A DNA stretch of 64,000 nucleotides from Gemmatimonadota bacterium (lineage in GTDB: Bacteria; Gemmatimonadota; Gemmatimonadetes; Gemmatimonadales; GWC2-71-9): positions 116,992 to 180,991 of the forward strand of contig JAZDCY010000042.1 of the NCBI GenBank assembly GCA_036679645.1, given 5' to 3'. Positions within the stretch are counted from its first letter, which is position 1; each line of letters begins with the position of its first letter. The notes under the pieces were generated by a model, which was not told the origin of the DNA, searched no databases, and was given only the letters and a program-made list of their open reading frames with translations. The translations under genes were made by a program, and so were the position numbers. Positions 1-64,000 of this stretch are shown here, one piece after another.

Positions 1-428
1 CCGAAGTGCGGCTGGACTATCCGGACAGGCGATTTCGCGGTGTGATGGCAACAGTAGATCCGGGAGACACTATCCAGGTAGTCGTGTGGGGCAACGCAGA
101 CGGGTACTGCATCGCGTTGAATGATCGCGAAACCTGCGACCTCGGATTCTCCGCTGGTGCGGGGTGGACGTTCATCCAGAACATCTCCGCCCTACCGCCA
201 TGGGCCAAGGAAGGAATGAATGGGCTCTGGATCATGCTGCTAGTCATTCCGTTCGGTTTCTGGGCCCGGATGAGCTGGCAAAGCACAGCTGGAGGAATCC
301 TCCTTGTCGCGGGCCTGTTGATCGCTCCTTCTTGGGTCCACCTGAACGCCACAAGTATTGTCGAATGGGCTGGAGCCCTGTCGGGAGCACTCGGCGGAGC
401 ACTCGCCCGGCAGATGATAGGCCGGTGA
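1..428 (+). CDS. C-terminal part of a VanZ-associated membrane protein (5' end outside window); paralog of 13217-14281
   Basis: RRFRGVMATVDPGDTIQVVV...CIALNDRETCDLGFSAGAGWTFIQNISALPPWA aligns with RRFRGAMDGVHPGDTIVVVV...CIALNNRQDCNVGFSAGVGWTFIQNISALPSWA; ends in three hydrophobic segments. Confidence 0.8.
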   Translation, partial: EVRLDYPDRRFRGVMATVDPGDTIQVVVWGNADGYCIALNDRETCDLGFSAGAGWTFIQNISALPPWAKEGMNGLWIMLLVIPFGFWARMSWQSTAGGILLVAGLLIAPSWVHLNATSIVEWAGALSGALGGALARQMIGR

Positions 429-483
429 GGGATTAACGGTCCCACAGCACCGGCTGTTCTTGGCTGCGCGGCCAAGGATGGCG

Positions 484-642
484 CTAGAAGATCGTGTAAA
501 TGAAAGGCGCCAGTGCCGAGCCTTGGGCGAAAACCAGCAGCGCACCCACAAGGACCATAACAACGACTATCGGGAGCAACCAGAATTTCTTGCGGGCTCT
601 CATGAAAGCCCAAAATTCACGGAACAAACTCGAATGGCTCAT
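484..642 (-). CDS. 52-aa single-TM peptide, SxtK/DUF5989-like (not in ORF track)
   Basis: Hand translation: MSHSSLFREFWAFMRARKKFWLLPIVVVMVLVGALLVFAQGSALAPFIYTIF*. Has the family-typical RKK.WL.P and APFIYT.F; lies 8 nt after the SxtJ-like gene. Confidence 0.9.
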   Translation of the reverse strand: MSHSSLFREFWAFMRARKKFWLLPIVVVMVLVGALLVFAQGSALAPFIYTIF

Positions 643-650
643 ATCACGCC

Positions 651-1052
651 CTAGAATTGACGTTCCAAGTCACTGCGACTGCCAGTCGTGCGCCCAACCC
701 AAACGGACGGCCTACCGTGATGCGTCGTCATCGGATTCCGGCCAAACAGACGCATCACACCTCCAATGGGTGCGATGAGGACGAAGTAGATGATTCCCAT
801 AAAAATGGGGGTCGTCACCTTTGAAATGGCATGCGCCAGACCCATCCACGCTCGATGCACCGGCCCCAAATGAGCTGGGATCAGTAGCCCGGCGAGGATC
901 AGAAAACCACCGATGCTCCAGAACACGAGAGCCACGGGCTCATGCCCTCTCCACCACACGATGCCACCGAGGACCAGAAACGCAATCCCCACGGTGAGTC
1001 CGAACTTGCGCCCTTCGCGAGGGCTTAGTCGAGCTGGAATTCTTCCCGCCAA
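651..1052 (-). CDS. SxtJ-family membrane protein
   Basis: RKFGLTVG, WMGLAHAISKVTTPIFMGIIYF..APIG.VMRLFGRNP, C-terminal LERQF. TTG start at 1052 follows GGAGG and overlaps the end of the carbamoyltransferase. Confidence 0.85.
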   Translation of the reverse strand: MAGRIPARLSPREGRKFGLTVGIAFLVLGGIVWWRGHEPVALVFWSIGGFLILAGLLIPAHLGPVHRAWMGLAHAISKVTTPIFMGIIYFVLIAPIGGVMRLFGRNPMTTHHGRPSVWVGRTTGSRSDLERQF

Positions 1053-2854
1053 TCTCCCTCCTCTTTCCACTCGGGCTGCGTCGCCTTCTGAAGTACGAAG
1101 GGCCCGAGCACCAGGACGTCAATATGGGTCCGCATGAAGCATCGGTACGCGTCCGCTGGTGTGCAAACGATCGGCTCTCCGCGCACGTTGAACGACGTGT
1201 TCACCACAACGCCACATCCAGTCTGGCGCTCGAACTCCTCGATCAAGTCGTGGTAGTCCGGATTGGTCTCGCGCGAGACCGTCTGGACCCGCGCAGAGTA
1301 GTCCACGTGTGTGATCGCCGGGAGGTCGGAGCGAGGAACGTTCAGTTTCTCGATACCCCAGAGCCCCTCCTGAGCATCGGTCATGCGGATCTGGCGGTCC
1401 TTCTTGACGTCGGCGACCAATAACATATACGGCGAATCGCTGTCCAGTTCAAAGTAATCGCTCACTCGCTCGCGCAGGACACTCGGAGCAAAGGGGCGAA
1501 AGCTCTCCCGAAACTTGATCTTCAGGTTCATCTGCGCCTGCATCTTGGGACTGCGGGGGTCGCCAAGGATGCTACGCGAGCCCAGAGCTCGCGGTCCAAA
1601 CTCCATGCGCCCGTTGAACCAGCCGACGATCCTCTCGCTCGCCATCGCCTCCGCCACGCAGCGATGTAGATCTGATCGCTCGCGCCGTTCGTACGCTGCG
1701 CCGACGGATTGCAAGTACTCCTCAATCTCCGTGTCCGAGAAACTCGGACCGAGGTACGCACCACGCATTCCATCACCGCTAGACGGAACCGTGCGGGGCT
1801 GTTTGCAGTGCCGGTGCCAGATGAGCTGCGCGACCCCGAGTGCGCCACCCGCATCTCCCGCCGCGGGCTGGATCCAGAGTCGCTTGAAGGGTCCCTCTCG
1901 TAGCAGCCGGCCGTTCCCCACGCAGTTGAGCGCGACACCGCCGGCGAGGCAGAGATTCTCGAGACCCGTTTCACGGTGCACCGCGCGCGCCATGCGCAGC
2001 ATGACCTCTTCGGTTACGTCCTGTATTGAACGCGCGAGATCCATTTCCCGCTGGGTCAGCTTGGATTCGGGCTTACGGGGCGGACCGCCAAAGAGATTCG
2101 AGAACGCCCCATTCGTCATGGTCAGGCCCGTGAGGTAGTTGAAGTACTTCTGGTTCAACGTGAACGAGCCGTCTTCCTTGAGATCCATCAACTCTGTGAG
2201 GATCGTCTTGACGTATCTTGGCTCACCGTACGGGGCCAGCCCCATGATTTTGTACTCACCGGAATTCACCTTGAAGCCGGTGAAGTAGGTAAACGCAGAG
2301 TAGAGCAACCCCAGTGAGTCGGGCCAGTGCAACTCCTTGAGCAGTTCGATCTCCGACCCCCGGCCAACGCCGAACGATGCCGTCGCCCACTCACCCACGC
2401 CGTCCATCGTGAGAAACGCGGCCTCCTCGAAGGGCGAGGGGAAGAACGCGGAAGCCGCGTGTGATTCATGATGCTCGGCATAGAGGATCTGCCCATCGAA
2501 AGCGAGGTCATCGCGTAACTGCCGATCGATGTACAGCTTTTCCTTGATCCAGAGCGGTCCGGCCATCAGGAACGATCGAAACCCGCTTGGTGCCACACCA
2601 AGATAAGTCTCCAGGATTCGTTCAAACTTCAGCAGCGGCTTGTCGTAGAACCCGACATATGCGAGGTCCGCAGTGGTGATTTCCCCGGCTTTCAAGCAAT
2701 AGTCGACCGCGTGCTTGGGGAACGAAGAGTCACCCTTCTTCCGCGTGAACCGCTCTTCCTGCGCCGCCGCGACGATCTCCCCATCGCGAAGCAGACATGC
2801 CGCGCTATCGTGATAGAAGGCCGAGATTCCAAGTATGTATCTGCTTGCCGTCAC
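1025..2854 (-). CDS. O-carbamoyltransferase (NodU/CmcH/SxtI family)
   Basis: ILGISAFYHDSAA, AAQEERFTRKK, EHHESHAASAF, DGVGEWAT, LAGGVALNCVGN, EFGPRALGSRS, KFRESFRPFAP, NTSFNVRGEPIV; GTG start inferred. Confidence 0.95.
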   Translation of the reverse strand: MTASRYILGISAFYHDSAACLLRDGEIVAAAQEERFTRKKGDSSFPKHAVDYCLKAGEITTADLAYVGFYDKPLLKFERILETYLGVAPSGFRSFLMAGPLWIKEKLYIDRQLRDDLAFDGQILYAEHHESHAASAFFPSPFEEAAFLTMDGVGEWATASFGVGRGSEIELLKELHWPDSLGLLYSAFTYFTGFKVNSGEYKIMGLAPYGEPRYVKTILTELMDLKEDGSFTLNQKYFNYLTGLTMTNGAFSNLFGGPPRKPESKLTQREMDLARSIQDVTEEVMLRMARAVHRETGLENLCLAGGVALNCVGNGRLLREGPFKRLWIQPAAGDAGGALGVAQLIWHRHCKQPRTVPSSGDGMRGAYLGPSFSDTEIEEYLQSVGAAYERRERSDLHRCVAEAMASERIVGWFNGRMEFGPRALGSRSILGDPRSPKMQAQMNLKIKFRESFRPFAPSVLRERVSDYFELDSDSPYMLLVADVKKDRQIRMTDAQEGLWGIEKLNVPRSDLPAITHVDYSARVQTVSRETNPDYHDLIEEFERQTGCGVVVNTSFNVRGEPIVCTPADAYRCFMRTHIDVLVLGPFVLQKATQPEWKEEGDWREEFQLD

Positions 2855-3064
2855 CGAAGCTCCCGTGCGTTCCGTGCATCCGCATTCCAATCAACTTCGC
2901 ATCGTAAACGCAAGAGATGGGCTTCCTGTGGGACCCAGCGGGGCAGACCTTGTAACGAACACGACCGCAACACGTTACGTAGGCCCAGGTCACATGCCGG
3001 ACCGAACGCTGTTGCATCGGCGCAACGGCCGTTCAGCACGATGATCGAGGTATCGCCCACAGTA

Positions 3065-3950
3065 CTAGACCAACTCGCCTAGCAACCCCGGATCGGCGAG
3101 ATCGTAGAAAATACCCGTATGTGCGATCACCATCCACTCGCCACGACTCCCGATATCCCACGTGAGGCTCATGCGGGGGCTGAACTTGCCGCGTGTCTCA
3201 TCCAATGAGTCGTTCGCCAATCCGCTGCGCGCCAGGAACTCGGCGTTGGCGGGGATACTGGTCTGGGGGAGAAATTCCCATTCGTAGCGCAGCCCCACCT
3301 GCAAGTCGAGACCCGGCGCGAGTCTCCACCTGTCGTGGAGAAGGAGTCCCAACAACTGCGTGGAGAAACTCGAAATCGGAAGCGAGCCCACGGCCTGCGT
3401 GAACACACCGCTCCGAACGTCCAGATCGACAGCGCGCGAGAAAGCGAACTCGCCCGCACTCCCGAACGCGAAAGTCTGTTTCCAGGAGCTGAAATCTCCG
3501 TCCGCACCGAGCTTGATCTGACGCGTGCCGCTCCAGAGGTGAAACGTTTCGCGGGCGCGCACGGTCGATCTCTCGAATCTGGCCGGAAGACGTGCGTCAC
3601 TCCCGAAGGCGATCGCCTCATCCACGATGCGGGTGGAAGGAATCGCGGCGGCGGCGTAGCCGCGTTGTCCGAACTCGAATCCCACGCGCGCCTCGTTTGC
3701 GAAGCCGGAGCCCCAATGCGACGTGAGTGCCGCAGTCGCGGCGAGATCGCTCCCCTCCAGGGTCGTCCCCGGCGTCCACGTCCCGTCAGGTCCCACATCC
3801 ACACCGTCCCCGGCGACCGTCGCGAACTGCCCGCGCACGCTGAGCTGTTGCCCCTTGGCGAGGCGCCAGTCGAACCGGCCATAAACGGTGGCCGCGTCGG
3901 TTTTGCGGATTTCGGTGACACGCGGTCGGAGGGCCGGTGCCAGCGTTCCG
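3065..3950 (-). pseudogene. Internal beta-barrel fragment of an Oar-like TonB-dependent receptor
   Basis: Amphipathic beta-strand pattern (NEARVGF, QIKLGAD, LHDRWRLAPGLDLQVGLRYEWE, FSPRMSLTWD, GIFYD); no plug domain or C-terminus; ends abruptly. Confidence 0.75.
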
Positions 3951-4079
3951 ACATCACACGCGCGACGCAAGGGTCGCGTTCAATTGCGCCGTTGTGATGT
4001 TGCGTGACTGCAACGTGTCAGATGAAGCGCTAGGGACCTGCGGAATCCTGGTCTCTCAGGCGCATCAGCGTCAGCGCGG

Positions 4080-4240
4080 TCAGGCCGTCGTGGGTTTCGT
4101 GTTGGGGGCGTGCTCCACGAAGTCCCGCGACAGGTGGTTGGTGATGCCAGACGGACGCGGGCCCGACCGTCGCGACCGCCAGCACCCTGGGGGGACCCCA
4201 ACGATCCCATGGGTCCGCATCAGGCGCGCAGCCCGCTGTG
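4080..4240 (-). mobile_element. IS3-family transposase OrfB remnant
   Basis: RAARLMRTHGIVGVP...WRSRRSGPRPSGITNHLSRDFVEHAPNTK resembles the IS3 OrfB stretch RVARLM..G..G...N.L.RDF....PN.KWVTD; breaks off before the first catalytic Asp. Confidence 0.7.
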
Positions 4241-4248
4241 CAACAGTG

Positions 4249-5259
4249 TCAACGGTCGTCGACAATTGATCTTACGGTTGACGCGAGCCACCGCGTGAAG
4301 GCTCCTGTATCACCTACGTAAAGATGAGACCCCTCAGCGCATCGCCATGAATCTCCGTTCAACTCAGCATGCACATCACTCAAGAACGGCGCGTCAAGCA
4401 CTTGCTGAGCAACATCCCAATACTCTGTCTGTGGATACCGTTCGTTCTCGATGCTCCTGCGCTCTCCACAAGTAGGCAACATCACGAACAGGACAGTTCC
4501 ACCACGCCTCTGAATTGCATCGACACTCGACTGCACTCTTCGCAGAATGCTGTCACGCTGGAAGGGGCTTGCCTGTCTTCCGTCCAGCCGGAATTGCTCA
4601 TAGTCGTCAGAACCGAGAGGGTGTTCCCGATAGTCCCTTGCCAACGGCTGGAATCGGTCATCACGCGTCGTGAAGTCAGGAGGATCTGGCATCACTCGCA
4701 GAACCGCTCCACCTACGAGACTTCGCCAATTCAGCGTCGGATGGCGCAGCGGTATTGCCGAAGGAAGCCATTGCCGGATCCACGTCTCCAAGCGGCGAGA
4801 CGGACTCAAACGATACTCATCGTACGCCGCGGCTGCTTCAAGGAATATGCTCGGGTTCTGATCAACATTGAAGACAAAGAAGGGCGCAAAACCTACGACG
4901 GCAATCCCTGAGAATGACCTATCCTGCGCAACATGCTCCAACACCGGTACCGGTGAAGTGGCGACGAGCGCCAGGTTGTACACTGGTCGCTCAGGCCAGA
5001 CTTCTTCCCACACTATTGGATCTATCGCCGCCTGTGCTCTAGACGAGCCAAGAATCACCACTGACTTCGTGGATACCCGCGCGCGCATCGCCGCCCAGAC
5101 TGAAGCGCTGTTCGGAACCCCAGGCGTAAAGCCGCGTGCACGCCATCCTACAGTCCACAACGAAACCCCAACTCCGGCAACCACCACAGCAGCGAGCCAC
5201 ATTGGGAGCCACTGCATACGAGGCAGTCTGGATCTAGAATTGGAAGTAGATGAACGCAC
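4249..5259 (-). CDS. Membrane-anchored SGNH/DltD/AlgX-like protein, partner of the upstream MBOAT
   Basis: N-terminal TM, VVILGSSRAQAAIDP (Ser block), YNLAL, C-terminal EGSHL (D/ExxH-like); overlaps the MBOAT 3' end. Confidence 0.7.
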   Translation of the reverse strand: MRSSTSNSRSRLPRMQWLPMWLAAVVVAGVGVSLWTVGWRARGFTPGVPNSASVWAAMRARVSTKSVVILGSSRAQAAIDPIVWEEVWPERPVYNLALVATSPVPVLEHVAQDRSFSGIAVVGFAPFFVFNVDQNPSIFLEAAAAYDEYRLSPSRRLETWIRQWLPSAIPLRHPTLNWRSLVGGAVLRVMPDPPDFTTRDDRFQPLARDYREHPLGSDDYEQFRLDGRQASPFQRDSILRRVQSSVDAIQRRGGTVLFVMLPTCGERRSIENERYPQTEYWDVAQQVLDAPFLSDVHAELNGDSWRCAEGSHLYVGDTGAFTRWLASTVRSIVDDR

Positions 5260-6652
5260 GGTCAGTCACCGGGGTAACAAGGATTGCAAACAGCATGATC
5301 GCTATCAGGCATACCTTAGCCAACAATGGAAATCGCAGCCATTTCTCCTCAAGGCTAGAATCTCTCATCCACCAGTGCCAGAGAAGCAGCGCTGCGGTAA
5401 CGGCGAATACAGTCAGCACACTATCCTCTCCAATCACGATGTTCCTGTCACCTGCTATGCCTGCCATTGATGACACGATTCTCACAGCGCTCCTCCAATC
5501 TGGCGCGCGAAAAAACACCCATGTGAAACACACCGCTACGTAGGTGATGAGTATGAGTCCGAACATCGCCCATTTCTTTGTTGTAAGCGCACAAATGTAA
5601 GACATGCTCTTCACACGACGCTCGACCATGAGGAATGCACCGTGCAGCCCCCCCCATACGACAAATCTCCACGCAGCACCATGCCACAGGCCACCCAGCA
5701 GCATCGTCACCAACAGGTTGACCTGCGTGCGCCGCGCGCCCAACCGATTGCCGCCCAATGGCACATACAGGTAATCTCGTAGCCACGAAGAAAGCGATAT
5801 GTGCCATCTCCGCCAAAAATCTGAGAAACCCATGGCTGCGTACGGATATCGGAAGTTGTCAGGCAACGCGAAGCCCAACATCAAACCAACTCCAATGGCA
5901 CACGTGGAATAGCCTGCGAAGTCGAAGAAGATCTGCGCTGAGAACGCCAATGTTCCAACCCAGGCATCAACGAAGCCAGCATCCACAGCATTCGAATAGA
6001 CATGATCGGCGATCGGTGCCATCATGCTATCAGCAAGAACCACCTTCTGAAATAGCCCGACTAAGAATAAAGTGGCACCCCACGCGAATTCGTCCTTGTC
6101 TGCTCTCCGGACTGTCGTACACTGTGGCAGGAAATGTGACGCGCGGACAATTGGTCCCGCGACCAATTGCGGGAAGAACGAGACGAACAGCGCGAAATCG
6201 ACGAACCTCGGCCAAGGGTCTAGCTTACCGCGGTACACATCGATCGTATAAGACAACGTCTGAAACGTGTAGAATGAGATGCCAACGGGCAGGATGATAC
6301 CGAGGTCCACCGGCTCGTATTCGACACCGAGTAGTCGGAGAAACGCGTTGAAGTTGCCGAGGAGGAAATCTCCATATTTGAATGCTGCCAAGAGACCGAG
6401 ATTCGTGAAGAGGCTCCAGGACAACAAGAGTTTCCTCTGGTGGTCGGTTGCTGCGGGCATCCGTTTGGCGAGGTGCCAGTCCACTAGTGTTGAGAATGCC
6501 AGTAATAGGACGAATGGTGGATTCCAAGCGCCGTAGAAGATGTATGAAGCCAGAACGAGGAATGTCTTCTTCGCGCGCCATGAAGCGCGAGACGTGTGCA
6601 TGAGAAGCACGGCGGCGAAGAACAGCAGGAATGTGATGGAATTGAAAACCAT
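5234..6652 (-). CDS. MBOAT O-acyltransferase (AlgI/PatA-like)
   Basis: MVFNS, LPVGISFYTFQTLSYTIDVYR, FFPQLVAGPI, DFAGYS, FWRRWHISLSSWLRDYLY, GGLWHGA, C-terminal FIYFQF. Confidence 0.95.
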   Translation of the reverse strand: MVFNSITFLLFFAAVLLMHTSRASWRAKKTFLVLASYIFYGAWNPPFVLLLAFSTLVDWHLAKRMPAATDHQRKLLLSWSLFTNLGLLAAFKYGDFLLGNFNAFLRLLGVEYEPVDLGIILPVGISFYTFQTLSYTIDVYRGKLDPWPRFVDFALFVSFFPQLVAGPIVRASHFLPQCTTVRRADKDEFAWGATLFLVGLFQKVVLADSMMAPIADHVYSNAVDAGFVDAWVGTLAFSAQIFFDFAGYSTCAIGVGLMLGFALPDNFRYPYAAMGFSDFWRRWHISLSSWLRDYLYVPLGGNRLGARRTQVNLLVTMLLGGLWHGAAWRFVVWGGLHGAFLMVERRVKSMSYICALTTKKWAMFGLILITYVAVCFTWVFFRAPDWRSAVRIVSSMAGIAGDRNIVIGEDSVLTVFAVTAALLLWHWWMRDSSLEEKWLRFPLLAKVCLIAIMLFAILVTPVTDRAFIYFQF

Positions 6653-7099
6653 TGTAGCGGTACCGATCTTGGACAAGTGGGCGGTTCATCACGCCGCCTT
6701 TTTTGTGAGCGCCTGACGGGCATCGGCCGGGGTTCGATGGCCGTGCCATTCAAGGAACGACTCACATTATGCGTCTCGATACAATAGCGATGACCCCGCG
6801 TGCTTCCTCAAACGTGCAGTTGTTTCTTCCCCCCTGTACTCAGATCGGCCACGCTTGAACCGGCGGCCACGTTAGGGTGCGTATTTCAGTGCATTCAGAC
6901 ACCCAGTCCGGAGCGCGCTCGGCGCCGAACAGACGCTTGAGACGCTCCGCTTCGAATGGGTGCAAAACCCGCATCAGACAGTCCGCCAGCGGTCGCAGTT
7001 GGTGCGCCGATCATGGTTACACAGCGGTAAGACCTGTGTTGTTGCTCAAGAGCGGGAAATGCACGCGGTTCTGATACGACGCTCGGCACATCGGTCCGG

Positions 7100-7300
7100 C
7101 TATTGTGGGAAACAGAAGTACGCTACGGACATTGGCGAGGGCGCACCCGCGAACGGCGCGCCAGCTGTGTAGATCACCGTTCCACGTATCGATCCGGCAC
7201 TTATGCTCTGGGCTTCGAGCGGCGTTACGGCGCCGATGAGAGCGAGGGCTACGATGTAGTGCCGCAGTGCTCCTCCAACAGATGGAAACACAGGTTTGAC
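7100..7300 (-). pseudogene. N-terminal fragment (signal peptide and start of carboxypeptidase-regulatory-like domain) of a TonB-dependent receptor
   Basis: YIVALALIGAVTPLEAQSISAGSIRGTVIYTAGAPFAGA is the typical AQ...G.I.GTV.D..G.P..GA start; frame then lost. Confidence 0.6.
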
Positions 7301-7744
7301 GTGAATGAAGCAACGGACGGGATGCAATCCTGGAGCCCCGTACCAGCGGCCCGGCAGAACCTCCACAGTATCACACGTAAACGCATGTCATGCAAGGGGA
7401 TGCGTGCGTGACCACAGTCACGGCACTTACGTGCCCGACCCAGTCGTACCAATGATGTGGTATGATCGCTACAATATCCCCAGTACCTAGAGGCATGGGA
7501 TCCGTAGGACATAGCTGAGCCGCGATCCGTTGCACACCTCGTCCACCGCCCAGTGTCCCGTGCCGAAAAACCTGAAGCACCTACGACCAGAGCATGCATC
7601 TTGCGAGTGCGTGAGCGCTATCATGGTCACTCCGAATAGAACGCGCGCGCGTGAGAAACGGACGACACGCTCGGTAACGGTAGTCCCCGAGAGCCTCGTT
7701 GCGGCTCGCCACCCGAGTTCCTCCGTGCGCCCGGTCCGAATACG

Positions 7745-9403
7745 GTGCAGTTCCCACTCGAAGTCCTAGAAACTCCGCGGTCGCGCCTCCGGCAGGGTGC
7801 CGTGATCGTGCTGCTTCTCAGCCACGCAGTTCTCGCGTGGCTCGCGCGCCTCCCGGCAATCCTGACGGCCCAGGATGACGCCTATTACTTGCTCCTGGGG
7901 CGGTCGCTTCGGCACTTCAGCTATGCCGACATTTTCCAGATAGGCGCGCCAGCCCACCGTCTGTATCCGCCCGGCTACCCAGGATTCCTCGCCGTATTGA
8001 CGAGCGTTTTCGGGGAGCGGCTCGACCTCCTCGTGAGCGCCAACATCGTGCTATCCGTATTGGTACTTGCCCTCGTCTACAAAGTGATCAGACAAGTGTC
8101 GTCGGACTGGCTCGCCCTCGCGTCGTTAGCCGTGCTCGTCGTCAATCCCGCGCTCGTGTTTACCCCGGGGATACTCCGTTCGGAGACACTGTTTGCTAGC
8201 CTGACCGTTCTCGCGCTCTTCGCTATCCGCACACCTCACTCGACGCGCAGGCAACTCATCATTGCAGGCACGGCCTGTACGCTGGCAGCGCTAACACGAA
8301 CGATCGGCGTTGCGCTTCTCGTAGCCACCGCTGTTCACTGGTTCCTCGAACGGCGCTGGCGGGCCGCGAGCGTGCTGGTGGTCATCGGGGGCGGATTGGC
8401 CGGCGCCTGGCTGGTCTGGTCATTCATGGCTCCCGTCCAATTCGCGGGCGCATCGTACGCTGCAGACTTCGCCGGCTCCCCCTCCCACGGAGCATTGGGC
8501 AGCCCCGGACTGCTGCACACCGTTGTAACTCGGGTCATGAACAACCTCCCGGAATATGTCGGGCGATCCCTTCCCGCGGCGCTGGCATTCCCAACGCTGC
8601 CCGGGACCGTAGTGGACAACCTGTTTGCGGCGGGGGTTGTCGTCGTTGGACTCACGACAGGGATCATCGTGTTCTTCCGCGCGTGGCGCGTTGCGGGCCT
8701 CTACCTGGTCGTGTATCTCGGCGTGCTCGCAGTTTGGCCATATCGCTCAGGCCGATTCCTCACTCCCCTGTTACCGATCGTGGTCCCAGCAATCCTCATC
8801 GGGACGTACCAGCTGCTCGCGGTGCGGTGGCGCCAAGTTGCCCGTGTGACCACGACCGCATTGGCGGCGTACCTGTTCGCGGGTGGGACCTATCGCTCGA
8901 TAGCGACCATCAGTGCGGGCGCGTGCCCGCGCGGCTCCCGATACCCGGACAGGAGTTGCGTGAGCCCCGACCAAGCGAGCTTCTTTGCCACACTCCGCTT
9001 CATCGAAGCGAACACGCCGGCGGACGCCACGTTCCTCACCGCCAAGCCGCAACCGCTGTTCTACTATACCGGTCGCCAAACCATTTCGCGCGAGGCCGCA
9101 GCCGCACAGACTCCCGGGACACTGACGGGCTTTCTCCAGAATCAGAATGTTGACTACATTCTCTTAGCAAGTCTCAACTCCCTCGAGATGAGTCGGTTTC
9201 CTGACTTGCTGGAGCCGAATTGCCGGACTCTCGCAGTAGTTGCGCAGTTCCCTCCCCGTACCGCTCTCTTTCGACCGCGCGCTCAAGCTGATCCGGACGA
9301 CACGACGGCGTGCGAGGTCCTCGCTGACCTGCGCCGCGCCAACCTCAACCGGGACTTCGCCAGCGAGTTCAACCCTGCCCGACACAACAAGCGGCGGCAG
9401 TAG
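7745..9403 (+). CDS. GT-C fold membrane glycosyltransferase (ArnT/PMT-like)
   Basis: First TM followed by QDDAYYLLLG, YPPGYP, SETLF, LTRTIG; many TMs; C-terminal periplasmic domain; start uncertain. Confidence 0.8.
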   Translation: MQFPLEVLETPRSRLRQGAVIVLLLSHAVLAWLARLPAILTAQDDAYYLLLGRSLRHFSYADIFQIGAPAHRLYPPGYPGFLAVLTSVFGERLDLLVSANIVLSVLVLALVYKVIRQVSSDWLALASLAVLVVNPALVFTPGILRSETLFASLTVLALFAIRTPHSTRRQLIIAGTACTLAALTRTIGVALLVATAVHWFLERRWRAASVLVVIGGGLAGAWLVWSFMAPVQFAGASYAADFAGSPSHGALGSPGLLHTVVTRVMNNLPEYVGRSLPAALAFPTLPGTVVDNLFAAGVVVVGLTTGIIVFFRAWRVAGLYLVVYLGVLAVWPYRSGRFLTPLLPIVVPAILIGTYQLLAVRWRQVARVTTTALAAYLFAGGTYRSIATISAGACPRGSRYPDRSCVSPDQASFFATLRFIEANTPADATFLTAKPQPLFYYTGRQTISREAAAAQTPGTLTGFLQNQNVDYILLASLNSLEMSRFPDLLEPNCRTLAVVAQFPPRTALFRPRAQADPDDTTACEVLADLRRANLNRDFASEFNPARHNKRRQ

Positions 9404-9674
9404 CCGGCCATCGCATAGATGCTGCATCCCAGTAACATGCGCCAAAGGAGTTGGAGTGCGGGCCGGTTCGGTGCCCCCCCCCTTGCCCTCGGTTGGTACG
9501 CGGCTCACGGGGGGACGGCGCCCGACCGACGGTGACGTCCAGCAATCCCGATCGGCGTTGGCCAATGACTCTCGCACGCCTCTTGCGCCTGGAGCGAGCA
9601 TTACTCTTCCTGGGCAGACCGAGGTCTGATTGCAGATGAAGCCGAGAACGCCACCGGGCGCTCGCAACGTCAGA

Positions 9675-11171
9675 ATGGGCCCTCACCCCTCAATCACGGC
9701 TGTGGTTGTCGCACGGAGAGACTCCGTGCCTGACCACCTTCGTGACCTCGCCACCTCATGCCATGCCCTCGGCATAGAGCTCGTCGTGGTCGGAGTCGCC
9801 GATCGCGCGGTCACTCACACCGTGGAGCAGTTGTCACCCGCGGTGCGCGCGGTCGCGGCGCCCGGGAGCGCCACGGCCGCCGAGCTGCGCCGTATCGGAC
9901 TCGCGAGTACCGACGCCGACATCATCGCCTTTGTCGACACAACACCGGCCGGCGCGATACGCCGGCTGGAGGCTCTTGTTCTTGCCACTCGAGGCGGGGG
10001 GGATACCCCGAACCCCAAGGCCGAACCATTCCTCTCGGTGACCGTCCCTGCACATGGCTGCGCGGAGACTCTCCCCCGCTGCCTGCGTGCCTTGCGGGCG
10101 TCTGACCTCGCACCCGCTCAGTGGGAACTTGTCGTAGTCGATGACGCCAGCACCGACGAAACCGAACTGGTGGCAGCCGAGTATGCCGACACGGTCGTGC
10201 GGCTGGCTGGCAACCCCTACGGGCCGGCCTACGCCCGGAATCGCGGCGCAGACGTGAGCCGCGGCACGGCCCTCGTTTTTGTGGACTCGGACGTCGTCGT
10301 TCATCCCGATGCCCTGTCACGGTGCGCCGAGCGGTTGTCCACCGACTCCGAAGTGAGCGCCGTGTTCGGTTGCTACGATATGGCGCCGGAGGCACCCGGC
10401 CTCTTATCAAAATACCGCAACCTGCTTCATCACTACGTACATCAGGCGAACGCGGGCCCGGCCGAAACGTTTTGGGCCGGTCTGGGTGCCGTTCGCCGAG
10501 GCGTGTTCCAGGCGGTCGGCGGATTTGACGAGTGGCACTACTCCCGACCTCAGATTGAGGACATCGAGTTGGGAAGAAGACTCCGGCGCGCCGGCCGGAC
10601 CATCGTACTCGACCCAAGCATCCAGGGCACACACCTCAAGCGATGGACGCTTGGGCGCATGCTCGCGACCGACTTCAAGAGCCGCGGCGTACCCTGGATG
10701 TGGCTGCTACTCCACGAGGGCCCGTCACCGGGTTCGGCAGCGCTCAACCTGCGCCGTACGCAGCGGTGGTGCGTCGTGCTTGCCGGGCTGGTCATCCTGG
10801 CGGCCGTCGCATCTCTGAAGTATGGATGGTTGGCGCTCGGAGTAGCGGGGGTCGCCGGCATCGCCATCCTGATGTTGAACCACCAGTTCTACATGTTTCT
10901 CAGGAAGCGACTTGGCCTGCTGTCGACGCTCGCTTGCATCCCACTACACTTTGCCTACTTTGTCGTCGCCCTGCTATCGTCAGGATCGGGGTGGATCATG
11001 CAGGTCTTCCTCGGGGAGCCCGCACCTTCTCCGGAGCGAGAGGCCTTCGCGCAGGTGGGCTTCAAGACATGGCCGCCCCCGCTAGCACAGCGGTCAACCA
11101 TGTGGCGCGCGCCTACCCCTCGAGATCCCGACGCGCCCGTGCGGCGGTCCGCCGTCTCCAATCCGGAATAG
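9675..11171 (+). CDS. GT2 glycosyltransferase with an extra degenerate N-terminal GT2-like domain and C-terminal TMs
   Basis: LSVTVPAH, VVVDDASTD, GPAYARNRG, VFVDSD, GGFDE, IEDIELG. Confidence 0.9.
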   Translation: MGPHPSITAVVVARRDSVPDHLRDLATSCHALGIELVVVGVADRAVTHTVEQLSPAVRAVAAPGSATAAELRRIGLASTDADIIAFVDTTPAGAIRRLEALVLATRGGGDTPNPKAEPFLSVTVPAHGCAETLPRCLRALRASDLAPAQWELVVVDDASTDETELVAAEYADTVVRLAGNPYGPAYARNRGADVSRGTALVFVDSDVVVHPDALSRCAERLSTDSEVSAVFGCYDMAPEAPGLLSKYRNLLHHYVHQANAGPAETFWAGLGAVRRGVFQAVGGFDEWHYSRPQIEDIELGRRLRRAGRTIVLDPSIQGTHLKRWTLGRMLATDFKSRGVPWMWLLLHEGPSPGSAALNLRRTQRWCVVLAGLVILAAVASLKYGWLALGVAGVAGIAILMLNHQFYMFLRKRLGLLSTLACIPLHFAYFVVALLSSGSGWIMQVFLGEPAPSPEREAFAQVGFKTWPPPLAQRSTMWRAPTPRDPDAPVRRSAVSNPE

Positions 11172-11204
11172 CGACCAGAGCGGAGTGCTGAGCCCTGGCC
11201 ACCA

Positions 11205-12731
11205 ATGAGCGAGTCCACCTTGCCCCGTTCGGTTACGCCACTGCGCTCGGGTGATCATACCGTCGTGATTGGGGGCGGCCCGGCCGGACTCACGGCGGCC
11301 TATTTGCTTGCGAAGGACGGCAACGCGGTAACCGTGCTCGAGGCAGACGATCAGCTTGGGGGCATCTCCCGCACCGCTGAGTACAAAGGGTATCGCTTCG
11401 ATATCGGGGGCCACAGGTTCTTTACGAAGGTCAAGCCCGTTGAGGACTTGTGGCAGGAGATCCTTGGCTCCGAGTTCATCCAGGTCCCCCGTCTTTCGCG
11501 CATCTTCTACAATGGGACGTTCTTCGACTACCCGCTCAAGGCTATCAATGCACTGCGCGGACTGGGACTCTGGAACGCCATCCGCATCGTTGCGAGTTAT
11601 CTGCATGCGCACTACCACCCAAGCGAGGTGGAGGAAAACTTCGAGCAGTGGGTCACGAACCGTTTTGGGAAGCGTCTCTATGAAATCTTCTTCAAGACCT
11701 ATACGGAAAAAGTGTGGGGCATCCCCTGCACAGAGATTCGTGCGGAATGGGCCGCGCAGCGTATCCAGGGCCTCTCGCTTGCCAAGGCCATTCTGTCCGC
11801 CACTTCCCTCACAAAGCGGTCAACCAAGATCAAGAGCCTCATCAACGAGTTCCAGTATCCTCGGCTGGGACCGGGCCAGATGTGGGAACGCTGCGCCGAG
11901 TTGATCACCGAGCGAGGCGGCTGCGTCCGCATGGGTCACTACGTGACTGGTCTGGAGATGGCCGACGGCCGTGTTCGGGCGGCACAGGTATCCACCTCCG
12001 ACGGCGAGCAACGCATAACAGGAGATCACTTCATCTCGACGATGCCCGTTCGGTCACTGGTGCGCGCCCTCGACGGGACGCCATCGGAAGTCCGTCAGGC
12101 GGCCGAGGGACTCCGCTACCGGGATTTTCTCGTCGTTGCCCTTATCATCGATCAGGCTGATCTGTTCCCCGACAATTGGATATACATCCACACGTCCGGT
12201 GTCCAGGTCGGACGGATCCAGAACTTCGGCAACTGGAGCAAGGCGATGGTCCCGACTCCGGGTCACAGTTGTCTGGGGCTCGAGTACTTCTGCTTCAAAG
12301 GCGACGGTTTGTGGGAGATGCCGGACGCGGATCTGATTGCACTGGCCACTCAGGAACTCGCGACTCTGCGGTTGGCTGACCCCACGAGAGTCGTCGATGG
12401 AACGGTCGTCCGAATGCCGAAGGCCTATCCCATCTACGACGGCTCCTACCGTGAGCATCTCGACCGCGTGCGCTCCTATGTCGATGACATTCCCAACTTG
12501 CACCCTGTCGGCCGCAACGGGATGCACAAGTACAACAACCAGGATCACTCGATGCTCACTGCTATGATGACAATCTGGAATATGCGGGGCGCGCAGCACG
12601 ACGTGTGGGCGGTCAACACCGACTTCGAATATCACGAGGAGCAGCGTCTGGAGGAGCCTGCGGGACCATCCCAAGCCGGGGCCTCGGCTGCGGGGAACGG
12701 GCCGGCGTCCCATGAGCAGCGAAATGACTGA
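11205..12731 (+). CDS. FAD-dependent oxidoreductase (HemY/UDP-galactopyranose mutase-like superfamily)
   Basis: VIGGGPAGLTAA, GGISRT, FDIGGHRFF, YTEKVWG, YPRLGPGQMW, GRNGMHKYNNQDHSM. Confidence 0.85.
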   Translation: MSESTLPRSVTPLRSGDHTVVIGGGPAGLTAAYLLAKDGNAVTVLEADDQLGGISRTAEYKGYRFDIGGHRFFTKVKPVEDLWQEILGSEFIQVPRLSRIFYNGTFFDYPLKAINALRGLGLWNAIRIVASYLHAHYHPSEVEENFEQWVTNRFGKRLYEIFFKTYTEKVWGIPCTEIRAEWAAQRIQGLSLAKAILSATSLTKRSTKIKSLINEFQYPRLGPGQMWERCAELITERGGCVRMGHYVTGLEMADGRVRAAQVSTSDGEQRITGDHFISTMPVRSLVRALDGTPSEVRQAAEGLRYRDFLVVALIIDQADLFPDNWIYIHTSGVQVGRIQNFGNWSKAMVPTPGHSCLGLEYFCFKGDGLWEMPDADLIALATQELATLRLADPTRVVDGTVVRMPKAYPIYDGSYREHLDRVRSYVDDIPNLHPVGRNGMHKYNNQDHSMLTAMMTIWNMRGAQHDVWAVNTDFEYHEEQRLEEPAGPSQAGASAAGNGPASHEQRND

Positions 12732-13077
12732 GCCTCTACCGCACGAACTCCGGCTCGCCTTTGCACCACTGCACAAACGGGCGTTCGGCATGGCGGTGGG
12801 TGCGGCCGCTGCGATCGTCGTGTTTGGGGCGACAGCCGTGTACCTGCTCCGGGACCCGCAACCCGGCTTCGACTTGGGTCTGCTGGCAGAGTATTTCTAC
12901 GGCTATACGGTCTCCTGGCTTGGCGCGTTCGTGGGAGCGGCGTGGGCCTTCGTAGCCGGATTCGCCGCGGGTTGGTTCGCGGCCTTTTGCCACAATCTCG
13001 TGATTGCCGTGTCGCTGTTCATCGGCCGGACCCGCGAAGAGCTGCGGGCCAATCGCGACTTCCTGGACCACATCTGA
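12712..13077 (+). CDS. Small membrane protein, paralog of 26829-27140
   Basis: Two to three hydrophobic segments; LGLLAEYFYGYTVSWLGAFVG motif; may start at ATG 12724. Confidence 0.75.
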   Translation: MSSEMTEPLPHELRLAFAPLHKRAFGMAVGAAAAIVVFGATAVYLLRDPQPGFDLGLLAEYFYGYTVSWLGAFVGAAWAFVAGFAAGWFAAFCHNLVIAVSLFIGRTREELRANRDFLDHI

Positions 13078-13216
13078 TCCAGCAGCCCATGCGGCGCCCA
13101 CCAGGGCCCCTCAGACCGATCCGTACCACAGGTAAGCACATGTCATATAAGGTGATACGACACCAACTTTCAAAAATGTGGCGCGTCGAACGCTCAAGTC
13201 AGCCAAGGACCGTTGT

Positions 13217-14281
13217 ATGAGCACAACAGTCGGGAGATCTGCGCGGTCTTCCTGGCTGCTGCCGGTGATCGTGGTCCTCATTACCACGGTCACACTCGTG
13301 CCCCAATTGCACCAAGCGACGTCTCCTCTTGGGTGCTTGCTCTGCGGGGAAGAAGGCCTTTCCGATGCCATCCGGAACGTCATTCTCTTCGCCCCTTTGG
13401 GAATCGCCTTGGCGGCGCGCGGCATGAAACTGTTCACCGCGCTGCTGTTCGGGGCGGCGTTTTCCATCGGCGTCGAGGGGGCGCAGTTCTTCAGGCTGCT
13501 CCAAGCTTCCCTGCCCCGGAGCCGCTACTTCGGACAGTGGACTCCCAAACTGCGTCACCTGGAGTGGTATCACGGGACGGTGCTGGACGCGTCGGTCGGC
13601 GGCACCCCGATCCCTTCCTGGGAAATCGGTCCCTCGGCCGCGGTCCGCTCGTCGTTGCTGGACGGGGCCACCGTGCTCGTGCACGCGATCGCGGGACCAC
13701 CCGTCCCCGCCCTCGGCTCTCTGTTCAGCATCACCGATCACCGACAGCGGGGCATCTTGCTAATCGGACCCAACCAGGACGACCTCGTCTTCCAGGTACG
13801 TCCGCGCGCCGCCGATGTTCTGCTGGATCACCCCAGCAGACGATTCCGTGGCGCGATGGACGGGGTCCATCCCGGTGACACGATCGTCGTTGTGGTGAGC
13901 GGCTCCGATGACGCGATCTGCATCGCGCTGAACAATCGGCAGGACTGCAATGTTGGCTTCTCTGCCGGCGTGGGGTGGACGTTCATCCAGAACATCTCCG
14001 CGCTGCCATCATGGGCCGAGAAAGCGATGAACGCGCTCTGGACCATGCTGCTCATGCTACCCTACGCATTTTGGGTCAGACGCGGGTGGCACGGCATCGT
14101 TGGAGCCGTCGTGATCCTCCTTGCCTTATCACTGGCTCCTGTCTTCGTACACCTCGAGCCGATGCGACCCGCGGTGTGGGCGGGCGCGATCATGGGCCTC
14201 ACCCTCGGGCGGTTCCTCCAGAAACTGACGGCCCAATCGCAGCAACGGACCGCGTTGCCTGGCGGAAGCTCAGAATCATAG
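13217..14281 (+). CDS. VanZ-like membrane protein with periplasmic domain
   Basis: CLLCG..GLSDAIRNVILFAPLG and SIGVEGAQ are VanZ-like; C-terminal half is paralogous to 1-428. Confidence 0.7.
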   Translation: MSTTVGRSARSSWLLPVIVVLITTVTLVPQLHQATSPLGCLLCGEEGLSDAIRNVILFAPLGIALAARGMKLFTALLFGAAFSIGVEGAQFFRLLQASLPRSRYFGQWTPKLRHLEWYHGTVLDASVGGTPIPSWEIGPSAAVRSSLLDGATVLVHAIAGPPVPALGSLFSITDHRQRGILLIGPNQDDLVFQVRPRAADVLLDHPSRRFRGAMDGVHPGDTIVVVVSGSDDAICIALNNRQDCNVGFSAGVGWTFIQNISALPSWAEKAMNALWTMLLMLPYAFWVRRGWHGIVGAVVILLALSLAPVFVHLEPMRPAVWAGAIMGLTLGRFLQKLTAQSQQRTALPGGSSES

Positions 14282-14282
14282 G

Positions 14283-15164
14283 ATGAGCGACCCTCCGGAG
14301 CTATCCGTCGTCATCGCCTGCGACCATTCCGGCCACACCCTCCCGCGCACGCTCCGGTCGGTTGCGGAGTCGCTGACGGGAGTAGCTGGCGAGGTTCTGC
14401 TGGTCTACCGTGGCGACGAGCCACCACACGGGCACACGGTCGCCGGGGAGAATGCTCGATACGTCACGGCGCCCGCGGACGCCTCCGTACCAGTGCTGTG
14501 GGCTCGTGGCATCAAGGCAGCCACCGGCGAAGTCGTGGCACTTACAACGGGACACTTCGAGGTGAGTCGGACCTGGGCACGTGCCTTGCTCTCCGAGGTC
14601 CGCACGGGCGCCGTCGGCGCGAGCGGCCCCATTCGACTCGAGGCACACACGGACGTGGTGAGTCGGGCAGTCTATTTCACACGCTACTCGAGCTTCATGA
14701 ATCCGCCCGAGGGACCCGCTCACGAGATTCCTGGAGACAACGCAGCGTATGCTCGAAGTGCGCTAGTGCGGCACGCAAGCACATTCGCGAGGGGGTTCTG
14801 GGAGGTCGAGTTCCACCGCCGTATCCGCGCCGAGGGGGGGAGCTTGACATTTACAAACGACGCCTCGGCCCAGATTGGCCTGTCCTACCGTTTCGGGCCG
14901 TTCTTCCGCCAACGATTTCACCACGGCCGGCACTACGGAGCGTACCGCGTCCGACACCGCACACCACGGTGGCGCGTCGCCGGCGTGGCGCCGTTGGTCC
15001 CTCTTGTTCTGGTTGCGCGGATCTTCCTGCGCGCCGTACGCGTTCCCGGAACCCGCATTGCCGCCCTGTCGGCGCTCCCCGCTCTCATCCCTTTTACGAT
15101 TGCGTGGGCAGCGGGCGAGGCAATCGGTGCGCTGGCCGGCACCGGCGAGCCAGGTTTCGCATGA
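14283..15164 (+). CDS. GT2-like protein (atypical, TTGH at the DxD position)
   Basis: LSVVIAC, GEVVALTTGH, PGDNAAY, GFWE, RFHHGRHYG, C-terminal TMs ending WAAGEAIG. Confidence 0.75.
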   Translation: MSDPPELSVVIACDHSGHTLPRTLRSVAESLTGVAGEVLLVYRGDEPPHGHTVAGENARYVTAPADASVPVLWARGIKAATGEVVALTTGHFEVSRTWARALLSEVRTGAVGASGPIRLEAHTDVVSRAVYFTRYSSFMNPPEGPAHEIPGDNAAYARSALVRHASTFARGFWEVEFHRRIRAEGGSLTFTNDASAQIGLSYRFGPFFRQRFHHGRHYGAYRVRHRTPRWRVAGVAPLVPLVLVARIFLRAVRVPGTRIAALSALPALIPFTIAWAAGEAIGALAGTGEPGFA

Positions 15165-16072
15165 CTGCACCCGATCCCACCCGCGATGGGTCGGGGACGC
15201 CCGTCGTATCGGTGGTGGTGGCGTCCTTTCGCGCTGAGAAGCTGCTGAACAGTTGTCTCGACTCCCTCCTGCAGCAATGCGCGGACTTAGGCGCCGAACT
15301 ACTCGTTGCGCGCGCCGGAACCGTGGGCCTCGCGCCACTACAGGAACGCTGGCCTACCGTTCGGTTCATTGCCGCGCCAGCGGGGAGTTCGATCCCCGAG
15401 TTACGCGGGATCGGTCTGGAGGCAGCGCTTGGTGACGTGGTCGCGCTGACCGAAGACCACTGCGTCGCGTCGCCTGACTGGCTGCGCGTGCTGGTCGGGG
15501 CAGCCGATCATGTTGACGCCGTCGGTGGAGCGATGGACAACGCACAGCGGACGCGTGTGTTGGATTGGGCTGCGTTTTTTTCCGAGTACGGCTTCTTCGC
15601 AAAAGGCGCCGGCACCGGGTCCCGCCCGCTGATCACTGGCGCGAACGTTGCGTACCGACGTAGCGTGGTTGGGGACGTGGCGGCGATGGCGCGGCGTGGC
15701 GAGTGGGAGAACGTCGTCCACGACCACTTGATCGCGGCGGGACACGCACTGGCCTTCGTCGAGGGGGCTGCAGTTTCCCAGAACCAGAACTACCATTTTG
15801 GGAGTTTTTGCATCGACCGGTTCGTGCACGGGCGTGACTACGCCCGCCGACGTCTAGTTACCGAGGGCCCAATGCGACGACGCTGGTGGCGCGTCCTCAC
15901 GTCTCCCGTTCTCCCCATCATTCTGACGGCGCGCATCGCGCGCGTCATCGGCCAATCACAGCAAGCCGCCTTCCGACGTGCCCTACCTTTCACGTTCGTC
16001 TTCCTCGCCGCCTGGGGTGTCGGAGAAGCCGTCGGGTACGTGCTCGGTCCACGAGGACAGGCGGTTCCATGA
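15161..16072 (+). CDS. GT2-like glycosyltransferase (EDH motif)
   Basis: ATGA overlap; VSVVVAS, GDVVALTEDHC, GGAMDN, WAAFFSEY, GANVAY, WGVGEAVG. Confidence 0.8.
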   Translation: MTAPDPTRDGSGTPVVSVVVASFRAEKLLNSCLDSLLQQCADLGAELLVARAGTVGLAPLQERWPTVRFIAAPAGSSIPELRGIGLEAALGDVVALTEDHCVASPDWLRVLVGAADHVDAVGGAMDNAQRTRVLDWAAFFSEYGFFAKGAGTGSRPLITGANVAYRRSVVGDVAAMARRGEWENVVHDHLIAAGHALAFVEGAAVSQNQNYHFGSFCIDRFVHGRDYARRRLVTEGPMRRRWWRVLTSPVLPIILTARIARVIGQSQQAAFRRALPFTFVFLAAWGVGEAVGYVLGPRGQAVP

Positions 16073-16965
16073 CCGATGGGCCCGACCTCTCGATCATCAT
16101 TCCATCGGTCAATGGATGGTGCGACCTCGCGGGGTGCCTCGAGGCGTGCACGGCGCAACTGGGTCCCGGACGGGTTGAGGTCGTTGTCGCCGACCGTGTG
16201 GGTAATTCGGTTCGCACGCGGCTGCGGAAGCGATTCCCGCAGGTTCGCCTACTCGAGGCGCCACCTGGGACGACCATCCCCGCGCTGCGCGGCATGGGCG
16301 TACGCGCTGCACGCGGTCGGGTAGTCGGCGTGATCGAGGACCACATCATCGTACCCGAGGATTGGGCGGAACGCATGCTCGCCGCGCATCGCGCGGGTGC
16401 TCTGGTAGTTGGTGGAGCGGTCGACAACGCGGCGCGCGAAACCATCACGGATTGGGCGGCCTTCCTATGTGAGTATAGCCACTGCCTTGTACCGCCGAGC
16501 GGACCGGCCGACTGGCTGGTGGGCAACAACGTCACGTATCAGCGAGACGTGCTGCAGCGCTTCATATCGGTCTTCGACGATGAGCGCTGGGAGAACGACC
16601 TGCACGATGCCATGCGTCGTGATGGCATCGTACTCGTGAGCCACCCAGAGATCCGCGTGGGACACAAGAAACACTACCGCGCGACGGAATACCTGAGCCA
16701 GCGCTATCTCTACTCCCGGGCGTTCGCTGGCTTGCGCTTCGCCAAGGCGAGCGCGTTGCGCCGCGCCGTGTTCGGCATCGCTGCGCTGGCCTTGCCCCCT
16801 GTCCTCTTCTATCGCATCGTGTCCCGCGTGTGGCGCAGCGGGCGCTACCGCCGCGAGCTCGTTAGGTCCCTTCCGCTGTTGCTTCCCTTCGTGCTCGCGT
16901 GGACGAGCGGAGAGATCGTTGGCTCATGGTTCGGTCCGAATGACGCGCTCTCCCGGGTCTGTTGA
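16069..16965 (+). CDS. GT2-like glycosyltransferase (EDH motif)
   Basis: ATGA overlap; LSIIIPS, VGVIEDHI, GGAVDN, WAAFLCEY, GNNVTY, WTSGEIVG. Confidence 0.8.
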   Translation: MTDGPDLSIIIPSVNGWCDLAGCLEACTAQLGPGRVEVVVADRVGNSVRTRLRKRFPQVRLLEAPPGTTIPALRGMGVRAARGRVVGVIEDHIIVPEDWAERMLAAHRAGALVVGGAVDNAARETITDWAAFLCEYSHCLVPPSGPADWLVGNNVTYQRDVLQRFISVFDDERWENDLHDAMRRDGIVLVSHPEIRVGHKKHYRATEYLSQRYLYSRAFAGLRFAKASALRRAVFGIAALALPPVLFYRIVSRVWRSGRYRRELVRSLPLLLPFVLAWTSGEIVGSWFGPNDALSRVC

Positions 16966-17005
16966 CGTGACGGAGGAGGCAGCCTCCCAGAGGAGGTGAC
17001 TCGCC

Positions 17006-18184
17006 ATGCGAATCGGGATCGATCTGTCTTGCTGGGCGAATGAGCGTGGATATGGCCGGTACGTCCGCGAACTCGTACCGACCATGATTGGTTCGGCACC
17101 GACAGACGAGTTCGTCGGCTACATCGATGCGCCATCGCGGGATCTCTTCGAGTTCGAAGCACCTAACCTGGAGATTGTCGAAGTCCCACAACGTGCTCCG
17201 CCCACCGTTGCGGCCAGCACCGACGGGAGCCGGTCACCCATCGACATGTTGCGCTTCACCCAGGCCGTGTGGCGGACCGCACCGAGCGTATTCTTTTCGC
17301 CGTCCGTGTATACGTACTTCCCGCTTCCCCCCCGGCAACGTGCGGTCGTCGCCGTCCACGACGCCATCGCGGAACGTTTTCCGCACCTCACACTCCCATC
17401 GAGACGGGCTCGTTGGTTCTGGAACGCGAAGGTTCGCCTCGCGCTGTGGCAATGTCGCCTCGTGATTACCGTGTCCGAGTTCGCCGCGGACGAACTCGAG
17501 GCGGTGCTCCGGATTCCGCGCTCGCGCATCCGTGTGACACTCGAGGCACCGGCGCCCGCGTACCGACCGAGCGAAGGCGCGCAGGACATCGCCGCTGCGG
17601 CCGGGCGCGCCGGTCTCCCCCAGGGAGCCAAATGGTTCGTGTACGTCGGTGGATTCAATCCGCACAAGAACGTCGACGGCATCGTACGGGCCTACGCCGC
17701 GGCAGTTGCCGAGCTGCCCGATCCGGCTCCGTACCTCCTCCTCGTCGGATCCACGAGCCGGAACGTCTTCTTCGGAAATACGAAAGCGATTCGAGCCGTG
17801 GTGGCGGAGTACAACCTCGAGGCACAGGTCCTTTGGACCGGATTCGTTCCGGACGACGAGCTCCGGCACTTGTTGTCGGGGGCGATCGCCCTCGTCATGT
17901 TCTCGGAGAGCGAAGGATTCGGCCTCCCCGCCATCGAGGCGGCTGCGTGCGGAACGCCGGTCATCGCGCCTACAGCGAGCCCGCTCCCGCAACTTCTCGC
18001 CGGCGGCGGGGTTTTCGTCGAGCCACGTGACTTGTCGGCTCTACAAACTGGCATGACGATGCTCGCGACTGCGCCCGATCGCCGACAGGCGCTCGCGAGC
18101 GCGGCGCTCGCGGGAGCACGCCGCCTATCGTGGCGAGCCTCGGCGGCCCGGGCACTCGACGCGTTGAGGGAGGCGGCGGCATGA
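17006..18184 (+). CDS. GT4 glycosyltransferase
   Basis: MRIGID, YVGGFNPHKN, SEGFGLPAIEAAACGTPV; GGAGG RBS. Confidence 0.92.
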   Translation: MRIGIDLSCWANERGYGRYVRELVPTMIGSAPTDEFVGYIDAPSRDLFEFEAPNLEIVEVPQRAPPTVAASTDGSRSPIDMLRFTQAVWRTAPSVFFSPSVYTYFPLPPRQRAVVAVHDAIAERFPHLTLPSRRARWFWNAKVRLALWQCRLVITVSEFAADELEAVLRIPRSRIRVTLEAPAPAYRPSEGAQDIAAAAGRAGLPQGAKWFVYVGGFNPHKNVDGIVRAYAAAVAELPDPAPYLLLVGSTSRNVFFGNTKAIRAVVAEYNLEAQVLWTGFVPDDELRHLLSGAIALVMFSESEGFGLPAIEAAACGTPVIAPTASPLPQLLAGGGVFVEPRDLSALQTGMTMLATAPDRRQALASAALAGARRLSWRASAARALDALREAAA

Positions 18185-19443
18185 ACGCGTTGCGGTTCTG
18201 CATGATCACCACGTTCTACCCGCCCTACAACTTCGGCGGTGACGGCATTGGGGTGCAGCGCCTGTCACAGGCGCTCGTTCGTCGCGGACATCAGGTCACC
18301 GTCGTGCACAACGCGAGCGCCTATCATCTGCTGAGCAATGGGGTGGCGCCCGAACCGCCCCAGCCAGACGGAGTCGAGGTAGTGTCACTCGAGCACCGGT
18401 TGGGACGAGCCGCGGCACTGCTGGACCACCAGTCGGGCCGGCCCCTCGTACACGGCCGGCGCCTCAAACGGCTGCTGGAGTCGGGTGGGTACGACGTGAT
18501 CAACTTCCACAACATCTCGCTCGCCGGTGGGCCGGGCGTACTCGGGCTGGGCAACGCCATCAAGCTCTACATGGCGCACGAGCACTGGCTCATCTGTCCG
18601 TCCCACGTCTTGTGGCGTCATGGCCGAGAAGTTTGCACCGGGCGCGAGTGCCTCCGCTGCGTCCTGCATTATCGGCGCCCGCCGCAGATGTGGCGATACA
18701 CCGGGTTTCTGGAGCGGCAGCTCAGCTACGTGGACACGTTCATCGCGATGTCCGAGTTCAGTCGCGCGAAGCATCGTGAATTCGGTTTCCCGCGCCCCAT
18801 GGAGGTACTACCCTACTTCCTACCTGACGAAACGCAACCCGATTCGATCGACGACCACCCGTCGCCGTACGAAAGGCCATACTTCCTGTTCGTCGGCCGG
18901 CTCGAGCGTATCAAAGGTGTGGAAGACGTGATCCCGATCTTCGCCGACTACGGGGATGCCGATTTCGTTATTGCGGGCGATGGAGAGCACCGTGCTGTTC
19001 TCGAGTCCCTCGCCGCCGAGAATCCCCGGATCCACTTTCTGGGACGGGTGCCGACCGACGAACTGCAGCGCTACTACCGGCACGCTATCGCGTTGATCGT
19101 TCCGTCGGTCTGCTACGAGACGTTCGGGATCATACTCATCGAAGCGTTCCGGGCCGGCGTGCCCGTTATCGCGCGCCGCATCGGCCCATTTCCGGAATTG
19201 ATCGATCGTAGCGGCGCCGGCCTATTGTTCGACGACCCCGAGCAGCTGCGTACTGCGCTCGCCCGGGTCCAACACGACATGGATGGCCGCGCCAGGCTCG
19301 CCTCGGCGGGACTACGCGCGTTTGAGCGGTATTGGTCGGAGGAGGCCGTTATGCCTCAGTACCTAGACATCGTCAAGCGGGCGGCCCAGCGGCGGGGGAA
19401 TCATCACGTCGCCGCTGCGGTCGCTGCAGAGGGCTCTGCATGA
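18181..19443 (+). CDS. GT4 glycosyltransferase with Cys cluster
   Basis: TFYPPYNFGGDG, HEHWLICP...C....CLRC, FVGRLERIKG, ETFGIILIEAF; ATGA overlap. Confidence 0.92.
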   Translation: MNALRFCMITTFYPPYNFGGDGIGVQRLSQALVRRGHQVTVVHNASAYHLLSNGVAPEPPQPDGVEVVSLEHRLGRAAALLDHQSGRPLVHGRRLKRLLESGGYDVINFHNISLAGGPGVLGLGNAIKLYMAHEHWLICPSHVLWRHGREVCTGRECLRCVLHYRRPPQMWRYTGFLERQLSYVDTFIAMSEFSRAKHREFGFPRPMEVLPYFLPDETQPDSIDDHPSPYERPYFLFVGRLERIKGVEDVIPIFADYGDADFVIAGDGEHRAVLESLAAENPRIHFLGRVPTDELQRYYRHAIALIVPSVCYETFGIILIEAFRAGVPVIARRIGPFPELIDRSGAGLLFDDPEQLRTALARVQHDMDGRARLASAGLRAFERYWSEEAVMPQYLDIVKRAAQRRGNHHVAAAVAAEGSA

Positions 19444-20411
19444 GAATCTTCATTACCGGTGGCGCGGGCTTTATCGGTTCGCACCTCGCCCAGCGGCTGA
19501 TAGATGACGACCATCGCGTCATCGCCCTAGATGACCTCTCCACCGGACAGATGGAGAATATCGAGCACCTCATCGGCAACGACCGCTTCGACTACCGCAT
19601 CGGGTCGGTGCGAGACGCGCCGCTCGTAGCCGAGCTCGTCGACCGGTGCGACCTCACGGTGCACCTAGCGGCGGCGGTTGGGGTTCGACTCATCATCGAG
19701 CGCCCGGTCCACACCATCGAGACGAATGTGCACGGAACCGAGATCGTCCTCGAGGCAGTCGCGCGCAAGCAGAAGCCGATCCTGATTGCCTCCACGTCGG
19801 AGGTGTACGGCAAAGCCGCATCGCCGTTCGTGGAGGAGGCGGATCTCGTCCTCGGCCCCACGTCCCACAGCCGTTGGGCCTATGCGTGCTCGAAAGCGCT
19901 CGACGAGTGGCTCGCGTTGGCATACGCGCGAGAGAAGGGCGTCCCTGTGGTGATCGCCCGGCTCTTCAATACGGTCGGCCCCCGGCAAACCGGGCGCTAC
20001 GGGATGGTGCTACCCACCTTCGTATCGCAGGCGCTACGGGGCGACCCAGTTACCGTCTTCGGGACCGGAGAGCAATCGCGCTGTTTCGGGCACGTCCGCG
20101 ACGCGACCGAAGCGATGGTCCGGCTCATGGAGCACGCGTCTACCACCGGCGAAGTGTTCAACGTAGGGACCGACCAAGAGGTCACGATCAATCGTCTGGC
20201 GGAAATGGTCGTCTCGGCCACGGGAAGCCGGTCGGAGGTCGTTCATATCCCGTACGACGAAGCTTATGCCGAGGGCTTCGAAGACATGCACCGGCGCGTT
20301 CCGGACGTCGCTAAGCTCGAGCGCATGACCGGCTTTCGTCCGCGCATCCCCCTGGAGCAAATCATCGAGGACGTGGTTGTGCACCAACGAGCCGTTGCGG
20401 CACGCGATTAG
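19440..20411 (+). CDS. NAD-dependent nucleotide-sugar epimerase/dehydratase
   Basis: TGGAGFIGSH, HLAAAVGV, ASTSEVYG, YACSK, RLFNTVGPRQ. Confidence 0.92.
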   Translation: MRIFITGGAGFIGSHLAQRLIDDDHRVIALDDLSTGQMENIEHLIGNDRFDYRIGSVRDAPLVAELVDRCDLTVHLAAAVGVRLIIERPVHTIETNVHGTEIVLEAVARKQKPILIASTSEVYGKAASPFVEEADLVLGPTSHSRWAYACSKALDEWLALAYAREKGVPVVIARLFNTVGPRQTGRYGMVLPTFVSQALRGDPVTVFGTGEQSRCFGHVRDATEAMVRLMEHASTTGEVFNVGTDQEVTINRLAEMVVSATGSRSEVVHIPYDEAYAEGFEDMHRRVPDVAKLERMTGFRPRIPLEQIIEDVVVHQRAVAARD

Positions 20412-20425
20412 TCCCCGATCGATCG

Positions 20426-21151
20426 ATGCGTGGAATCCTGACCTATCATTCGATAGACGAGACCGCGTCCGTCATATCCGTAGGCGCCACCGCGTTCCGC
20501 GCGCACATGCGATGGCTGGCGAACGCCGACGTAGAGGTAACGACGGTTGGAGACTTGATGAGCGCTCCAACAATCCGTAACGCCGTCGCAATCACTTTCG
20601 ACGACGCGTTCGAAAACTTCGCGACCCAGGCATGGCCCGTGCTCCGCGAATTTGGGCTGCCAGCAACCTTATTTGTCGTCACGGGTTTCGCCGGCGGTAC
20701 GAATGCATGGGAGATGTCTTCCACCCTGCCCACACTGCCGCTGCTCGACTGGGACGCCTTGGGGAAGCTCGCCGACGACGGGCTCGAGCTGGCAGCCCAT
20801 AGCGTGAGCCACCCCGACCTGCGTGTAGTGTCGGATGCCGCCCTGAACGACGAAGTGGTCGGATCGGTGGAGCGCATCGAGATGGAGACCGGTCGACGGC
20901 CCATCGGGTTCGCCTTCCCCTACGGCGCGTGCGACCGGCGGGTGGTCGACGCCGTCCAGGGTGCATGTGGGTGGGCGTGCACCACTGTCCTGCGACCGCT
21001 GGGACGAAACGAAGATCGTCACCGTCTGCCGCGGCTGGACGCGTACTATCTCCGTCGGCCCGGGCGGCTCGAAACATGGGGACCGCGACTGCAACGCTAC
21101 CTCCGGTTGCGCGCCGTTGGCCGCCAAGTCCGCCAGGCGTTCAGGTCCTAG
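20426..21151 (+). CDS. Polysaccharide deacetylase (CE4/NodB homology)
   Basis: ILTYHSI, ITFDDA, AHSVSHPDL, FAFPYG. Confidence 0.9.
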   Translation: MRGILTYHSIDETASVISVGATAFRAHMRWLANADVEVTTVGDLMSAPTIRNAVAITFDDAFENFATQAWPVLREFGLPATLFVVTGFAGGTNAWEMSSTLPTLPLLDWDALGKLADDGLELAAHSVSHPDLRVVSDAALNDEVVGSVERIEMETGRRPIGFAFPYGACDRRVVDAVQGACGWACTTVLRPLGRNEDRHRLPRLDAYYLRRPGRLETWGPRLQRYLRLRAVGRQVRQAFRS

Positions 21152-21161
21152 GTGTCACCCC

Positions 21162-22157
21162 GTGACCAACGTGCCGTACGTCTGCCCACGTTGCCGCGGC
21201 CCGCTCGATGCCTCGGTCGACCTCTATGGCTGCGGCCAGTGCGACACGACGTACCCCATCATCGCCGGTATCCCCGACTTCCGAGTGACGGCCGATCCAT
21301 GGCTCGACTTCGAGGGCGATCGGGACAAGGCGATCCGGCTGCACTCGGTGACGGCCAATCTCAGTTTTGAGGAGAGCGTTCGCGCCTATTGGGACATGAC
21401 CCCGAGCACACCTCGATGGTTGGCCGACCGCTTCGTCGGTCATGTGACGCGAGCGCAGCAACGGTCGGCCGAATGGCTCGACACGCTGGATGTGAGGGGC
21501 GACATCTCGGATCGCCTCACGTTGGACCTGGGGTGCGGGACGGGCGATCTGCTGGCGGCATGCGCCGTCCGAGCCGAGCGGGCGATCGGTATCGACATCG
21601 CACTCCGCTGGCTCGTCGTCGCGCGCCGTCGGCCGGAACTCCAAAACGACAACAACGCCCTGGTGTGCTGCAACGCTGAGCACCTGCCTTTTCCGCAGAA
21701 CACGTTCTCGCGAGTGACTGCGTTGGGTTTGCTCGAGCATTGCACCCACCCCGAGCCTGTGTGCCGCGAGGCGTTTCGGGTGCTGAGGCCAGACGGTCGG
21801 ATGCACGTGCGCACGGTCAACCGCTACTCGCTGCTACCGGAACCGCATGTGCAGCTGTGGGGAGTCGGATTCCTTCCGCGACGACTAGCCCCTGCATACG
21901 TCGAGCTGCGGACTGGAGGCCCCTATGAGCACCACCGTACCCTGTCCGCCAGAGAGCTTCGCCATGCATTCTGCGGCGCCGGTTTTCGAAACGTGTCCGC
22001 GCGCGCGGCGATCGTATTGCCTGCGGAGGGAAGCCAGATGGGAACGGTTGGCCAGTCGATGATTCCTGTGTACGCCGCGCTGCGCCGGTTTCCCATTGTG
22101 CGCGCCGTGGTCGCGTGGATCGCACCGCTCGTCGAGTGCTCGGGGGAGGTCGCGTGA
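21162..22157 (+). CDS. Class I SAM methyltransferase with N-terminal Trm112-like zinc ribbon
   Basis: CPRC...CGQC..YPIIAGIPDF; LDLGCGTG; AEHLPF; LEH; GTG start inferred. Confidence 0.85.
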   Translation: MTNVPYVCPRCRGPLDASVDLYGCGQCDTTYPIIAGIPDFRVTADPWLDFEGDRDKAIRLHSVTANLSFEESVRAYWDMTPSTPRWLADRFVGHVTRAQQRSAEWLDTLDVRGDISDRLTLDLGCGTGDLLAACAVRAERAIGIDIALRWLVVARRRPELQNDNNALVCCNAEHLPFPQNTFSRVTALGLLEHCTHPEPVCREAFRVLRPDGRMHVRTVNRYSLLPEPHVQLWGVGFLPRRLAPAYVELRTGGPYEHHRTLSARELRHAFCGAGFRNVSARAAIVLPAEGSQMGTVGQSMIPVYAALRRFPIVRAVVAWIAPLVECSGEVA

Positions 22158-22930
22158 GCCTGCCACCGATCTTCAGCCCGGAGTACTACACGTATTGGCG
22201 TCGGTTCGAAGCTGCTTCGTGGTGGAGCGCGGGTATGCGCGACGTCGCGACGATGCTGCTGTCGCGCGTACCACTACCGGATGAGGGCCACGCGCTCGAC
22301 GTCGGCTGCGGATCAGGACAGGGCATGTTCTGGTTTTGCGAGTTGCACCCGCGATGGCACGTCGCGGGTCTCGATCTCGGTGACGATGGCCTCCGCGCCG
22401 CGCGTAGTGGCGGCCTGGAAGGCATCCTGAAGGCGACGGCGACCGCACTCCCGTGTCCGGCACGGAGCGCGGACGTGATAATTACGCTCGACGTGCTCCA
22501 ACACCTCCCACTCGACGGCGGTGACGAAGTCGCCCTTCGCGAAATGCACCGCGTGCTCAAGCCCGGCGGAGTCCTGCTCATCCGGACCAACGCGCAAGCG
22601 TTCCCCAAGCGGCCGGACGACATTGAGGCACAATGGCATCGATACGCACCAGACGAACTCTGCGCGAAACTCGAGCGGACGGGATTCGAGATCCTCCGGC
22701 TCAGTAGGGTCAATGCACTCCTCGGTCTGGCCGAGATTCCCCGCGATCTCCGCCGCCGATCGGCAAGCAGCCACTCATCGTACGAAGTCGTGCATTCCAC
22801 CCCGAAGGCGCAATGGCGGTGGCCCGCCAAGATCAAGCGTGGATGGCTCCGGTTCGAAGGGCGCGCGGTCTGCGCCGGTGTCCGGCTTCCCTTCGGTCGA
22901 TCACTCGTTGCCCTCTGTCAGGCCAGGTAA
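22154..22930 (+). CDS. Class I SAM methyltransferase
   Basis: LDVGCGSG, LDVLQH, RVLKPGG; GTGA overlap. Confidence 0.88.
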   Translation: MSLPPIFSPEYYTYWRRFEAASWWSAGMRDVATMLLSRVPLPDEGHALDVGCGSGQGMFWFCELHPRWHVAGLDLGDDGLRAARSGGLEGILKATATALPCPARSADVIITLDVLQHLPLDGGDEVALREMHRVLKPGGVLLIRTNAQAFPKRPDDIEAQWHRYAPDELCAKLERTGFEILRLSRVNALLGLAEIPRDLRRRSASSHSSYEVVHSTPKAQWRWPAKIKRGWLRFEGRAVCAGVRLPFGRSLVALCQAR

Positions 22931-22970
22931 TCACAATGCGACGCAGACACACGCATTCCGGAACGCACGC

Positions 22971-24077
22971 ATGCGCACCGCGTTAGTTGGGCTCGGCAAC
23001 GCCGGGTTCGATTTGCATCTGCCAGCGCTCGCAGCACTTCCGAATGCTGAAATCGTCGGAGCCTGCGATCTCGATGCCGACCGCCGTCGGCGCGCCGCCG
23101 AGCGGTGGGGAATCGCGGTCTTCGACGACCTGGACCTCATGCTGTCCGAGACGGCGCCGGAGGTTGTCATCGTCGCGACACCGCCGGACCACCACGCCGA
23201 TCACTGCGCCCGGACGTTCGCAGCGGGCGCAGACGTGATCTGTGAGAAACCCTTGGCGCCGTCACTGGCGCAAGCTGACGAGATCCTTGCCGCTGCCGCG
23301 ACGGCCGGTCGGCGCATCGCCGTGAACCACGAGTTCCGCGAAATGTGTATCATGCGCGCGGTTCGGGATCGGATCGGCCAGCCCGGCGTTGGCCCGCTGC
23401 GTTTCGTCCAAATCTGGCAGAACATGAACCTCCCGCCGTGGGACGAGCCCGGCTGGCGTGGGGAGTTAATGCAAGGGGTGCTCTTCGAGGCGGGCATACA
23501 TCTCGTGGATCTTGCCTTGGCGCTATTCGACGAGCGGCCGGTGGCGGTGTCCGCCACCGTCTCGACGGGCGGGACTCGCCCTGAGAAAACCGACGCTATC
23601 GCGGTCGCCACGCTCGAGTTCTCGGACGGACGGTTGGCGAACGTCCTGCAGAACCGTCTCTGCCGCGGCGACACGCAATATTTCGAGGTCCGAGCGGACA
23701 CGGAGGAAGCATCGCTTCGCGCGTCCTTCGGCGGGCGAGCCCGGCTCAGCGTCGGCCTCTTCCATAGCACCGCCCCGCACGCACGGATCGAGTACGGACC
23801 GGCCGGTATCGCGTGGGGCGAACAGGGGGGACATCGGACGATGATCGCCCGCAACCCGCGCGACGCGGGCATGGTCGCAACTCGACGTCTCCTGGAAAAA
23901 ACGCTCGACGGCTTCCGGACCGGCGCTGCCGTGCCGGCCGACGGCCAGGCCGGGAAGGAAAGCCTGGAGGTCGTCGCGGCGTGTTACCACGCGGCAAAAA
24001 CGGGTCGGCGGGTGGACCTGCACGGGGATGACCTTGCGCAGATCCGCTCCGTCCCCATCAGCCAGATGATTGGGTGA
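22971..24077 (+). CDS. Gfo/Idh/MocA oxidoreductase
   Basis: LVGLGNAG, VATPPDHH, VICEKP, FEAGIHLVD. Confidence 0.9.
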   Translation: MRTALVGLGNAGFDLHLPALAALPNAEIVGACDLDADRRRRAAERWGIAVFDDLDLMLSETAPEVVIVATPPDHHADHCARTFAAGADVICEKPLAPSLAQADEILAAAATAGRRIAVNHEFREMCIMRAVRDRIGQPGVGPLRFVQIWQNMNLPPWDEPGWRGELMQGVLFEAGIHLVDLALALFDERPVAVSATVSTGGTRPEKTDAIAVATLEFSDGRLANVLQNRLCRGDTQYFEVRADTEEASLRASFGGRARLSVGLFHSTAPHARIEYGPAGIAWGEQGGHRTMIARNPRDAGMVATRRLLEKTLDGFRTGAAVPADGQAGKESLEVVAACYHAAKTGRRVDLHGDDLAQIRSVPISQMIG

Positions 24078-24224
24078 CCGAGCGCGCAACCAGACCGCCA
24101 CGGCGAAGCCGCGATGTTGCGCGCGTGCAACACATACGGGTCAGGCAGCTAACTGTTGGCATAAGCGCAGCCATCTTAGAGGAAAATGAGACCCCACCGG
24201 CACAGGTGCGTCGGTCGCGCTCTC

Positions 24225-25187
24225 CTAGACCGGTTCGCCCCGACCGTCTGACAACGGGTGTTTCGGCTCGTAGAGCATGTCGAGCACCAACGCCACCAAT
24301 AGACACTGCACACCAATGATGATCGGCAGTGCGGCGACAAACACCGTTCCCGCGGTCGCGGCGGTCGCCGTCGTGGACGAGTGCCACCAGCGAATCCCCC
24401 CGAACACGACGCCAAACGTCACCGCAGGAACCCCAACCAGCACACACAGTGTCAGGACGTTGAAGTCTCGAAGGACGTAGCGCCAGATGAATCGGCGTAG
24501 CAGGCCTCGGACCTGCAGAGCCGGGAATTGCAGCAGGGTCCTGACGATGCTGAGCGAGCTGCCTTCGTCCGCGTAGCGCGCGGGGAGCGGGACGTCGCAA
24601 ACTACCGCGCCGAGGATGTTCAGCTCGATGAGCATGCTTGTCTCGAAGAAGTAGCGACGCTGAACACGCTGCACTTCGAGCTGGCGCAGCACCGCGCTGC
24701 GGATCGCCGTGAACCCATTGGTGGGATCCAACAACGACCAGTAGCCAGAGACGAGTTTCGTGAGGAACGACAGAATGCCATTCCCGATCAGGCGGACCCG
24801 CGGCATCGTGCGGAGGGCCCCGAAGTCCCAGAACCGATTTCCTTTCGCGTAGTCCGCTCTTCCATCCAGGAGGGGAGCTACGAGCAAGGGCAGATCGCTC
24901 CCCGCCATCTGCCCGTCTCCATCCATCTTGACGCAGATGTCTGCACCGCGCGCCATGGCGGCTTCGTAGCCCGTGAGGGCCGCCGCCCCGACCCCTCTGT
25001 TGCGCTCGTGGAACACGCTCACGACACGGGGGTCGTCGATGCGATCCAGCGCCCCCCGCGAACCATCCCGGCTCCCGTCGTCAACGAGAACGATCGTCCG
25101 CACCATCGAGGGGATCCCCGCGACCACCTCGGCGATATGTCGCTCCACGTTGAAGCACGGGATCACCACGGCGATGTGCATGCTCAC
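24225..25187 (-). CDS. GT2 polyprenyl-phosphate glycosyltransferase (DPM1/GtrB-like)
   Basis: VVIPCFN, VDDGSRD, NRGVG, KMDGDGQ, KGNRF, DPTNGF, two C-terminal TMs. Confidence 0.9.
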   Translation of the reverse strand: MSMHIAVVIPCFNVERHIAEVVAGIPSMVRTIVLVDDGSRDGSRGALDRIDDPRVVSVFHERNRGVGAAALTGYEAAMARGADICVKMDGDGQMAGSDLPLLVAPLLDGRADYAKGNRFWDFGALRTMPRVRLIGNGILSFLTKLVSGYWSLLDPTNGFTAIRSAVLRQLEVQRVQRRYFFETSMLIELNILGAVVCDVPLPARYADEGSSLSIVRTLLQFPALQVRGLLRRFIWRYVLRDFNVLTLCVLVGVPAVTFGVVFGGIRWWHSSTTATAATAGTVFVAALPIIIGVQCLLVALVLDMLYEPKHPLSDGRGEPV

Positions 25188-26647
25188 GGGGGACTCACGT
25201 AGACGCGTACCATCCCGTCTCCGATCGTGCCAGGGAACTCGCGCGCCACGTCATACTCGTCGTGAACGTGGCGATGGAGTGCCGAGTCGTGCACGGCCAG
25301 GAGCCGCTCCAGCGTTGTCACGAGCCACAAGCGCTCGTGGGAACCCTCGAGGGCCACGAGATCGTCCAAGGTTTCGACTTGCATGAAGGGCAAGCCATAG
25401 TCGCCTAGCACGTGGCCCGCAAGATGAACACCGACTCTTGCGTCCCCCGGTGCGGCCAACGAATCAACGGCGGCGGCAGCGCCGAGGAAATCCTGTTTGG
25501 GGTACCGGTAGTAACGCGGGAGGGGGGCCGCCGACACGATCACCACCACAAACAGTGCAATTGCAGTCACGAGCCGCGTGGCGCTCTCGCGCACCGGCAG
25601 GCGCTCGGCGGCCGCCCGGACCACCAGGAACGCACCCATCCCGCCTACGAGATACACGACAGGCAGGGCCGTCGCAAAATACCTGGGGTGTATTCCCGCA
25701 CCGGAGAGCACGAGCGCTACGCCCTGCACGATGACCGGCGCAATGAGCACCAGCATGACAAGGATTCGCCTGCGCAGCCACCACACGAGACCGATCATGC
25801 CGATCGTCGATGCCATCGCCAACCCCAGGACTCCGCCGAACGCCGCACTCAGTCCCTCGAACACCTCGGCGACCAGCCAAAGGCCGATACGCGGACCCTC
25901 TACCGGGCTCGCGATGTTCGCCCGGGTGTACGCAAGCAGCGAGCCGAGAAACGGCAGGTAGAGCAATACGGTCGCGACCGCCGCGGCTGCTGCACTCGTG
26001 ACAAAAGGTAGGGTCGGCACGTTCACGTCCGCGCGTCGCGCTCGCTTCAGGAGCACGGCCCCGAGAACGACAACCGCATGTCCACCAACGACAAAAACGC
26101 CGAGGACATTCGCATACGCTGCCAGCGCTCCGACGACGGCGTACGCCACCCACGGAGCGCGGGATTCGGGCCGTTGCCACGCCCTCAGCAAGAGGTGGGA
26201 CGCTAACAGGTACAGGAAAATGAGGGCCGTGTAACCGCGGGCGTTTTGCGAGAAGAAGATGTGATGGTACGAGAGCGCGAACAGTCCAGTTGCAAAGAGC
26301 GCCGCACGCGGCTGAAGCGTGTGCTCTACCAACCGGTAGAGCACCCACACCCCTGCCACACCGAAGATCACCGCGGGCAGCCGTATGCCGATAGGGCTCT
26401 CGCCAGAGACCAGGTACCCCACGTGGGCGAGGACCTCGTAGAGCACATGGGTCGTCGTACCGGGCCACTCGGTGAGGATTGCGCCAGTCGACCGACGGAT
26501 ACTGTTGAGCGCCGACATCTCGTCGAGCCACAGCTGGCTCCCGACTCGCACGAGCCGCAAGACGCCCGCGACCACAATGATCGCGACCAGCCAGATACCC
26601 ACACCGCGGACTTCTGCCGACTCGGCCTGCGACTTGGGCTGCGTCAT
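25184..26647 (-). CDS. GT-C fold glycosyltransferase (GT39/PMT-like)
   Basis: LRL..G.QLWLDE, RLPAVIFG, SQNARGY; multi-TM; ATG 26647 inferred. Confidence 0.85.
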   Translation of the reverse strand: MTQPKSQAESAEVRGVGIWLVAIIVVAGVLRLVRVGSQLWLDEMSALNSIRRSTGAILTEWPGTTTHVLYEVLAHVGYLVSGESPIGIRLPAVIFGVAGVWVLYRLVEHTLQPRAALFATGLFALSYHHIFFSQNARGYTALIFLYLLASHLLLRAWQRPESRAPWVAYAVVGALAAYANVLGVFVVGGHAVVVLGAVLLKRARRADVNVPTLPFVTSAAAAAVATVLLYLPFLGSLLAYTRANIASPVEGPRIGLWLVAEVFEGLSAAFGGVLGLAMASTIGMIGLVWWLRRRILVMLVLIAPVIVQGVALVLSGAGIHPRYFATALPVVYLVGGMGAFLVVRAAAERLPVRESATRLVTAIALFVVVIVSAAPLPRYYRYPKQDFLGAAAAVDSLAAPGDARVGVHLAGHVLGDYGLPFMQVETLDDLVALEGSHERLWLVTTLERLLAVHDSALHRHVHDEYDVAREFPGTIGDGMVRVYVSPP

Positions 26648-26724
26648 CAATGGGCCTGTTGAACGGCGTTCATGTACTCTCGAGGATTGCGATACTCCGA
26701 CGGTTGCGCTGAGGGGCGGGGGGC

Positions 26725-26738
26725 GCAAATACTACGCC
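26725..26738 (-). promoter_or_regulatory. Candidate sigma54 -24/-12 promoter
   Basis: Minus strand TGGCGTAGTATTTGC (GG-N10-GC with TTGC), upstream of the GT-C gene. Confidence 0.55.
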
Positions 26739-26828
26739 ACAGGCAGCAGGGCCGGTCCCGCGCTAGAACGCTGGTCCGAAAAATGCGCCCGCCTACCAAG
26801 GACCTTTCAACTCGGAATTGTCAGAATA

Positions 26829-27140
26829 GTGACTACGTCGCGGGAAGAAGAAGAACAGGAAGCGCTCCACCGGGCGATTCGTCGCCTGAACGCGAGGGCG
26901 TGGGGGATCGCCATGGGCCTCCTCATGGGCGGTGGATTGTTTGTCGCGACGAATGTCCTTGTGCTGCGGGGAGGTAGGAACGTCGGGCAGCACCTGAGCC
27001 TCCTCTCCATCTATTTCCCCGGATACCGCGTCACGTTTCTCGGGAGCCTGGTCGGGTTTGTCTACGCGTTCGTGATCGGCTACGCGCTGGGACGCCTTAT
27101 CGGGACCCTGTACAACCGGCTGGTCGGACCGTCCGCCTGA
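26829..27140 (+). CDS. Small membrane protein, paralog of 12712-13077
   Basis: LNARAWGIAMG...LSLLSIYFPGYRVTFLGSLVGFVYAFVIGYALG...YN; GTG start inferred. Confidence 0.75.
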   Translation: MTTSREEEEQEALHRAIRRLNARAWGIAMGLLMGGGLFVATNVLVLRGGRNVGQHLSLLSIYFPGYRVTFLGSLVGFVYAFVIGYALGRLIGTLYNRLVGPSA

Positions 27141-27242
27141 AGACCGACAACGCAGTGCCGATGCCGTTCGTCGACACTCTCCAGACCCGGCCGCCAAGTT
27201 CCTCCACGTCACGTTCAAGACGGAGGATGGCGCACTCCGTAC

Positions 27243-28241
27243 CTAGACCACGTGCGCCTTCTGCTGCTTCCTAGCGTAGTACTGATCTTTGATCCACGCA
27301 TATGTCGGCACCAGTCCCTCACGGAGCTTCGTGCTGGGCGCCCATCCCAGCAGGTCGAGGATCATCGAATTGTCGCTGTTCCGGCCGTTCACGCCCTTTG
27401 GGGCGTCGAGGTTGTAGCGACGCCCGACCTCGATGCCGGCAATGTCGGCGATTATTTTCGCGAGACCGTTGATGGTGACCAACTCATCCGACCCGAGGTT
27501 GATGGGCTCTCCGATGTCACTGTCCATGATCCTGAGGATGCCCTCGATACAGTCATCGATGTACATGAAGCTCCGGGTTTGTTCTCCGTCGCCCCAGATC
27601 TCGATGTTGCGATCTCCAGTGTCCTTCGCCTGAATGATCTTTCGGCAGAGCGCAGCAGGGGCCTTTTCTCGCCCTCCATCCCACGTTCCATGGGGCCCAT
27701 AGACGTTGTGGAAACGGGCCACACGCGTGTGCATGCCAAAATCCTCGCGGAAATGCCGACACATGCGCTCTGAAAAGAGCTTCTCCCAACCATAGCCGTC
27801 CTCGGGCATGGCGGGGTACGCGTCTGATTCCTTGAGCGGCTTGACGTTGGGATCCATCTGCTTTTCGGCGGCGTAGACACACGCCGACGAGGAATAGAAA
27901 TACCGCTGTGCATCGGCGTCTCGGCTGGCCATTAGCATGTGCGTGTTGATGAGCACCGAGATCATGCAGAGGGCTTTGTTGCTCTCGATGAACCCCATGC
28001 CGCCCATGTCGCAGGCGAGGGTGTAGACGTCCGACGCCCCCTTCGTGGCTTGACGACATGCGTCGAGGTCGCGCAGATCGAGTTGGAGGTTTTCCGCATC
28101 CGGAAGCACCTGATACCACTGCTCAAACGGCTTGATGTCGATGCTTCGCACGTTCGCTCCAGCCTTCAGGAGGGCACCCACCAGATGTCCACCGATGAAC
28201 CCACCTCCTCCTCCGACAACCACCAGGTCGTTTGCTTCCAT
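27243..28241 (-). CDS. GDP-mannose 3,5-epimerase-like NAD-dependent epimerase
   Basis: GGGGFIG, LACDMGGMGFI, YSSSACVY, YGWEKL, GTWDGGREKAPAALCRK, EIWGDGEQTRSF, GVNGRNSDN match GME signature segments. Confidence 0.85.
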   Translation of the reverse strand: MEANDLVVVGGGGGFIGGHLVGALLKAGANVRSIDIKPFEQWYQVLPDAENLQLDLRDLDACRQATKGASDVYTLACDMGGMGFIESNKALCMISVLINTHMLMASRDADAQRYFYSSSACVYAAEKQMDPNVKPLKESDAYPAMPEDGYGWEKLFSERMCRHFREDFGMHTRVARFHNVYGPHGTWDGGREKAPAALCRKIIQAKDTGDRNIEIWGDGEQTRSFMYIDDCIEGILRIMDSDIGEPINLGSDELVTINGLAKIIADIAGIEVGRRYNLDAPKGVNGRNSDNSMILDLLGWAPSTKLREGLVPTYAWIKDQYYARKQQKAHVV

Positions 28242-28388
28242 GCGGCCTCGCCCTACCGGTTTGGGCCTGTTGAAAGACGATCTCGCGGCCCCGGGCGGGC
28301 CACGTCAATCCGATTCGCAAGTCGCGTTCCACTCATCGAGCCGCCCATACGCCCGCTCGGCAGATGGACCAGGGCCGTGACCGAGTGT

Positions 28389-28402
28389 GGAACAGAACTT
28401 GC
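28389..28402 (+). promoter_or_regulatory. Candidate sigma54 promoter
   Basis: TGGAACAGAACTTGCT; the 14-nt core is identical to 33177-33190. Confidence 0.55.
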
Positions 28403-28679
28403 TTTTTCGCGCCCGGCAACTCGTTGTGGATTAGGCATTTGGGTGCGGTTCGGGTTTGTTGGGGTACTCTACCTCCAGTCGAAGCGACGCCCGCCGGTAA
28501 TCATCAGCTCTCCCACGAACCTGCTCGATGCACCGCGGTCCACTCGCGGGAGCGATCAGCACAGGCGGGCGGACCACGACTAACCCGGGGGCACTTGCCG
28601 GCTCTCAAGGTCGACCCGCGGTGTTCGTGCGCGCTCGCAGCAAGACAGTCGAGAACGGAACTTGCCTCTCGAGAATACC

Positions 28680-30860
28680 GTGACGACGAGTCCGAGCAGC
28701 CTGCCCCGGCCCGCTATCGCCATAGCGGCGTTCAACGCCGAGCGCTACCTGCCGAAGGCCCTCGAGACGATGCTGAGCCAGAGCCTCGAGGCCGCCGAGA
28801 TCGCGGTCTGCGATGACGCGTCAACCGACCACACGCCGGAAATCCTCGCGGACTTCGCCTCCAGCAACGCGGGTATCCGCGTGATTCGCAACGAAGAGAG
28901 CATGGGCGGCTACGGTGCGATGAACCGCGCCGTGCGTGAGACGCGCGCCGATTACGTGGCCGTCTACCACGCCGACGACGTCTACCACCCGACAATCCTG
29001 GAGCAGGAGGTCGCCTACCTCGAGGCGCATCCCGCCGCTGGCGCGGTGCTCACTCTGGATTGGTTCATCGATGCCGACGGACACGAATACGACCGCGTCC
29101 GCCTGCCGCGCAGACTCCAGGACGTGACATCGTTTGATGCGCGGACGCTGACAGAGGCCATGCTTCGAAGCAAGTGCACGTTTCTCAGAACGCCCTCGGT
29201 GATGTTCCGCCGCTCGGCGTTCGACGCGGTTGGAGGGTTTGATCAAGAACAGTTCGGTATCTCTGCCGACGTCGACCTCTGGCTGCGCCTCTCGCTGGAG
29301 TACGAGATTGGTCTCTTGCACGAGTACCTTTACGGGTACCGACATCACTCTCGACAGTGGTCCGACGCGTACAGCAAACTGCGGACGACCCCCGAACTAT
29401 TCTTCGCTGTGTTGGACAAACACTTGTCTCGGCCTGGGGTACGCGCACTTGTCACGCGCGAAGCCCTTACGCTGTATCGCATCTGGCAAGTCAAGGACGA
29501 GACCGAGCGCGCCGCCAATATTCTCCTGCTGGGTGATCACACGAAGGCGGTGGCACTTGTCAACTCGTCTTTCGTGCGACCGTTGTTACGCTCGTCACGG
29601 AAGTGGACCGTGCTGCGAATTCTCGCTTTGCGCTCCCTGGTGCGGTTGGCAGCTGCGGTCGGTGGCGGGCGTACTGCCCGCGCGGCCGTGTATATGGCCC
29701 GCTTCCGGAGGTGGTTGCCACGCCGGCTCGCCGCTCAGTCGGGGACCGCGGCGCAGACCCTCGCAGCGGAACCAACGGAGGACGACGGACACAAACGGCC
29801 ATCCGCTCGGCCACGGCTTACCGTCTTTCTCGATCCCTTCTCGACGCACTTCTACGGTGACGGGATCTTCGACCCGGCGGCCAAGGTCAATCGGGACAAC
29901 TTCCTGAGCCCGTGGCACCACCTGCACGACCGTTTCCGCGAACGGGGTGTTGAGATTCACACCGCTGACTACTTGGTGGACCGTACTCGACGGGCGGAGG
30001 TGAACGTCTACTCGTCCTTCGGCGTCTTGGATCACTATCGCGATCTGGCGAAGCGACCGGATGTACTGCTCAATGCATTCTATCTGTTTGAGGTCATGGT
30101 GTTGGCCCCGGAGATGTACCGAGCGATCCCCGACCTCACACAGTACTTTCGATCGCTGTACTCCTGGACCGACGCCGATCACCTCGCGCCGTTTGTCTCT
30201 GGCCCCGTAACGGTCAAGCCGTTCTTCATGCCGATGCCTCGCGACACCGTCATTGAACCGTACTGGTCGCGGACGGACCGCAACGGCATCGTACTCATCG
30301 CGGCGAACAAACGCGCGGTGGTCCCGCAGGGCGAGCTCTTCACCGAGCGCCTTCGGGCCATAAGACACTTCGCTAACCATGGCGGGATTCACATCTGGGG
30401 GCGCTGGTGGAACGAGCGGATCATGGACCTGGATGAAGAGTTTCGCGACCCGGTCCGGCGATCCTACCAAGGTGCCGCTGCCGAGAAGTACGATGTCTTG
30501 AGCCGGTATCGCTTCGCCGTCTGCTACGAAAACATGGCACTCCGCGGCTGGATCACCGAGAAGATCTTCGACTGCTTCTACGCCGGGACCGTCCCCGTTT
30601 ACCTCGGAGCGCCCGACATCACGGACCACGTCTCGAAAGATTGCTTCATCGACTTTGAGCAATTCGGAACATACGACGAGCTGAGTCGATTCATCGACCA
30701 GCTCGGCCCCCGCGAGCTCGAAGCGTACCGCGAAGCGGGACGCGACTGCCTCGCGAGCGAGGCCTTCGATCCGTTCAAACCGAAGAGCTTCGCCGATCGC
30801 TTCATCGCCGACATCGAAGCACAGCTGCGGGAGCACGCCTTAGAGCACGTCTGGCCATGA
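28680..30860 (+). CDS. GT2 - GT10 (alpha-1,3-fucosyltransferase-like) fusion
   Basis: N-terminal AAFNAERYL, DDASTD, YHADD; C-terminal YRFAVCYEN...GWITEKIFDCFYAGTVPVYLGAP (GT10 motif); single open frame. Confidence 0.88.
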   Translation: MTTSPSSLPRPAIAIAAFNAERYLPKALETMLSQSLEAAEIAVCDDASTDHTPEILADFASSNAGIRVIRNEESMGGYGAMNRAVRETRADYVAVYHADDVYHPTILEQEVAYLEAHPAAGAVLTLDWFIDADGHEYDRVRLPRRLQDVTSFDARTLTEAMLRSKCTFLRTPSVMFRRSAFDAVGGFDQEQFGISADVDLWLRLSLEYEIGLLHEYLYGYRHHSRQWSDAYSKLRTTPELFFAVLDKHLSRPGVRALVTREALTLYRIWQVKDETERAANILLLGDHTKAVALVNSSFVRPLLRSSRKWTVLRILALRSLVRLAAAVGGGRTARAAVYMARFRRWLPRRLAAQSGTAAQTLAAEPTEDDGHKRPSARPRLTVFLDPFSTHFYGDGIFDPAAKVNRDNFLSPWHHLHDRFRERGVEIHTADYLVDRTRRAEVNVYSSFGVLDHYRDLAKRPDVLLNAFYLFEVMVLAPEMYRAIPDLTQYFRSLYSWTDADHLAPFVSGPVTVKPFFMPMPRDTVIEPYWSRTDRNGIVLIAANKRAVVPQGELFTERLRAIRHFANHGGIHIWGRWWNERIMDLDEEFRDPVRRSYQGAAAEKYDVLSRYRFAVCYENMALRGWITEKIFDCFYAGTVPVYLGAPDITDHVSKDCFIDFEQFGTYDELSRFIDQLGPRELEAYREAGRDCLASEAFDPFKPKSFADRFIADIEAQLREHALEHVWP

Positions 30861-30894
30861 CACGTCGGCACCCCACGCTCCCGGAGATAGCTGA

Positions 30895-32091
30895 ATGACG
30901 CGTACGCGTGTCCTCGTCCTCGCCCGGAACTATCCCAATCCCGTATTGCCAACACTCGGGATCTGGACGGATCGCCTGACCCAAGCCGCGCAACACGTCG
31001 CCGATACGACAGTGATCGCACCGATTCCGTGGTCTCCCCCGGGACTACCTGTCGAGTACTTCAGTCGCTTCCGCAAGGTCCCGAGGCGACGCGACGAAAG
31101 CGGTGTGCCGGTCCACCATCCGAGGGTCCTCACCGGACCCGGGTATTCCCTGCACCAGTTCGAGGCTGACCTCTGGTACCGACCCATCCGGCAGCTTGCC
31201 GCGCGGCTGCACGCGGCTCGGGCATTCGACATCATTCATGCGCACTTCATCTATCCGGAAGGCGTCATTGCGGCGAGGCTCTCCGAACACCTCGGCCTTC
31301 CCGTCGTAACCACCGAGCAGGCGCCGTGGGACCCGTGGCTCAAGAGGTATCCTCGCGTCGGGAAACAAGTCCGCGCTGCCCTGCCCGCGATTCAGCGCGT
31401 GATGGCGGTAAGTGAGTTCTTGCGCAGGAACATCCACAGCGCGATCCCCAACATGCAGGTTCCGGTCGACGTGGTCCACAATGTCGTCGACGACAGCGTC
31501 TTCGACATCCGCAACGGCGAAGATGCATGGGATCCGGACCGGCTACTCTTTGTAGGGGTTGTCCGTCGCGTGAAGGGCCTCGATGTCCTCGTCCGCGCAT
31601 TGCACCGCCTCGTAGAACACCGCCCCACGCTTCGTCTCGTAGTAGTAGGTGCCGCGTATTACCGTGGCTACGCACGAGATGAAGCCGAAGTGCGCGGACT
31701 GGTAGATCAACTTGGGCTCATGAACCACGTCACGTGGGTCGGCCAGGCTCAGCCATCCGAGGTCGCGACGCACATGCGACGGAGCGCGGTAGTCGTGGTA
31801 CCCAGCCGAAGCGAGACGTTCTCGGCAGTCACCGCAGAGGCCCTGGCAAGTGGGACACCGGTGGTCGCCACCCGCTGCGGAGGGCCCGAGGAGATCGTGA
31901 CCCCTGAGACCGGGTGCCTCGTGCCCAAGGAGGATCCGGCCGCCCTCGCTGACGCGATCGACGAGATGCTGCGGCGACGTCCCTCCATTGCCGGAGCGAG
32001 CCTACGACAATACGCCGTCGCCCAGTTTGGGCGCGCCACCGCAACTCGCCGGCTGGGAACTCTGTACGATCGCGTGTTGGGAATCATCTGA
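30895..32091 (+). CDS. GT4 glycosyltransferase
   Basis: DIIHAHF, LFVGVVRRVKGLD, SETFSAVTAEALASGTPVV. Confidence 0.92.
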   Translation: MTRTRVLVLARNYPNPVLPTLGIWTDRLTQAAQHVADTTVIAPIPWSPPGLPVEYFSRFRKVPRRRDESGVPVHHPRVLTGPGYSLHQFEADLWYRPIRQLAARLHAARAFDIIHAHFIYPEGVIAARLSEHLGLPVVTTEQAPWDPWLKRYPRVGKQVRAALPAIQRVMAVSEFLRRNIHSAIPNMQVPVDVVHNVVDDSVFDIRNGEDAWDPDRLLFVGVVRRVKGLDVLVRALHRLVEHRPTLRLVVVGAAYYRGYARDEAEVRGLVDQLGLMNHVTWVGQAQPSEVATHMRRSAVVVVPSRSETFSAVTAEALASGTPVVATRCGGPEEIVTPETGCLVPKEDPAALADAIDEMLRRRPSIAGASLRQYAVAQFGRATATRRLGTLYDRVLGII

Positions 32092-32239
32092 CTATCGCGA
32101 TGGGCAGTCGCGAACGCTAGGGCGACAACTCGTCGCAGCTCGGCATGAGGCTAGCACGTCCCGCTCAGAGAACGTTGCAAGTCCGAATGGGCGCAGCCAT
32201 ACAACAGGTGTTACCCTGTTGTGCCACCGAACTGGAAAT

Positions 32240-33073
32240 TCATCGGGTGGGGGGTGCCCGCTCGGCGACACAGCACCACCGATGGGTATAAAAGTCGATA
32301 CTCGGGTCACTCCAAGCATGGAAGCGCGAGAGGAATGGCCGAGCAATCCGGTCCGCCAAGCGGCCCACTACCGCGAGGAGCCCCGTCCAGATTACCGGGA
32401 GGTGGGAGTAGCGGCGCCATATGGCCGGTATCCGGCCAATCTCCTGTGCGAGGAAGTCAAAGAATCCGTCGTCTCCAGCAGGCTCCAACGTGATCACCGC
32501 AAACCCGAGCCGAGGCAGCCAGTGCTCGTACCAATACCGAGCGAAGCCAGTGTGGAAGTGGTACGGCGAGAAGTGGGTGAACGAAACGAAGGGGGCTGTC
32601 AGGATCAGTCGGCCACCGGGCCGCAGCAACCTCGCCATTTCGCGGACCGCGCCGATTGGATCCGGGACGTGCTCCAGAACTTCCGTACAGAGAATGGCGT
32701 CGAAGGACCCGTCGGGTTCAGGAACGTCCATCACGTCGCACACCAGGTCGATACCGGACTGATCGAACGTGCCGGTCTGCAGGCCTGCTCCGTCTCCTCG
32801 CCCGTCATAGCGACCGAAATCCTGCGAAACGTAATGGAGGTGGGCGCAGGCGGGACGGAATCGAAGCTCACCTGCCCCCACGTCGAGCAGGCGCCATCCA
32901 GCAGGCAGGGCCTCCAACTGTGCCGAAACCCACGCCGCTCGGTCGGCGTCGTTTCGACGCCCAATCGAACGGGTCGCCATTACGATCCTTTGATTTGCAA
33001 CGTCCGGCCACCTCACCCCAAGCGGTTTCCATGCGTCGCGGAAGAAGCCAATCACTTTGACGCGTTTCGCCAC
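32240..33073 (-). CDS. Class I SAM methyltransferase
   Basis: LLDVGAG, FDAILCTEVLEHVPDP, LRPGG; true start may be ATG 32980. Confidence 0.88.
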   Translation of the reverse strand: MAKRVKVIGFFRDAWKPLGVRWPDVANQRIVMATRSIGRRNDADRAAWVSAQLEALPAGWRLLDVGAGELRFRPACAHLHYVSQDFGRYDGRGDGAGLQTGTFDQSGIDLVCDVMDVPEPDGSFDAILCTEVLEHVPDPIGAVREMARLLRPGGRLILTAPFVSFTHFSPYHFHTGFARYWYEHWLPRLGFAVITLEPAGDDGFFDFLAQEIGRIPAIWRRYSHLPVIWTGLLAVVGRLADRIARPFLSRFHAWSDPSIDFYTHRWCCVAERAPPTR

Positions 33074-33176
33074 ATAGGCGGTCGCAAGTCGCGTTCCTAC
33101 ACGCGACTCGCGGTTGGTTCCCAGTGCCCCTATCGTCTCGCGCCCTGCACGTGCCCGGAATCATAACGCGTTCTTG

Positions 33177-33190
33177 GGAACAGAACTTGC
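33177..33190 (+). promoter_or_regulatory. Candidate sigma54 promoter
   Basis: GGAACAGAACTTGC upstream of the flippase gene. Confidence 0.55.
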
Positions 33191-33358
33191 CCCTTCCGGG
33201 CGCGCGTCCACCCAGCCTATTCCTACGTGCATGAGGCACAAGGAGCAGATTGCCCATCGGCCGTGATGCTTGCGCACGTGCTGCTTCAGGGAGCGGCTAA
33301 CGATGAACAAGGCAGCCGCTGATCGCTTTGTTCGCGACGTCGATACCCATCTCCACGA

Positions 33359-34891
33359 GTGCGGGCTGAACCGGCCGTGGAACTGAACAGCCCGAGGACG
33401 GCAGCCAAGGGGGGCGCGGCCCCGCAGGCGTTCCAGCCGCTCCAGGCCATCATCGGGCTGGGCGCCATCCAAGCCGGTACGATGCTAGCCGGCCTTCTGC
33501 GTACCAAGGTGCTCGCGTTGCTGCTCGGCCCTGATGGGCTGGGGATCGTTGGCGTAATCGATCAGACCGTGGCCTTCTTCACGCACCTGGGCACCCTCAG
33601 CCTACCGCTTGCGGCGTTGAAGTTCCTGTCCAAGCGGAAGAGCGCAGGGATGGAAGCGTTCGCGCGGCTGTACCGAGCATTCCTCATGTCGCTCCTCGTC
33701 GCGAGCGTCCTCTCGACTGCGCTTGGCGTGGCACTCGCCTTCGCGCGGACCGGGGTCCTGTCGGACGAGCTCTCCCCTCATCGTACCGCGCTGATACTCG
33801 GGCTGCTGACTGCCGCGCCGCTTGCCGTGGTGGCGCTGTTGCGCAATGTCCTCGCTACGCTCGAACGCTACCGGGCCGCCGCCCTGGTGGCACTCTTCGG
33901 CGCCGTGCTCCTCGTCGGCAGCTCGTACGCCGGTGTTCGGCTCGTTGGACTGCCAGGTCTCTACGTGGGAAACCTCGTGGTGCATACTATGTTGGCGGTA
34001 CTTCTGATGGGGCTCATCCGGCGGGTCCCTGGTATGGGGACGCCCTCTCCCGGACCGGGCACGGTGGGCATCCTCCGGAGCGAGCGGGGATTGATCAGCT
34101 TTTGCACGAGCATCCACTTCCTCTCCTTGGCGTCGCCACTTGCGTACCTGGTCGCGCGCGTCACCATCCTATCGCATCACGGGGCGGAGGCGGCCGGCTT
34201 GTTCTACGCGGCATACGGCCTCGCCGTGGCAATTCGTGTAGTCCTAAACCAGGCCAACGGTCTCTACCTCAGCCCTATCGTGAACGAGAGCACCCCCAAG
34301 AACGTCCGGGCAGCCAAGGCCGGCGAGTATATGAGGGTTTTGATGGTGATCTTGGTGCTGGGCGCGGCTGCGGTCGCGCTCTTCCCGCAGCTGTTTCTCA
34401 TAGCGCTCTACTCGAAGCGTTTCCTGCCAGCCGGCGCATTCCTAGGCGCGTTCCTCGTTTCCGAAGCGATCCTGCTCGTCGCAGGCGTGTACCAGGCACT
34501 TCTCATAGGATTCGACGACATTCGCTCACACGTCGCCATCTCGCTTGCTGGCAACGCTATCATTGCGGGCGTATCGCTGGCGCTGGTTCCGTCACAGGGA
34601 CCGCTGGGCGCTGCGCTGGCGTTCATAGCGGGCCACACATTGATACTGCTGCTGACTGCCGGACGCCTTCAACACGCGCACGGCGCGCGCGGCGCCATGA
34701 AACCGTTCTCGCTCCTCCTGCTCGGCTTGCTCGTCCTTGCCCTCGGAGCGCTCTGGACGACGCGCGTCGATCCCCCGTTCGTGTGGAGAGCGTTGGCATA
34801 CGTCGGCGTCGCAGTGGGTGCGCTGAGCCTGCTCAACGCTCACGAACGACGCTGGATACTCGCGCCCTGGCGCTCAACCCGGAACCAGTGA
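33359..34891 (+). CDS. wzx: Wzx-type oligosaccharide flippase (MOP superfamily)
   Basis: About 12-14 hydrophobic segments; RTKVLALLLGPDGLG and AAGLFYAAY patterns; polysaccharide-locus context. Confidence 0.8.
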   Translation: MRAEPAVELNSPRTAAKGGAAPQAFQPLQAIIGLGAIQAGTMLAGLLRTKVLALLLGPDGLGIVGVIDQTVAFFTHLGTLSLPLAALKFLSKRKSAGMEAFARLYRAFLMSLLVASVLSTALGVALAFARTGVLSDELSPHRTALILGLLTAAPLAVVALLRNVLATLERYRAAALVALFGAVLLVGSSYAGVRLVGLPGLYVGNLVVHTMLAVLLMGLIRRVPGMGTPSPGPGTVGILRSERGLISFCTSIHFLSLASPLAYLVARVTILSHHGAEAAGLFYAAYGLAVAIRVVLNQANGLYLSPIVNESTPKNVRAAKAGEYMRVLMVILVLGAAAVALFPQLFLIALYSKRFLPAGAFLGAFLVSEAILLVAGVYQALLIGFDDIRSHVAISLAGNAIIAGVSLALVPSQGPLGAALAFIAGHTLILLLTAGRLQHAHGARGAMKPFSLLLLGLLVLALGALWTTRVDPPFVWRALAYVGVAVGALSLLNAHERRWILAPWRSTRNQ

Positions 34892-35049
34892 TACTGAGAA
34901 GATCCTAGTTGCCGGTCTAGGTGGACATTGTGGGGCAGGAAAGCCAGCGTGCGCGTACGGCTCGGAAACGCCTGCGGGTGCTGCGCGGGGGGGGAACACT
35001 CGTGGACGAGTGGTCGAAGAGCGAATGCATCTAGACCAGGTACCTCACG

Positions 35050-36168
35050 CTAGAGCGTGCGTCGTTGCGCCACTTCCCACAATGCATCCATCGTCTCTTC
35101 GGCGGTCCGCCGCCATGTGAACCGCGCTGCGCACTCCCTACCTGCCCGGCTGAGCTGCTCTCGGAGATCCGGTTCCGTCACAACCTGGGTAATCGCGTCC
35201 CGCAGAAGCTCGTGCGTGGGCTGTTCCAGCACCAGGGCGTGCTCACGGAATCCCTCACGCAAGGGCGCGTGGTCGACGGTCACGACCGGGGTACCGCAGG
35301 CCATCGCCTCCAAAATGGTTGCCGAGAGCCCTTCGTGTGTCGTCGGAAGGAAGAACGCGGTCGCTCCGGAGTACGCGGAGGCTAGATCGTCCTGTTCGAG
35401 GTGCGGGATATGGGTGACGCGGTCGCCGGTTTTCGTTTCCGCGACGTGCCGGTCGAAGTCGAGATTCACGTGGTTCGGCCCGACAAAGACGAACCGCGTC
35501 TCATCCGGCAACCTCCGAGCATCGCTGAACGCCCGTAGCAGCCCCGGAACATTTCGCCGATGCGACATCTTGCCGACGAACAACAGGTACGGACCGTCGT
35601 GTCCCACGACCGCGGCTGCTCGACGGGCAACGATCTCGCGATCGTCCTGCCACCCGAACGGCGGCCCGACGCCTTGGTAGACGATGCGGATCTTGTCGGG
35701 GTCAGTGCCGTAGTACTCGACGAGGTCGTTCTTGGTCGAGATGGAATTGGCGAGCACCAGATCCGCGCGCCGCGCACTAGCCTTGTACATCGCCGAGTAC
35801 CGATAGCGATACCACCACGGGACGCGCTCGGCGTTGGGGCCTTCGTAGATTCCCTGGATACTCACAACCGAGCGCCCCCTGAAACCCAGTGGAATCGTAT
35901 ACGACGCCCCAAAGAGGATGTCGTCCGACCAGAGTGCCCGCCGCAACGTGACGTTCTCCCAGTAGAAGACCGGCAAGCGGGTCGGAAGCACCACGTGCTG
36001 CAGCGTTGGAGGGTTTGTCCACCGGTGCGCCGTTGAGGCAGGCGTGTAGCACCGCACCTCCTCGAACGGGACCGGTGCCGCCGCCCACTGGTGGAGCATG
36101 TGCTCGAGCCACCGGGCCGGGCCGGTTCGGGCCTGGACGAGCCGCTTTCCGTCTATTCCTAGACGCAT
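35050..36168 (-). CDS. GT4 glycosyltransferase
   Basis: MRLGIDG, LLFVGK, EGLSATILEAMACGTPVV, FTWRRTA. Confidence 0.9.
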   Translation of the reverse strand: MRLGIDGKRLVQARTGPARWLEHMLHQWAAAPVPFEEVRCYTPASTAHRWTNPPTLQHVVLPTRLPVFYWENVTLRRALWSDDILFGASYTIPLGFRGRSVVSIQGIYEGPNAERVPWWYRYRYSAMYKASARRADLVLANSISTKNDLVEYYGTDPDKIRIVYQGVGPPFGWQDDREIVARRAAAVVGHDGPYLLFVGKMSHRRNVPGLLRAFSDARRLPDETRFVFVGPNHVNLDFDRHVAETKTGDRVTHIPHLEQDDLASAYSGATAFFLPTTHEGLSATILEAMACGTPVVTVDHAPLREGFREHALVLEQPTHELLRDAITQVVTEPDLREQLSRAGRECAARFTWRRTAEETMDALWEVAQRRTL

Positions 36169-36181
36169 ATTGGGGTGACTG

Positions 36182-36195
36182 GCAAAACTCGTTCC
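36182..36195 (-). promoter_or_regulatory. Candidate sigma54 promoter
   Basis: Minus strand GGAACGAGTTTTGC, 13 nt before ATG 36168. Confidence 0.45.
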
Positions 36196-36308
36196 CAGGC
36201 AACAAGATAGGAACTGACTGGCGCCGGGCCGCGCGAGTGGCCGGGAGCATGCCTCTTGCACCGCCACGGGGCAGGGTCATGGTCGTCACCCAATCACCCA
36301 CGTGGAAC

Positions 36309-37415
36309 ATGCGCGTTGCCGTCGTCGGACTCGGAGAAGCCGCAGTCGGTCTTCACCTCCCCGCCCTGGCCCGGATCTCATCGGCGTCACTCGCGGGCGT
36401 TTTCGATACGGACACCGATTGCAGCACCGCCGCGGCGCGCCGGTTCGGGGTCCCGGCCTTTGAGTCGTTCGACCGGCTCCTGGAAATAGCACGTCCGGAA
36501 GTCGTCGTTGTCGGTACACCCCCGAGGTTCCACGAGGAATACTGTCTGACGAGCCTCGATGCCGGGGCACACGTGATCTGCGAGAAACCCTTCGCAACGA
36601 GCGTCGCCGAAGCCGACCGCATCATCGCCGCCGCCGGTCGCGCCGACCGCATGGTCGCGCTGAATCATGAATTCCGCGAGATGCCGATTTTCCGGGCGCT
36701 CCATACTGCGGTATCGGACGGGAGCGTCGGTGATCTGGTCTTCGCCCAGCTATGGCAAAACGTGGACATGCCACCCTGGAACGAAACAGGGTGGAGGGGC
36801 GCGTTGCGTCACCGTACCCTGTTCGAAGCCGGCGTGCATCTCGTGGACCTCGCCATCACGCTCTTTCGGGAGCTTCCGATATCGGTTTGGGCCATGACGT
36901 CGGGCGCGGGAGGCAACGGCCGAGTCGACGCGATCGTGATCCTCACGCTCGAGTTCTCCGGCGACCGCGTCGTGCAAATCATCCAGAATCGCGTTTGCCG
37001 CGGCGAGAACCAATACCTGGAGGCTCGGGTCGAGGGCACGCTGGGGTCTCTGCGCGCCTCATTCGGCGGTCGGGCACGCGTGAGCTTGGGCTTGCTGCGC
37101 AGCACCACGCCGCACCTCCGGCTCGAGTTCGGCGCTTCTGGTGTGGCGTGGCGAGAAACGGGAACGAAACGAACCGTCATCGGTCGCAATTCGAAGGACC
37201 CCGGCATGGAGGCGACACGCTCCCTCTTCGCCGACACGTTGAGCGCCTTCGCGCAGGGCAGCGTTCCTCCTGTGAGTGCGGCCGACGCTCGTGACATGAT
37301 ACAGATCATCGCGGCCTCATATCTCAGTGCCGAGCGCGGTCGTCGAATCTCCCTCACCGACACTGATGCGATGCGTAGTGTGCACGAGTTCGATCTCGGA
37401 GCGACCGGACCGTGA
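36309..37415 (+). CDS. Gfo/Idh/MocA oxidoreductase, paralog of 22971-24077
   Basis: VVGLGEAA, VICEKP, NHEFREM, PPWNETGWRG, FEAGVHLVD, SLRASFGGRAR. Confidence 0.9.
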   Translation: MRVAVVGLGEAAVGLHLPALARISSASLAGVFDTDTDCSTAAARRFGVPAFESFDRLLEIARPEVVVVGTPPRFHEEYCLTSLDAGAHVICEKPFATSVAEADRIIAAAGRADRMVALNHEFREMPIFRALHTAVSDGSVGDLVFAQLWQNVDMPPWNETGWRGALRHRTLFEAGVHLVDLAITLFRELPISVWAMTSGAGGNGRVDAIVILTLEFSGDRVVQIIQNRVCRGENQYLEARVEGTLGSLRASFGGRARVSLGLLRSTTPHLRLEFGASGVAWRETGTKRTVIGRNSKDPGMEATRSLFADTLSAFAQGSVPPVSAADARDMIQIIAASYLSAERGRRISLTDTDAMRSVHEFDLGATGP

Positions 37416-38404
37416 CGGCAGGCCTGCGCACCGTGATCGTAGGCGCCGGTCTCATGGGGCGATGGCACGCACACGCCGTTCGTCATAGCGGCGGTCGGGT
37501 CATTGCGGTCGTAGATCGGGATCGCTCGCGAGCCGAGGCGCTGGCGCGTCGCCACGGAGCCGCCGTCGGAACGTCGCTCGACAGCTTCGTGGAGCTGGAC
37601 TCGAGCGCGGTCGTTCACGTTTGCACGCCGCTTGCGACCCACGAAGATCTTGCGTCGGCCGCGATCGATCGGGGCGCACATGTACTCGTCGAAAAGCCAA
37701 TTGCACCCGACACAGCCGCCGCGACACGAATGCTCGACCGCGCCGCAGAGTCCGGCGTCCTCCTCTGTCCCGTCCATCAATTCGTCTTTCAGAGCGGGAC
37801 ACGGGAGGCACAGACGATGATGGACCGCATTGCCCCTCTGCGCCATATCGATGCCCTCGCGTGTTCCGCAGGCGCGGAGGACCACGCTCCGGGAACCCCG
37901 GCGGCCATCGCGGCGGCGATCCTTCCCCACCCGCTGTCGCTGCTCCGCGCGGTCGCCGCCGATCACTTTCCCGCCTTCGTGTGGAGCGCGATCTCGCCAG
38001 TACCAGGCGAGATTCGCGTGACCGGTGCGGGAGACGACGTCACGGCAAGCATCCTGGTTTCGATGAGCGGCCGTCCGACGAGGAACACGTTGCATTTGAT
38101 AGGGGAGGGTGGCAGCATCCACCTTGACCTGTTTCACGGCTTCGCGGTCATCGAAACACCCACCGTCTCGCGATGGCGCAAGATCACGCATCCGCTGCGC
38201 TTGCCCACGAAGACATTGACGCGTGCCATCTGGAACCTGCAGAAACGTGCCGTCCGACGCGAGCCGGCCTATCCCGGCCTGCGGGAGCTCGTCAGTCGCT
38301 TCTACGCCGCAGCAAGGACCGGCAGTCCGGCACCCATCTCGGCAAGCGAGACGCTCGACGTAGCCGCGGCGTGCGACGCGATTGCAGCACAACTCCCTCG
38401 CTAG
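37412..38404 (+). CDS. Gfo/Idh/MocA oxidoreductase (divergent)
   Basis: IVGAGLMG, VCTPLATH, VLVEKP; GTGA overlap. Confidence 0.85.
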   Translation: MTAGLRTVIVGAGLMGRWHAHAVRHSGGRVIAVVDRDRSRAEALARRHGAAVGTSLDSFVELDSSAVVHVCTPLATHEDLASAAIDRGAHVLVEKPIAPDTAAATRMLDRAAESGVLLCPVHQFVFQSGTREAQTMMDRIAPLRHIDALACSAGAEDHAPGTPAAIAAAILPHPLSLLRAVAADHFPAFVWSAISPVPGEIRVTGAGDDVTASILVSMSGRPTRNTLHLIGEGGSIHLDLFHGFAVIETPTVSRWRKITHPLRLPTKTLTRAIWNLQKRAVRREPAYPGLRELVSRFYAAARTGSPAPISASETLDVAAACDAIAAQLPR

Positions 38405-38535
38405 TCACGACGCAATCACGCGGCGTTGTCAGAGCACTTCTGGAGCAACGCAGCGAGCAGGCGTACGAGCATTGCTCCGGCAACAGCGAAATCAGTACGC
38501 CCCGCATCGGGTGCTGGCGACGCACGGATCGGTAT

Positions 38536-39192
38536 CTACGCCCGATTGTTCCTATCCGCTCGACGACTGAGGAATCCCGCCGCTTGGCTCGCGAGCGTCA
38601 CGGCGAACAGCACCGCAAATAGGACGATCAGCCGTGGCTGGCGATGCTCGATGATCTGATATGCCACGCCATGCGCCAGGACGGTTCCGGCGGCGACGTA
38701 GTTCCACCGCTGGATCGATTTCCACGTCTGCGTACCGAACCTCCGGAGTGACCAGTCGTTTGATACTGCAAGGAGCACTGCGATCACGAGCCCACCTGCG
38801 AGCCCAGTCCAATTGGCGAATCCAAAGACGTCGTACCGGAGCGGGATTCGGTACCGTTGCGGCTCTTCCCACACGAAGTAAAGCCACGGCTTTCCGCGGA
38901 GGTGCACGAAGAGGCCAACGCCCACATGCGCGAGCGCGTAGACGCCAGCCCAGATACCCACGTCGCGTCGGAAATCCATGCTCACCGGATTGGGAAGACG
39001 ACGCAACACGTTGTAGGGCCCAATGACCAGCGAGGCTGCCAGGAGCGCCAGTCCGACATAGCCGGTCGATATGCTCAGAAGCCACACGGCGTCTGTGCTG
39101 GTGAGGCCAAAGTAGAATGCCGCGGTCAGGAGGCCACTAACAATCCCCAGGATCACGTGCCGACGTCCGCGGCGGACCCAATAGCGCGTCAC
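38536..39192 (-). CDS. Ferric reductase-like transmembrane (MsrQ/YedZ-like heme b) protein
   Basis: RRDVGIWAGVYALAH, LAVSND, WKSIQRWNY....LAH; about six TMs. Confidence 0.8.
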   Translation of the reverse strand: MTRYWVRRGRRHVILGIVSGLLTAAFYFGLTSTDAVWLLSISTGYVGLALLAASLVIGPYNVLRRLPNPVSMDFRRDVGIWAGVYALAHVGVGLFVHLRGKPWLYFVWEEPQRYRIPLRYDVFGFANWTGLAGGLVIAVLLAVSNDWSLRRFGTQTWKSIQRWNYVAAGTVLAHGVAYQIIEHRQPRLIVLFAVLFAVTLASQAAGFLSRRADRNNRA

Positions 39193-39510
39193 CCTAGCGT
39201 TCGATATGGACGTCGCGACATGCGTTCATCGAGTCAGCCACCAGGCGAGTGAGTGCACCAACGCCGTGCAGTCACGGAGCATCGCGTTACAGCGCTTCGC
39301 AAGCCGATCTCGGCATTGAACACCGCATGAGCTTCACGAGGCGTTCGTAGTGAGCGACGACCTCGGTATGGAGCGATCACGTTGCATATCCCTCGGCGCT
39401 CTTGCTAAGTTTAAGAATGCACCCGGCGCAGCCCCGCGTGTTGTGTCAAACCAACCTCCCAACTGGTTACGTTCAGCATTCTCTTCTCTCGGAACATCGC
39501 GCGCCGCGGA

Positions 39511-40275
39511 GTGCCTATGAACTCAGGCGACGGAGAGCACCAGACCAGATCGGGTGAGTCCCCCCCCCTTCCACTCCAGGCCATTGGCGTTAGCAAGTCA
39601 TACGGCGAACTCCGCGCAGTCATCAATCTAGACCTGCGGGTGTGTGCCGGAGATATCTACTGCCTCCTCGGGCCCAACGGGGCCGGCAAGACCACCACCA
39701 TCAATCTTTTTCTCAACTTCACGCGGCCGGACACGGGGACGCTCCGCATAGGGGGCCTAGACGTCACGGTTCACCCGCTCAGAACGAAGGACCGCATTGC
39801 CTATGTCCCCGAGCAGGTGATGCTGTACCGTAGCCTGACGGGCCTCGAGAACTTGAGATATTTCACCGCCCTTTCGGGAAACCCGCGCCTCCGCAAGGAC
39901 GAACTGAGCGGGTTTCTCGAACGCGCGGGGTTGGCCGCCGAGGCCGCTAACCGGCGGGTCGGCACGTATTCCAAAGGCATGCGCCAGAAGGTGGGGATTG
40001 CGATGGCGATGGCCAAGGGCGCCGATGCCCTCCTCTTGGACGAGCCCACGTCAGGTCTGGACCCCAAAGCAAGCAACGAGTTTTCCGCCCTACTCGTCCA
40101 ACTGGCTAACACCGGCGTCGGCATACTGATGGCTACTCACGATCTGTTTCGCGCCAGGGAAACCGGAACCCGGGTCGGGATCATGCGGCATGGGCAGCTC
40201 GTGACCGAGCTGAGCACGCAATCCCTCGGGCATGCCGATCTCGAGCAAATCTATCTGCAGCACATGCACGACTGA
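39511..40275 (+). CDS. ABC transporter ATP-binding protein
   Basis: GPNGAGKTT, YSKGMRQK, LLLDEPTSGLDP, ATHD. Confidence 0.95.
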   Translation: MPMNSGDGEHQTRSGESPPLPLQAIGVSKSYGELRAVINLDLRVCAGDIYCLLGPNGAGKTTTINLFLNFTRPDTGTLRIGGLDVTVHPLRTKDRIAYVPEQVMLYRSLTGLENLRYFTALSGNPRLRKDELSGFLERAGLAAEAANRRVGTYSKGMRQKVGIAMAMAKGADALLLDEPTSGLDPKASNEFSALLVQLANTGVGILMATHDLFRARETGTRVGIMRHGQLVTELSTQSLGHADLEQIYLQHMHD

Positions 40276-41717
40276 TGCCAATCGAATTGGGAGCGATCGT
40301 TCGTATCGCTCGCAAGGAATTGCGTGAGATCGCACGATCCGGGCAACTGCGCTGGGCAGCCGTGATTGTCAGTGTGCTGTTCGCGACTTCTCTCCTCCTT
40401 GGCTGGCGCGGGCAACAACGCATTCGGGCTGAGCGCGATGCTGCGGAACAGGTGGCGCGCGCCCAATGGGATCGTCAACCACCCAAGAATCCCCACACGG
40501 CGGCACACTATGGCATGTATCTCTTCAAGCCGCGGCCCATCTTGTCGTACTTCGACGAGGGAATCACCCGCTGGGCTGGCGTGTCGGTATACCTGGTGGC
40601 ACACATTCAGAAAACCGTCGCCAACGCCGCCGCCGAGGACGCCACGACCGCACTGCGGTTCGGGACTCTCTCGCCAGCAAGCGTTCTCCAACTGTTCGTT
40701 CCGCTACTCGTCATCCTCTTGGCGAGCCCCATGTTTGCCGTGGAGCGGGAGCGGGGCACCCTGAAGCAACTCCTCAGCCTCGGCATACATCCCACGACGC
40801 TCCTCGTGGGCAAAGCTACAGGCGCCGCCGTGGCCCTACTGGCGCTGCTGCTACCGGCGCTCGCCGTCGGTATCGCGATCATGTGGATTGGCGCAGGCAC
40901 TGCGGCGGTGGTGGGGCACGCGCCCCGCCTACTACTCATGGCTGCTACGTACGCTGCATACGCCACCATCTGGCTACTGCTCTCGCTCGCCATTTCTGCG
41001 TGGGCGAAGACGGGTCGTGCGGCACTCGTGTCGCTCATGGGGTTCTGGCTGTTCAGCTCGATAGTTGCGCCCCGTGTGGGCGCGGACGTCGCGAAGCACG
41101 CGTTTCGCCCGCCGGTCGCGGTCGACCTGGAGGCGCAGATTCTCAATGAGATCGGCTCACGGGTTTACGGTCAACGAGGGGCGCAGCGTGTCGCGGTAAT
41201 GGAAGCCCAAGTTCTCGCTCAATACGGTGTGGAACGCGTTGAGGACCTCCCTATCAGCCTGATCGGCGCACAACTCCAGGCGGGCGAGGACACAGCCGCT
41301 GTCATCATCGATGAGCACTACGATCGCCTCTGGGCAACGTTCGAACGGCAGCATGCGACCGTAAGGGTATTGGCGCTCGCGGCACCTTTCATCGCCATTC
41401 GCTCTCTCTCCCAGGGGCTCGCCGGTACGGATGTCGCCCACCACCGACACTTCGCCCAGGCCGCGGAGCAGTACCGCCGCCGGTTTGTGCGCGTGCTCAA
41501 CGACGACATCACGCGAAACGCATCGAACACCGACTATGCCCGGTACCGCGGCGACGTAGATCTCTGGCGCCGTGCGCCCACTTTTTCGTACGCGCCGCCG
41601 CCGCTGCGGGAGGTGCTGCGCAACACTGCGGTCGACGCCATGACCCTTGGGGGATGGCTCGTGGCATCACTACTCGCCGCCGTCCTGGCGGTCCGACGCG
41701 GGTCGCTCGCCGACTGA
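40275..41717 (+). CDS. ABC-2 type permease (DUF3526-like)
   Basis: IARKELRE, KNPHTAAHYG, ERERGTL, large extracytoplasmic loops. Confidence 0.8.
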   Translation: MPIELGAIVRIARKELREIARSGQLRWAAVIVSVLFATSLLLGWRGQQRIRAERDAAEQVARAQWDRQPPKNPHTAAHYGMYLFKPRPILSYFDEGITRWAGVSVYLVAHIQKTVANAAAEDATTALRFGTLSPASVLQLFVPLLVILLASPMFAVERERGTLKQLLSLGIHPTTLLVGKATGAAVALLALLLPALAVGIAIMWIGAGTAAVVGHAPRLLLMAATYAAYATIWLLLSLAISAWAKTGRAALVSLMGFWLFSSIVAPRVGADVAKHAFRPPVAVDLEAQILNEIGSRVYGQRGAQRVAVMEAQVLAQYGVERVEDLPISLIGAQLQAGEDTAAVIIDEHYDRLWATFERQHATVRVLALAAPFIAIRSLSQGLAGTDVAHHRHFAQAAEQYRRRFVRVLNDDITRNASNTDYARYRGDVDLWRRAPTFSYAPPPLREVLRNTAVDAMTLGGWLVASLLAAVLAVRRGSLAD

Positions 41718-41724
41718 TGCCGGC

Positions 41725-43158
41725 ATGACGCTCCGTCTCGCGCAGATTGTCCGACAAGAACTGCTCCGCGTTCGGCGGGAGACAACATCGTGGATCCTGA
41801 TCCTGATGCTCGCCGCGGCGTCGCTGTACGCCGTGCTGAGTGGTGCGATCACCGTGCGGGGGTACATGGGCATGGTTGAGGGAAGCGCCCAGCGTCAGGC
41901 CGCCCGCGTGGCTAACCTGCTGCGTCAAGTGGAGAGTGGCCACGAGTTCGGTTTGTACGATCCCGCCGACCCGGGCGCTGTGGGGTTTACTCTGGCGCCC
42001 CAATGGGTTGCTCTGCCACCCGGGCCATTCGCCGGTCTCGCTACCGGCCTGGCGGATGTGCTTCCAGTATTCCACCGCACGAGCTTGGCCACGCGGCAGG
42101 CGCTTTCAGCAGCCGACGACGAGGAAGAGAACCCCGATCGCCTCGCGCTGGGTCGCTTCGACCTCGCGTTTGTTATCGTCTACCTGTTTCCGCTCGTGCT
42201 CCTGGCGCTCACCTACAATGTTGTCTCGGAGGAACGGGAATCGGGTACGCTGCCACTGCTCCTCACACAGTCGATAACCTTGGGCGAACTCCTAGCGGGA
42301 AAGATGATCGTGCGCGGTGGAGCGGCGATAGTGGTTGTGGTGGCTATCTCTGTATTGGGTGCAGCGCTCGCCTCCGTCCAACTGCGAGCCGGCCACTTCA
42401 CGCCCATGCTGCTCGTCTGGGTCGGAGTGACGATCATCTACGCTGGTTTCTGGCTGTCCCTCGCCGCCGCCGTCAACGTGTACGGACGGCACTCGAGCAC
42501 CAACGCCACGATTCTGATCTCGGCCTGGTTGCTGCTCACGATCGTCGTGCCCACCACGCTCAACGTCCTCGCCGAGCAACTGCATCCCGTTCCCTCGCGC
42601 ATTCTTCTCACCAATGCCATCCGTGATGCTACCGCTACGGCCGAGGCAAGGGGCGCCGACTTGCTGTCATCCTTCTACGGCGACCACCCGGAATTGGTGG
42701 CGCGGGCGTCCGTGCCGGACATGCAATCCTACTTCGCCACCAAGCTTGCTGTGAGGGAAGCCGTGCGCGAGGAGTCACGTCCCATCCGGGAGGCGTTCGA
42801 GGCGCAACTCGCCCGGCAGCGTTCACTGGCTGACCGGTATCGATTCGCCTCCGCCGCACTCCTCATGGATGATGCACTCACGTCTCTCGCGGGGACCGAC
42901 ATCCGAAGACACATCGAATATCTGCGACAAGTAGGGGTCTTCGAAGACACGTGGGAGGAGTTCTTTGCCCCACGTATTGTGAGCCGCAGTGGGATGACCG
43001 CACAAACGTACGACAGTCTTCCCCATTTCGTCTTTGACGAGCCTTCGCTGGGCATCGCAGCGGCACGTGCCGGTAGCAACGCACTTGGAATGCTGCTGCC
43101 AATCGTCTTTCTCGCCGCCGCCACCGTACTCAGGTTGCGCCATTATTCGCCGGGCTAG
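41725..43158 (+). CDS. ABC-2 type permease (DUF3526-like), second subunit
   Basis: ENPDRLALGRFDLAFVIVYLFPL, EERESGTL, LAGTD. Confidence 0.8.
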   Translation: MTLRLAQIVRQELLRVRRETTSWILILMLAAASLYAVLSGAITVRGYMGMVEGSAQRQAARVANLLRQVESGHEFGLYDPADPGAVGFTLAPQWVALPPGPFAGLATGLADVLPVFHRTSLATRQALSAADDEEENPDRLALGRFDLAFVIVYLFPLVLLALTYNVVSEERESGTLPLLLTQSITLGELLAGKMIVRGGAAIVVVVAISVLGAALASVQLRAGHFTPMLLVWVGVTIIYAGFWLSLAAAVNVYGRHSSTNATILISAWLLLTIVVPTTLNVLAEQLHPVPSRILLTNAIRDATATAEARGADLLSSFYGDHPELVARASVPDMQSYFATKLAVREAVREESRPIREAFEAQLARQRSLADRYRFASAALLMDDALTSLAGTDIRRHIEYLRQVGVFEDTWEEFFAPRIVSRSGMTAQTYDSLPHFVFDEPSLGIAAARAGSNALGMLLPIVFLAAATVLRLRHYSPG

Positions 43159-43171
43159 CCAAGTTTGCACC

Positions 43172-44062
43172 TCAAGTGGAAGGCAACCTCATCCACTCAG
43201 CCGGAATGAGGTCCGACGTGTCGAACGTCTCGTCATGCACCCACATCTCCGGCGCGACCACGATCTTGTCCTCGTTCGCGTTCAGCCACGCCCCCCACCA
43301 CGAGAACGTGCTGTTCGCGATCACCTGGTGTCTGCACAAGGACATGAGTCGGAGGTCCTCGAAGTCCTTCGCAAACCCGTTGTGGTCCACGAAGTGCTGT
43401 GCCCTGCCCATCTGCGGCACGTGCTCACGTGACCACGCGATGTCATCGGCGAACACGAAGAACACGGCATCCGACCCGATCCTACCAACGAGACGACGCA
43501 TGGCCTCCTCGTAGTACTCGATAGAACACCCGCCATGACGTTTTACACCCTGCTCGTGAAGCTGTCCGCCCTCCGAGACGCCATGAAGGCGGCGGACGTG
43601 AACGGCGACGGAATTGGTCGACGAGATCACCCCGGCAAGCTCTCGGTTCCTGCCTTCGAGCGCGTATCTCACGCCCAGTTCTCGCCGGACGTCGTCACCG
43701 ACGTCAATGAAGTACTTCTCAGACTGCCAGAAGCCAATCAGATACTTGTCGCCTTTGAGACGCGGGGCCAGCCATACCGGATCGAACCGAGGGTCTTTTT
43801 CCGTCACCAACGTTCTGCGTAGCCGGCGCCATACGGCATCGGCGCGATGTCGCGGGACGAGGCGTCTCAGCTCCTCAGCCGAAGCGACCGGAAGGCGGAT
43901 CTTGAAATGCTGAAGCGAGTAGCGCCGCTCGTAGAAATCCGACCGGAACGAGGACACCGCATCCAGCTTTACCTCGTAGCCCGTTCTCAAATTCAGACTT
44001 CTTGCAAAAGCGTACTGAAAAAGCTGGTTACCCAAGCCACCTCGAATCCTGACGATCAGCAT
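43172..44062 (-). CDS. GT11 alpha-1,2-fucosyltransferase-like
   Basis: GGLGNQLFQYA, GFWQSEKYF, VAVHVRR, DLRLMSLCRHQVIANSTFSWWGAWL. Confidence 0.92.
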   Translation of the reverse strand: MLIVRIRGGLGNQLFQYAFARSLNLRTGYEVKLDAVSSFRSDFYERRYSLQHFKIRLPVASAEELRRLVPRHRADAVWRRLRRTLVTEKDPRFDPVWLAPRLKGDKYLIGFWQSEKYFIDVGDDVRRELGVRYALEGRNRELAGVISSTNSVAVHVRRLHGVSEGGQLHEQGVKRHGGCSIEYYEEAMRRLVGRIGSDAVFFVFADDIAWSREHVPQMGRAQHFVDHNGFAKDFEDLRLMSLCRHQVIANSTFSWWGAWLNANEDKIVVAPEMWVHDETFDTSDLIPAEWMRLPST

Positions 44063-44206
44063 TCCGCCCTCGGTTGCATATGAAGCGTCCGTCTCGCGAT
44101 ATGTCCATGGCAGTGGGGGACTACCCGACGCTGACCGGACTCGCGACGGCCCCGTTTAGGTAAGAGCTTTACTCACAAGGCATTCAGTGCAATTTGTTGC
44201 GGCCAC

Positions 44207-44220
44207 GCAACACTTGTTCC
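44207..44220 (-). promoter_or_regulatory. Candidate sigma54 promoter
   Basis: Minus strand GGAACAAGTGTTGC upstream of GT11. Confidence 0.5.
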
Positions 44221-44334
44221 TTTTACGCAAGGCCCCTATGCCAACAGGAGCGCGTTGTGGGCTGTCCGCATACCGGAGGCTCGTTCCCGGCGGACTCACC
44301 TTCTCGTTAGGTTTGGTTCGTGCGAACAGGCAAT

Positions 44335-44763
44335 ATGCCACCAGAGATGCGGGTGTCACGTTCCGTGCTCGAGACGGAGGCTCGCGCTCTTGCGCATTAC
44401 CTCGCGGACGTCTCACTTCCCGAGGCCGTCGTGAACCGGTACGTCCTAGCCCACGACGTGCTCCCACTCGCACCCACATCGGAGCGCGATGCGAGGGTGC
44501 TGTCGATCACGCGTCGCTTTTCCTGGACACTTCCGTATCTCGACGCTGCGGAGGCCGCGCTCCGGCGCGACTCCGCTCTCAGGCGGAAGCTGCTACTCGT
44601 AGCAGCTCTCGTCGAGACCTGGCCACCGGCAGCGGATCGGTTTCTTCCGTCGCACCGCTCCATTCTCCGCGCGACCACCACGCTCGGGCGAGTCTGCGTG
44701 ACCGTCTTGAGCAAGACGGCCCTGGGTCTCATTCTGTACGCGACCGCGGTTCGCCGTGTTTGA
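44335..44763 (+). CDS. Hypothetical helical protein with C-terminal hydrophobic segment
   Basis: Protein-like composition (LPYLDAA...LRRKLLLVAALVET); first gene of the plus-strand redox cluster; start uncertain. Confidence 0.6.
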   Translation: MPPEMRVSRSVLETEARALAHYLADVSLPEAVVNRYVLAHDVLPLAPTSERDARVLSITRRFSWTLPYLDAAEAALRRDSALRRKLLLVAALVETWPPAADRFLPSHRSILRATTTLGRVCVTVLSKTALGLILYATAVRRV

Positions 44764-44979
44764 GGCAAATGAGCTTCCCACCCCACCCTGTTCGCGCATG
44801 GCGTCCTCCGCCGGAGGCGGCACGAACCCTTCGCCCGCCGACTCCTTCGCTCTCTTACGAGTTGGCACCAATAGTCCCGATACTAAAGCACCTTTGTGCG
44901 TGGACACCGTTCAAATCCCCCAGCGCACTGCGTACGGCTCGCCTGTTCATGCGTGCGCGGACTAGACCCTGCCCGCCCC

Positions 44980-46647
44980 GTGACTCAAACACCACCAAGC
45001 GAAGTTAGCCAGACAGTTGATGTGCTGGTCGTCGGTTCCGGCGCAAGCGGCGCTAACGCTGCGGCGGCGCTGGTAGAAGCCGGACTACGGATCACCATGC
45101 TCGATGTCGGAAATACGGACCGGCAATACGCCCCACTCATTCCACCTGATTCCTTCTCGCAAGTTCGCCGAACGGATGAAGACCAGCATCGCTACTTCCT
45201 CGGCGATGCCTTTGAGGGTGTACCATTCGGACCCGTGCGCGTAGGGGCGCAACTGACGCCGCCACACCGCTATGTCACAGCGGACGTCGAAGACCTGCTT
45301 CCAGTTCAGGCTCCCACATTCAGTGCAACTCAGAGCCTCGCGCTTGGGGGACTCGCGTCCGCATGGGGTGCAGGTGTTTTTCCGTTCTCTGAAGACGACC
45401 TCGCGGGAACGCCGCTCCGCCGCGAAGACCTCATTCCGCACATGGAGCGTGTGGCCGATCGGATTGGGGTGAGTGGCACTCATGATGATCTGGCACGGTT
45501 CTACGGTGAGTGCAAGGCAATGCTCCCACCGCTGGAAATCGATGCGAACGCCGACGTCATGCTGCGGGCGTACGAACGCCGGCGATCGTCGCTCCATGCG
45601 CGCGGCTTTTACCTGGGACGACAGCGAATTGCGGCGTGTTCGTCGCGCCACCGCGGCCGAGGGCCGCACGCGCATGGCGACATGGATTTCTGGAGCGACG
45701 TGAACCGCGCGGTGTATCGACCGCGCTGGACGGTTGAAGAACTACAACAGCATCCGAAATTCCGGTACGTCGCCGGGCAACTGGTAACGCTGTTCCGGGA
45801 AACCGCCGGCGAGGTCGAGGTCATTGCGCGCCGTGTGCCGGGCGGCGAGCGTGAACGCCACCGCGCGCGTGCTCTCGTTCTCGCGGCCGGCGCGCTGGGC
45901 TCGGCACGGATCGCCCTGCGCTCGCTCGACAAGTACGACATCCAGGTTCCCATAGTCAGTAACCCCTACACTTACGTTCCCGTCATCAACACCCGCGCGG
46001 TTGGGCGCCCGCAACGCGATCGGCGGTATTCGCTTGGTCAGCTGGCGGCCTTCCTCGTCCCCCTGAGCGGTGATACATCACGTGCCTCGCTGGCCTCGGT
46101 CTACTCGTACCGCTCCCTTCTGTCGTTCAAGCTCCTGAAGGAAATCGCCCTCCCCTACCGCGAAGGGTTACAGCTGCTCAGCGTCGTCGTACCCTGGCTG
46201 AACATCCTCGGAATTCATCATCCCGACTACCCATCGCCCCAGAAATACTGTGTGTTGCGCAAGGGCGGTCCGGGTGAGCAAGATTGCCTCGACATCGTCT
46301 ACTCCATCTCGGACGAAGAACACCGTGGCCACGCCAGGGCCGAGAAGAGGCTGCTGGCGTGTTTTCGCCGGCTCGGGTGCATCGCGTTGCGCCGCATCCG
46401 ACCGGGACACGGCTCATCCATTCACTACGCCGGCACGCTGCCGATGGCGAGCGAACGCAGACCGCTCACGACGGCGCCCAACGGAAGGCTCGCCGGAACG
46501 GAGCGGGTCTTCGTGGCCGACGGGGCGGTTTTCCCCCACCTGCCGGCAAAGGGACTCACCTTCACGATGATGGCCAATGCCGACCGCGTCGGGCACGGCC
46601 TGGCACGCACACTCGCGCCGCGGACGGATTCCCCCATTCCGGACTGA
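44980..46647 (+). CDS. GMC-family FAD oxidoreductase
   Basis: DVLVVGSGASG, ALGGLASAWG, LVLAAGALGS, IHYAGT, VADGAVFP, TFTMMANADR. Confidence 0.88.
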   Translation: MTQTPPSEVSQTVDVLVVGSGASGANAAAALVEAGLRITMLDVGNTDRQYAPLIPPDSFSQVRRTDEDQHRYFLGDAFEGVPFGPVRVGAQLTPPHRYVTADVEDLLPVQAPTFSATQSLALGGLASAWGAGVFPFSEDDLAGTPLRREDLIPHMERVADRIGVSGTHDDLARFYGECKAMLPPLEIDANADVMLRAYERRRSSLHARGFYLGRQRIAACSSRHRGRGPHAHGDMDFWSDVNRAVYRPRWTVEELQQHPKFRYVAGQLVTLFRETAGEVEVIARRVPGGERERHRARALVLAAGALGSARIALRSLDKYDIQVPIVSNPYTYVPVINTRAVGRPQRDRRYSLGQLAAFLVPLSGDTSRASLASVYSYRSLLSFKLLKEIALPYREGLQLLSVVVPWLNILGIHHPDYPSPQKYCVLRKGGPGEQDCLDIVYSISDEEHRGHARAEKRLLACFRRLGCIALRRIRPGHGSSIHYAGTLPMASERRPLTTAPNGRLAGTERVFVADGAVFPHLPAKGLTFTMMANADRVGHGLARTLAPRTDSPIPD

Positions 46648-46799
46648 AGGCCGGCTCACGTGGGTGACACTGCCTTCGCCGGATCGGAATGGACGTCGCA
46701 CATCGGCGGAGCGCCACACATGGCATAGTTCTTGACCCCTTACGATTTATCCCCCGATATCAACCGCGCGGCAGTGGTGCGAGCATTCCGTGAGGACAC

Positions 46800-47672
46800 G
46801 TGATTCAACCTCCGAGAGATACTGGCAGGCACGCGGATACCTCGGCGACTGCTGAGGCGAACCGGACCCAGACGCAGCACGACCGGATCGAACAGTACTT
46901 CGACGCGAACGCAGAGACATGGCGGGACACGTATGCGGCACCGCGCCGGGTGGCCGACCACGTCCTGCAGTACCGAAAGCAGATCGCGGTCGACGCGGTT
47001 TGCCGGCACGCGACGCCGGGGAGCCTTGTACTGGACGCCGGGTGCGGCGCGGGTCTCACCGCGCTGGACCTCGTCCGCCGACAGTTCAGGGTGGTGGGTA
47101 TCGACATAGCACCTCGCATGATCGCCCTGAGCAAGGAGCTCTTTAGCGGAGAGGAAGTCCCCCAAGACTCCTTCGACTTCATCGAGGCGGAACTGGAAGC
47201 GGCATCCCTTCCCAGCTGCGCATTCGGAGCCATCGTGGCGCTTGGATTCCTGCAGTACCAGGACGCCGAAGAGCCGGTATTGCTGCGACTTCGCGACCTA
47301 CTTGAACCCGGCGGGCTCCTGGTCGTCTCAGGGCCCACAGAGGTCAAGGTCGCGAACTATTTTGGGCTTCCCTTGTACGCACGCCGAGCGCTCACCGCCC
47401 TCGGCGTTCTCGCGCCCAAGATTTACCCGGGGCGCGTCGGGCGACACAAGTACAGCGTCTCTCGGTTTCGGCACCTGCTGGGCGACGCGGGGTTTGACGT
47501 GTTGGAATGGACCGGGCACGGCTTCGCCGAGTTCGACTACGTGGGACGTCTCATGCCCTTTCCCGTCGAGCTGGCCGTCCACCGCGCGCTCATGCAGGTG
47601 GCGCGCGTTACGCCGTTGGGCCGATGGGGAAACGATCTCGTCTTCGTCGCGCGCCGACCTTCCGGCGAGTGA
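46800..47672 (+). CDS. Class I SAM methyltransferase
   Basis: VLDAGCGAG, GIDIAPRM, ALGFLQY, LEPGG. Confidence 0.88.
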   Translation: MIQPPRDTGRHADTSATAEANRTQTQHDRIEQYFDANAETWRDTYAAPRRVADHVLQYRKQIAVDAVCRHATPGSLVLDAGCGAGLTALDLVRRQFRVVGIDIAPRMIALSKELFSGEEVPQDSFDFIEAELEAASLPSCAFGAIVALGFLQYQDAEEPVLLRLRDLLEPGGLLVVSGPTEVKVANYFGLPLYARRALTALGVLAPKIYPGRVGRHKYSVSRFRHLLGDAGFDVLEWTGHGFAEFDYVGRLMPFPVELAVHRALMQVARVTPLGRWGNDLVFVARRPSGE

Positions 47673-49363
47673 CAAGAAGGGGAAACTTCCAGCCTACTCA
47701 GGACGGATCGCCCGAGTCTCCGATCCCGTCACCCGACACGATTCGTGTCGGCGTCATTAGGCCGGAGCGGGGCATCCGGACTTGGCACGCGCGCTGTCTG
47801 CGCGAACTCTCCCAGGAGGCGATGGTCGAGTTCGTCCTCACCATCGATGACCCTCGAGCAAGCCCATGCGCCGGGTTCGGCGCCTCAGCCATCCTCCGCC
47901 GGCTCGCCGGGGCAGACGTCGCGCCGGCTCCCGACGAGCACGTGTTGCTCGGCACAGTGCCCCGCCACCGAGGCGTCGCCGGATCGGATGGGTCTCTCGT
48001 TGTCACACCCGAGACAGCATCCATCCTCGCGACCAGCCGGATCGACGTCTACGTCTCGTTGGGCGTCGTGGGAGTCAGCGACGGCATCGCAAGGACGGCA
48101 CGTCACGGATTGCTCGTGTTCCGGCACGACCTCGCGGAAGCGTCTCGAGGAACGCCACCCGGGTTTTGGGAAGTTCTGAGCGGGCTACCGCTCACGCGCG
48201 TCGCGTTGCTACGGCAGGCACCGGCTGGCACCACCGTCATAAGGAGCGGCCTCCTGCGCACCGAGCGTCACTCACTCCGCCGCAACAGCGTCCGAATCTA
48301 CCGCGCCCTGATGGGTTGGCTTCCCCAAGCGTGCCGGGAGATGAGTAGAGCGGACGACCTGCCACCTACCTCGGAGGCCGCAGCAAGTGGATCTGGTCCG
48401 CCCACCATGGCGCATGTCGCACTGCTCCTTCTTCGAGTGTTCGCACGGCGTGCTCGTCTGGCCTGGCAACGCTTCTTCCGTCACGCGCAGTGGAACATTG
48501 GTGTCATCGAGGCGCCGATCAGCGACTGTTTGGATTGGCATACTCTTCCCCCAATTCACTGGCGTCGAGCAACCCGAGACACGTTTTTCGCCGATCCATT
48601 TGCCCTCGTTGAACGTGATCGCGTAACGATCCTTTGCGAAGCGTATCCGTACGGTACGGGCCGCGGGCACATCGTACGCTTTGAACTGGGGGACGGACTG
48701 GACCGCTGCGAGACAGAGACGGTGCTGCGCAAAGATCACCATTTGTCTTACCCCTACACGATCCAGACGAAAGCGGCTGTCTACTGCGTGCCTGAATCAT
48801 TTCGCCTACGCGAGATTGCCTTGTATCGTGCGAGCCCGACGCTGCAACAGTGGACCAAGATCGCGGTGCTCGTGGACGGCTTCGCCGGTACCGATCCGAC
48901 CGTCTTCCAGCACGGTGGTCGATGGTGGCTCATGTCCACAGACGCCGACCGGGGGGCAGACAGTCATCTCTGTGTATGGCATGCCGATGCCCTCGAGGGG
49001 CCGTGGATACCGCACGAGAGAAACCCCGTGAAGGTCGACGTGCGCTCCGCACGACCGGGCGGTACGCCATTCGCGCATCACGGCGAGTTTTATCGGCCGG
49101 CGCAGGACTGCTCGGAGCGGTATGGCGGGCGGATCGTCATCAACCGTGTGCTTACCTTGACCCCATCCGACTTCGCGGAAGAAATCGTCGCGGCACTCGA
49201 CCCCAACGACGCGCGTTTCCCGCATGGCTTTCACACGATCTCCGCGGCAGGCGCCGTCACGTTGGTCGACGGCCTGCGTTACATATTCAGCCCGGCGGCG
49301 GCGTGGAGGTTCCTGGGCATCTGGATGCGAAACACGTTCCGTCCGTCAACCGGTTTCGAATGA
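47669..49363 (+). CDS. Degenerate formyltransferase-like N-domain plus five-bladed propeller (GINT1-like, GH32/GH43 fold)
   Basis: PPGFWEV; then WNIG, FFADPF, HHLSYPY, TDPTVF, W.PH..NPV, ARPGG, RPAQDCSERYG. Confidence 0.7.
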   Translation: MTRRGNFQPTQDGSPESPIPSPDTIRVGVIRPERGIRTWHARCLRELSQEAMVEFVLTIDDPRASPCAGFGASAILRRLAGADVAPAPDEHVLLGTVPRHRGVAGSDGSLVVTPETASILATSRIDVYVSLGVVGVSDGIARTARHGLLVFRHDLAEASRGTPPGFWEVLSGLPLTRVALLRQAPAGTTVIRSGLLRTERHSLRRNSVRIYRALMGWLPQACREMSRADDLPPTSEAAASGSGPPTMAHVALLLLRVFARRARLAWQRFFRHAQWNIGVIEAPISDCLDWHTLPPIHWRRATRDTFFADPFALVERDRVTILCEAYPYGTGRGHIVRFELGDGLDRCETETVLRKDHHLSYPYTIQTKAAVYCVPESFRLREIALYRASPTLQQWTKIAVLVDGFAGTDPTVFQHGGRWWLMSTDADRGADSHLCVWHADALEGPWIPHERNPVKVDVRSARPGGTPFAHHGEFYRPAQDCSERYGGRIVINRVLTLTPSDFAEEIVAALDPNDARFPHGFHTISAAGAVTLVDGLRYIFSPAAAWRFLGIWMRNTFRPSTGFE

Positions 49364-50223
49364 GGGTTGCGGTTTCTGGTGCCACCGGCCTCTTGGGCCG
49401 TCACCTCTGCTCGCATTTCCATAACCTCGGTTGGCACGTCCGCGCGCTCGTCCGGCGTCCGGATGCTACACCTCGACTGCCTGGCATCGAGGTTTTTTCA
49501 TGCGACCTGCCGGACGTGATCGATCCTCGAGGACTCGAATCGACCGACGCCCTCGTGCATTGCGCCTATACCACGCGTTTTCTCAGCATCGAGGCCGCCA
49601 AACGAACGAACGAAGAAGGCACTCGTCGCCTGCTCGCGGCTTCCCGCGCTGCGGGCGTGCGACGTTTTGTCTTCATGTCGAGTCTAGCGGCTCACCCCCA
49701 ATCGCGATCCTACTACGGCCGTAGCAAACACGCGCTCGAACAGCTGATGGACCCCGCACGTGATCTGATCATCAGGCCTGGGCTCATCCTCGCCTACGAC
49801 GGGGGCCTCTACAGCAGGATCAGGCGCAGCGTCGCTCGTCTTCCGGTCGTCCCTGTTTTCGCCGGTGGGCACCAGCGCATACAGACGATTCACATCGATG
49901 ATCTCTGCACGGCGGTAGCACACGCCCTCGCCACAAGCGTTTCGGGCCTACTGCGACTCGCCGAGCCCGAGGGCGTTCCACTTGTCGATTTGATGAGAAT
50001 GGTCGCCAGCCAGCTGGACAAGTCGATGTTCGCCGTCCCCCTCCCAGTACGCCCAGTCCTGTGGGTTCTACGCCTAGCGGAACGGGTCGGCCTTTCGCTA
50101 CCGATCTCCTCGGAGAACGTGCTTGGGCTCCTCAGCCTGATACCTCAGAACACGAGGCCGGATCTCGAACGCTTGGGGATGACCGTTCGGCCCGCCCGCG
50201 AGAGCATCGCGCACTTGTCATGA
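49360..50223 (+). CDS. Atypical SDR / NAD-dependent epimerase
   Basis: VSGATGLLG, VFMSSL, YGRSK, IIRPGLI; ATGA overlap. Confidence 0.85.
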   Translation: MRVAVSGATGLLGRHLCSHFHNLGWHVRALVRRPDATPRLPGIEVFSCDLPDVIDPRGLESTDALVHCAYTTRFLSIEAAKRTNEEGTRRLLAASRAAGVRRFVFMSSLAAHPQSRSYYGRSKHALEQLMDPARDLIIRPGLILAYDGGLYSRIRRSVARLPVVPVFAGGHQRIQTIHIDDLCTAVAHALATSVSGLLRLAEPEGVPLVDLMRMVASQLDKSMFAVPLPVRPVLWVLRLAERVGLSLPISSENVLGLLSLIPQNTRPDLERLGMTVRPARESIAHLS

Positions 50224-50615
50224 ATACTTCAGGCCACTCGTTGGAATACTACAGCGAGGGGAGCTAGTTCGGTTGCGTGAGGTGGGCGGGTCCGATCGAC
50301 GGGGGTCGAAGGCTCCATCCCTAGCAGACCGCTGCCGCGTCGAACGCTCGAGGAGCAAGCTCGGCACATCGAGCAACTTGGAGGCCGCCAAACCCAGCGA
50401 ACATCAACGGCTAACATGGAAACACAGATCGGCGTATATTCGCCAAGTTGGGGCTCCGCCTCGCTCGTCTGCACCCAGGATTGAGCCGACGACTTCGACC
50501 CCCCCGGTCCAACGGCTGAAGACAACTGCTTGGCGCGGCTGTGACCCGACACGGCATACGGAGGCATACAGCCAACAGTCGTGGACTGGTAGTCACTCAA
50601 AGCGCCGGAGCACCT

Positions 50616-52565
50616 ATGGAACCGCGCAAACCGACAGCGGCCACGCCCGTCTTCTGGACCGCGTGGAGTGCCCTTGCGGCAATCTTGATTGTCTCCGTTT
50701 CCACACAGCTCCATACGAACCGCCCAGTCTGGGAAATGCCCAGCGGGCAGCGGCTGTTTCGAATGGGCATCGTAGTCAGCTACTTGGTGAGCGCCTCTCT
50801 TGTCATCCTTTCCGTGCGTCGCCAGGGCAAGCCTTCCTGGCGTACGGTAGTGCTGAGCTCCGGTGGGGTGTTCGGGTCCTTCTTTCTTCTCCTCCTGCTG
50901 TCCGCGGTCTCCTATTCCAGAATCGAGTTGGTCACGTCACTCGTCTTGGCCGCGGTGTGCATATCGCTGCCGCTCGTGCTCAAACGGCCATTCCAACCAG
51001 TCGCCCTGATCATCATCGCAGTCACGACGATCGGTACAGTGGTGTGGGGCGCCGTCGTCACGTTACCACCCGCTGCGGACCGGCGAGCCGACAGGACGAT
51101 CATCCCAACCACGTTTTACAACCTCAGGGCCACATCCTTCCGTGGCTATTTCGATTCGCGCGTGCCGGGGGGCGGATTGGCGCCGGTGGGTGACGGCTAT
51201 CTTCTGGCTACCGGGGAAGGCGAGCTTCACTACTTCACCCGCAGCGATTCCGGCGATTCACTGCAGGCTGTGCGCCTCCACGAGGACGTTCCCCTTAACA
51301 CCGGCGCGTTTCTCGCGGACGCCACCCCTAACGTCAACACGATCTGGTTTCGGACAGCGGATATTCTCGTCCAGACCACCGACACCGTTCGCCGCCTGTT
51401 CAGCTCACACCACCATTGGGACCCCGAGCAGGACTGCTTTGTAGTTCGCGTGTCCGTGGCGGAGGGGTCATCTGCATCGTTCCTGACCGACGGCGGACCC
51501 GTAACATGGCGCACACTGTATGAAAGCGCCCCGTGCTTGCGCTTCAAGCCCAAGGGGAACGTATTTGCGGGACTGCACATCGGGGGACGGCTGGTCTTGC
51601 TGGACGATCACAGCCTGCTGCTGGCACTTGGCGATTACGAGTTTGACGGCGTAGATGCTGAGGAAATGCTATCGCAGGATCCCGGGGTGGCCTACGGTAA
51701 GACAGTGCTGATCGATCTGGATACGGGGACGGGGGAGATATACAGCCTTGGGCACCGGAACCCACAGGGCCTTTATGCCGCCCCCTCCGGCCAGATCTGG
51801 CTGACGGAGCATGGCCCAAAGGGAGGTGACGAGCTAAATCGGATTGTGCGAGGGACCAACTATGGCTGGCCGCTTGTCACCTACGGCGCGGCCCGTAGCC
51901 AACTGGAGTGGCCGTTGAATGCCCAGCAGGGTCGGCACCTCGGGTTTGAGCGCCCCGTATTCGGTTGGCTGCCATCCATCGCCGTGTCGAATCTCGTGGG
52001 TATCGAACGCGACCTGTTCCCGTTCTGGCGCGGAGACCTGGTCGTGTCGTCCCTCAGAGCGGTATCCTTGTTCCGGATGCGAATCGTGGACAACAGTGTC
52101 GCGTTGGTCGAGAACATCCCCGTCGGCGAGCGCGTGCGCGACATCATCGAGGACGGTGAAGGACGATTGGTTCTCTGGACCGACCGAGCGACCGTGATCT
52201 TCCTCGAGCCCGCCGGCAGCGCGGAACGGCTTGCGAACTCCGCTGGATCAGGTGCTGTGGGGGGGGAGGAGGAGGGCGAACTGTTGTTCGCAGCCTGCGG
52301 CGGGTGTCATCCCGTGGCCGACGGAAAATCACACGGCATCGGGCCGGACCTGTGGGGAGTCGTCGGCCGACGGATAGGCGCAGCATCGGGTTACAACTAC
52401 TCCCCCGCCTTGGAGCAACGCGCCGGAACGTGGACGGGTGAACGATTGGCCACATTCTTGGCCGATCCTCAGGCCTTCGCGCCCGGCAATCTCATGATGT
52501 CGGAAGGCGTTACCAACCACTTACATCGTAAGGCGCTAGTCAAGTACCTCAAGACGCTTCGCTAG
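50616..52565 (+). CDS. Membrane-anchored PQQ-type sugar dehydrogenase propeller fused to class I cytochrome c
   Basis: About five N-terminal TMs; HIGGRL, YSLGHRNPQGL, TEHGPKGGDELN, NYGWP; C-terminal CGGCH...GPDLWGVVGR...YSPAL...PGNLM; GGAG RBS. Confidence 0.88.
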   Translation: MEPRKPTAATPVFWTAWSALAAILIVSVSTQLHTNRPVWEMPSGQRLFRMGIVVSYLVSASLVILSVRRQGKPSWRTVVLSSGGVFGSFFLLLLLSAVSYSRIELVTSLVLAAVCISLPLVLKRPFQPVALIIIAVTTIGTVVWGAVVTLPPAADRRADRTIIPTTFYNLRATSFRGYFDSRVPGGGLAPVGDGYLLATGEGELHYFTRSDSGDSLQAVRLHEDVPLNTGAFLADATPNVNTIWFRTADILVQTTDTVRRLFSSHHHWDPEQDCFVVRVSVAEGSSASFLTDGGPVTWRTLYESAPCLRFKPKGNVFAGLHIGGRLVLLDDHSLLLALGDYEFDGVDAEEMLSQDPGVAYGKTVLIDLDTGTGEIYSLGHRNPQGLYAAPSGQIWLTEHGPKGGDELNRIVRGTNYGWPLVTYGAARSQLEWPLNAQQGRHLGFERPVFGWLPSIAVSNLVGIERDLFPFWRGDLVVSSLRAVSLFRMRIVDNSVALVENIPVGERVRDIIEDGEGRLVLWTDRATVIFLEPAGSAERLANSAGSGAVGGEEEGELLFAACGGCHPVADGKSHGIGPDLWGVVGRRIGAASGYNYSPALEQRAGTWTGERLATFLADPQAFAPGNLMMSEGVTNHLHRKALVKYLKTLR

Positions 52566-52627
52566 CCCACAGCACGGCAACCGCGCCGCCTCGTTCCCCC
52601 GTCCCACTTTCCCAAATCGAGATCGAC

Positions 52628-52945
52628 GTGCATCTGTGCGGCGAGGGGGAACACGCTCGACGGTTCCTCGCCGATCACGGCATCGTGCGTAGCTTGAGCC
52701 ACGTCGGCAGCCGTTACGATAACGGCGTGGCGGAGAGTTTCTTTGGCATACTGAAACGCGAACGCCTAAACCGGTGCCGTTATCGCACCCGGGCCGAGGC
52801 CCAGTCGGACATTCTTGACTACATCGAGCGGTTCTACAACCGTCGCCGCCGCCATTCCCACACCAACGGCTTACCACCAGCTAGTACGCTAGAATCGTGG
52901 ATAGACTACCCTGACTCACCTGTCCGTGGAATCAGGGAAAATCCA
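52628..52945 (+). mobile_element. IS3-family remnant: integrase C-terminus plus probable right inverted repeat
   Basis: SLSHVGSRYDNGVAESFFGILKRE...YIERFYNRRRRHS; CCTGTCCGTGGAATCAGGGAAAATCCA (52919-52945) resembles an IS3 end finishing in CA. Confidence 0.85.
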
Positions 52946-53027
52946 ACTGGCTGGACACCTCCACCACCAAGGGCAATACTGGGGATAGGGAAAAGCAGAT
53001 TCTCTTGGTGAATCCGTAGCGACCTCC

Positions 53028-54458
53028 ATGCTCTTCAACTCACTGGTGTTTTGCGCGTTCTTCATCGCGACTTACACCGTCTATTTCTGCCTGATGCGAC
53101 GGTATCGGGCTCAGAACGGGCTACTGCTCGCCGCGAGCTACCTCTTCTACGGTTGGTGGGACTGGCGGTTTCTCGGCCTTATTCTGCTCTCGACCTTAAT
53201 CGACTACGTCTTAGCCGGATCGATCGGTCGTCTCGACCCGGACTCAGCAACCGAACAGCGGCGGCGAAAGTTGCTCGTCACGGCATCGATCGCGACGAAT
53301 CTCGGCATCATTGGTTTCTTCAAGTACTTCAACTTCTTCGCAGATAGCGCGGTTGACGTGATGAGGGCGATCGGATTCGCACCAGATCATGTCACGCTCA
53401 ACATCATCCTACCGGTCGGAATCAGTTTCTACACGTTTCAATCGCTGAGCTATACGATCGACGTCTACCGCGGCAAGTTAAAACCGCACCCAAACTTTCT
53501 CAACTTTGCGCTCTTCGTTGCTTTCTTTCCTCAGCTCGTCGCGGGACCAATTGAGCGCGCAGCCAAGCTACTTCCTCAGTTCGCGGCCGCGAGGGTGATC
53601 ACCCCTGAGCGTGTCTGGACCGGGCTCTATCTCATCCTTTGGGGGTACTTCGAGAAGGTTGTGGTCGCCGACAACGTCGGCAGGATCGCAGACGAAGTAT
53701 TCAATAACTACGAGAAGTATCAGGGTCTCGATATCCTGATTGGCGTCTTCGCTTTTGCTCTACAGATTCTCGGGGACTTCTCCGGCTACTCAAACATCGC
53801 GCGTGGGCTGGCCCGGATTATGGGTTTTGACCTCATGGTCAACTTCCGTCTCCCGTACTTCGCGACCTCGCCGGCTGATTTCTGGCACCGTTGGCACATC
53901 TCCCTATCGACCTGGCTGCGAGACTATCTGTACATTTCACTCGGCGGCAATCGATACGGCCAGCTCATCACCTACCGAAACCTGTGCGCGACGATGCTGC
54001 TGGGCGGACTCTGGCATGGCGCTGCCTGGAACTTCGTGGCGTGGGGTGCCTACCACGGTGCGGGTCTCGCAGGTCACCGAGCTTTCTCGCAGTGGCGCGC
54101 GACCGGGGGCAAATCACGGTACGGAAGGGTTTCTGAGTGGTCAACAATCATTTTGATGTTCGCCTTCACCCTCGGTGGCTGGCTGCTATTTCGGAGCACG
54201 AGCCTCGCGCAGGTTGTCGGTATGGTTTCCTCACTCGGAGTCCGCCCGTCCAGCATGAGCTTCACCTGGACCGCCAATATCGTGTTTTACGCCTGGCCTT
54301 TGTTCGTAATCCAGCTTGTCCAGCGTCGCACGGGCGATTTGCTTGTTCTGACTCGGTTGCCAATGCCCATCACGGCTATCGTATTCGCCGGAATACTCGC
54401 TATGCTGGCGGTCTTCGGCTCGCGTGAACCGATGGAGTTCATATATTTCCAGTTTTGA
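53028..54458 (+). CDS. MBOAT O-acyltransferase (AlgI/PatA-like)
   Basis: MLFNS, LPVGISFYTFQ, FFPQLVAGPIER, DFSGYS, FWHRWHISLSTW, GGLWHGA, FIYFQF. Confidence 0.95.
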   Translation: MLFNSLVFCAFFIATYTVYFCLMRRYRAQNGLLLAASYLFYGWWDWRFLGLILLSTLIDYVLAGSIGRLDPDSATEQRRRKLLVTASIATNLGIIGFFKYFNFFADSAVDVMRAIGFAPDHVTLNIILPVGISFYTFQSLSYTIDVYRGKLKPHPNFLNFALFVAFFPQLVAGPIERAAKLLPQFAAARVITPERVWTGLYLILWGYFEKVVVADNVGRIADEVFNNYEKYQGLDILIGVFAFALQILGDFSGYSNIARGLARIMGFDLMVNFRLPYFATSPADFWHRWHISLSTWLRDYLYISLGGNRYGQLITYRNLCATMLLGGLWHGAAWNFVAWGAYHGAGLAGHRAFSQWRATGGKSRYGRVSEWSTIILMFAFTLGGWLLFRSTSLAQVVGMVSSLGVRPSSMSFTWTANIVFYAWPLFVIQLVQRRTGDLLVLTRLPMPITAIVFAGILAMLAVFGSREPMEFIYFQF

Positions 54459-54467
54459 GGTAGGCCT

Positions 54468-55544
54468 TTGGTCAACTCTGACAACGTCATTGCCGAGGTG
54501 CCACACCGCGACCAGGCCGCGATAGGGGGCATAGGCATTGACCAACCGCCGCTCGAGACGCTCCCGCGCGAGATCATTCGATCGGTCTCATGGTCGCAGG
54601 TCGCGTGGACAATTGCTGCCACACTCTTCGTCTTGGGAGCGCTCAATTTCCTCGCAGGTGCGTATCTCTCACGCTACACGTCTAACCAAGGCTACTGGCT
54701 GATCAAGCACAAATGGGAGCTTCTCGAGAGGGTAGACCACCCCATCGACTGGTTAATCATCGGGGATTCCTCTTGCAACCAGGGCATCGACACGGAGACC
54801 TGGGATCGAGCGCTGGGCGGACGTTCGCTTAATCTGTGTACCATAGGGGACTTGCTGCTCCTCAATGGTGTCTGGATGCTAGCCGCGCTGTCAGAGCGCA
54901 TCGGAAGTCCACCGAACGTTCTCGTAGTCCATGTACACGACATGTGGCACAGGCGTCCTACACCAGAGCTTCTAGGACGCATTCCAGTGCGAGGTGTGTG
55001 GGGTAAGGGAAATACGTCAGTGGTGCTCACGCTCTCGGAGACGGCTCGGGAGCTATTGTCACGGTACGCGCCGCTTGTTAGTCAGAGCTCCGCCTTGCGC
55101 AATTCGCTGCGCAACCCAAGCACGCTGTTCGAGACGAAATTCGTCCTCGGCGACAATGGCTACATGCGCGAGGTGGAGGCGAATCCGCAAACAGTCGAGC
55201 GTGACGCGGCGGCGCATCTGCGGGCATTGGAGACACAAGCCTTCAACATCTCGGCCGAGAATCGGGCCGCACTTGAGGAACTCGGGGCGCTCGCCGATGC
55301 CCACGAGGTTGATATCTATTTGACGTCAGCGCCAATTTTCGAGGGTCTCCTCGCGTCTCCGGCGTTTCGCGAACACGTGGCACCGATGCAGGCGGAATTT
55401 CGTGTGTGGGATGCCAGTAATCCGCGGCTCCATTATATTGACGAATTCCAAGCGTTCCCGAAGGAATCGATGCAGAATGCTGATCACCTGATACATGACG
55501 CGGCGCAAGTCTACACCCGCCGCCTCGCAGAAATCGTTCGATAG
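54468..55544 (+). CDS. Membrane-anchored SGNH/DltD-like protein
   Basis: N-terminal TM, LIIGDSSCNQG, SLNLC, C-terminal NADHL. Confidence 0.7.
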   Translation: MVNSDNVIAEVPHRDQAAIGGIGIDQPPLETLPREIIRSVSWSQVAWTIAATLFVLGALNFLAGAYLSRYTSNQGYWLIKHKWELLERVDHPIDWLIIGDSSCNQGIDTETWDRALGGRSLNLCTIGDLLLLNGVWMLAALSERIGSPPNVLVVHVHDMWHRRPTPELLGRIPVRGVWGKGNTSVVLTLSETARELLSRYAPLVSQSSALRNSLRNPSTLFETKFVLGDNGYMREVEANPQTVERDAAAHLRALETQAFNISAENRAALEELGALADAHEVDIYLTSAPIFEGLLASPAFREHVAPMQAEFRVWDASNPRLHYIDEFQAFPKESMQNADHLIHDAAQVYTRRLAEIVR

Positions 55545-55765
55545 CAAGTAGTGTTGGCGAATATGCTCCCATCCTCTGAACCCCTCAAAGATGGTCTTAT
55601 TCACTGTCCAAAGAAATCGGGTGCTCTATACATGTACGGTAGGAAATCACTGGAATTTCCCGCCGAAGGGAGCCTTTCGCCGAGGTACACCTCGCGGCTG
55701 CCGTTCCAGAATGTCCGACGCGTGGCGTTCCCCGCGCTACCATTTCCGACCAGCAATTAACTCGC

Positions 55766-57205
55766 GTGCTCTTCAACTCGCTACCGTTTGCCGCGTTCCT
55801 ACCTGTTGTATTCGTCCTCTACTGGGCGGCACAACGTTCCGACCTGCGCGTGCAAAACATCCTCATACTCGTCGCGAGTTACGTCTTCTACGGGTGGTGG
55901 GACTACCGTTTCCTCGCGCTCATTGTCCTCTCCTCGACCATCGACTATGTCGTTGGACGCGCCCTCTCGCGCTCCACCGGCGCCGCTCGGCGGCGCACCC
56001 TGCTGTCGTTCAGCGTCCTCACAAACCTCGGCCTGCTGGGGACGTTCAAGTATTTCAACTTCTTCGTCGACTCGCTTCGCGATCTCTTCGTTGCAGTGGG
56101 ATTACCGTCGCCTGGTTGGACTCTCGACGTAGTCCTCCCAGTAGGTATCAGCTTTTATACCTTCCAGACGCTTTCCTATACAATAGACGTGTACCGGGGA
56201 CGGCTTTCCGCAACCGACGATCCGATCGCCTTCTTCGCGTTCGTCAGCTTCTTTCCCCAACTCGTCGCCGGTCCGATCGAGCGCGCCGAACACCTCCTGC
56301 CGCAATTTCTCGCGCCGCGTCGGTTCGACTCCACCGCAGCTTCGGACGGAGCCCGCCAGATGCTCTGGGGGCTTTTCAAGAAGATCGTCGTCGCGGACAA
56401 CCTCGCGCTGTACGTACAGAACGCGTTCAGCCAGGCAGGAAGCGCTGGTCGCATCGATTTGATCGCGGGCGTCGTGTTCTTCGCGATACAGATATACTGC
56501 GACTTCTCCGGCTACTCGGACATCGCCATTGGAAGTGCGCGGCTCTTCGGATTCTCCCTACGACGTAACTTCGCGTACCCGTACTTCGCCCGGGACATCG
56601 CGGAGTTCTGGCGCCGTTGGCACATCTCGCTTTCTACGTGGTTTCGCGACTACGTCTACATCCCACTGGGCGGTAGCAAGAGCAACACACGCAGGCGTCT
56701 CATCAACGTGATGATCACATTTGGACTGAGCGGCCTCTGGCACGGCGCGAATTGGACGTTCGTCATCTGGGGACTCCTGAACGCGCTGTACTACGTCCCG
56801 CTCATGGTGAGCGGGACGCACCGAGCGAACGTCGGGCCGGTGGCGCCGGGGAAGCTCCTCCCCAGTGCTCGGGAGGTTCTGGCCATGACCATGACGTTTC
56901 TCCTCACGCTGGTAGCATGGGTGTTCTTTCGCGCCGCCTCTCTCCATGACGCAATGGACTATTTCGCATACCTCGCGAGACCAACCCCTACAATCGACGT
57001 GATTCCGCTGGCCGGGCTGCTCAGGGGAGCGCTCTTGAGCGCCGCTATCGTCCTACCGGAGTGGCTGCACCGAGAGAAAGAGCACGCCATGGCGGTGGAT
57101 GGTCTTCCGGTTGCGGGGCGCTGGGTGCTGTACCTGGCGGTGGGACTCAGCATACTCGTCTTGGGCAACTTCGGTGAAGTTCAATTCATCTACTTCCAGT
57201 TCTAG
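55766..57205 (+). CDS. MBOAT O-acyltransferase (AlgI/PatA-like)
   Basis: LPVGISFYTFQ, FFPQLVAGPIER, IYCDFSGYSD, FWRRWHISLSTW, SGLWHGANW, FIYFQF. Confidence 0.95.
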   Translation: MLFNSLPFAAFLPVVFVLYWAAQRSDLRVQNILILVASYVFYGWWDYRFLALIVLSSTIDYVVGRALSRSTGAARRRTLLSFSVLTNLGLLGTFKYFNFFVDSLRDLFVAVGLPSPGWTLDVVLPVGISFYTFQTLSYTIDVYRGRLSATDDPIAFFAFVSFFPQLVAGPIERAEHLLPQFLAPRRFDSTAASDGARQMLWGLFKKIVVADNLALYVQNAFSQAGSAGRIDLIAGVVFFAIQIYCDFSGYSDIAIGSARLFGFSLRRNFAYPYFARDIAEFWRRWHISLSTWFRDYVYIPLGGSKSNTRRRLINVMITFGLSGLWHGANWTFVIWGLLNALYYVPLMVSGTHRANVGPVAPGKLLPSAREVLAMTMTFLLTLVAWVFFRAASLHDAMDYFAYLARPTPTIDVIPLAGLLRGALLSAAIVLPEWLHREKEHAMAVDGLPVAGRWVLYLAVGLSILVLGNFGEVQFIYFQF

Positions 57206-57262
57206 CGAGCCATTGGCTCCTCGCGCTCCTTCCGATCGCCGTATGGCGGCACGCGCCAAGGC

Positions 57263-58258
57263 ATGAGCCCATGGCAATTCGGGCGGCGTGCAGTCGCCTT
57301 TGCGAGCCTTCTCGCGACGGCGTACCTAGCACTGCTGTTCGTCGTGGTCAATTCCCCGAGGATCCGGTTCCCTGAGACGAACCTCTGGACGAATCAGACC
57401 CGTAAGAGCATGCTCGGCAAGCCGACGGTGCTCATGGTTCGCGAGCTGGGTGTAGCGCGTGATCTCGATATTCTCTTCACCGGCTCCTCGCACGCCTACC
57501 GGACCTTCGACCCTCGTTTTTTTGACACCAAGAATCTCCGTACGTTCAACATGGGGACCACCGGCCAGACACCGGTGAATACGTACTTCCTAATGCGGGA
57601 CCATTTCGATCAGGTGCGCGCACCGCTGGTCGTGATCGAGACCTACCCCGACATCTTCCGACTAGATGGAACGTTTTCGTCTATCGACCTGATCCAAAAC
57701 ACAGCGTGGTCTTGGAGTACCGTGCGGATGGTCCTAGCCACGAAATCTCTGCCGGCGCTGAATGCCCTGCTATTTGACGCGCTGGACCTGCACCGCGTCC
57801 CGGTCGATCAAATTGAACCTCGGCTCGACCCAGGCGACACGTACGTCGGTCGGGGCTATGTCGAGAAGAGATCCGACGTAACCTGGGAGCAACGGGCGCC
57901 AACCCGATCGATAGCAATCAACCATACACAGCTTCGCTATTTGCGACGGACTATCGAGTGGTTGAGGCGGCGAGGAAGCCGCGTGCTCTGCATCGTCCAG
58001 CCGATCCCCGAGCCGACCCGGCGGGCAATCAAAAACTACGCGGAGGTGTCGGAGACGATTAGAGCGACTGTAACCCTCGCAGGGGCAGAGTACGTGGATT
58101 TCAACGGCATGATCGACCTGACTCCAGGTACCGATTTCTATGACTACCACCACATGCGGCAGTCTGCCGTTGAGAAGTTCCTCCCAGTGTTCTACGCCGA
58201 GCTCGTGGCACGGGGCCTGATCCCTGAGCCGCGGGAGGCGGCCGGTACGACCCCGTAA
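57263..58258 (+). CDS. Membrane-anchored SGNH/DltD-like protein
   Basis: N-terminal TM, ILFTGSSHAYRTFDP, FNMGTTGQ, C-terminal FYDYHHM (DxxH). Confidence 0.75.
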   Translation: MSPWQFGRRAVAFASLLATAYLALLFVVVNSPRIRFPETNLWTNQTRKSMLGKPTVLMVRELGVARDLDILFTGSSHAYRTFDPRFFDTKNLRTFNMGTTGQTPVNTYFLMRDHFDQVRAPLVVIETYPDIFRLDGTFSSIDLIQNTAWSWSTVRMVLATKSLPALNALLFDALDLHRVPVDQIEPRLDPGDTYVGRGYVEKRSDVTWEQRAPTRSIAINHTQLRYLRRTIEWLRRRGSRVLCIVQPIPEPTRRAIKNYAEVSETIRATVTLAGAEYVDFNGMIDLTPGTDFYDYHHMRQSAVEKFLPVFYAELVARGLIPEPREAAGTTP

Positions 58259-58317
58259 CCCTGTTCTGCGAATACCAACAGTCGATCCCAGCACTGAGAG
58301 GAGCCCCCTGCGAAGGC

Positions 58318-58968
58318 TCAAACTGACGCCTTCGCCTCCTGCTCAGCCACGACCTCTCTGACCGTATCCAGAACATCGGCTCCAGCATGCCCCCGCCGCT
58401 CCAAATACCCCACAATCCGCCGCACCCGCTTCTCCGGCTCCACATCCCTCAACTGCGCCGCTCGGCGCCTGGCAAGTTCCTCTACCTGTGCGGCCGCGTC
58501 CACGCCTGCATCCGCAAGCTCCTGATCCACTGCCACCTCGGCCACGCGCCGCTCCACCCCGCGGGCAAGCAGATCGCGCAGCAACCGTGACCGACCGTAT
58601 CCTCGAGGAACCCGTGTGCGAGCGAAATGGCGCGCAAAGGCAACGTCGTCCAGAATGCCGGCGGCTTCGAGCCGGCCTACCGCCTCCTCGGCGGCCTCTC
58701 GTGCATGACCCTTGGCGCGGAGCCTGAGCAATAGCTCATTCACCGCCCGGGGCCGAGCTGTCACCATGCGGACGGCCGCATCAAACGCCTTCTGAGCGGC
58801 CACAGCGCCCGCCAGGCGCTCCTGTTGGTCGGCATCCAGCACCAAGCCCTGGGAAAGGCCGAGCCGCTGTACGACCTCCACAGGTAGCGACGCGAACCGG
58901 GCCCCGTCCACCTCGATGACGAGGCGGTCGGGAGCCCGGGTGGTCCTTTTGATCCGCGTGATCCGCAA
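58318..58968 (-). CDS. recX: Regulatory protein RecX
   Basis: Directly downstream of recA; RPRAVNEL..RL, GILDDVAFA, GYG..RL..DL..RG, YLERRGH. Confidence 0.9.
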   Translation of the reverse strand: MRITRIKRTTRAPDRLVIEVDGARFASLPVEVVQRLGLSQGLVLDADQQERLAGAVAAQKAFDAAVRMVTARPRAVNELLLRLRAKGHAREAAEEAVGRLEAAGILDDVAFARHFARTRVPRGYGRSRLLRDLLARGVERRVAEVAVDQELADAGVDAAAQVEELARRRAAQLRDVEPEKRVRRIVGYLERRGHAGADVLDTVREVVAEQEAKASV

Positions 58969-58971
58969 CAG

Positions 58972-60027
<1,056 letters not shown>

Positions 60028-60042
60028 TGGAAAGGATCCCTG

Positions 60043-60084
60043 TTAGCGGTGCGCAGTAAGGGGTGAGCGGTAAGCGGTGAGCCT
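60043..60084. repeat. Degenerate 7-nt tandem array (TRAGCGG-like, 6 units)
   Basis: ttagcgg tgcgcag taagggg tgagcgg taagcgg tgagcct, between yraN and recA. Confidence 0.6.
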
Positions 60085-60152
60085 GACTGTCGGGCCTAAG
60101 AATCGCCGGCTGACCGGCGCCGCCGGCAACCGAATATATACCGAAGCCAGTC

Positions 60153-60554
60153 TCACCGCCAGCCTGCCTTGAACGCGTCTTCGACATGCACCACCCGCAG
60201 GTGCCCCCGGCGTATGCGCTCGATCCCAATCACGTCGAATCTGTAGACATCGTGCGGCCGGCGGTGCCGATCTATCCAGGCCTGGGCCACTCGAGCAATG
60301 TCTCGCTGCTTGCTCCGAGTGACGGCCTCCAGCGGGCTCCCGAACGTACGGCTCAGCCGAGTCTTCACCTCCACAAACGCCACGATCGTCCCGAGCCGAG
60401 CGACGAGATCGATCTCCAGCCGGCCCATCGTGAAGCGATGGTCGAGGATCTGCCAGCCGCGCCGCCGGAGAAACTCCTTGGCCAGCTCCTCGCCGTCGAC
60501 GCCCAAACGGTGACGCCGGTCCTTCCAGCTTGCAGGGTCCGTGCGGATGCGCAT
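60153..60554 (-). CDS. yraN: YraN-family (UPF0102) endonuclease-like protein
   Basis: LG..GEELA..FL, EIDLVA, FVEVKTR, P.EAVT..KQ, RFDVI. Confidence 0.92.
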   Translation of the reverse strand: MRIRTDPASWKDRRHRLGVDGEELAKEFLRRRGWQILDHRFTMGRLEIDLVARLGTIVAFVEVKTRLSRTFGSPLEAVTRSKQRDIARVAQAWIDRHRRPHDVYRFDVIGIERIRRGHLRVVHVEDAFKAGWR

Positions 60555-60635
60555 GGCGCACAATAGGCTGTGGTGTGCGGGCGAGCGTCATCGAAACAGC
60601 TCAGTTTGGTATCGCCTTCTTGCAGACGGGTCTCT

Positions 60636-60740
60636 CGTGCAGCGTGCAGCGTGCAGCGTGCAGCGTGCAGCGTGCAGCGTGCAGCGTGCAGCGTGCAGCG
60701 TGCAGCGTGCAGCGTGCAGCGTGCAGCGTGCAGCGTGCAG
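60636..60740. repeat. Perfect heptamer tandem repeat (CGTGCAG)x15
   Basis: 105 nt counted directly. Confidence 0.95.
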
Positions 60741-60758
60741 AATGTAACGGAAACACAC

Positions 60759-60891
60759 GGCGTGCCGCGCAGACCGACAGGTCCCGGAGCGCGCGTCAGC
60801 TCGCTGCCCCAGCCCGCGATAGCAAAGGACCCAACGAGCTGCAGGGCGCGGAGGGACCTGTTGGCTCAAGCGGCACGCGGACTGTCGAGCG
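60759..60891. repeat. 133-bp palindromic element, copy 1
   Basis: Matches 62542-62674 with 5 substitutions by eye; nested inverted repeats. Confidence 0.92.
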
Positions 60892-60991
60892 TGCAGAGGC
60901 CGGTCGGCGCGGGGCGCGGATGGACGGAAGTCAAGACGGGCCCGGCGTTCCAACCGCCGAGCCCGTAGACCATCTAAGGATTGGGGGGATG

Positions 60992-61723
60992 CTACGCGTT
61001 CTCGATGTCGAGCCCTTTGCGGCGCCGTCGCAATGCAGCCCCGCCAATGCCCAGGAGACCCGAGCCCAGGAGCACCATCGTGACTGGTTCCGGCACGACT
61101 GTGCATGGCGGATAGTCCCCGGCCCCGCCCGTGTCACACTTGAGCGACTGGTTCCCGTTCGGCCCGATCTGCTGTGAGTGCCAGCGTAGTTGCGTATCGC
61201 CGGTCAGCGCAAACTGGCCAGTTGTGGTGAACTTCAGCACTACCATATAGGGGTCAGCATCCGTCGAGCACGTGCTCCAGTGTGTCCCGCCAAATGCATC
61301 CATACAACCGACAATTCCGTCCGCACCCGAGGTCCCTGCGGACCCGTCGATTCTCACTCCGGCTAGGGTCTTGATGTCGTTCGACGGCGCAGACCAGAAA
61401 CTCGAGATATCCGTCCCGCCGCCAACGGCACCAGTCTGGTTGTACCATACGCCCGCGAGGCCGACGGTGCCAACGTTATTCCACACGTTGTAAAGACCGA
61501 TTGCGGTCATCGTGTGCTTGACGCCGAACGTGCCTTGGAGGTTGCGCACGCGAATGATCAGCCCATTGCCGCCGTCGACCACTTCCACCTGAACACTGGC
61601 GCAGACGCCGAGGAGCGGGCCGCCTATACAGTATGGGTTCCATCCGGACGGCAGTGCGTGCGCGGGTGTTGGTGCCGCCGCTACCGCCGCCAAGGCAACC
61701 AACCCGCCGAAGAGTTTTCTCAT
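60992..61723 (-). CDS. PEP-CTERM sorting domain protein
   Basis: Signal peptide (MRKLFGGLVALAAVAAAPTPAHA); Gly/Ser/Thr-rich body with six Cys; C-terminal VPEPVTMVLLGSGLLGIGGAALRRRRK. Confidence 0.93.
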   Translation of the reverse strand: MRKLFGGLVALAAVAAAPTPAHALPSGWNPYCIGGPLLGVCASVQVEVVDGGNGLIIRVRNLQGTFGVKHTMTAIGLYNVWNNVGTVGLAGVWYNQTGAVGGGTDISSFWSAPSNDIKTLAGVRIDGSAGTSGADGIVGCMDAFGGTHWSTCSTDADPYMVVLKFTTTGQFALTGDTQLRWHSQQIGPNGNQSLKCDTGGAGDYPPCTVVPEPVTMVLLGSGLLGIGGAALRRRRKGLDIENA

Positions 61724-62238
61724 GAACCTTCCCCTTTACCACCCCGAAGATGTCTTATCGCCGCGTACGCGCCGACCGCGGACGCGACCGTGAAGGTCAC
61801 TCCCAGCAGCGATGTCTTCACAATGGCCTTTTTCACACCAAGCGCGGCAGGCCCCTCGACGGAGCCCAACGCCATCGGGACGTCGGTCAGGAACAGCAAG
61901 TACGCCGCTGCGAGAAACACCGACCACATCCCGAGCACTACCGCAACCGCAACCAATAAACGCCGACTACCCAACGCCAACCCCGCCCCGAGCAGCCCCG
62001 CAAACCCGATCGCGATCAGCGCCAGCCCACTGAAACTCGCCGCGATCGTCCCAAACTCCCATTCCGGCGTCCCAAGGTGCATGGGGTACCAGACCAGGGC
62101 AAAGTCCCCCACTCCCACAACCAGCAGTACGAACCCAATCCACCCGATCCAACGCCACCCCGTTTCGGGGTCTTCCGCTAGCGGCCGAACTCGCTTCCGA
62201 CCGGCCTTCTCCTCAACCAGGACCTTCCGCTCAGCCAT
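61720..62238 (-). CDS. Four-TM membrane protein of unknown function
   Basis: Four hydrophobic segments; WYPMHLGTPEWEFGT loop; G-rich RBS; ATGA overlap with the PEP-CTERM gene. Confidence 0.8.
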   Translation of the reverse strand: MAERKVLVEEKAGRKRVRPLAEDPETGWRWIGWIGFVLLVVGVGDFALVWYPMHLGTPEWEFGTIAASFSGLALIAIGFAGLLGAGLALGSRRLLVAVAVVLGMWSVFLAAAYLLFLTDVPMALGSVEGPAALGVKKAIVKTSLLGVTFTVASAVGAYAAIRHLRGGKGEGS

Positions 62239-62466
62239 CGTCCCCCCTCGAACACACACTCATTCCCAGCTCCCAACCACCGCGAGACGGAGGGACGGTC
62301 CTTGGCAAAGGTGAGCTATTGCACATTTCGGGCCCTCGAGCGCTCAGCGCAGACACGCGCAAGTATTTTGTTCATAATGACTTACTGAGATGGGGCGAGC
62401 ATCCAACACCATCCGCCCACGCCGAATCAGCCCAACACATATGGCTCGCTTCCAACATGAGGACAC

Positions 62467-62522
62467 CGTGCAGCGTGCAGCGTGTGACGCGCAGCGTGCA
62501 GGGCGCAGAGTGCAGGGTGTAC
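62467..62522. repeat. Degenerate CGTGCAG array (about 8 units)
   Basis: cgtgcag cgtgcag cgtgtga cgcgcag cgtgcag ggcgcag agtgcag ggtgtac. Confidence 0.85.
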
Positions 62523-62541
62523 GGTACGGCGGAAGTCGACG

Positions 62542-62674
62542 GGCGTGGCGCGCAGACCGACAGGTCCCGGAGCGCGCGTCAGCTCGCTGCCCCAGCCCGC
62601 GATAGCAAAGTACCCCACGAGCTGCAGCGCGCGGAGGGACCTGTTGGCTTAAGCGGCACGCGGACTGTCGAGCG
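62542..62674. repeat. 133-bp palindromic element, copy 2
   Basis: Direct repeat of 60759-60891; ends 6 nt from the ftsK stop codon. Confidence 0.92.
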
Positions 62675-62680
62675 CACGTC

Positions 62681-64000
62681 TCACTTACTGTATTCGTCCA
62701 ACTGCTCCGCACCAATCAGCACCTCCCGAGGCTTCGACCCATCCGGCGGCCCTAGAATACCCACCGCCTCTAATTGGTCGATAATCCGCGCCGCACGCCC
62801 ATACCCTATCCTGAGCTTCCGCTGCAACAACGATGTCGAGCCGAGCTGATGCTGAAGACACGTCTCCGCAGCTTCGCGGAACAGCGCATCGCGATCACCC
62901 ACTTCAACAGCCGCGCCGTCCGCGCCCTCGCTCGCCTCGATCGCCTCGATCACCTCGAGGATGTCCGATTCGCGAGTCTCGGGTGCCACAAGCCCGCGCT
63001 GTTCCAACGCTTCATCGCGTAGCTTGCGTTGGTCGGCATACCAACCGGTGAGATCCTCGGTCTCTTCCGTCGAGATGAACGCCCCCTGCAAGCGCGTTGG
63101 CTCGCTCTTGCCGGGCGGCAAAAAGAGCATGTCCCCGTTCCCCAGTAGCGCCTCGGCGCCGTTCTGATCGAGGATCGTCCGGCTGTCCACCTTGGACGCC
63201 ACTCGGAACGCAATCCGGCTCGGGAAGTTGGCCTTGATGAGACCCGTGATCACGTTCACCGACGGACGCTGCGTCGCGAGCACGAGGTGAATGCCGGTCG
63301 CGCGCGCCTTCTGGGCGAGAAGTGCCAACGGTTTCTCGACCTCGCTCTGGACCGTCATCATGAGATCGGCCAGCTCGTCCACGATCACCACGATCTGCGC
63401 CAGCAGTCCCTCCTCGTAGGGAAGCGGAAGTTCTTCTTGCGCGTCGTCCGTTCCGGGACGTCGTTTGGGTGTCGGGAGAACGAGTTCCTTTCCGTCCGTA
63501 ACCTTGCGGTTGAGGTCTTCGATGTTGCGCGCGCCATTGGCGTTGAAAAGCCCGTAGCGCCGCTCCATCTCGTGGACCGCCCACTTGAGCGCCTGTGCCG
63601 CCTCTTTGTTGTTGGTTACTACCGGATGCCGCAGGTGCGGCAATTCGTTGTAGCCCGACAGCTCGACCATCTTGGGATCGATCATCAGCATGCGCAGCTC
63701 GACCGGCGTGTACCGGTAGATCAGGCTCGTGATGATCGTGTTGATGCACACCGACTTGCCCGAACCCGTGGCACCTGCAATCAGCAGGTGCGGCATCTTC
63801 GCGAGATCGGCTATCACCGGCCGGCCCTCGAGATCTCGACCCAGAGCGATCGGCAGCGTCCCGCGCGTCGTCTCCCACTCGGGCGCCTCGAACAACTCCC
63901 GTAACTGGACGATCCGGGCAACGGGATTCGGTACCTCGACACCCACAGCGGCTTTCCCGGGAATCGGCGCCACTATGCGAATGGACTGCGCCCGCATGGC
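62681..64000 (-). CDS. ftsK: DNA translocase FtsK, C-terminal motor and gamma domains (5' end outside window)
   Basis: PHLLIAGATGSGKS, IDPKMVEL, VDELADLMM, ATQRPSV, GAEALLGNGDMLF, STSLLQRKLRIGYGRAARIID. Confidence 0.97.
   Translation of the reverse strand, partial: AMRAQSIRIVAPIPGKAAVGVEVPNPVARIVQLRELFEAPEWETTRGTLPIALGRDLEGRPVIADLAKMPHLLIAGATGSGKSVCINTIITSLIYRYTPVELRMLMIDPKMVELSGYNELPHLRHPVVTNNKEAAQALKWAVHEMERRYGLFNANGARNIEDLNRKVTDGKELVLPTPKRRPGTDDAQEELPLPYEEGLLAQIVVIVDELADLMMTVQSEVEKPLALLAQKARATGIHLVLATQRPSVNVITGLIKANFPSRIAFRVASKVDSRTILDQNGAEALLGNGDMLFLPPGKSEPTRLQGAFISTEETEDLTGWYADQRKLRDEALEQRGLVAPETRESDILEVIEAIEASEGADGAAVEVGDRDALFREAAETCLQHQLGSTSLLQRKLRIGYGRAARIIDQLEAVGILGPPDGSKPREVLIGAEQLDEYSK

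Follow-up and report, generated by a model that had tools for sequence, protein, structure and literature searches.

The locus described here raises the question of how a carbamoyl group could pass from a cytoplasmic enzyme to a glycan outside the cytoplasm. In the 64-kb stretch of DNA that we analyzed (the window), genes for a carbamoyltransferase, an SxtJ-like protein and a DUF5989/SxtK peptide all lie on the minus strand. We put the probability at about 0.6 that a Tyr-O-carbamoyl relay runs from the transferase via the SxtK tail to SGNH enzymes; in the literature, we found no paper proposing it. The features are as follows.

1025..2854, minus strand: SxtI-type O-carbamoyltransferase (TobZ/CmcH/NodU fold), cytoplasmic; 609 aa from GTG
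2534..2638, minus strand: amphipathic two-helix segment of the transferase, residues 73-107, by helical hydrophobic moment
651..1052, minus strand: SxtJ family membrane protein, proposed adaptor; 133 aa, PF19588
484..642, minus strand: SxtK/DUF5989 membrane microprotein, proposed Tyr carrier; 52 aa, PF19451
487..504, minus strand: FIYTIF hexapeptide, peptide residues 47-52, with the Tyr49 codon at 496-498; matches the FXYXXF acyl-shuttle motif

The tight coupling of the three genes that a sequence-only reading had described is borne out. They share one strand, the likely SxtJ start (a TTG at 1052, preceded by GAGGAGG) gives a 28-nt overlap with the transferase gene, and the peptide ORF begins 8 nt past the SxtJ stop. 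A promoter and terminator scan gave no more than chance, and a search of a phage collection gave zero matches.

The transferase belongs to the TobZ/CmcH/NodU family by both Pfam domains (Carbam_trans_N, 316 bits; Carbam_trans_C, 252.5 bits), by fold and by conserved active-site residues. Its model (pLDDT 86) matches NovN, VtdB, GdmN and TobZ, which are also its PDB sequence matches, at TM-scores of 0.77-0.83 and 30-32% identity, and the conserved His15 and Lys447 correspond by alignment to TobZ His14 and Lys443. Conserved residues of the enzyme presumably serve as metal ligands. It scored 130.7 bits on the NodU equivalog NF041651, below the cutoff of 1000. No membrane helix was predicted in it. 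Residues 73-107 have its highest helical hydrophobic moment and form two helices in the model (73-86 and 90-107). This segment had equal length and motif in 15/15 peptide-linked transferases and differed in 13/13 of another type, around which we found no SGNH, SxtJ or peptide gene within about 3 kb (0/13 loci). It may contact the membrane or SxtJ/SxtK. The enzyme shares its full-length fold and the TobZ active-site His and Lys with TobZ, NovN, GdmN, VtdB and NodU but has an additional amphipathic segment; to our knowledge, those enzymes act on soluble small molecules and have no membrane partners. A transferase was found in 51 of the 53 peptide-bearing genomes of the host phylum, and 7 of 19 further peptide loci had none within about 4.5 kb.

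The SxtJ-like protein scored 41.9 bits on PF19588 (cutoff, 24.4) when scored on a 139-aa frame. Conservation and an AlphaFold model of an SxtJ-peptide read-through protein point to two N-terminal membrane helices, followed by a long helix with a kink and by a basic tail that ends in RQF. The read-through model had a pLDDT of 81, a pTM of 0.53 and a tail pLDDT of 52-57; a fold search with it gave a best Z of 5.9 over one helix pair, which is noise level, and a PDB sequence search with the SxtJ and peptide profiles gave nothing significant. SxtJ had been proposed as a membrane adaptor that replaces an MBOAT. We found no His, Ser, Cys or Tyr conserved at ≥90% in SxtJ, and in some operons it shrinks to about 70 residues; a catalytic stand-in is therefore unsupported, and the sequences leave SxtJ as at most a putative adaptor. 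Because the transferase keeps His15 and SxtJ has no catalytic-looking conserved residue, an acceptor must enter the transferase's own site.

The peptide is a DUF5989 member (PF19451, 90.2 bits; cutoff, 27). As had been claimed, it carries a basic N-terminal RARKK, has one membrane helix, and ends in FIYTIF (APFIYTIF with the preceding residues), and all three MBOATs in the window end in FIYFQF. The basic N-terminal helix of the peptide is amphipathic. Its single hydrophobic stretch (KD19 of 2.85 at residue 21) is flanked by a K/R charge bias of 3.9 before the helix and 0.06 after it, from which the C terminus is predicted to lie outside, with the tail facing outward. Ends of the form YxxF are rare: among 943 stop-to-stop frames of ≥40 aa in the window, only 4 have one, namely, this peptide and the three MBOATs, and [FWLY][IVLT]YxxF ends occur genome-wide in 5/58,377 frames, the same four and one 47-aa frame.

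The Tyr of this tail is nearly invariant. In loci chosen by the transferase alone, it stood at position -4 in 72 of 73 peptides, the window copy included; the single miss was a frameshifted second copy. It was kept in 207/208 distinct homologous peptides that we pooled with a profile built from the N-terminal part only and in 142/142 sequences of a further alignment, in which positions 13 and 20 accept either Phe or Tyr, whereas position 49 is always Tyr. The expected invariant Tyr at -4 and terminal Phe are supported. In Planctomycetota, the Tyr was present in 52/52 tails, where the next residue was Thr (29), Pro (12), Ala (6) or another (5); since the adjoining Thr is replaceable there, Tyr is the sole constant hydroxyl of the tail. 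A spacing of 32 residues between Trp21 and the end was kept in 141/142 peptides. At least 16 positions are conserved above 90%, and because the whole peptide is so highly conserved, the invariance of the tail is by itself not special.

These properties recall the acyl shuttle, whose FXYXXF motif is defined in PMC12148441. As in teichoic acid D-alanylation, where DltX works with DltB (an MBOAT) and DltD (an SGNH protein), there is a single-pass microprotein of about 50 aa with a C-terminal FXYXXF and an invariant Tyr, and a membrane-anchored SGNH partner with Ser, His and Asp intact (PMC12148441 and PMC13653941). Unlike the Dlt system, the cassette has no MBOAT, carrier protein or ligase; a TobZ-type carbamoyltransferase and SxtJ stand on the donor side, the SxtK tail is hydrophobic and preceded by an invariant Ala-Pro, and the group proposed to be carried is carbamoyl. 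In PatA/PatB and AlgI-type MBOAT-SGNH pairs, the same terminal motif follows a peripheral helix and the last membrane helix, and acylation of the Tyr has been shown for PatA (PMC12148441). There the motif is part of the MBOAT itself, whereas the SxtK motif occurs either on a separate peptide or in a fusion with an SGNH protein. An alignment with DltX, PatC and AlgI tails had been suggested as a check: hhalign of the peptide profile against 24 MBOAT C termini matched just 7 columns at 33% probability, and the profile similarity appears limited to the motif.

We asked which SGNH protein could receive the group. The gene at 4249-5259 had been named as the nearest candidate. It lies outside the cassette's unit and directly follows the MBOAT at 5234-6652; it scored 4.8 bits on the cassette-SGNH profile, and BLAST (E < 1e-5) turned up none of its relatives around the 165 cassette loci. 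Of 20 MBOAT loci, 5 have one of its relatives immediately behind the MBOAT. The 4249-5259 protein is the partner of the adjacent MBOAT. Instead, a membrane-anchored SGNH family gathers at the cassettes: with a held-out profile, it made up 24/101 adjacent genes and then, at rising distance, 9/76, 8/98, 2/129 and 1/116, and the anticipated SGNH association is seen in 24/101 adjacent against 3/245 at 3-8 kb. By Pfam, 26/128 adjacent neighbors were SGNH and 1 was an MBOAT, and in loci outside the training set the family occupied 15/68 cassette sides. Ser, Asp and His were kept in 30/30 aligned proteins. Still, 77/101 cassette-adjacent genes were something other than SGNH, most cassettes have no direct SGNH neighbor, and 10 of the 24 adjacent SGNH genes lie on the opposite strand; nor is the family exclusive to cassettes (2/20 MBOAT-downstream genes scored 69 and 93 bits). 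A conserved fourth gene did not emerge from BLAST clustering of cassette neighbors, since identity among the SGNH proteins is only about 20%.

Across 151 host-phylum genomes, whose members as kin are not independent, the SGNH family (E ≤ 1e-30) was found in 13/16 genomes with peptide and MBOAT, 20/37 with the peptide only, 1/21 with an MBOAT only and 5/77 with neither. The family tracks the peptide, not the MBOATs, and the independence of peptide and SGNH from MBOATs holds in this phylum (20/37 against 1/21). The profile went unmatched in 20/53 peptide-bearing genomes at 1e-30 and in 3/53 at 1e-10.

The cassette with an adjoining SGNH gene also occurs in Sinorhizobium, Ensifer, Methylosinus and one Rhodobacteraceae plasmid; in Sinorhizobium meliloti 1021, the four genes are SM_b20469 (SGNH), SM_b20470 (SxtJ), SM_b20471 (peptide) and SM_b20472 (transferase). 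A TnSeq study of S. meliloti lists the transferase, under the name arcB2, as a symbiosis gene (PMC7268258). We did not retain that listing as support for the relay (59 insertions against 44.6 expected; a neighbor scores alike). A link to crocagin was also dropped: CgnD (8A2N) was the one PDB entry that the SGNH profile matched over nearly its full length, but CgnJ and CgnK are listed as methyltransferase and nuclease-inhibitor-like.

In this genome, the SGNH partners are likely those at G000:C38:100057-105181 (and 93589 and 66649), 12-49 kb left of the window; two SGNH proteins of this genome have orthologues (43-59% identity) that adjoin cassettes elsewhere. Cofolding of peptide and SGNH, which had been suggested as a check, lent weak support: C38:101413 with the peptide scored 0.32 against 0.02 for the best control, with one of three runs at 0.02 (0.32, 0.02 and 0.36), contacts agreeing at at least 13% and a partner pLDDT of at least 53. 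Solved pairs reached the mark in 116/157 cases and mismatched pairs in 2/215; at scores of ≤0.60, these were just 18 solved pairs and both mismatches.

The strongest evidence for the relay, as we read the sequences, is a fusion. In six Planctomycetota genomes, SGNH and SxtK peptide share one frame of 515-542 aa directly after the transferase. An anchor at the N terminus is followed by the SGNH domain, then by three linker helices and finally by DUF5989, which scored 41.7-44.4 bits in the four proteins scanned. The number of linker helices is odd; therefore, the tail is predicted to lie on the SGNH face. The six are 33-55% identical and probably go back to a single event. The only fusions in the set of the 120 best longer peptide homologues were SxtJ-peptide, peptide-transferase and chance read-throughs, with none to SGNH or MBOAT; 13 of 14 inspected showed no signs of a conserved family. 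The true SGNH fusions ranked lower and were recovered through the genome search. Findings named beforehand as counting against the relay included a variable Tyr and a C terminus always cytoplasmic, with no SGNH association. None that sequence could address was seen, and both charge bias and fusion helix count predict the C terminus outside.

How would such a relay work? The transferase would make carbamoyl-AMP from ATP and carbamoyl phosphate, as its family is known to do and as its fold and conserved residues suggest. SxtJ and the amphipathic segment would hold it at the membrane beside SxtK. The hydrophobic tail would then dip into a groove thinned by the kinked helix of SxtJ so that Tyr49 reaches the site, which is the weakest step, and the cytoplasmic transferase would place the carbamoyl group on Tyr49. 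Motif, co-occurrence and fusion suggest that the SGNH Ser would receive the group from the tail. From its context, the acceptor would be the glycan of the surrounding exosortase-type polysaccharide cluster, and the SGNH enzyme likely carbamoylates surface polysaccharide.

An unlikely alternative is that SxtJ and SxtK merely tether the transferase at the inner face of the membrane for direct carbamoylation of a lipid-linked sugar. The Tyr tail would then serve as a docking peptide, and the SGNH enzyme would remove or edit carbamoyl groups on the outside. This needs no transmembrane trick and suits the amphipathic segment, the conservation along the whole peptide and the proposal of SxtL as a decarbamoylase. 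Other members of the carbamoyltransferase family act directly on their acceptors. In Pseudomonas aeruginosa, WapO, named a putative LPS-core transferase (PMC8005017), counts on the same side. However, simple anchoring leaves unexplained why Tyr is never Phe, why the end is exactly FxYxxF, and why the fusion puts tail and SGNH on one face, and the 13 other-type transferases manage without peptide or SGNH nearby. In Lyngbya wollei, sxtL was lost along with a working sxtI, which fits either the relay or this alternative.

It is quite unlikely that a relay exists in which the transferase skips the Tyr and loads some other membrane-crossing carrier (a lipid, a small alcohol or an unseen residue), with the tail either receiving the group from that carrier or just positioning the SGNH enzyme. 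That would close the topology gap between a peptide C terminus predicted outside and a transferase inside, and the lack of a further conserved gene in the neighbor clustering leaves room for a lipid; yet the loci hold no candidate carrier or second enzyme, and SxtJ has no conserved nucleophile. We would be very surprised if the peptide carried acyl groups as DltX does, loaded onto it by an MBOAT whose gene lies elsewhere, with the transferase acting independently on the same polysaccharide. At one locus (G198), a distant peptide does stand in DltX's place, accompanied by a DltB-like MBOAT without a tail, a carrier protein, an AMP-ligase and an SGNH gene, an arrangement that also counts in favor of the carbamoyl relay; at another (G205), one peptide precedes an MBOAT and an SGNH gene. 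The window has its three MBOATs, and MBOATs occur in 40/52 peptide-bearing Planctomycetota genomes, all six fusion genomes included, against 17/49 others. Against this, 37 of 53 peptide-bearing host-phylum genomes have no MBOAT match, which speaks against a Tyr-loading MBOAT, while 51 have the transferase; an MBOAT occurs in just 3/165 cassette loci; and the window MBOATs and 20/20 sampled ones bear their own Tyr tail.

The Tyr-O-carbamoyl relay also bears on saxitoxin. The cyanobacterial sxtI-sxtJ-sxtK-sxtL genes resemble the cassette, by family and description, in SxtJ and peptide Pfam families, gene sizes, I-J-K order and an associated GDSL/SGNH gene; the saxitoxin papers give the function of SxtJ and SxtK as unknown and propose that SxtL is a decarbamoylase (PMC2679770 and PMC2684587). 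Unlike that cluster, ours has a polysaccharide context: the window and its left flank annotate as glycosyltransferase, flippase and exosortase genes, and their annotation holds no other saxitoxin biosynthesis genes.

We consider it an even bet that, across many phyla, extracytoplasmic glycans are carbamoylated without MBOATs by a transferase on SxtJ that loads a Tyr microprotein in the membrane and that a large "orphan" membrane-anchored SGNH family consists of carbamoyltransferases. If the relay is real, two widespread families of unknown function would gain one; the peptide family comprises at least 7,996 clusters at 90% identity and occurs in 53/151 host-phylum and 52/101 Planctomycetota genomes. 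The assignments of SxtJ, SxtK and SxtL would be reopened, with SxtL a transferase rather than a decarbamoylase. The Tyr-shuttle principle would reach beyond MBOATs and beyond acyl groups, and the Tyr shuttle would be a portable module that can be combined with unrelated donor enzymes, in a system that the Planctomycetota fusion cuts to three proteins.

The window corresponds to G000:C38:116992-180991. The cassette lies in a long, exosortase-type polysaccharide cluster on its contig and consists of three genes:

1025-2854, minus strand: SxtI-type carbamoyltransferase (Pfam Carbam_trans_N/C above cut-off)
651-1052, minus strand: SxtJ (Pfam SxtJ above cut-off), overlapping the transferase gene by 28 nt
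484-642, minus strand: 52-aa peptide (Pfam DUF5989 above cut-off), 8 nt after SxtJ

The sequence-only reading had called these genes tightly coupled, and the overlap, the short gap, and the common strand bear this out. It had also singled out the Tyr-motif ends of the peptide and the three MBOATs, and we found that, of the window's 943 frames, only these 4 terminate in YxxF. In a profile comparison, the likeness of MBOAT C termini and peptide seemed confined to this motif. The FXYXXF motif of DltX and PatA, with the chemistry of its Tyr, is described in PMC12148441, and binding of the DltX tail by DltD in PMC13653941. Elsewhere, four small ORFs lie between ftsK and recA (60043-62259, minus strand); one gave a weak PEP-CTERM match, and the other three matched no Pfam family.

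Because selection for the motif had to be avoided, we chose loci by their transferase (the best 80 of 508) and searched them for peptides with a profile that stops ten residues short of the end. The proposed invariant Tyr at -4 and terminal Phe were present in 72 of 73 complete peptides, including the window's copy; the sole miss is a frameshifted second copy. Locus L073 holds an intact and a frameshifted copy, and the peptide gene is duplicated or relocated upstream of the transferase at L002:7581-7739, L073:7018-7173, and L104. With all loci pooled, 207 of 208 distinct peptides have the Tyr, a partly circular count because the pool includes 80 metagenome loci picked by a motif-containing pattern and loci retrieved by the complete Pfam model. 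A set of 150 representatives at 50% identity yielded 148 parsed tails, of which 146 carry the Tyr; one of the misses is a parsing error. In the peptide alignment, position 49 is Tyr in 142/142, position 13 is Phe (126) or Tyr (15), and position 20 is Trp, Phe, or Tyr. Planctomycetota keep the Tyr in 52/52 tails, while the next residue changes from Thr to Pro, Ala, or others in 23. Basic residues average 3.9 ahead of the membrane helix and 0.06 behind it, from which the tail is predicted to face outward, at a fixed length.

We then asked which genes accompany the cassette. Of 146 flanking genes, the 128 of ≤520 aa were scanned with Pfam; 26 matched Lipase_GDSL_2 and one MBOAT. These SGNH proteins are anchored through their N terminus and share an invariant Arg, Ser, Asp, and His. 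The expected SGNH co-occurrence was borne out: scored with profiles trained on other loci, SGNH genes made up 24/101 genes within 0.5 kb of a cassette and, moving outward, 9/76, 8/98, 2/129, and 1/116. Plasmid and metagenome loci had SGNH genes on 15/68 cassette sides. A single SxtI-type transferase copy without an adjoining peptide has an SGNH gene on each side, and SGNH, SxtJ, and peptide were all missing near 13 transferase loci of other types. In the host phylum (151 genomes), the SGNH profile (E≤1e-30) matched 33/53 genomes with the peptide and 6/98 without (peptide and MBOAT, 13/16; peptide only, 20/37; MBOAT only, 1/21; neither, 5/77). Since the profile came from cassette neighbors, each genome had 13 scored candidates, and related genomes are not independent, these counts show co-inheritance of peptide and SGNH family and are not a probability. 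A transferase match was present in 51/53 peptide genomes.

The SGNH gene at 4249-5259, previously named as the partner, was the wrong choice. It sits behind an MBOAT, reaches 4.8 bits with the cassette-SGNH profile, and has zero relatives near 165 cassettes; relatives lie behind MBOATs in 5/20 loci. This MBOAT-SGNH pair (4249-6652) has lower GC and lies within a disrupted TonB-dependent receptor gene, whose pieces (3053-3943 and 7142-7321, minus strand) are 82-84% identical to an intact copy at G000:C38:113072-116119, as if the pair had entered as one unit. Two further MBOAT genes (53028-58258, plus strand) each precede an ORF with a GDS/GSS motif (54468-55544 and 57263-58258; no Pfam match), giving three MBOAT-partner pairs in the cluster. 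Left of the peptide, at distances of 12-49 kb and beyond the window, are five cassette-type SGNH genes, none adjoining an MBOAT; orthologues of two adjoin cassettes in at least 8 other loci. Co-folding, which had been suggested for peptide and SGNH, gave weak support, with 0.32 for one of this genome's SGNH proteins versus 0.02 for the best control and one of three runs at 0.02 (contacts agreed in 13% or more, and partner pLDDT was 53 or higher); a pass of this kind is wrong more often than right unless the pairing is likely beforehand.

The peptide occurs in 52/101 Planctomycetota genomes searched, and several matches end long frames. Six (L220-L224 and L226; one is G158:C61:17588-19216, and the others come from five further genomes) are true fusions, in which an anchor is followed by the SGNH domain, a linker of three hydrophobic helices, the basic helix, the membrane helix, and the tail APFIYTLF. 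They share 33-55% identity and stand directly behind the transferase and a short SxtJ (69-116 aa, C-terminal half only); Pfam confirmed both domains in the four scanned. With the anchor's N terminus inside and the linker returning the chain inside, tail and SGNH domain are predicted to share one membrane face. L225, L227, L212, and L239 were rejected as ordinary short genes inside long open frames. L232 and L233 have linker and peptide without an SGNH domain. Shorter, second DUF5989-like peptides ending YNIF or similar lie beside SGNH genes (L220:4370-4498, L223:1911-2039, L224:5800-5952, L229, and L230), some without a nearby transferase. Seven loci (L260, L261, L262, L264, L265, L268, and L254) have strong DUF5989 peptides with neither transferase nor SxtJ within ~4.5 kb.

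Gene identities, tail conservation, SGNH linkage, the fusion, and the absence of MBOATs from most cassettes point to a relay from transferase to peptide tail to SGNH protein to glycan (probability about 0.6). The cassette proteins would form a membrane complex with the tail outside; Tyr-O-carbamoyl would form, then a Ser intermediate on the SGNH protein, and the acceptor would be a glycan. The earlier proposal of this relay is partly upheld and strengthened by the fusion, with its SGNH partner replaced. The transferase model resembles TobZ, GdmN, NovN, and VtdB, with His15, His128, His132, Asp151, Asp334, and Lys447 kept in 92/92; it also carries a conserved amphipathic segment, which peptide-linked members share. 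Second, ~500-aa transferase-like genes lie just upstream in nine Acidobacteriota loci (L013, L015, L025, L033, L057, L060, L066, L069, and L079), and the seven aligned lack His15 and this segment; transferases of L228 and L231 are degenerate too. Sequence and fold searches matched SxtJ to no known fold; its minimal form, a hydrophobic helix that is kinked and basic at its ends, may be re-entrant. The weakest step is how an outward Tyr reaches a cytoplasmic active site: we favor the hydrophobic tail dipping into a thin spot that SxtJ lines, at the docking site of the transferase.

Transferases are missing near 7/19 further peptide loci, and 40/52 peptide-bearing Planctomycetota genomes have MBOATs; both observations count against the relay. 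Loading of the Tyr by an MBOAT seems improbable given the many MBOAT-free cassettes, but these MBOAT-rich genomes favor it, and one locus (L256:2746-6140 and L226:133-1842, G198:C112) holds a Dlt-like set of AMP-ligase, carrier protein, 399-aa tail-less MBOAT, TPR-bearing SGNH, and 53-aa peptide. This distant peptide ends PFLYAVF and has no Pfam match at E 0.01; a relative in L230 reaches 28.9 bits on DUF5989. A hidden carrier conveying the carbamoyl group in place of direct Tyr loading is unlikely, and slightly less so is the idea that SxtJ and SxtK only anchor the transferase while SGNH is an editing hydrolase. PMC2679770 proposes SxtL as a decarbamoylase and gives SxtJ and SxtK as of unknown function, acting "in conjunction" with SxtI; PMC2684587 and PMC10157211 repeat these labels. 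In L. wollei, sxtI is truncated and sxtL and carbamoylated toxins are absent (PMC3037375). Portions of PMC5132012 and a 2026 preprint add no mechanism, and literature outside most subscription journals yielded no link between SxtK/DUF5989 and a Tyr shuttle. SM_b20472 of S. meliloti 1021 pSymB (L085:7800-12002), belongs to an SGNH/SxtJ/SxtK cassette and is an O-carbamoyltransferase of the SxtI type, although PMC7268258 labels it arcB2, an ornithine carbamoyltransferase.

Follow-up and report, generated by a model that had tools for sequence, protein, structure and literature searches.

What is the long hairpin that stands in direct repeat on either side of a small gene pair between ftsK and yraN in a Gemmatimonadota genome, and does it bear on how that pair came to lie there? 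We addressed this question starting from a 64,000-nt stretch of one contig (hereafter the window), whose initial annotation had described the repeat as a composite of a CGTGCAG array, an 18-19-nt spacer and a 133-bp nested hairpin. The 133-bp units at 60759-60891 and 62542-62674 lie 1783 bp apart and are 96.2% identical, with the 5 substitutions and the nested stems described. Both are long interrupted hairpins that fold better on the + strand (RNA-fold z-scores of -3.3 and -4.0) than on the - strand (-3.0 and -0.9). The first array is perfect and its spacer is 18 nt, in agreement with that description, but the second array is degenerate and by its TRF limits ends 22 nt before the unit. ORF positions bore out that both copies sit 3' of minus-strand genes. 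The main hairpin has no U-tract, as had been stated; there is one weak terminator-like site, on the - strand at 60771-60754, and the region had 4 such sites compared with 1.2 in shuffles. The names ftsK, accC, comB, recA, alaS and rarA are those we take the genes to bear from their translations, rather than from database calls.

Table 1 Features of the ftsK-yraN region in the window
Feature	Positions	Strand	Basis or remark
yraN (UPF0102)	60153..60563	-	directly after ftsK in three relatives
Perfect (CGTGCAG)15 array	60636..60740	+	TRF, 15.0 units; 5' of E1; member of a genome-wide period-7 class
Spacer from array to E1, 18 nt	60741..60758	+	unlike the E2/E3 spacer
Hairpin copy E1	60759..60880	+	E1/E2 identity extends to 60891; model R1 83.2 bits (E1 in training set)
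Family core in E1	60786..60853	+	GGA foot, GCGCGC stem (one G-G mismatch), GT/CA loop, CAG/CTG stem, variable loop, GGAG foot
Secreted protein, 243 aa, C-terminal PEP-CTERM motif (predicted)	60992..61723	-	PF07589 E=7e-4, 20.0 bits vs 20.7 cut-off
Hydrophobic protein, 172 aa, likely membrane	61720..62238	-	no Pfam match; conserved upstream partner of the PEP-CTERM gene
Degenerate CGTGCAG-type array	62467..62519	+	TRF, 7.6 units, 71% matches; 5' of E2
Hairpin copy E2	62542..62663	+	core 62569-62636; 17 bp from the ftsK stop codon; scored with R1
ftsK, 3' part	62681..64000	-	sequence features; continues on contig C99

Hairpin copies in the source genome and the genes between them

The source genome contains four hairpin copies, three of them within about 5 kb, so that the check on copy number proposed in the initial annotation gave more than the two copies of the window. 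The third copy (E3), outside the window on contig C99, is 95-97.5% identical to the window copies over 120 bp; since it matches the first 120 bp only, the last 13 bp of the 133-bp unit are flank common to the window copies. E3 occupies the interval from accC to comB; four 45-48-bp tandem repeats of its right arm come next, and arm repeats occur in G027 and G132 as well. Contigs C99 and C38 have an exact 114-bp overlap inside ftsK, which puts the three copies, at distances of 3253 and 1783 bp, into a single gene run and in the same orientation. Copies 2 and 3 have array, spacer and hairpin in common (96% over 198 bp), and the array at 62467-62519 is almost identical to the one at E3. In G001, G002 and G027 accC and comB abut, whereas in the source genome they are separated by 418 bp that contain the array, the hairpin and the four arm repeats; copy 3 with its array is therefore an insertion. 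The fourth copy, found on contig C58 by a covariance model search, is diverged.

We then compared the enclosed gene pair with its homologues. Homologues of the membrane gene occurred in 61 of 250 family genomes, with no match in the same-genus G001 and G002. At the loci examined in G134, G012, G220, G181, G132 and G148, the membrane gene is followed by a PEP-CTERM homologue near an exopolysaccharide cluster, and in G134 and G015 the pair lies about 9-14 kb past recX. The G148 homologue of the 243-aa protein passes the PF07589 cut-off, and the pair is single-copy in the source genome. The PEP-CTERM pair is a conserved module that neighbours the exopolysaccharide cluster in relatives and occupies the ftsK-yraN gap here. 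Among 29 homologous-gene loci of other genomes, one has an element within 1.5 kb, in addition to G148; in G148 the element stands in the same orientation 300 bp upstream from the pair, in G132 it stands downstream, and the 28 other homologous loci have none.

The distance between ftsK and yraN is about 90-125 bp in G002, G003 and G015 and about 440 bp in G001, and in G284 an element stands just past ftsK, oriented like E2. These comparisons suggest that the surface-protein pair flanked by the two copies has likely been relocated, and as the simplest reading we infer that recombination between copies brought the pair into an ftsK gap that was already occupied. Because ftsK and yraN are so close together in three relatives, the earlier idea of a cassette of about 1.8 kb that may be excised or amplified through its direct repeats is plausible. 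In contigs of the probable source sample X1, which cannot reveal a junction within the repeat, the depth of the cassette was 97.6 and that of the ftsK pieces 77-95.

Distribution, structure and setting of the hairpin family

Weak BLAST matches in relatives, with a common inner core, were the entry point to the family. A gapped pattern found 30 loci in a species collection (26 titled Gemmatimonadota, one in an Acidobacteria bin and three unscored by model R1) and 18 loci in metagenomes. Thirty-five copies were aligned, model R1 was built, and 191 distinct copies were collected; these homologues show covariation and come from 30 of 78 genera. Searches with R1 detected the element in 17 of 60 genomes of the source family and 0 of 40 genomes of other families. 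By pattern search, 78 of 400 family genomes were positive, with 0-2 matches per genome for a reversed-pattern control; across the phylum the pattern, which diverged forms could escape, matched in 14 of 125 own-family and 0 of 175 other-family genomes. Copy number within the family is patchy, ranging from 0 to 59 per genome (59, 44, 31, 20, 17 and 13 in six genomes picked for high number). The gapped pattern had 0 matches in viral contigs, the repeat had no match in phage records, and the single match in plasmid records was to the array only. In Rfam, the one match of the window was a chance match on the array (E=7.6), and 14 homologous loci gave no match over any element; the known Rfam family that the initial annotation had set against a new element thus did not appear in either. 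No description of the hairpin family was found in the open-access main texts searched, and the word 'Gemmatimon' is absent from the main text of the REP papers checked. The hairpin repeat family has apparently not been described before. It is a dispersed intergenic family that is so far almost confined to one family of Gemmatimonadota.

In order, the consensus consists of a variable outer stem, GNA, GCGCGC, GT, YRG, T, GA and GC, then a loop that often contains TTG-GGATC, and then GC, GA, A, CYR, CA, GCGCGC, GGA and the outer stem. Stem covariation, which had been proposed as a check, was strong around a fixed core formed by the GNA/GGA loop, the GCGCGC stem and the GT/CA loop. In three alignments fitted to the structure (A2, A4 and A5), 93.0%, 93.7% and 92.4% of cells were paired, compared with 17-57% in slid controls, and double changes were present at 14, 15 and 13 of 17 pairs; an unfitted alignment had them at 11 of 17. 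The invariance of the core is partly built in, because the model and the first alignment came from a pattern that fixes it: GT was invariant in 86 of 86 copies and CA in 85 and 82 of 86, in a set that includes the 35 training copies, mostly found by a pattern fixing GT and CA. On the + strand, G.T pairs outnumbered A.C pairs by 83 to 33. Among 168 copies, the core loop was 38-47 nt long in 160 and GNA feet were present in 141 on each side; the left foot was GGA in 73, GCA in 36, GTA in 18 and GAA in 14, and the right foot is GNA on the same strand. The outer stems vary freely, and a second outer GNA loop, present in 43 of 163 copies (shuffle mean 25, maximum 40), is a subfamily-level feature only. 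GNA motifs with sheared G-A closing pairs are described, in the accessible part of PMC13037366, as unusually stable in single-stranded DNA, and by analogy this stability may be relevant to the hairpin element. Tandem GA and 3x3 purine loops were also seen in the hairpin.

The copies are intergenic with few exceptions, and their neighbour genes are unrelated. Every gene orientation is represented around them (28, 19, 16 and 12 by automatic ORF calls, plus 9 undetermined); the copy at L182 is in frame with a cytochrome c gene, at its start. In the 14 copies with definable ends, flanking direct repeats measured only 0-3 bp and no target-site duplication was seen. Copies cluster, 11 of those listed in G148 being on two contigs, and back-to-back inverted pairs occur. 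The same long operon has copies at different gaps in G001, G027, G036, G188 and G284, and sites L054, L059 and L060 are common to related genomes, which fits inheritance and a host role. Bracketing by direct repeats was also seen elsewhere, as element-Uma2-element-Uma2-element in G148 and around an MNT-HEPN pair in G215. Replication-strand bias was absent at the locus level (51 of 89, p=0.2, with gaps and a mosaic skew in G061); all four source-genome copies have the same orientation relative to the skew, and tested by gene the bias had p=0.04. Orphan half-sites were considered as long terminal repeats around a gene, but those fetched proved to be whole copies that had diverged, chance matches or, in one case, a decayed half. 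Inverted pairs with a spacing of about 1 kb, considered as brackets of a mobile enzyme, enclose instead a metallo-hydrolase gene (read as RNase Z) and a coiled-coil gene.

The word 'composite' in the initial annotation holds in part: array and hairpin belong to different families, but the 5' side of the hairpin is enriched in arrays, and copies 2 and 3 have both in common. Of 185 copies, 34 had an array of 7-9-mers within 120 bp on the 5' side (33 of these G-rich), and of 187 copies, 11 had one on the 3' side, with backgrounds of 29 in 2643 random windows and 90 in 2217 post-stop windows of the source genome; kin and common loci inflate these array counts, which still represent at least eight lineages with different units. 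The source genome has 131 period-7 TRF rows, of many unit types and often in inverted pairs. The array part is a member of the class of heptamer simple-sequence repeats known from Xanthomonas and Nostoc (Rehm et al. 2015, PMC4692102). Like those repeats, as the accessible part of that paper presents them, the CGTGCAG arrays are intergenic, near gene ends, variable in length and of many unit types per genome; unlike them, the arrays here are mostly on one side of an unrelated hairpin and can be copied along with it.

Partner enzymes and known repeat systems

No enzyme associated with the element was found. We scanned 184 neighbouring ORFs (chosen subsets: 51/79, 57/85, 51 and 25), among which there was no transposase, DEDD transposases of the IS110 family included. 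A RAYT/IS200-like enzyme flanked by the repeat, which the initial annotation had proposed to look for, was not found. Specifically, 0 of the 4 Y1 genes of the source genome are flanked by the element (they have other flanks or none), 0 of 30 Y1 loci fetched (of 32 matches) had one, and the copy-rich G188, G259, G284 and G142 (86-97% complete) had no match to a Y1 gene. One of three Y1 genes in a smaller set adjoins an element; it belongs to G061 and is about 60 bp from a copy, but has palindromes of its own. On these results the Y1 transposase was dropped as a candidate.

Other enzyme classes gave similar results. A small sample of short GIY-YIG loci had no element: we read three, and the model scan covered five in total; the genes read in the source genome and G081 had no such flanks, and G007 has a canonical CGTC-flanked GIY-YIG gene that is a separate system. 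Seven integrase or IntI-like loci were tested and none had the element, and 10 Y2 loci of IS91 type in three genomes gave no significant element match. Integron-type integrases were present in 3 of 5 genomes tested, and as split ones in the source genome, where an attC scan gave unconvincing matches only. Uma2 was the commonest small neighbour, with an element within 1.5 kb of 6 of 30 Uma2 loci; the expectation is about 0.5 by rough estimate, and 4 of the 6 loci were already known beforehand. Element-adjacent Uma2 genes were scattered over the tree (9 changes for 10 rows, with 335 of 500 shuffles as low), and G081, with 16 element copies, had no Uma2 match. Because it is enriched near elements but not tree-clustered, we take Uma2 as a fellow traveller and a weak candidate.

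Classical MITEs are short, non-coding, multi-copy sequences bounded by inverted repeats. The hairpin is like them in all these respects, and unlike them in having a conserved inner core, not conserved termini, and in the target-site duplication that was not seen. With REPINs and their RAYT/TnpA-REP enzymes, as described in the accessible parts of Bertels and Rainey 2011 (PMC3116915) and Quentin et al. 2018 (PMC6006769), it shares two conserved arms at a fixed distance with a variable spacer, a hairpin with compensatory changes, extragenic positions, tandem clusters that include flanks, and patchy copy number. Unlike the REPINs described there, it has arms that lack the form of a REP palindrome tagged 5' with GT(A/G)G; its two feet are GNA on the same strand, and no RAYT was found beside it. 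By eye, the arms form no hairpins of their own. These results support the earlier suggestion of an unnamed REP/MITE-like element, with no Rfam match and many copies showing covariation, that works like a REPIN and fails the GTAG-REP/RAYT, CGTC-REP/Ssn and attC tests.

Competing explanations and biological meaning

With moderate confidence, we favour the reading that this hairpin repeat is real, restricted to one family and apparently undescribed, and that it is probably mobile DNA of the non-autonomous kind. The hairpin is likely a parasitic miniature mobile element. Its enzyme would recognise the element as a single-stranded hairpin, with a putative binding site on the + strand made up of the invariant parts, namely the GNA/GGA foot, the GCGCGC stem and the GT/CA loop. 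Insertion of new copies would mostly be close to existing ones and often directly downstream of short-repeat arrays rich in G, which could be copied along. Recombination between direct-repeat copies could move or duplicate the genes between them, and the PEP-CTERM pair would likely have reached the ftsK-yraN gap as a passenger in this way. A farther-reaching version, which we regard as unlikely, is a new class of single-stranded DNA hairpin site that is served by neither RAYT, Ssn nor integron enzymes and is inserted strand-specifically beside tandem arrays. Where two such sites stand in direct repeat, they would shuffle small genes as cassettes in core operons, among them Uma2 nucleases, toxin-antitoxin pairs and the PEP-CTERM surface module. 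If true, it would connect the heptamer arrays with the mechanism of a mobile element and suggest a new recombinase or nuclease.

Two further explanations would assign the element to known types of site. Integron attC sites are long imperfect hairpins with unpaired bases and an AAC/GTT core. An attC-like site of site-specific recombination, used by another recombinase, would turn each element-gene-element unit into an excisable cassette, the PEP-CTERM pair being one, and would agree with the long imperfect hairpin, the constancy of its unpaired bases and inner length, and its strand asymmetry, with the same-orientation arrays of elements and small accessory genes in G148 and G215 only, with the excess of elements at Uma2 loci over the rough estimate, and with the integron-type integrases. 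We nevertheless consider it unlikely, since 0 of 168 copies have RYYYAAC...GTTRRRY brackets, the integrase loci tested lack the element, most copies are solitary between housekeeping genes in both orientations, inverted pairs included, and Uma2 is neither tree-clustered nor matched in G081. CGTC repeats have tandem GA mismatches in the inner stem, as is loosely seen in the G007-type context. In the accessible parts of the sources, CGTC-tagged REPs carry a CGTC tag and a CCA tail (PMC3733652), and SsnA tolerates loop removal and extensions (PMC11893778). With these features the element compares through its inner foot (CGTC in 109 and CGTT in 55 of 168 copies) and its tail ending in CA (GCA in 138, ACA in 20, TCA in 6 and CCA in 4), in both of which GT and CA were required by the search pattern itself, as well as through an inner stem with GA mismatches and intergenic, orientation-free positions. 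However, the degenerate SRM pattern matched 0 of 168 copies, stems start with AG (91) or GG (76) and not, like the 8-9-bp stems of that superfamily, with AT, the loop is about 40 nt and not the 4-5 nt described there, there are extra outer stems, the full CCA tail is confined to four copies, and none of the GIY-YIG loci in the small sample tested is flanked by the element, the CGTC system of G007 being separate. A long diverged CGTC-REP/SRM member cut by an Ssn-type GIY-YIG nuclease is thus very improbable.

The structured RNA also raised in the initial annotation would be a domesticated RNA or mRNA element (a stabiliser, processing site or riboregulator) spread by local duplication. The G.U-compatible bias, the tandem GA and 3x3 purine loops, the positions just past stop codons, the recurrence within the same operon in five genomes and the sites that kin have in common are all consistent with such a role, but this reading is not favoured, because copies in both orientations stand beside unrelated genes. 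In addition, the favoured strand is antisense to the operon in all three linked copies, copy number varies widely within the family, Rfam gave no match and the L182 copy is an in-frame coding insertion, so that we judge an RNA element quite improbable. The three near-identical copies within about 5 kb indicate that local copying produced those three. As an account of the whole family, a chance hairpin that was duplicated locally and has no particular role is refuted by the 191 distinct homologues with covariation; the initial annotation had pictured this outcome as two copies and no covariation, where we found many copies and covariation, and we give it almost no credence.

RAYT serves the GTAG-REPs and Ssn the CGTC/SRM repeats, the two palindrome superfamilies with known enzymes. 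A dispersed, patchy family that fits neither, with no Y1 match in its richest genomes, is therefore a place to seek another hairpin-acting enzyme. The one-sided tie to 7-9-mer arrays offers a testable handle on arrays that are poorly understood. Should the hairpin be just another passive REP-like family, its value would be chiefly descriptive. Locally, the copies around the PEP-CTERM pair may provide a route for rearranging surface and exopolysaccharide genes in an uncultured lineage.

Repeated arms and elements around genes

In the source genome (G000), the third copy of the hairpin element, E3, is followed by four tandem copies of its right arm, 45–48 bp each, and similar arm repeats were found in two relatives, G027 (locus L047) and G132 (L244). 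In another relative, G148, heptamer and hairpin units are arranged in tandem in an array at a contig end near rarA, where they set apart two Uma2 paralogues and one small uncharacterised ORF. Inverted elements in G259 enclose a coiled-coil gene together with an ~85-bp duplicate of the 3' end of the neighbouring gene; coiled-coil genes related to this one also lie near elements in G284 and at L056. In one cytochrome c gene, an element is read in frame as part of the N-terminal coding sequence, and many copies of the element have an open + strand frame. The only well-scoring copy under a non-Gemmatimonadota title was located on a 4.5-kb contig of an Acidobacteria bin, and could reflect transfer or misbinning.

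Locations of the features described (L, extracted loci)
Location	Feature
Window 53028-58258	MBOAT-like pairs
Window 60045-60082	AGCGGTG array
G000:C44:7388-8098; C7:93167-93636	Inverted heptamer arrays
G000:C50:752-1093; C92:24893-25228; C53:97289-97624	IS200-like Y1 genes
G000:C86:51824-52734; C33:1464-2106; C51:2139-3985	Split integrase genes; recombinase + Y2 unit
G000:C99:90194-90397 (= L001:12195-12398)	E3 arm repeats
G007:C92 (L205:1450-2070)	GIY-YIG gene
G148:C319 (L336:9765-12561)	Tandem units
G259:C18 (L231:1520-2790)	Inverted elements
L061:2829-2952	Acidobacteria-bin copy
L182:2471-2596	In-frame element
L189:685-814	Left-arm match

Heptamer arrays and the exopolysaccharide cluster border

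Inverted heptamer arrays enclose four-helix-bundle genes of the 23S rRNA IVP family at two sites in the source genome, and a short degenerate AGCGGTG array lies in the yraN/recA gap in the window. Judging by translations, the window also has two tandem pairs, each an MBOAT-like acyltransferase with a partner gene lacking any Pfam match; convergent on recX, they lie at the border of a large exopolysaccharide cluster.

Recombinase, transposase and nuclease genes

The core's left arm weakly resembles DNA coding for the G-x-R-V-S-E motif of tyrosine recombinases (E=2.1), which is probably a coincidence. Three IS200-like Y1 genes in the source genome each have their own palindromic flanks, unrelated to the element. 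The same genome carries split integron-type integrase genes and a unit of an IS91-like tyrosine recombinase with a Y2 transposase, and G081 has eight Y2 matches, some with ends adjoining attC-like hairpins. Canonical CGTC-tagged hairpins lie upstream of a small GIY-YIG gene in G007; an Ssn-type system is therefore also present in this Gemmatimonadota family.
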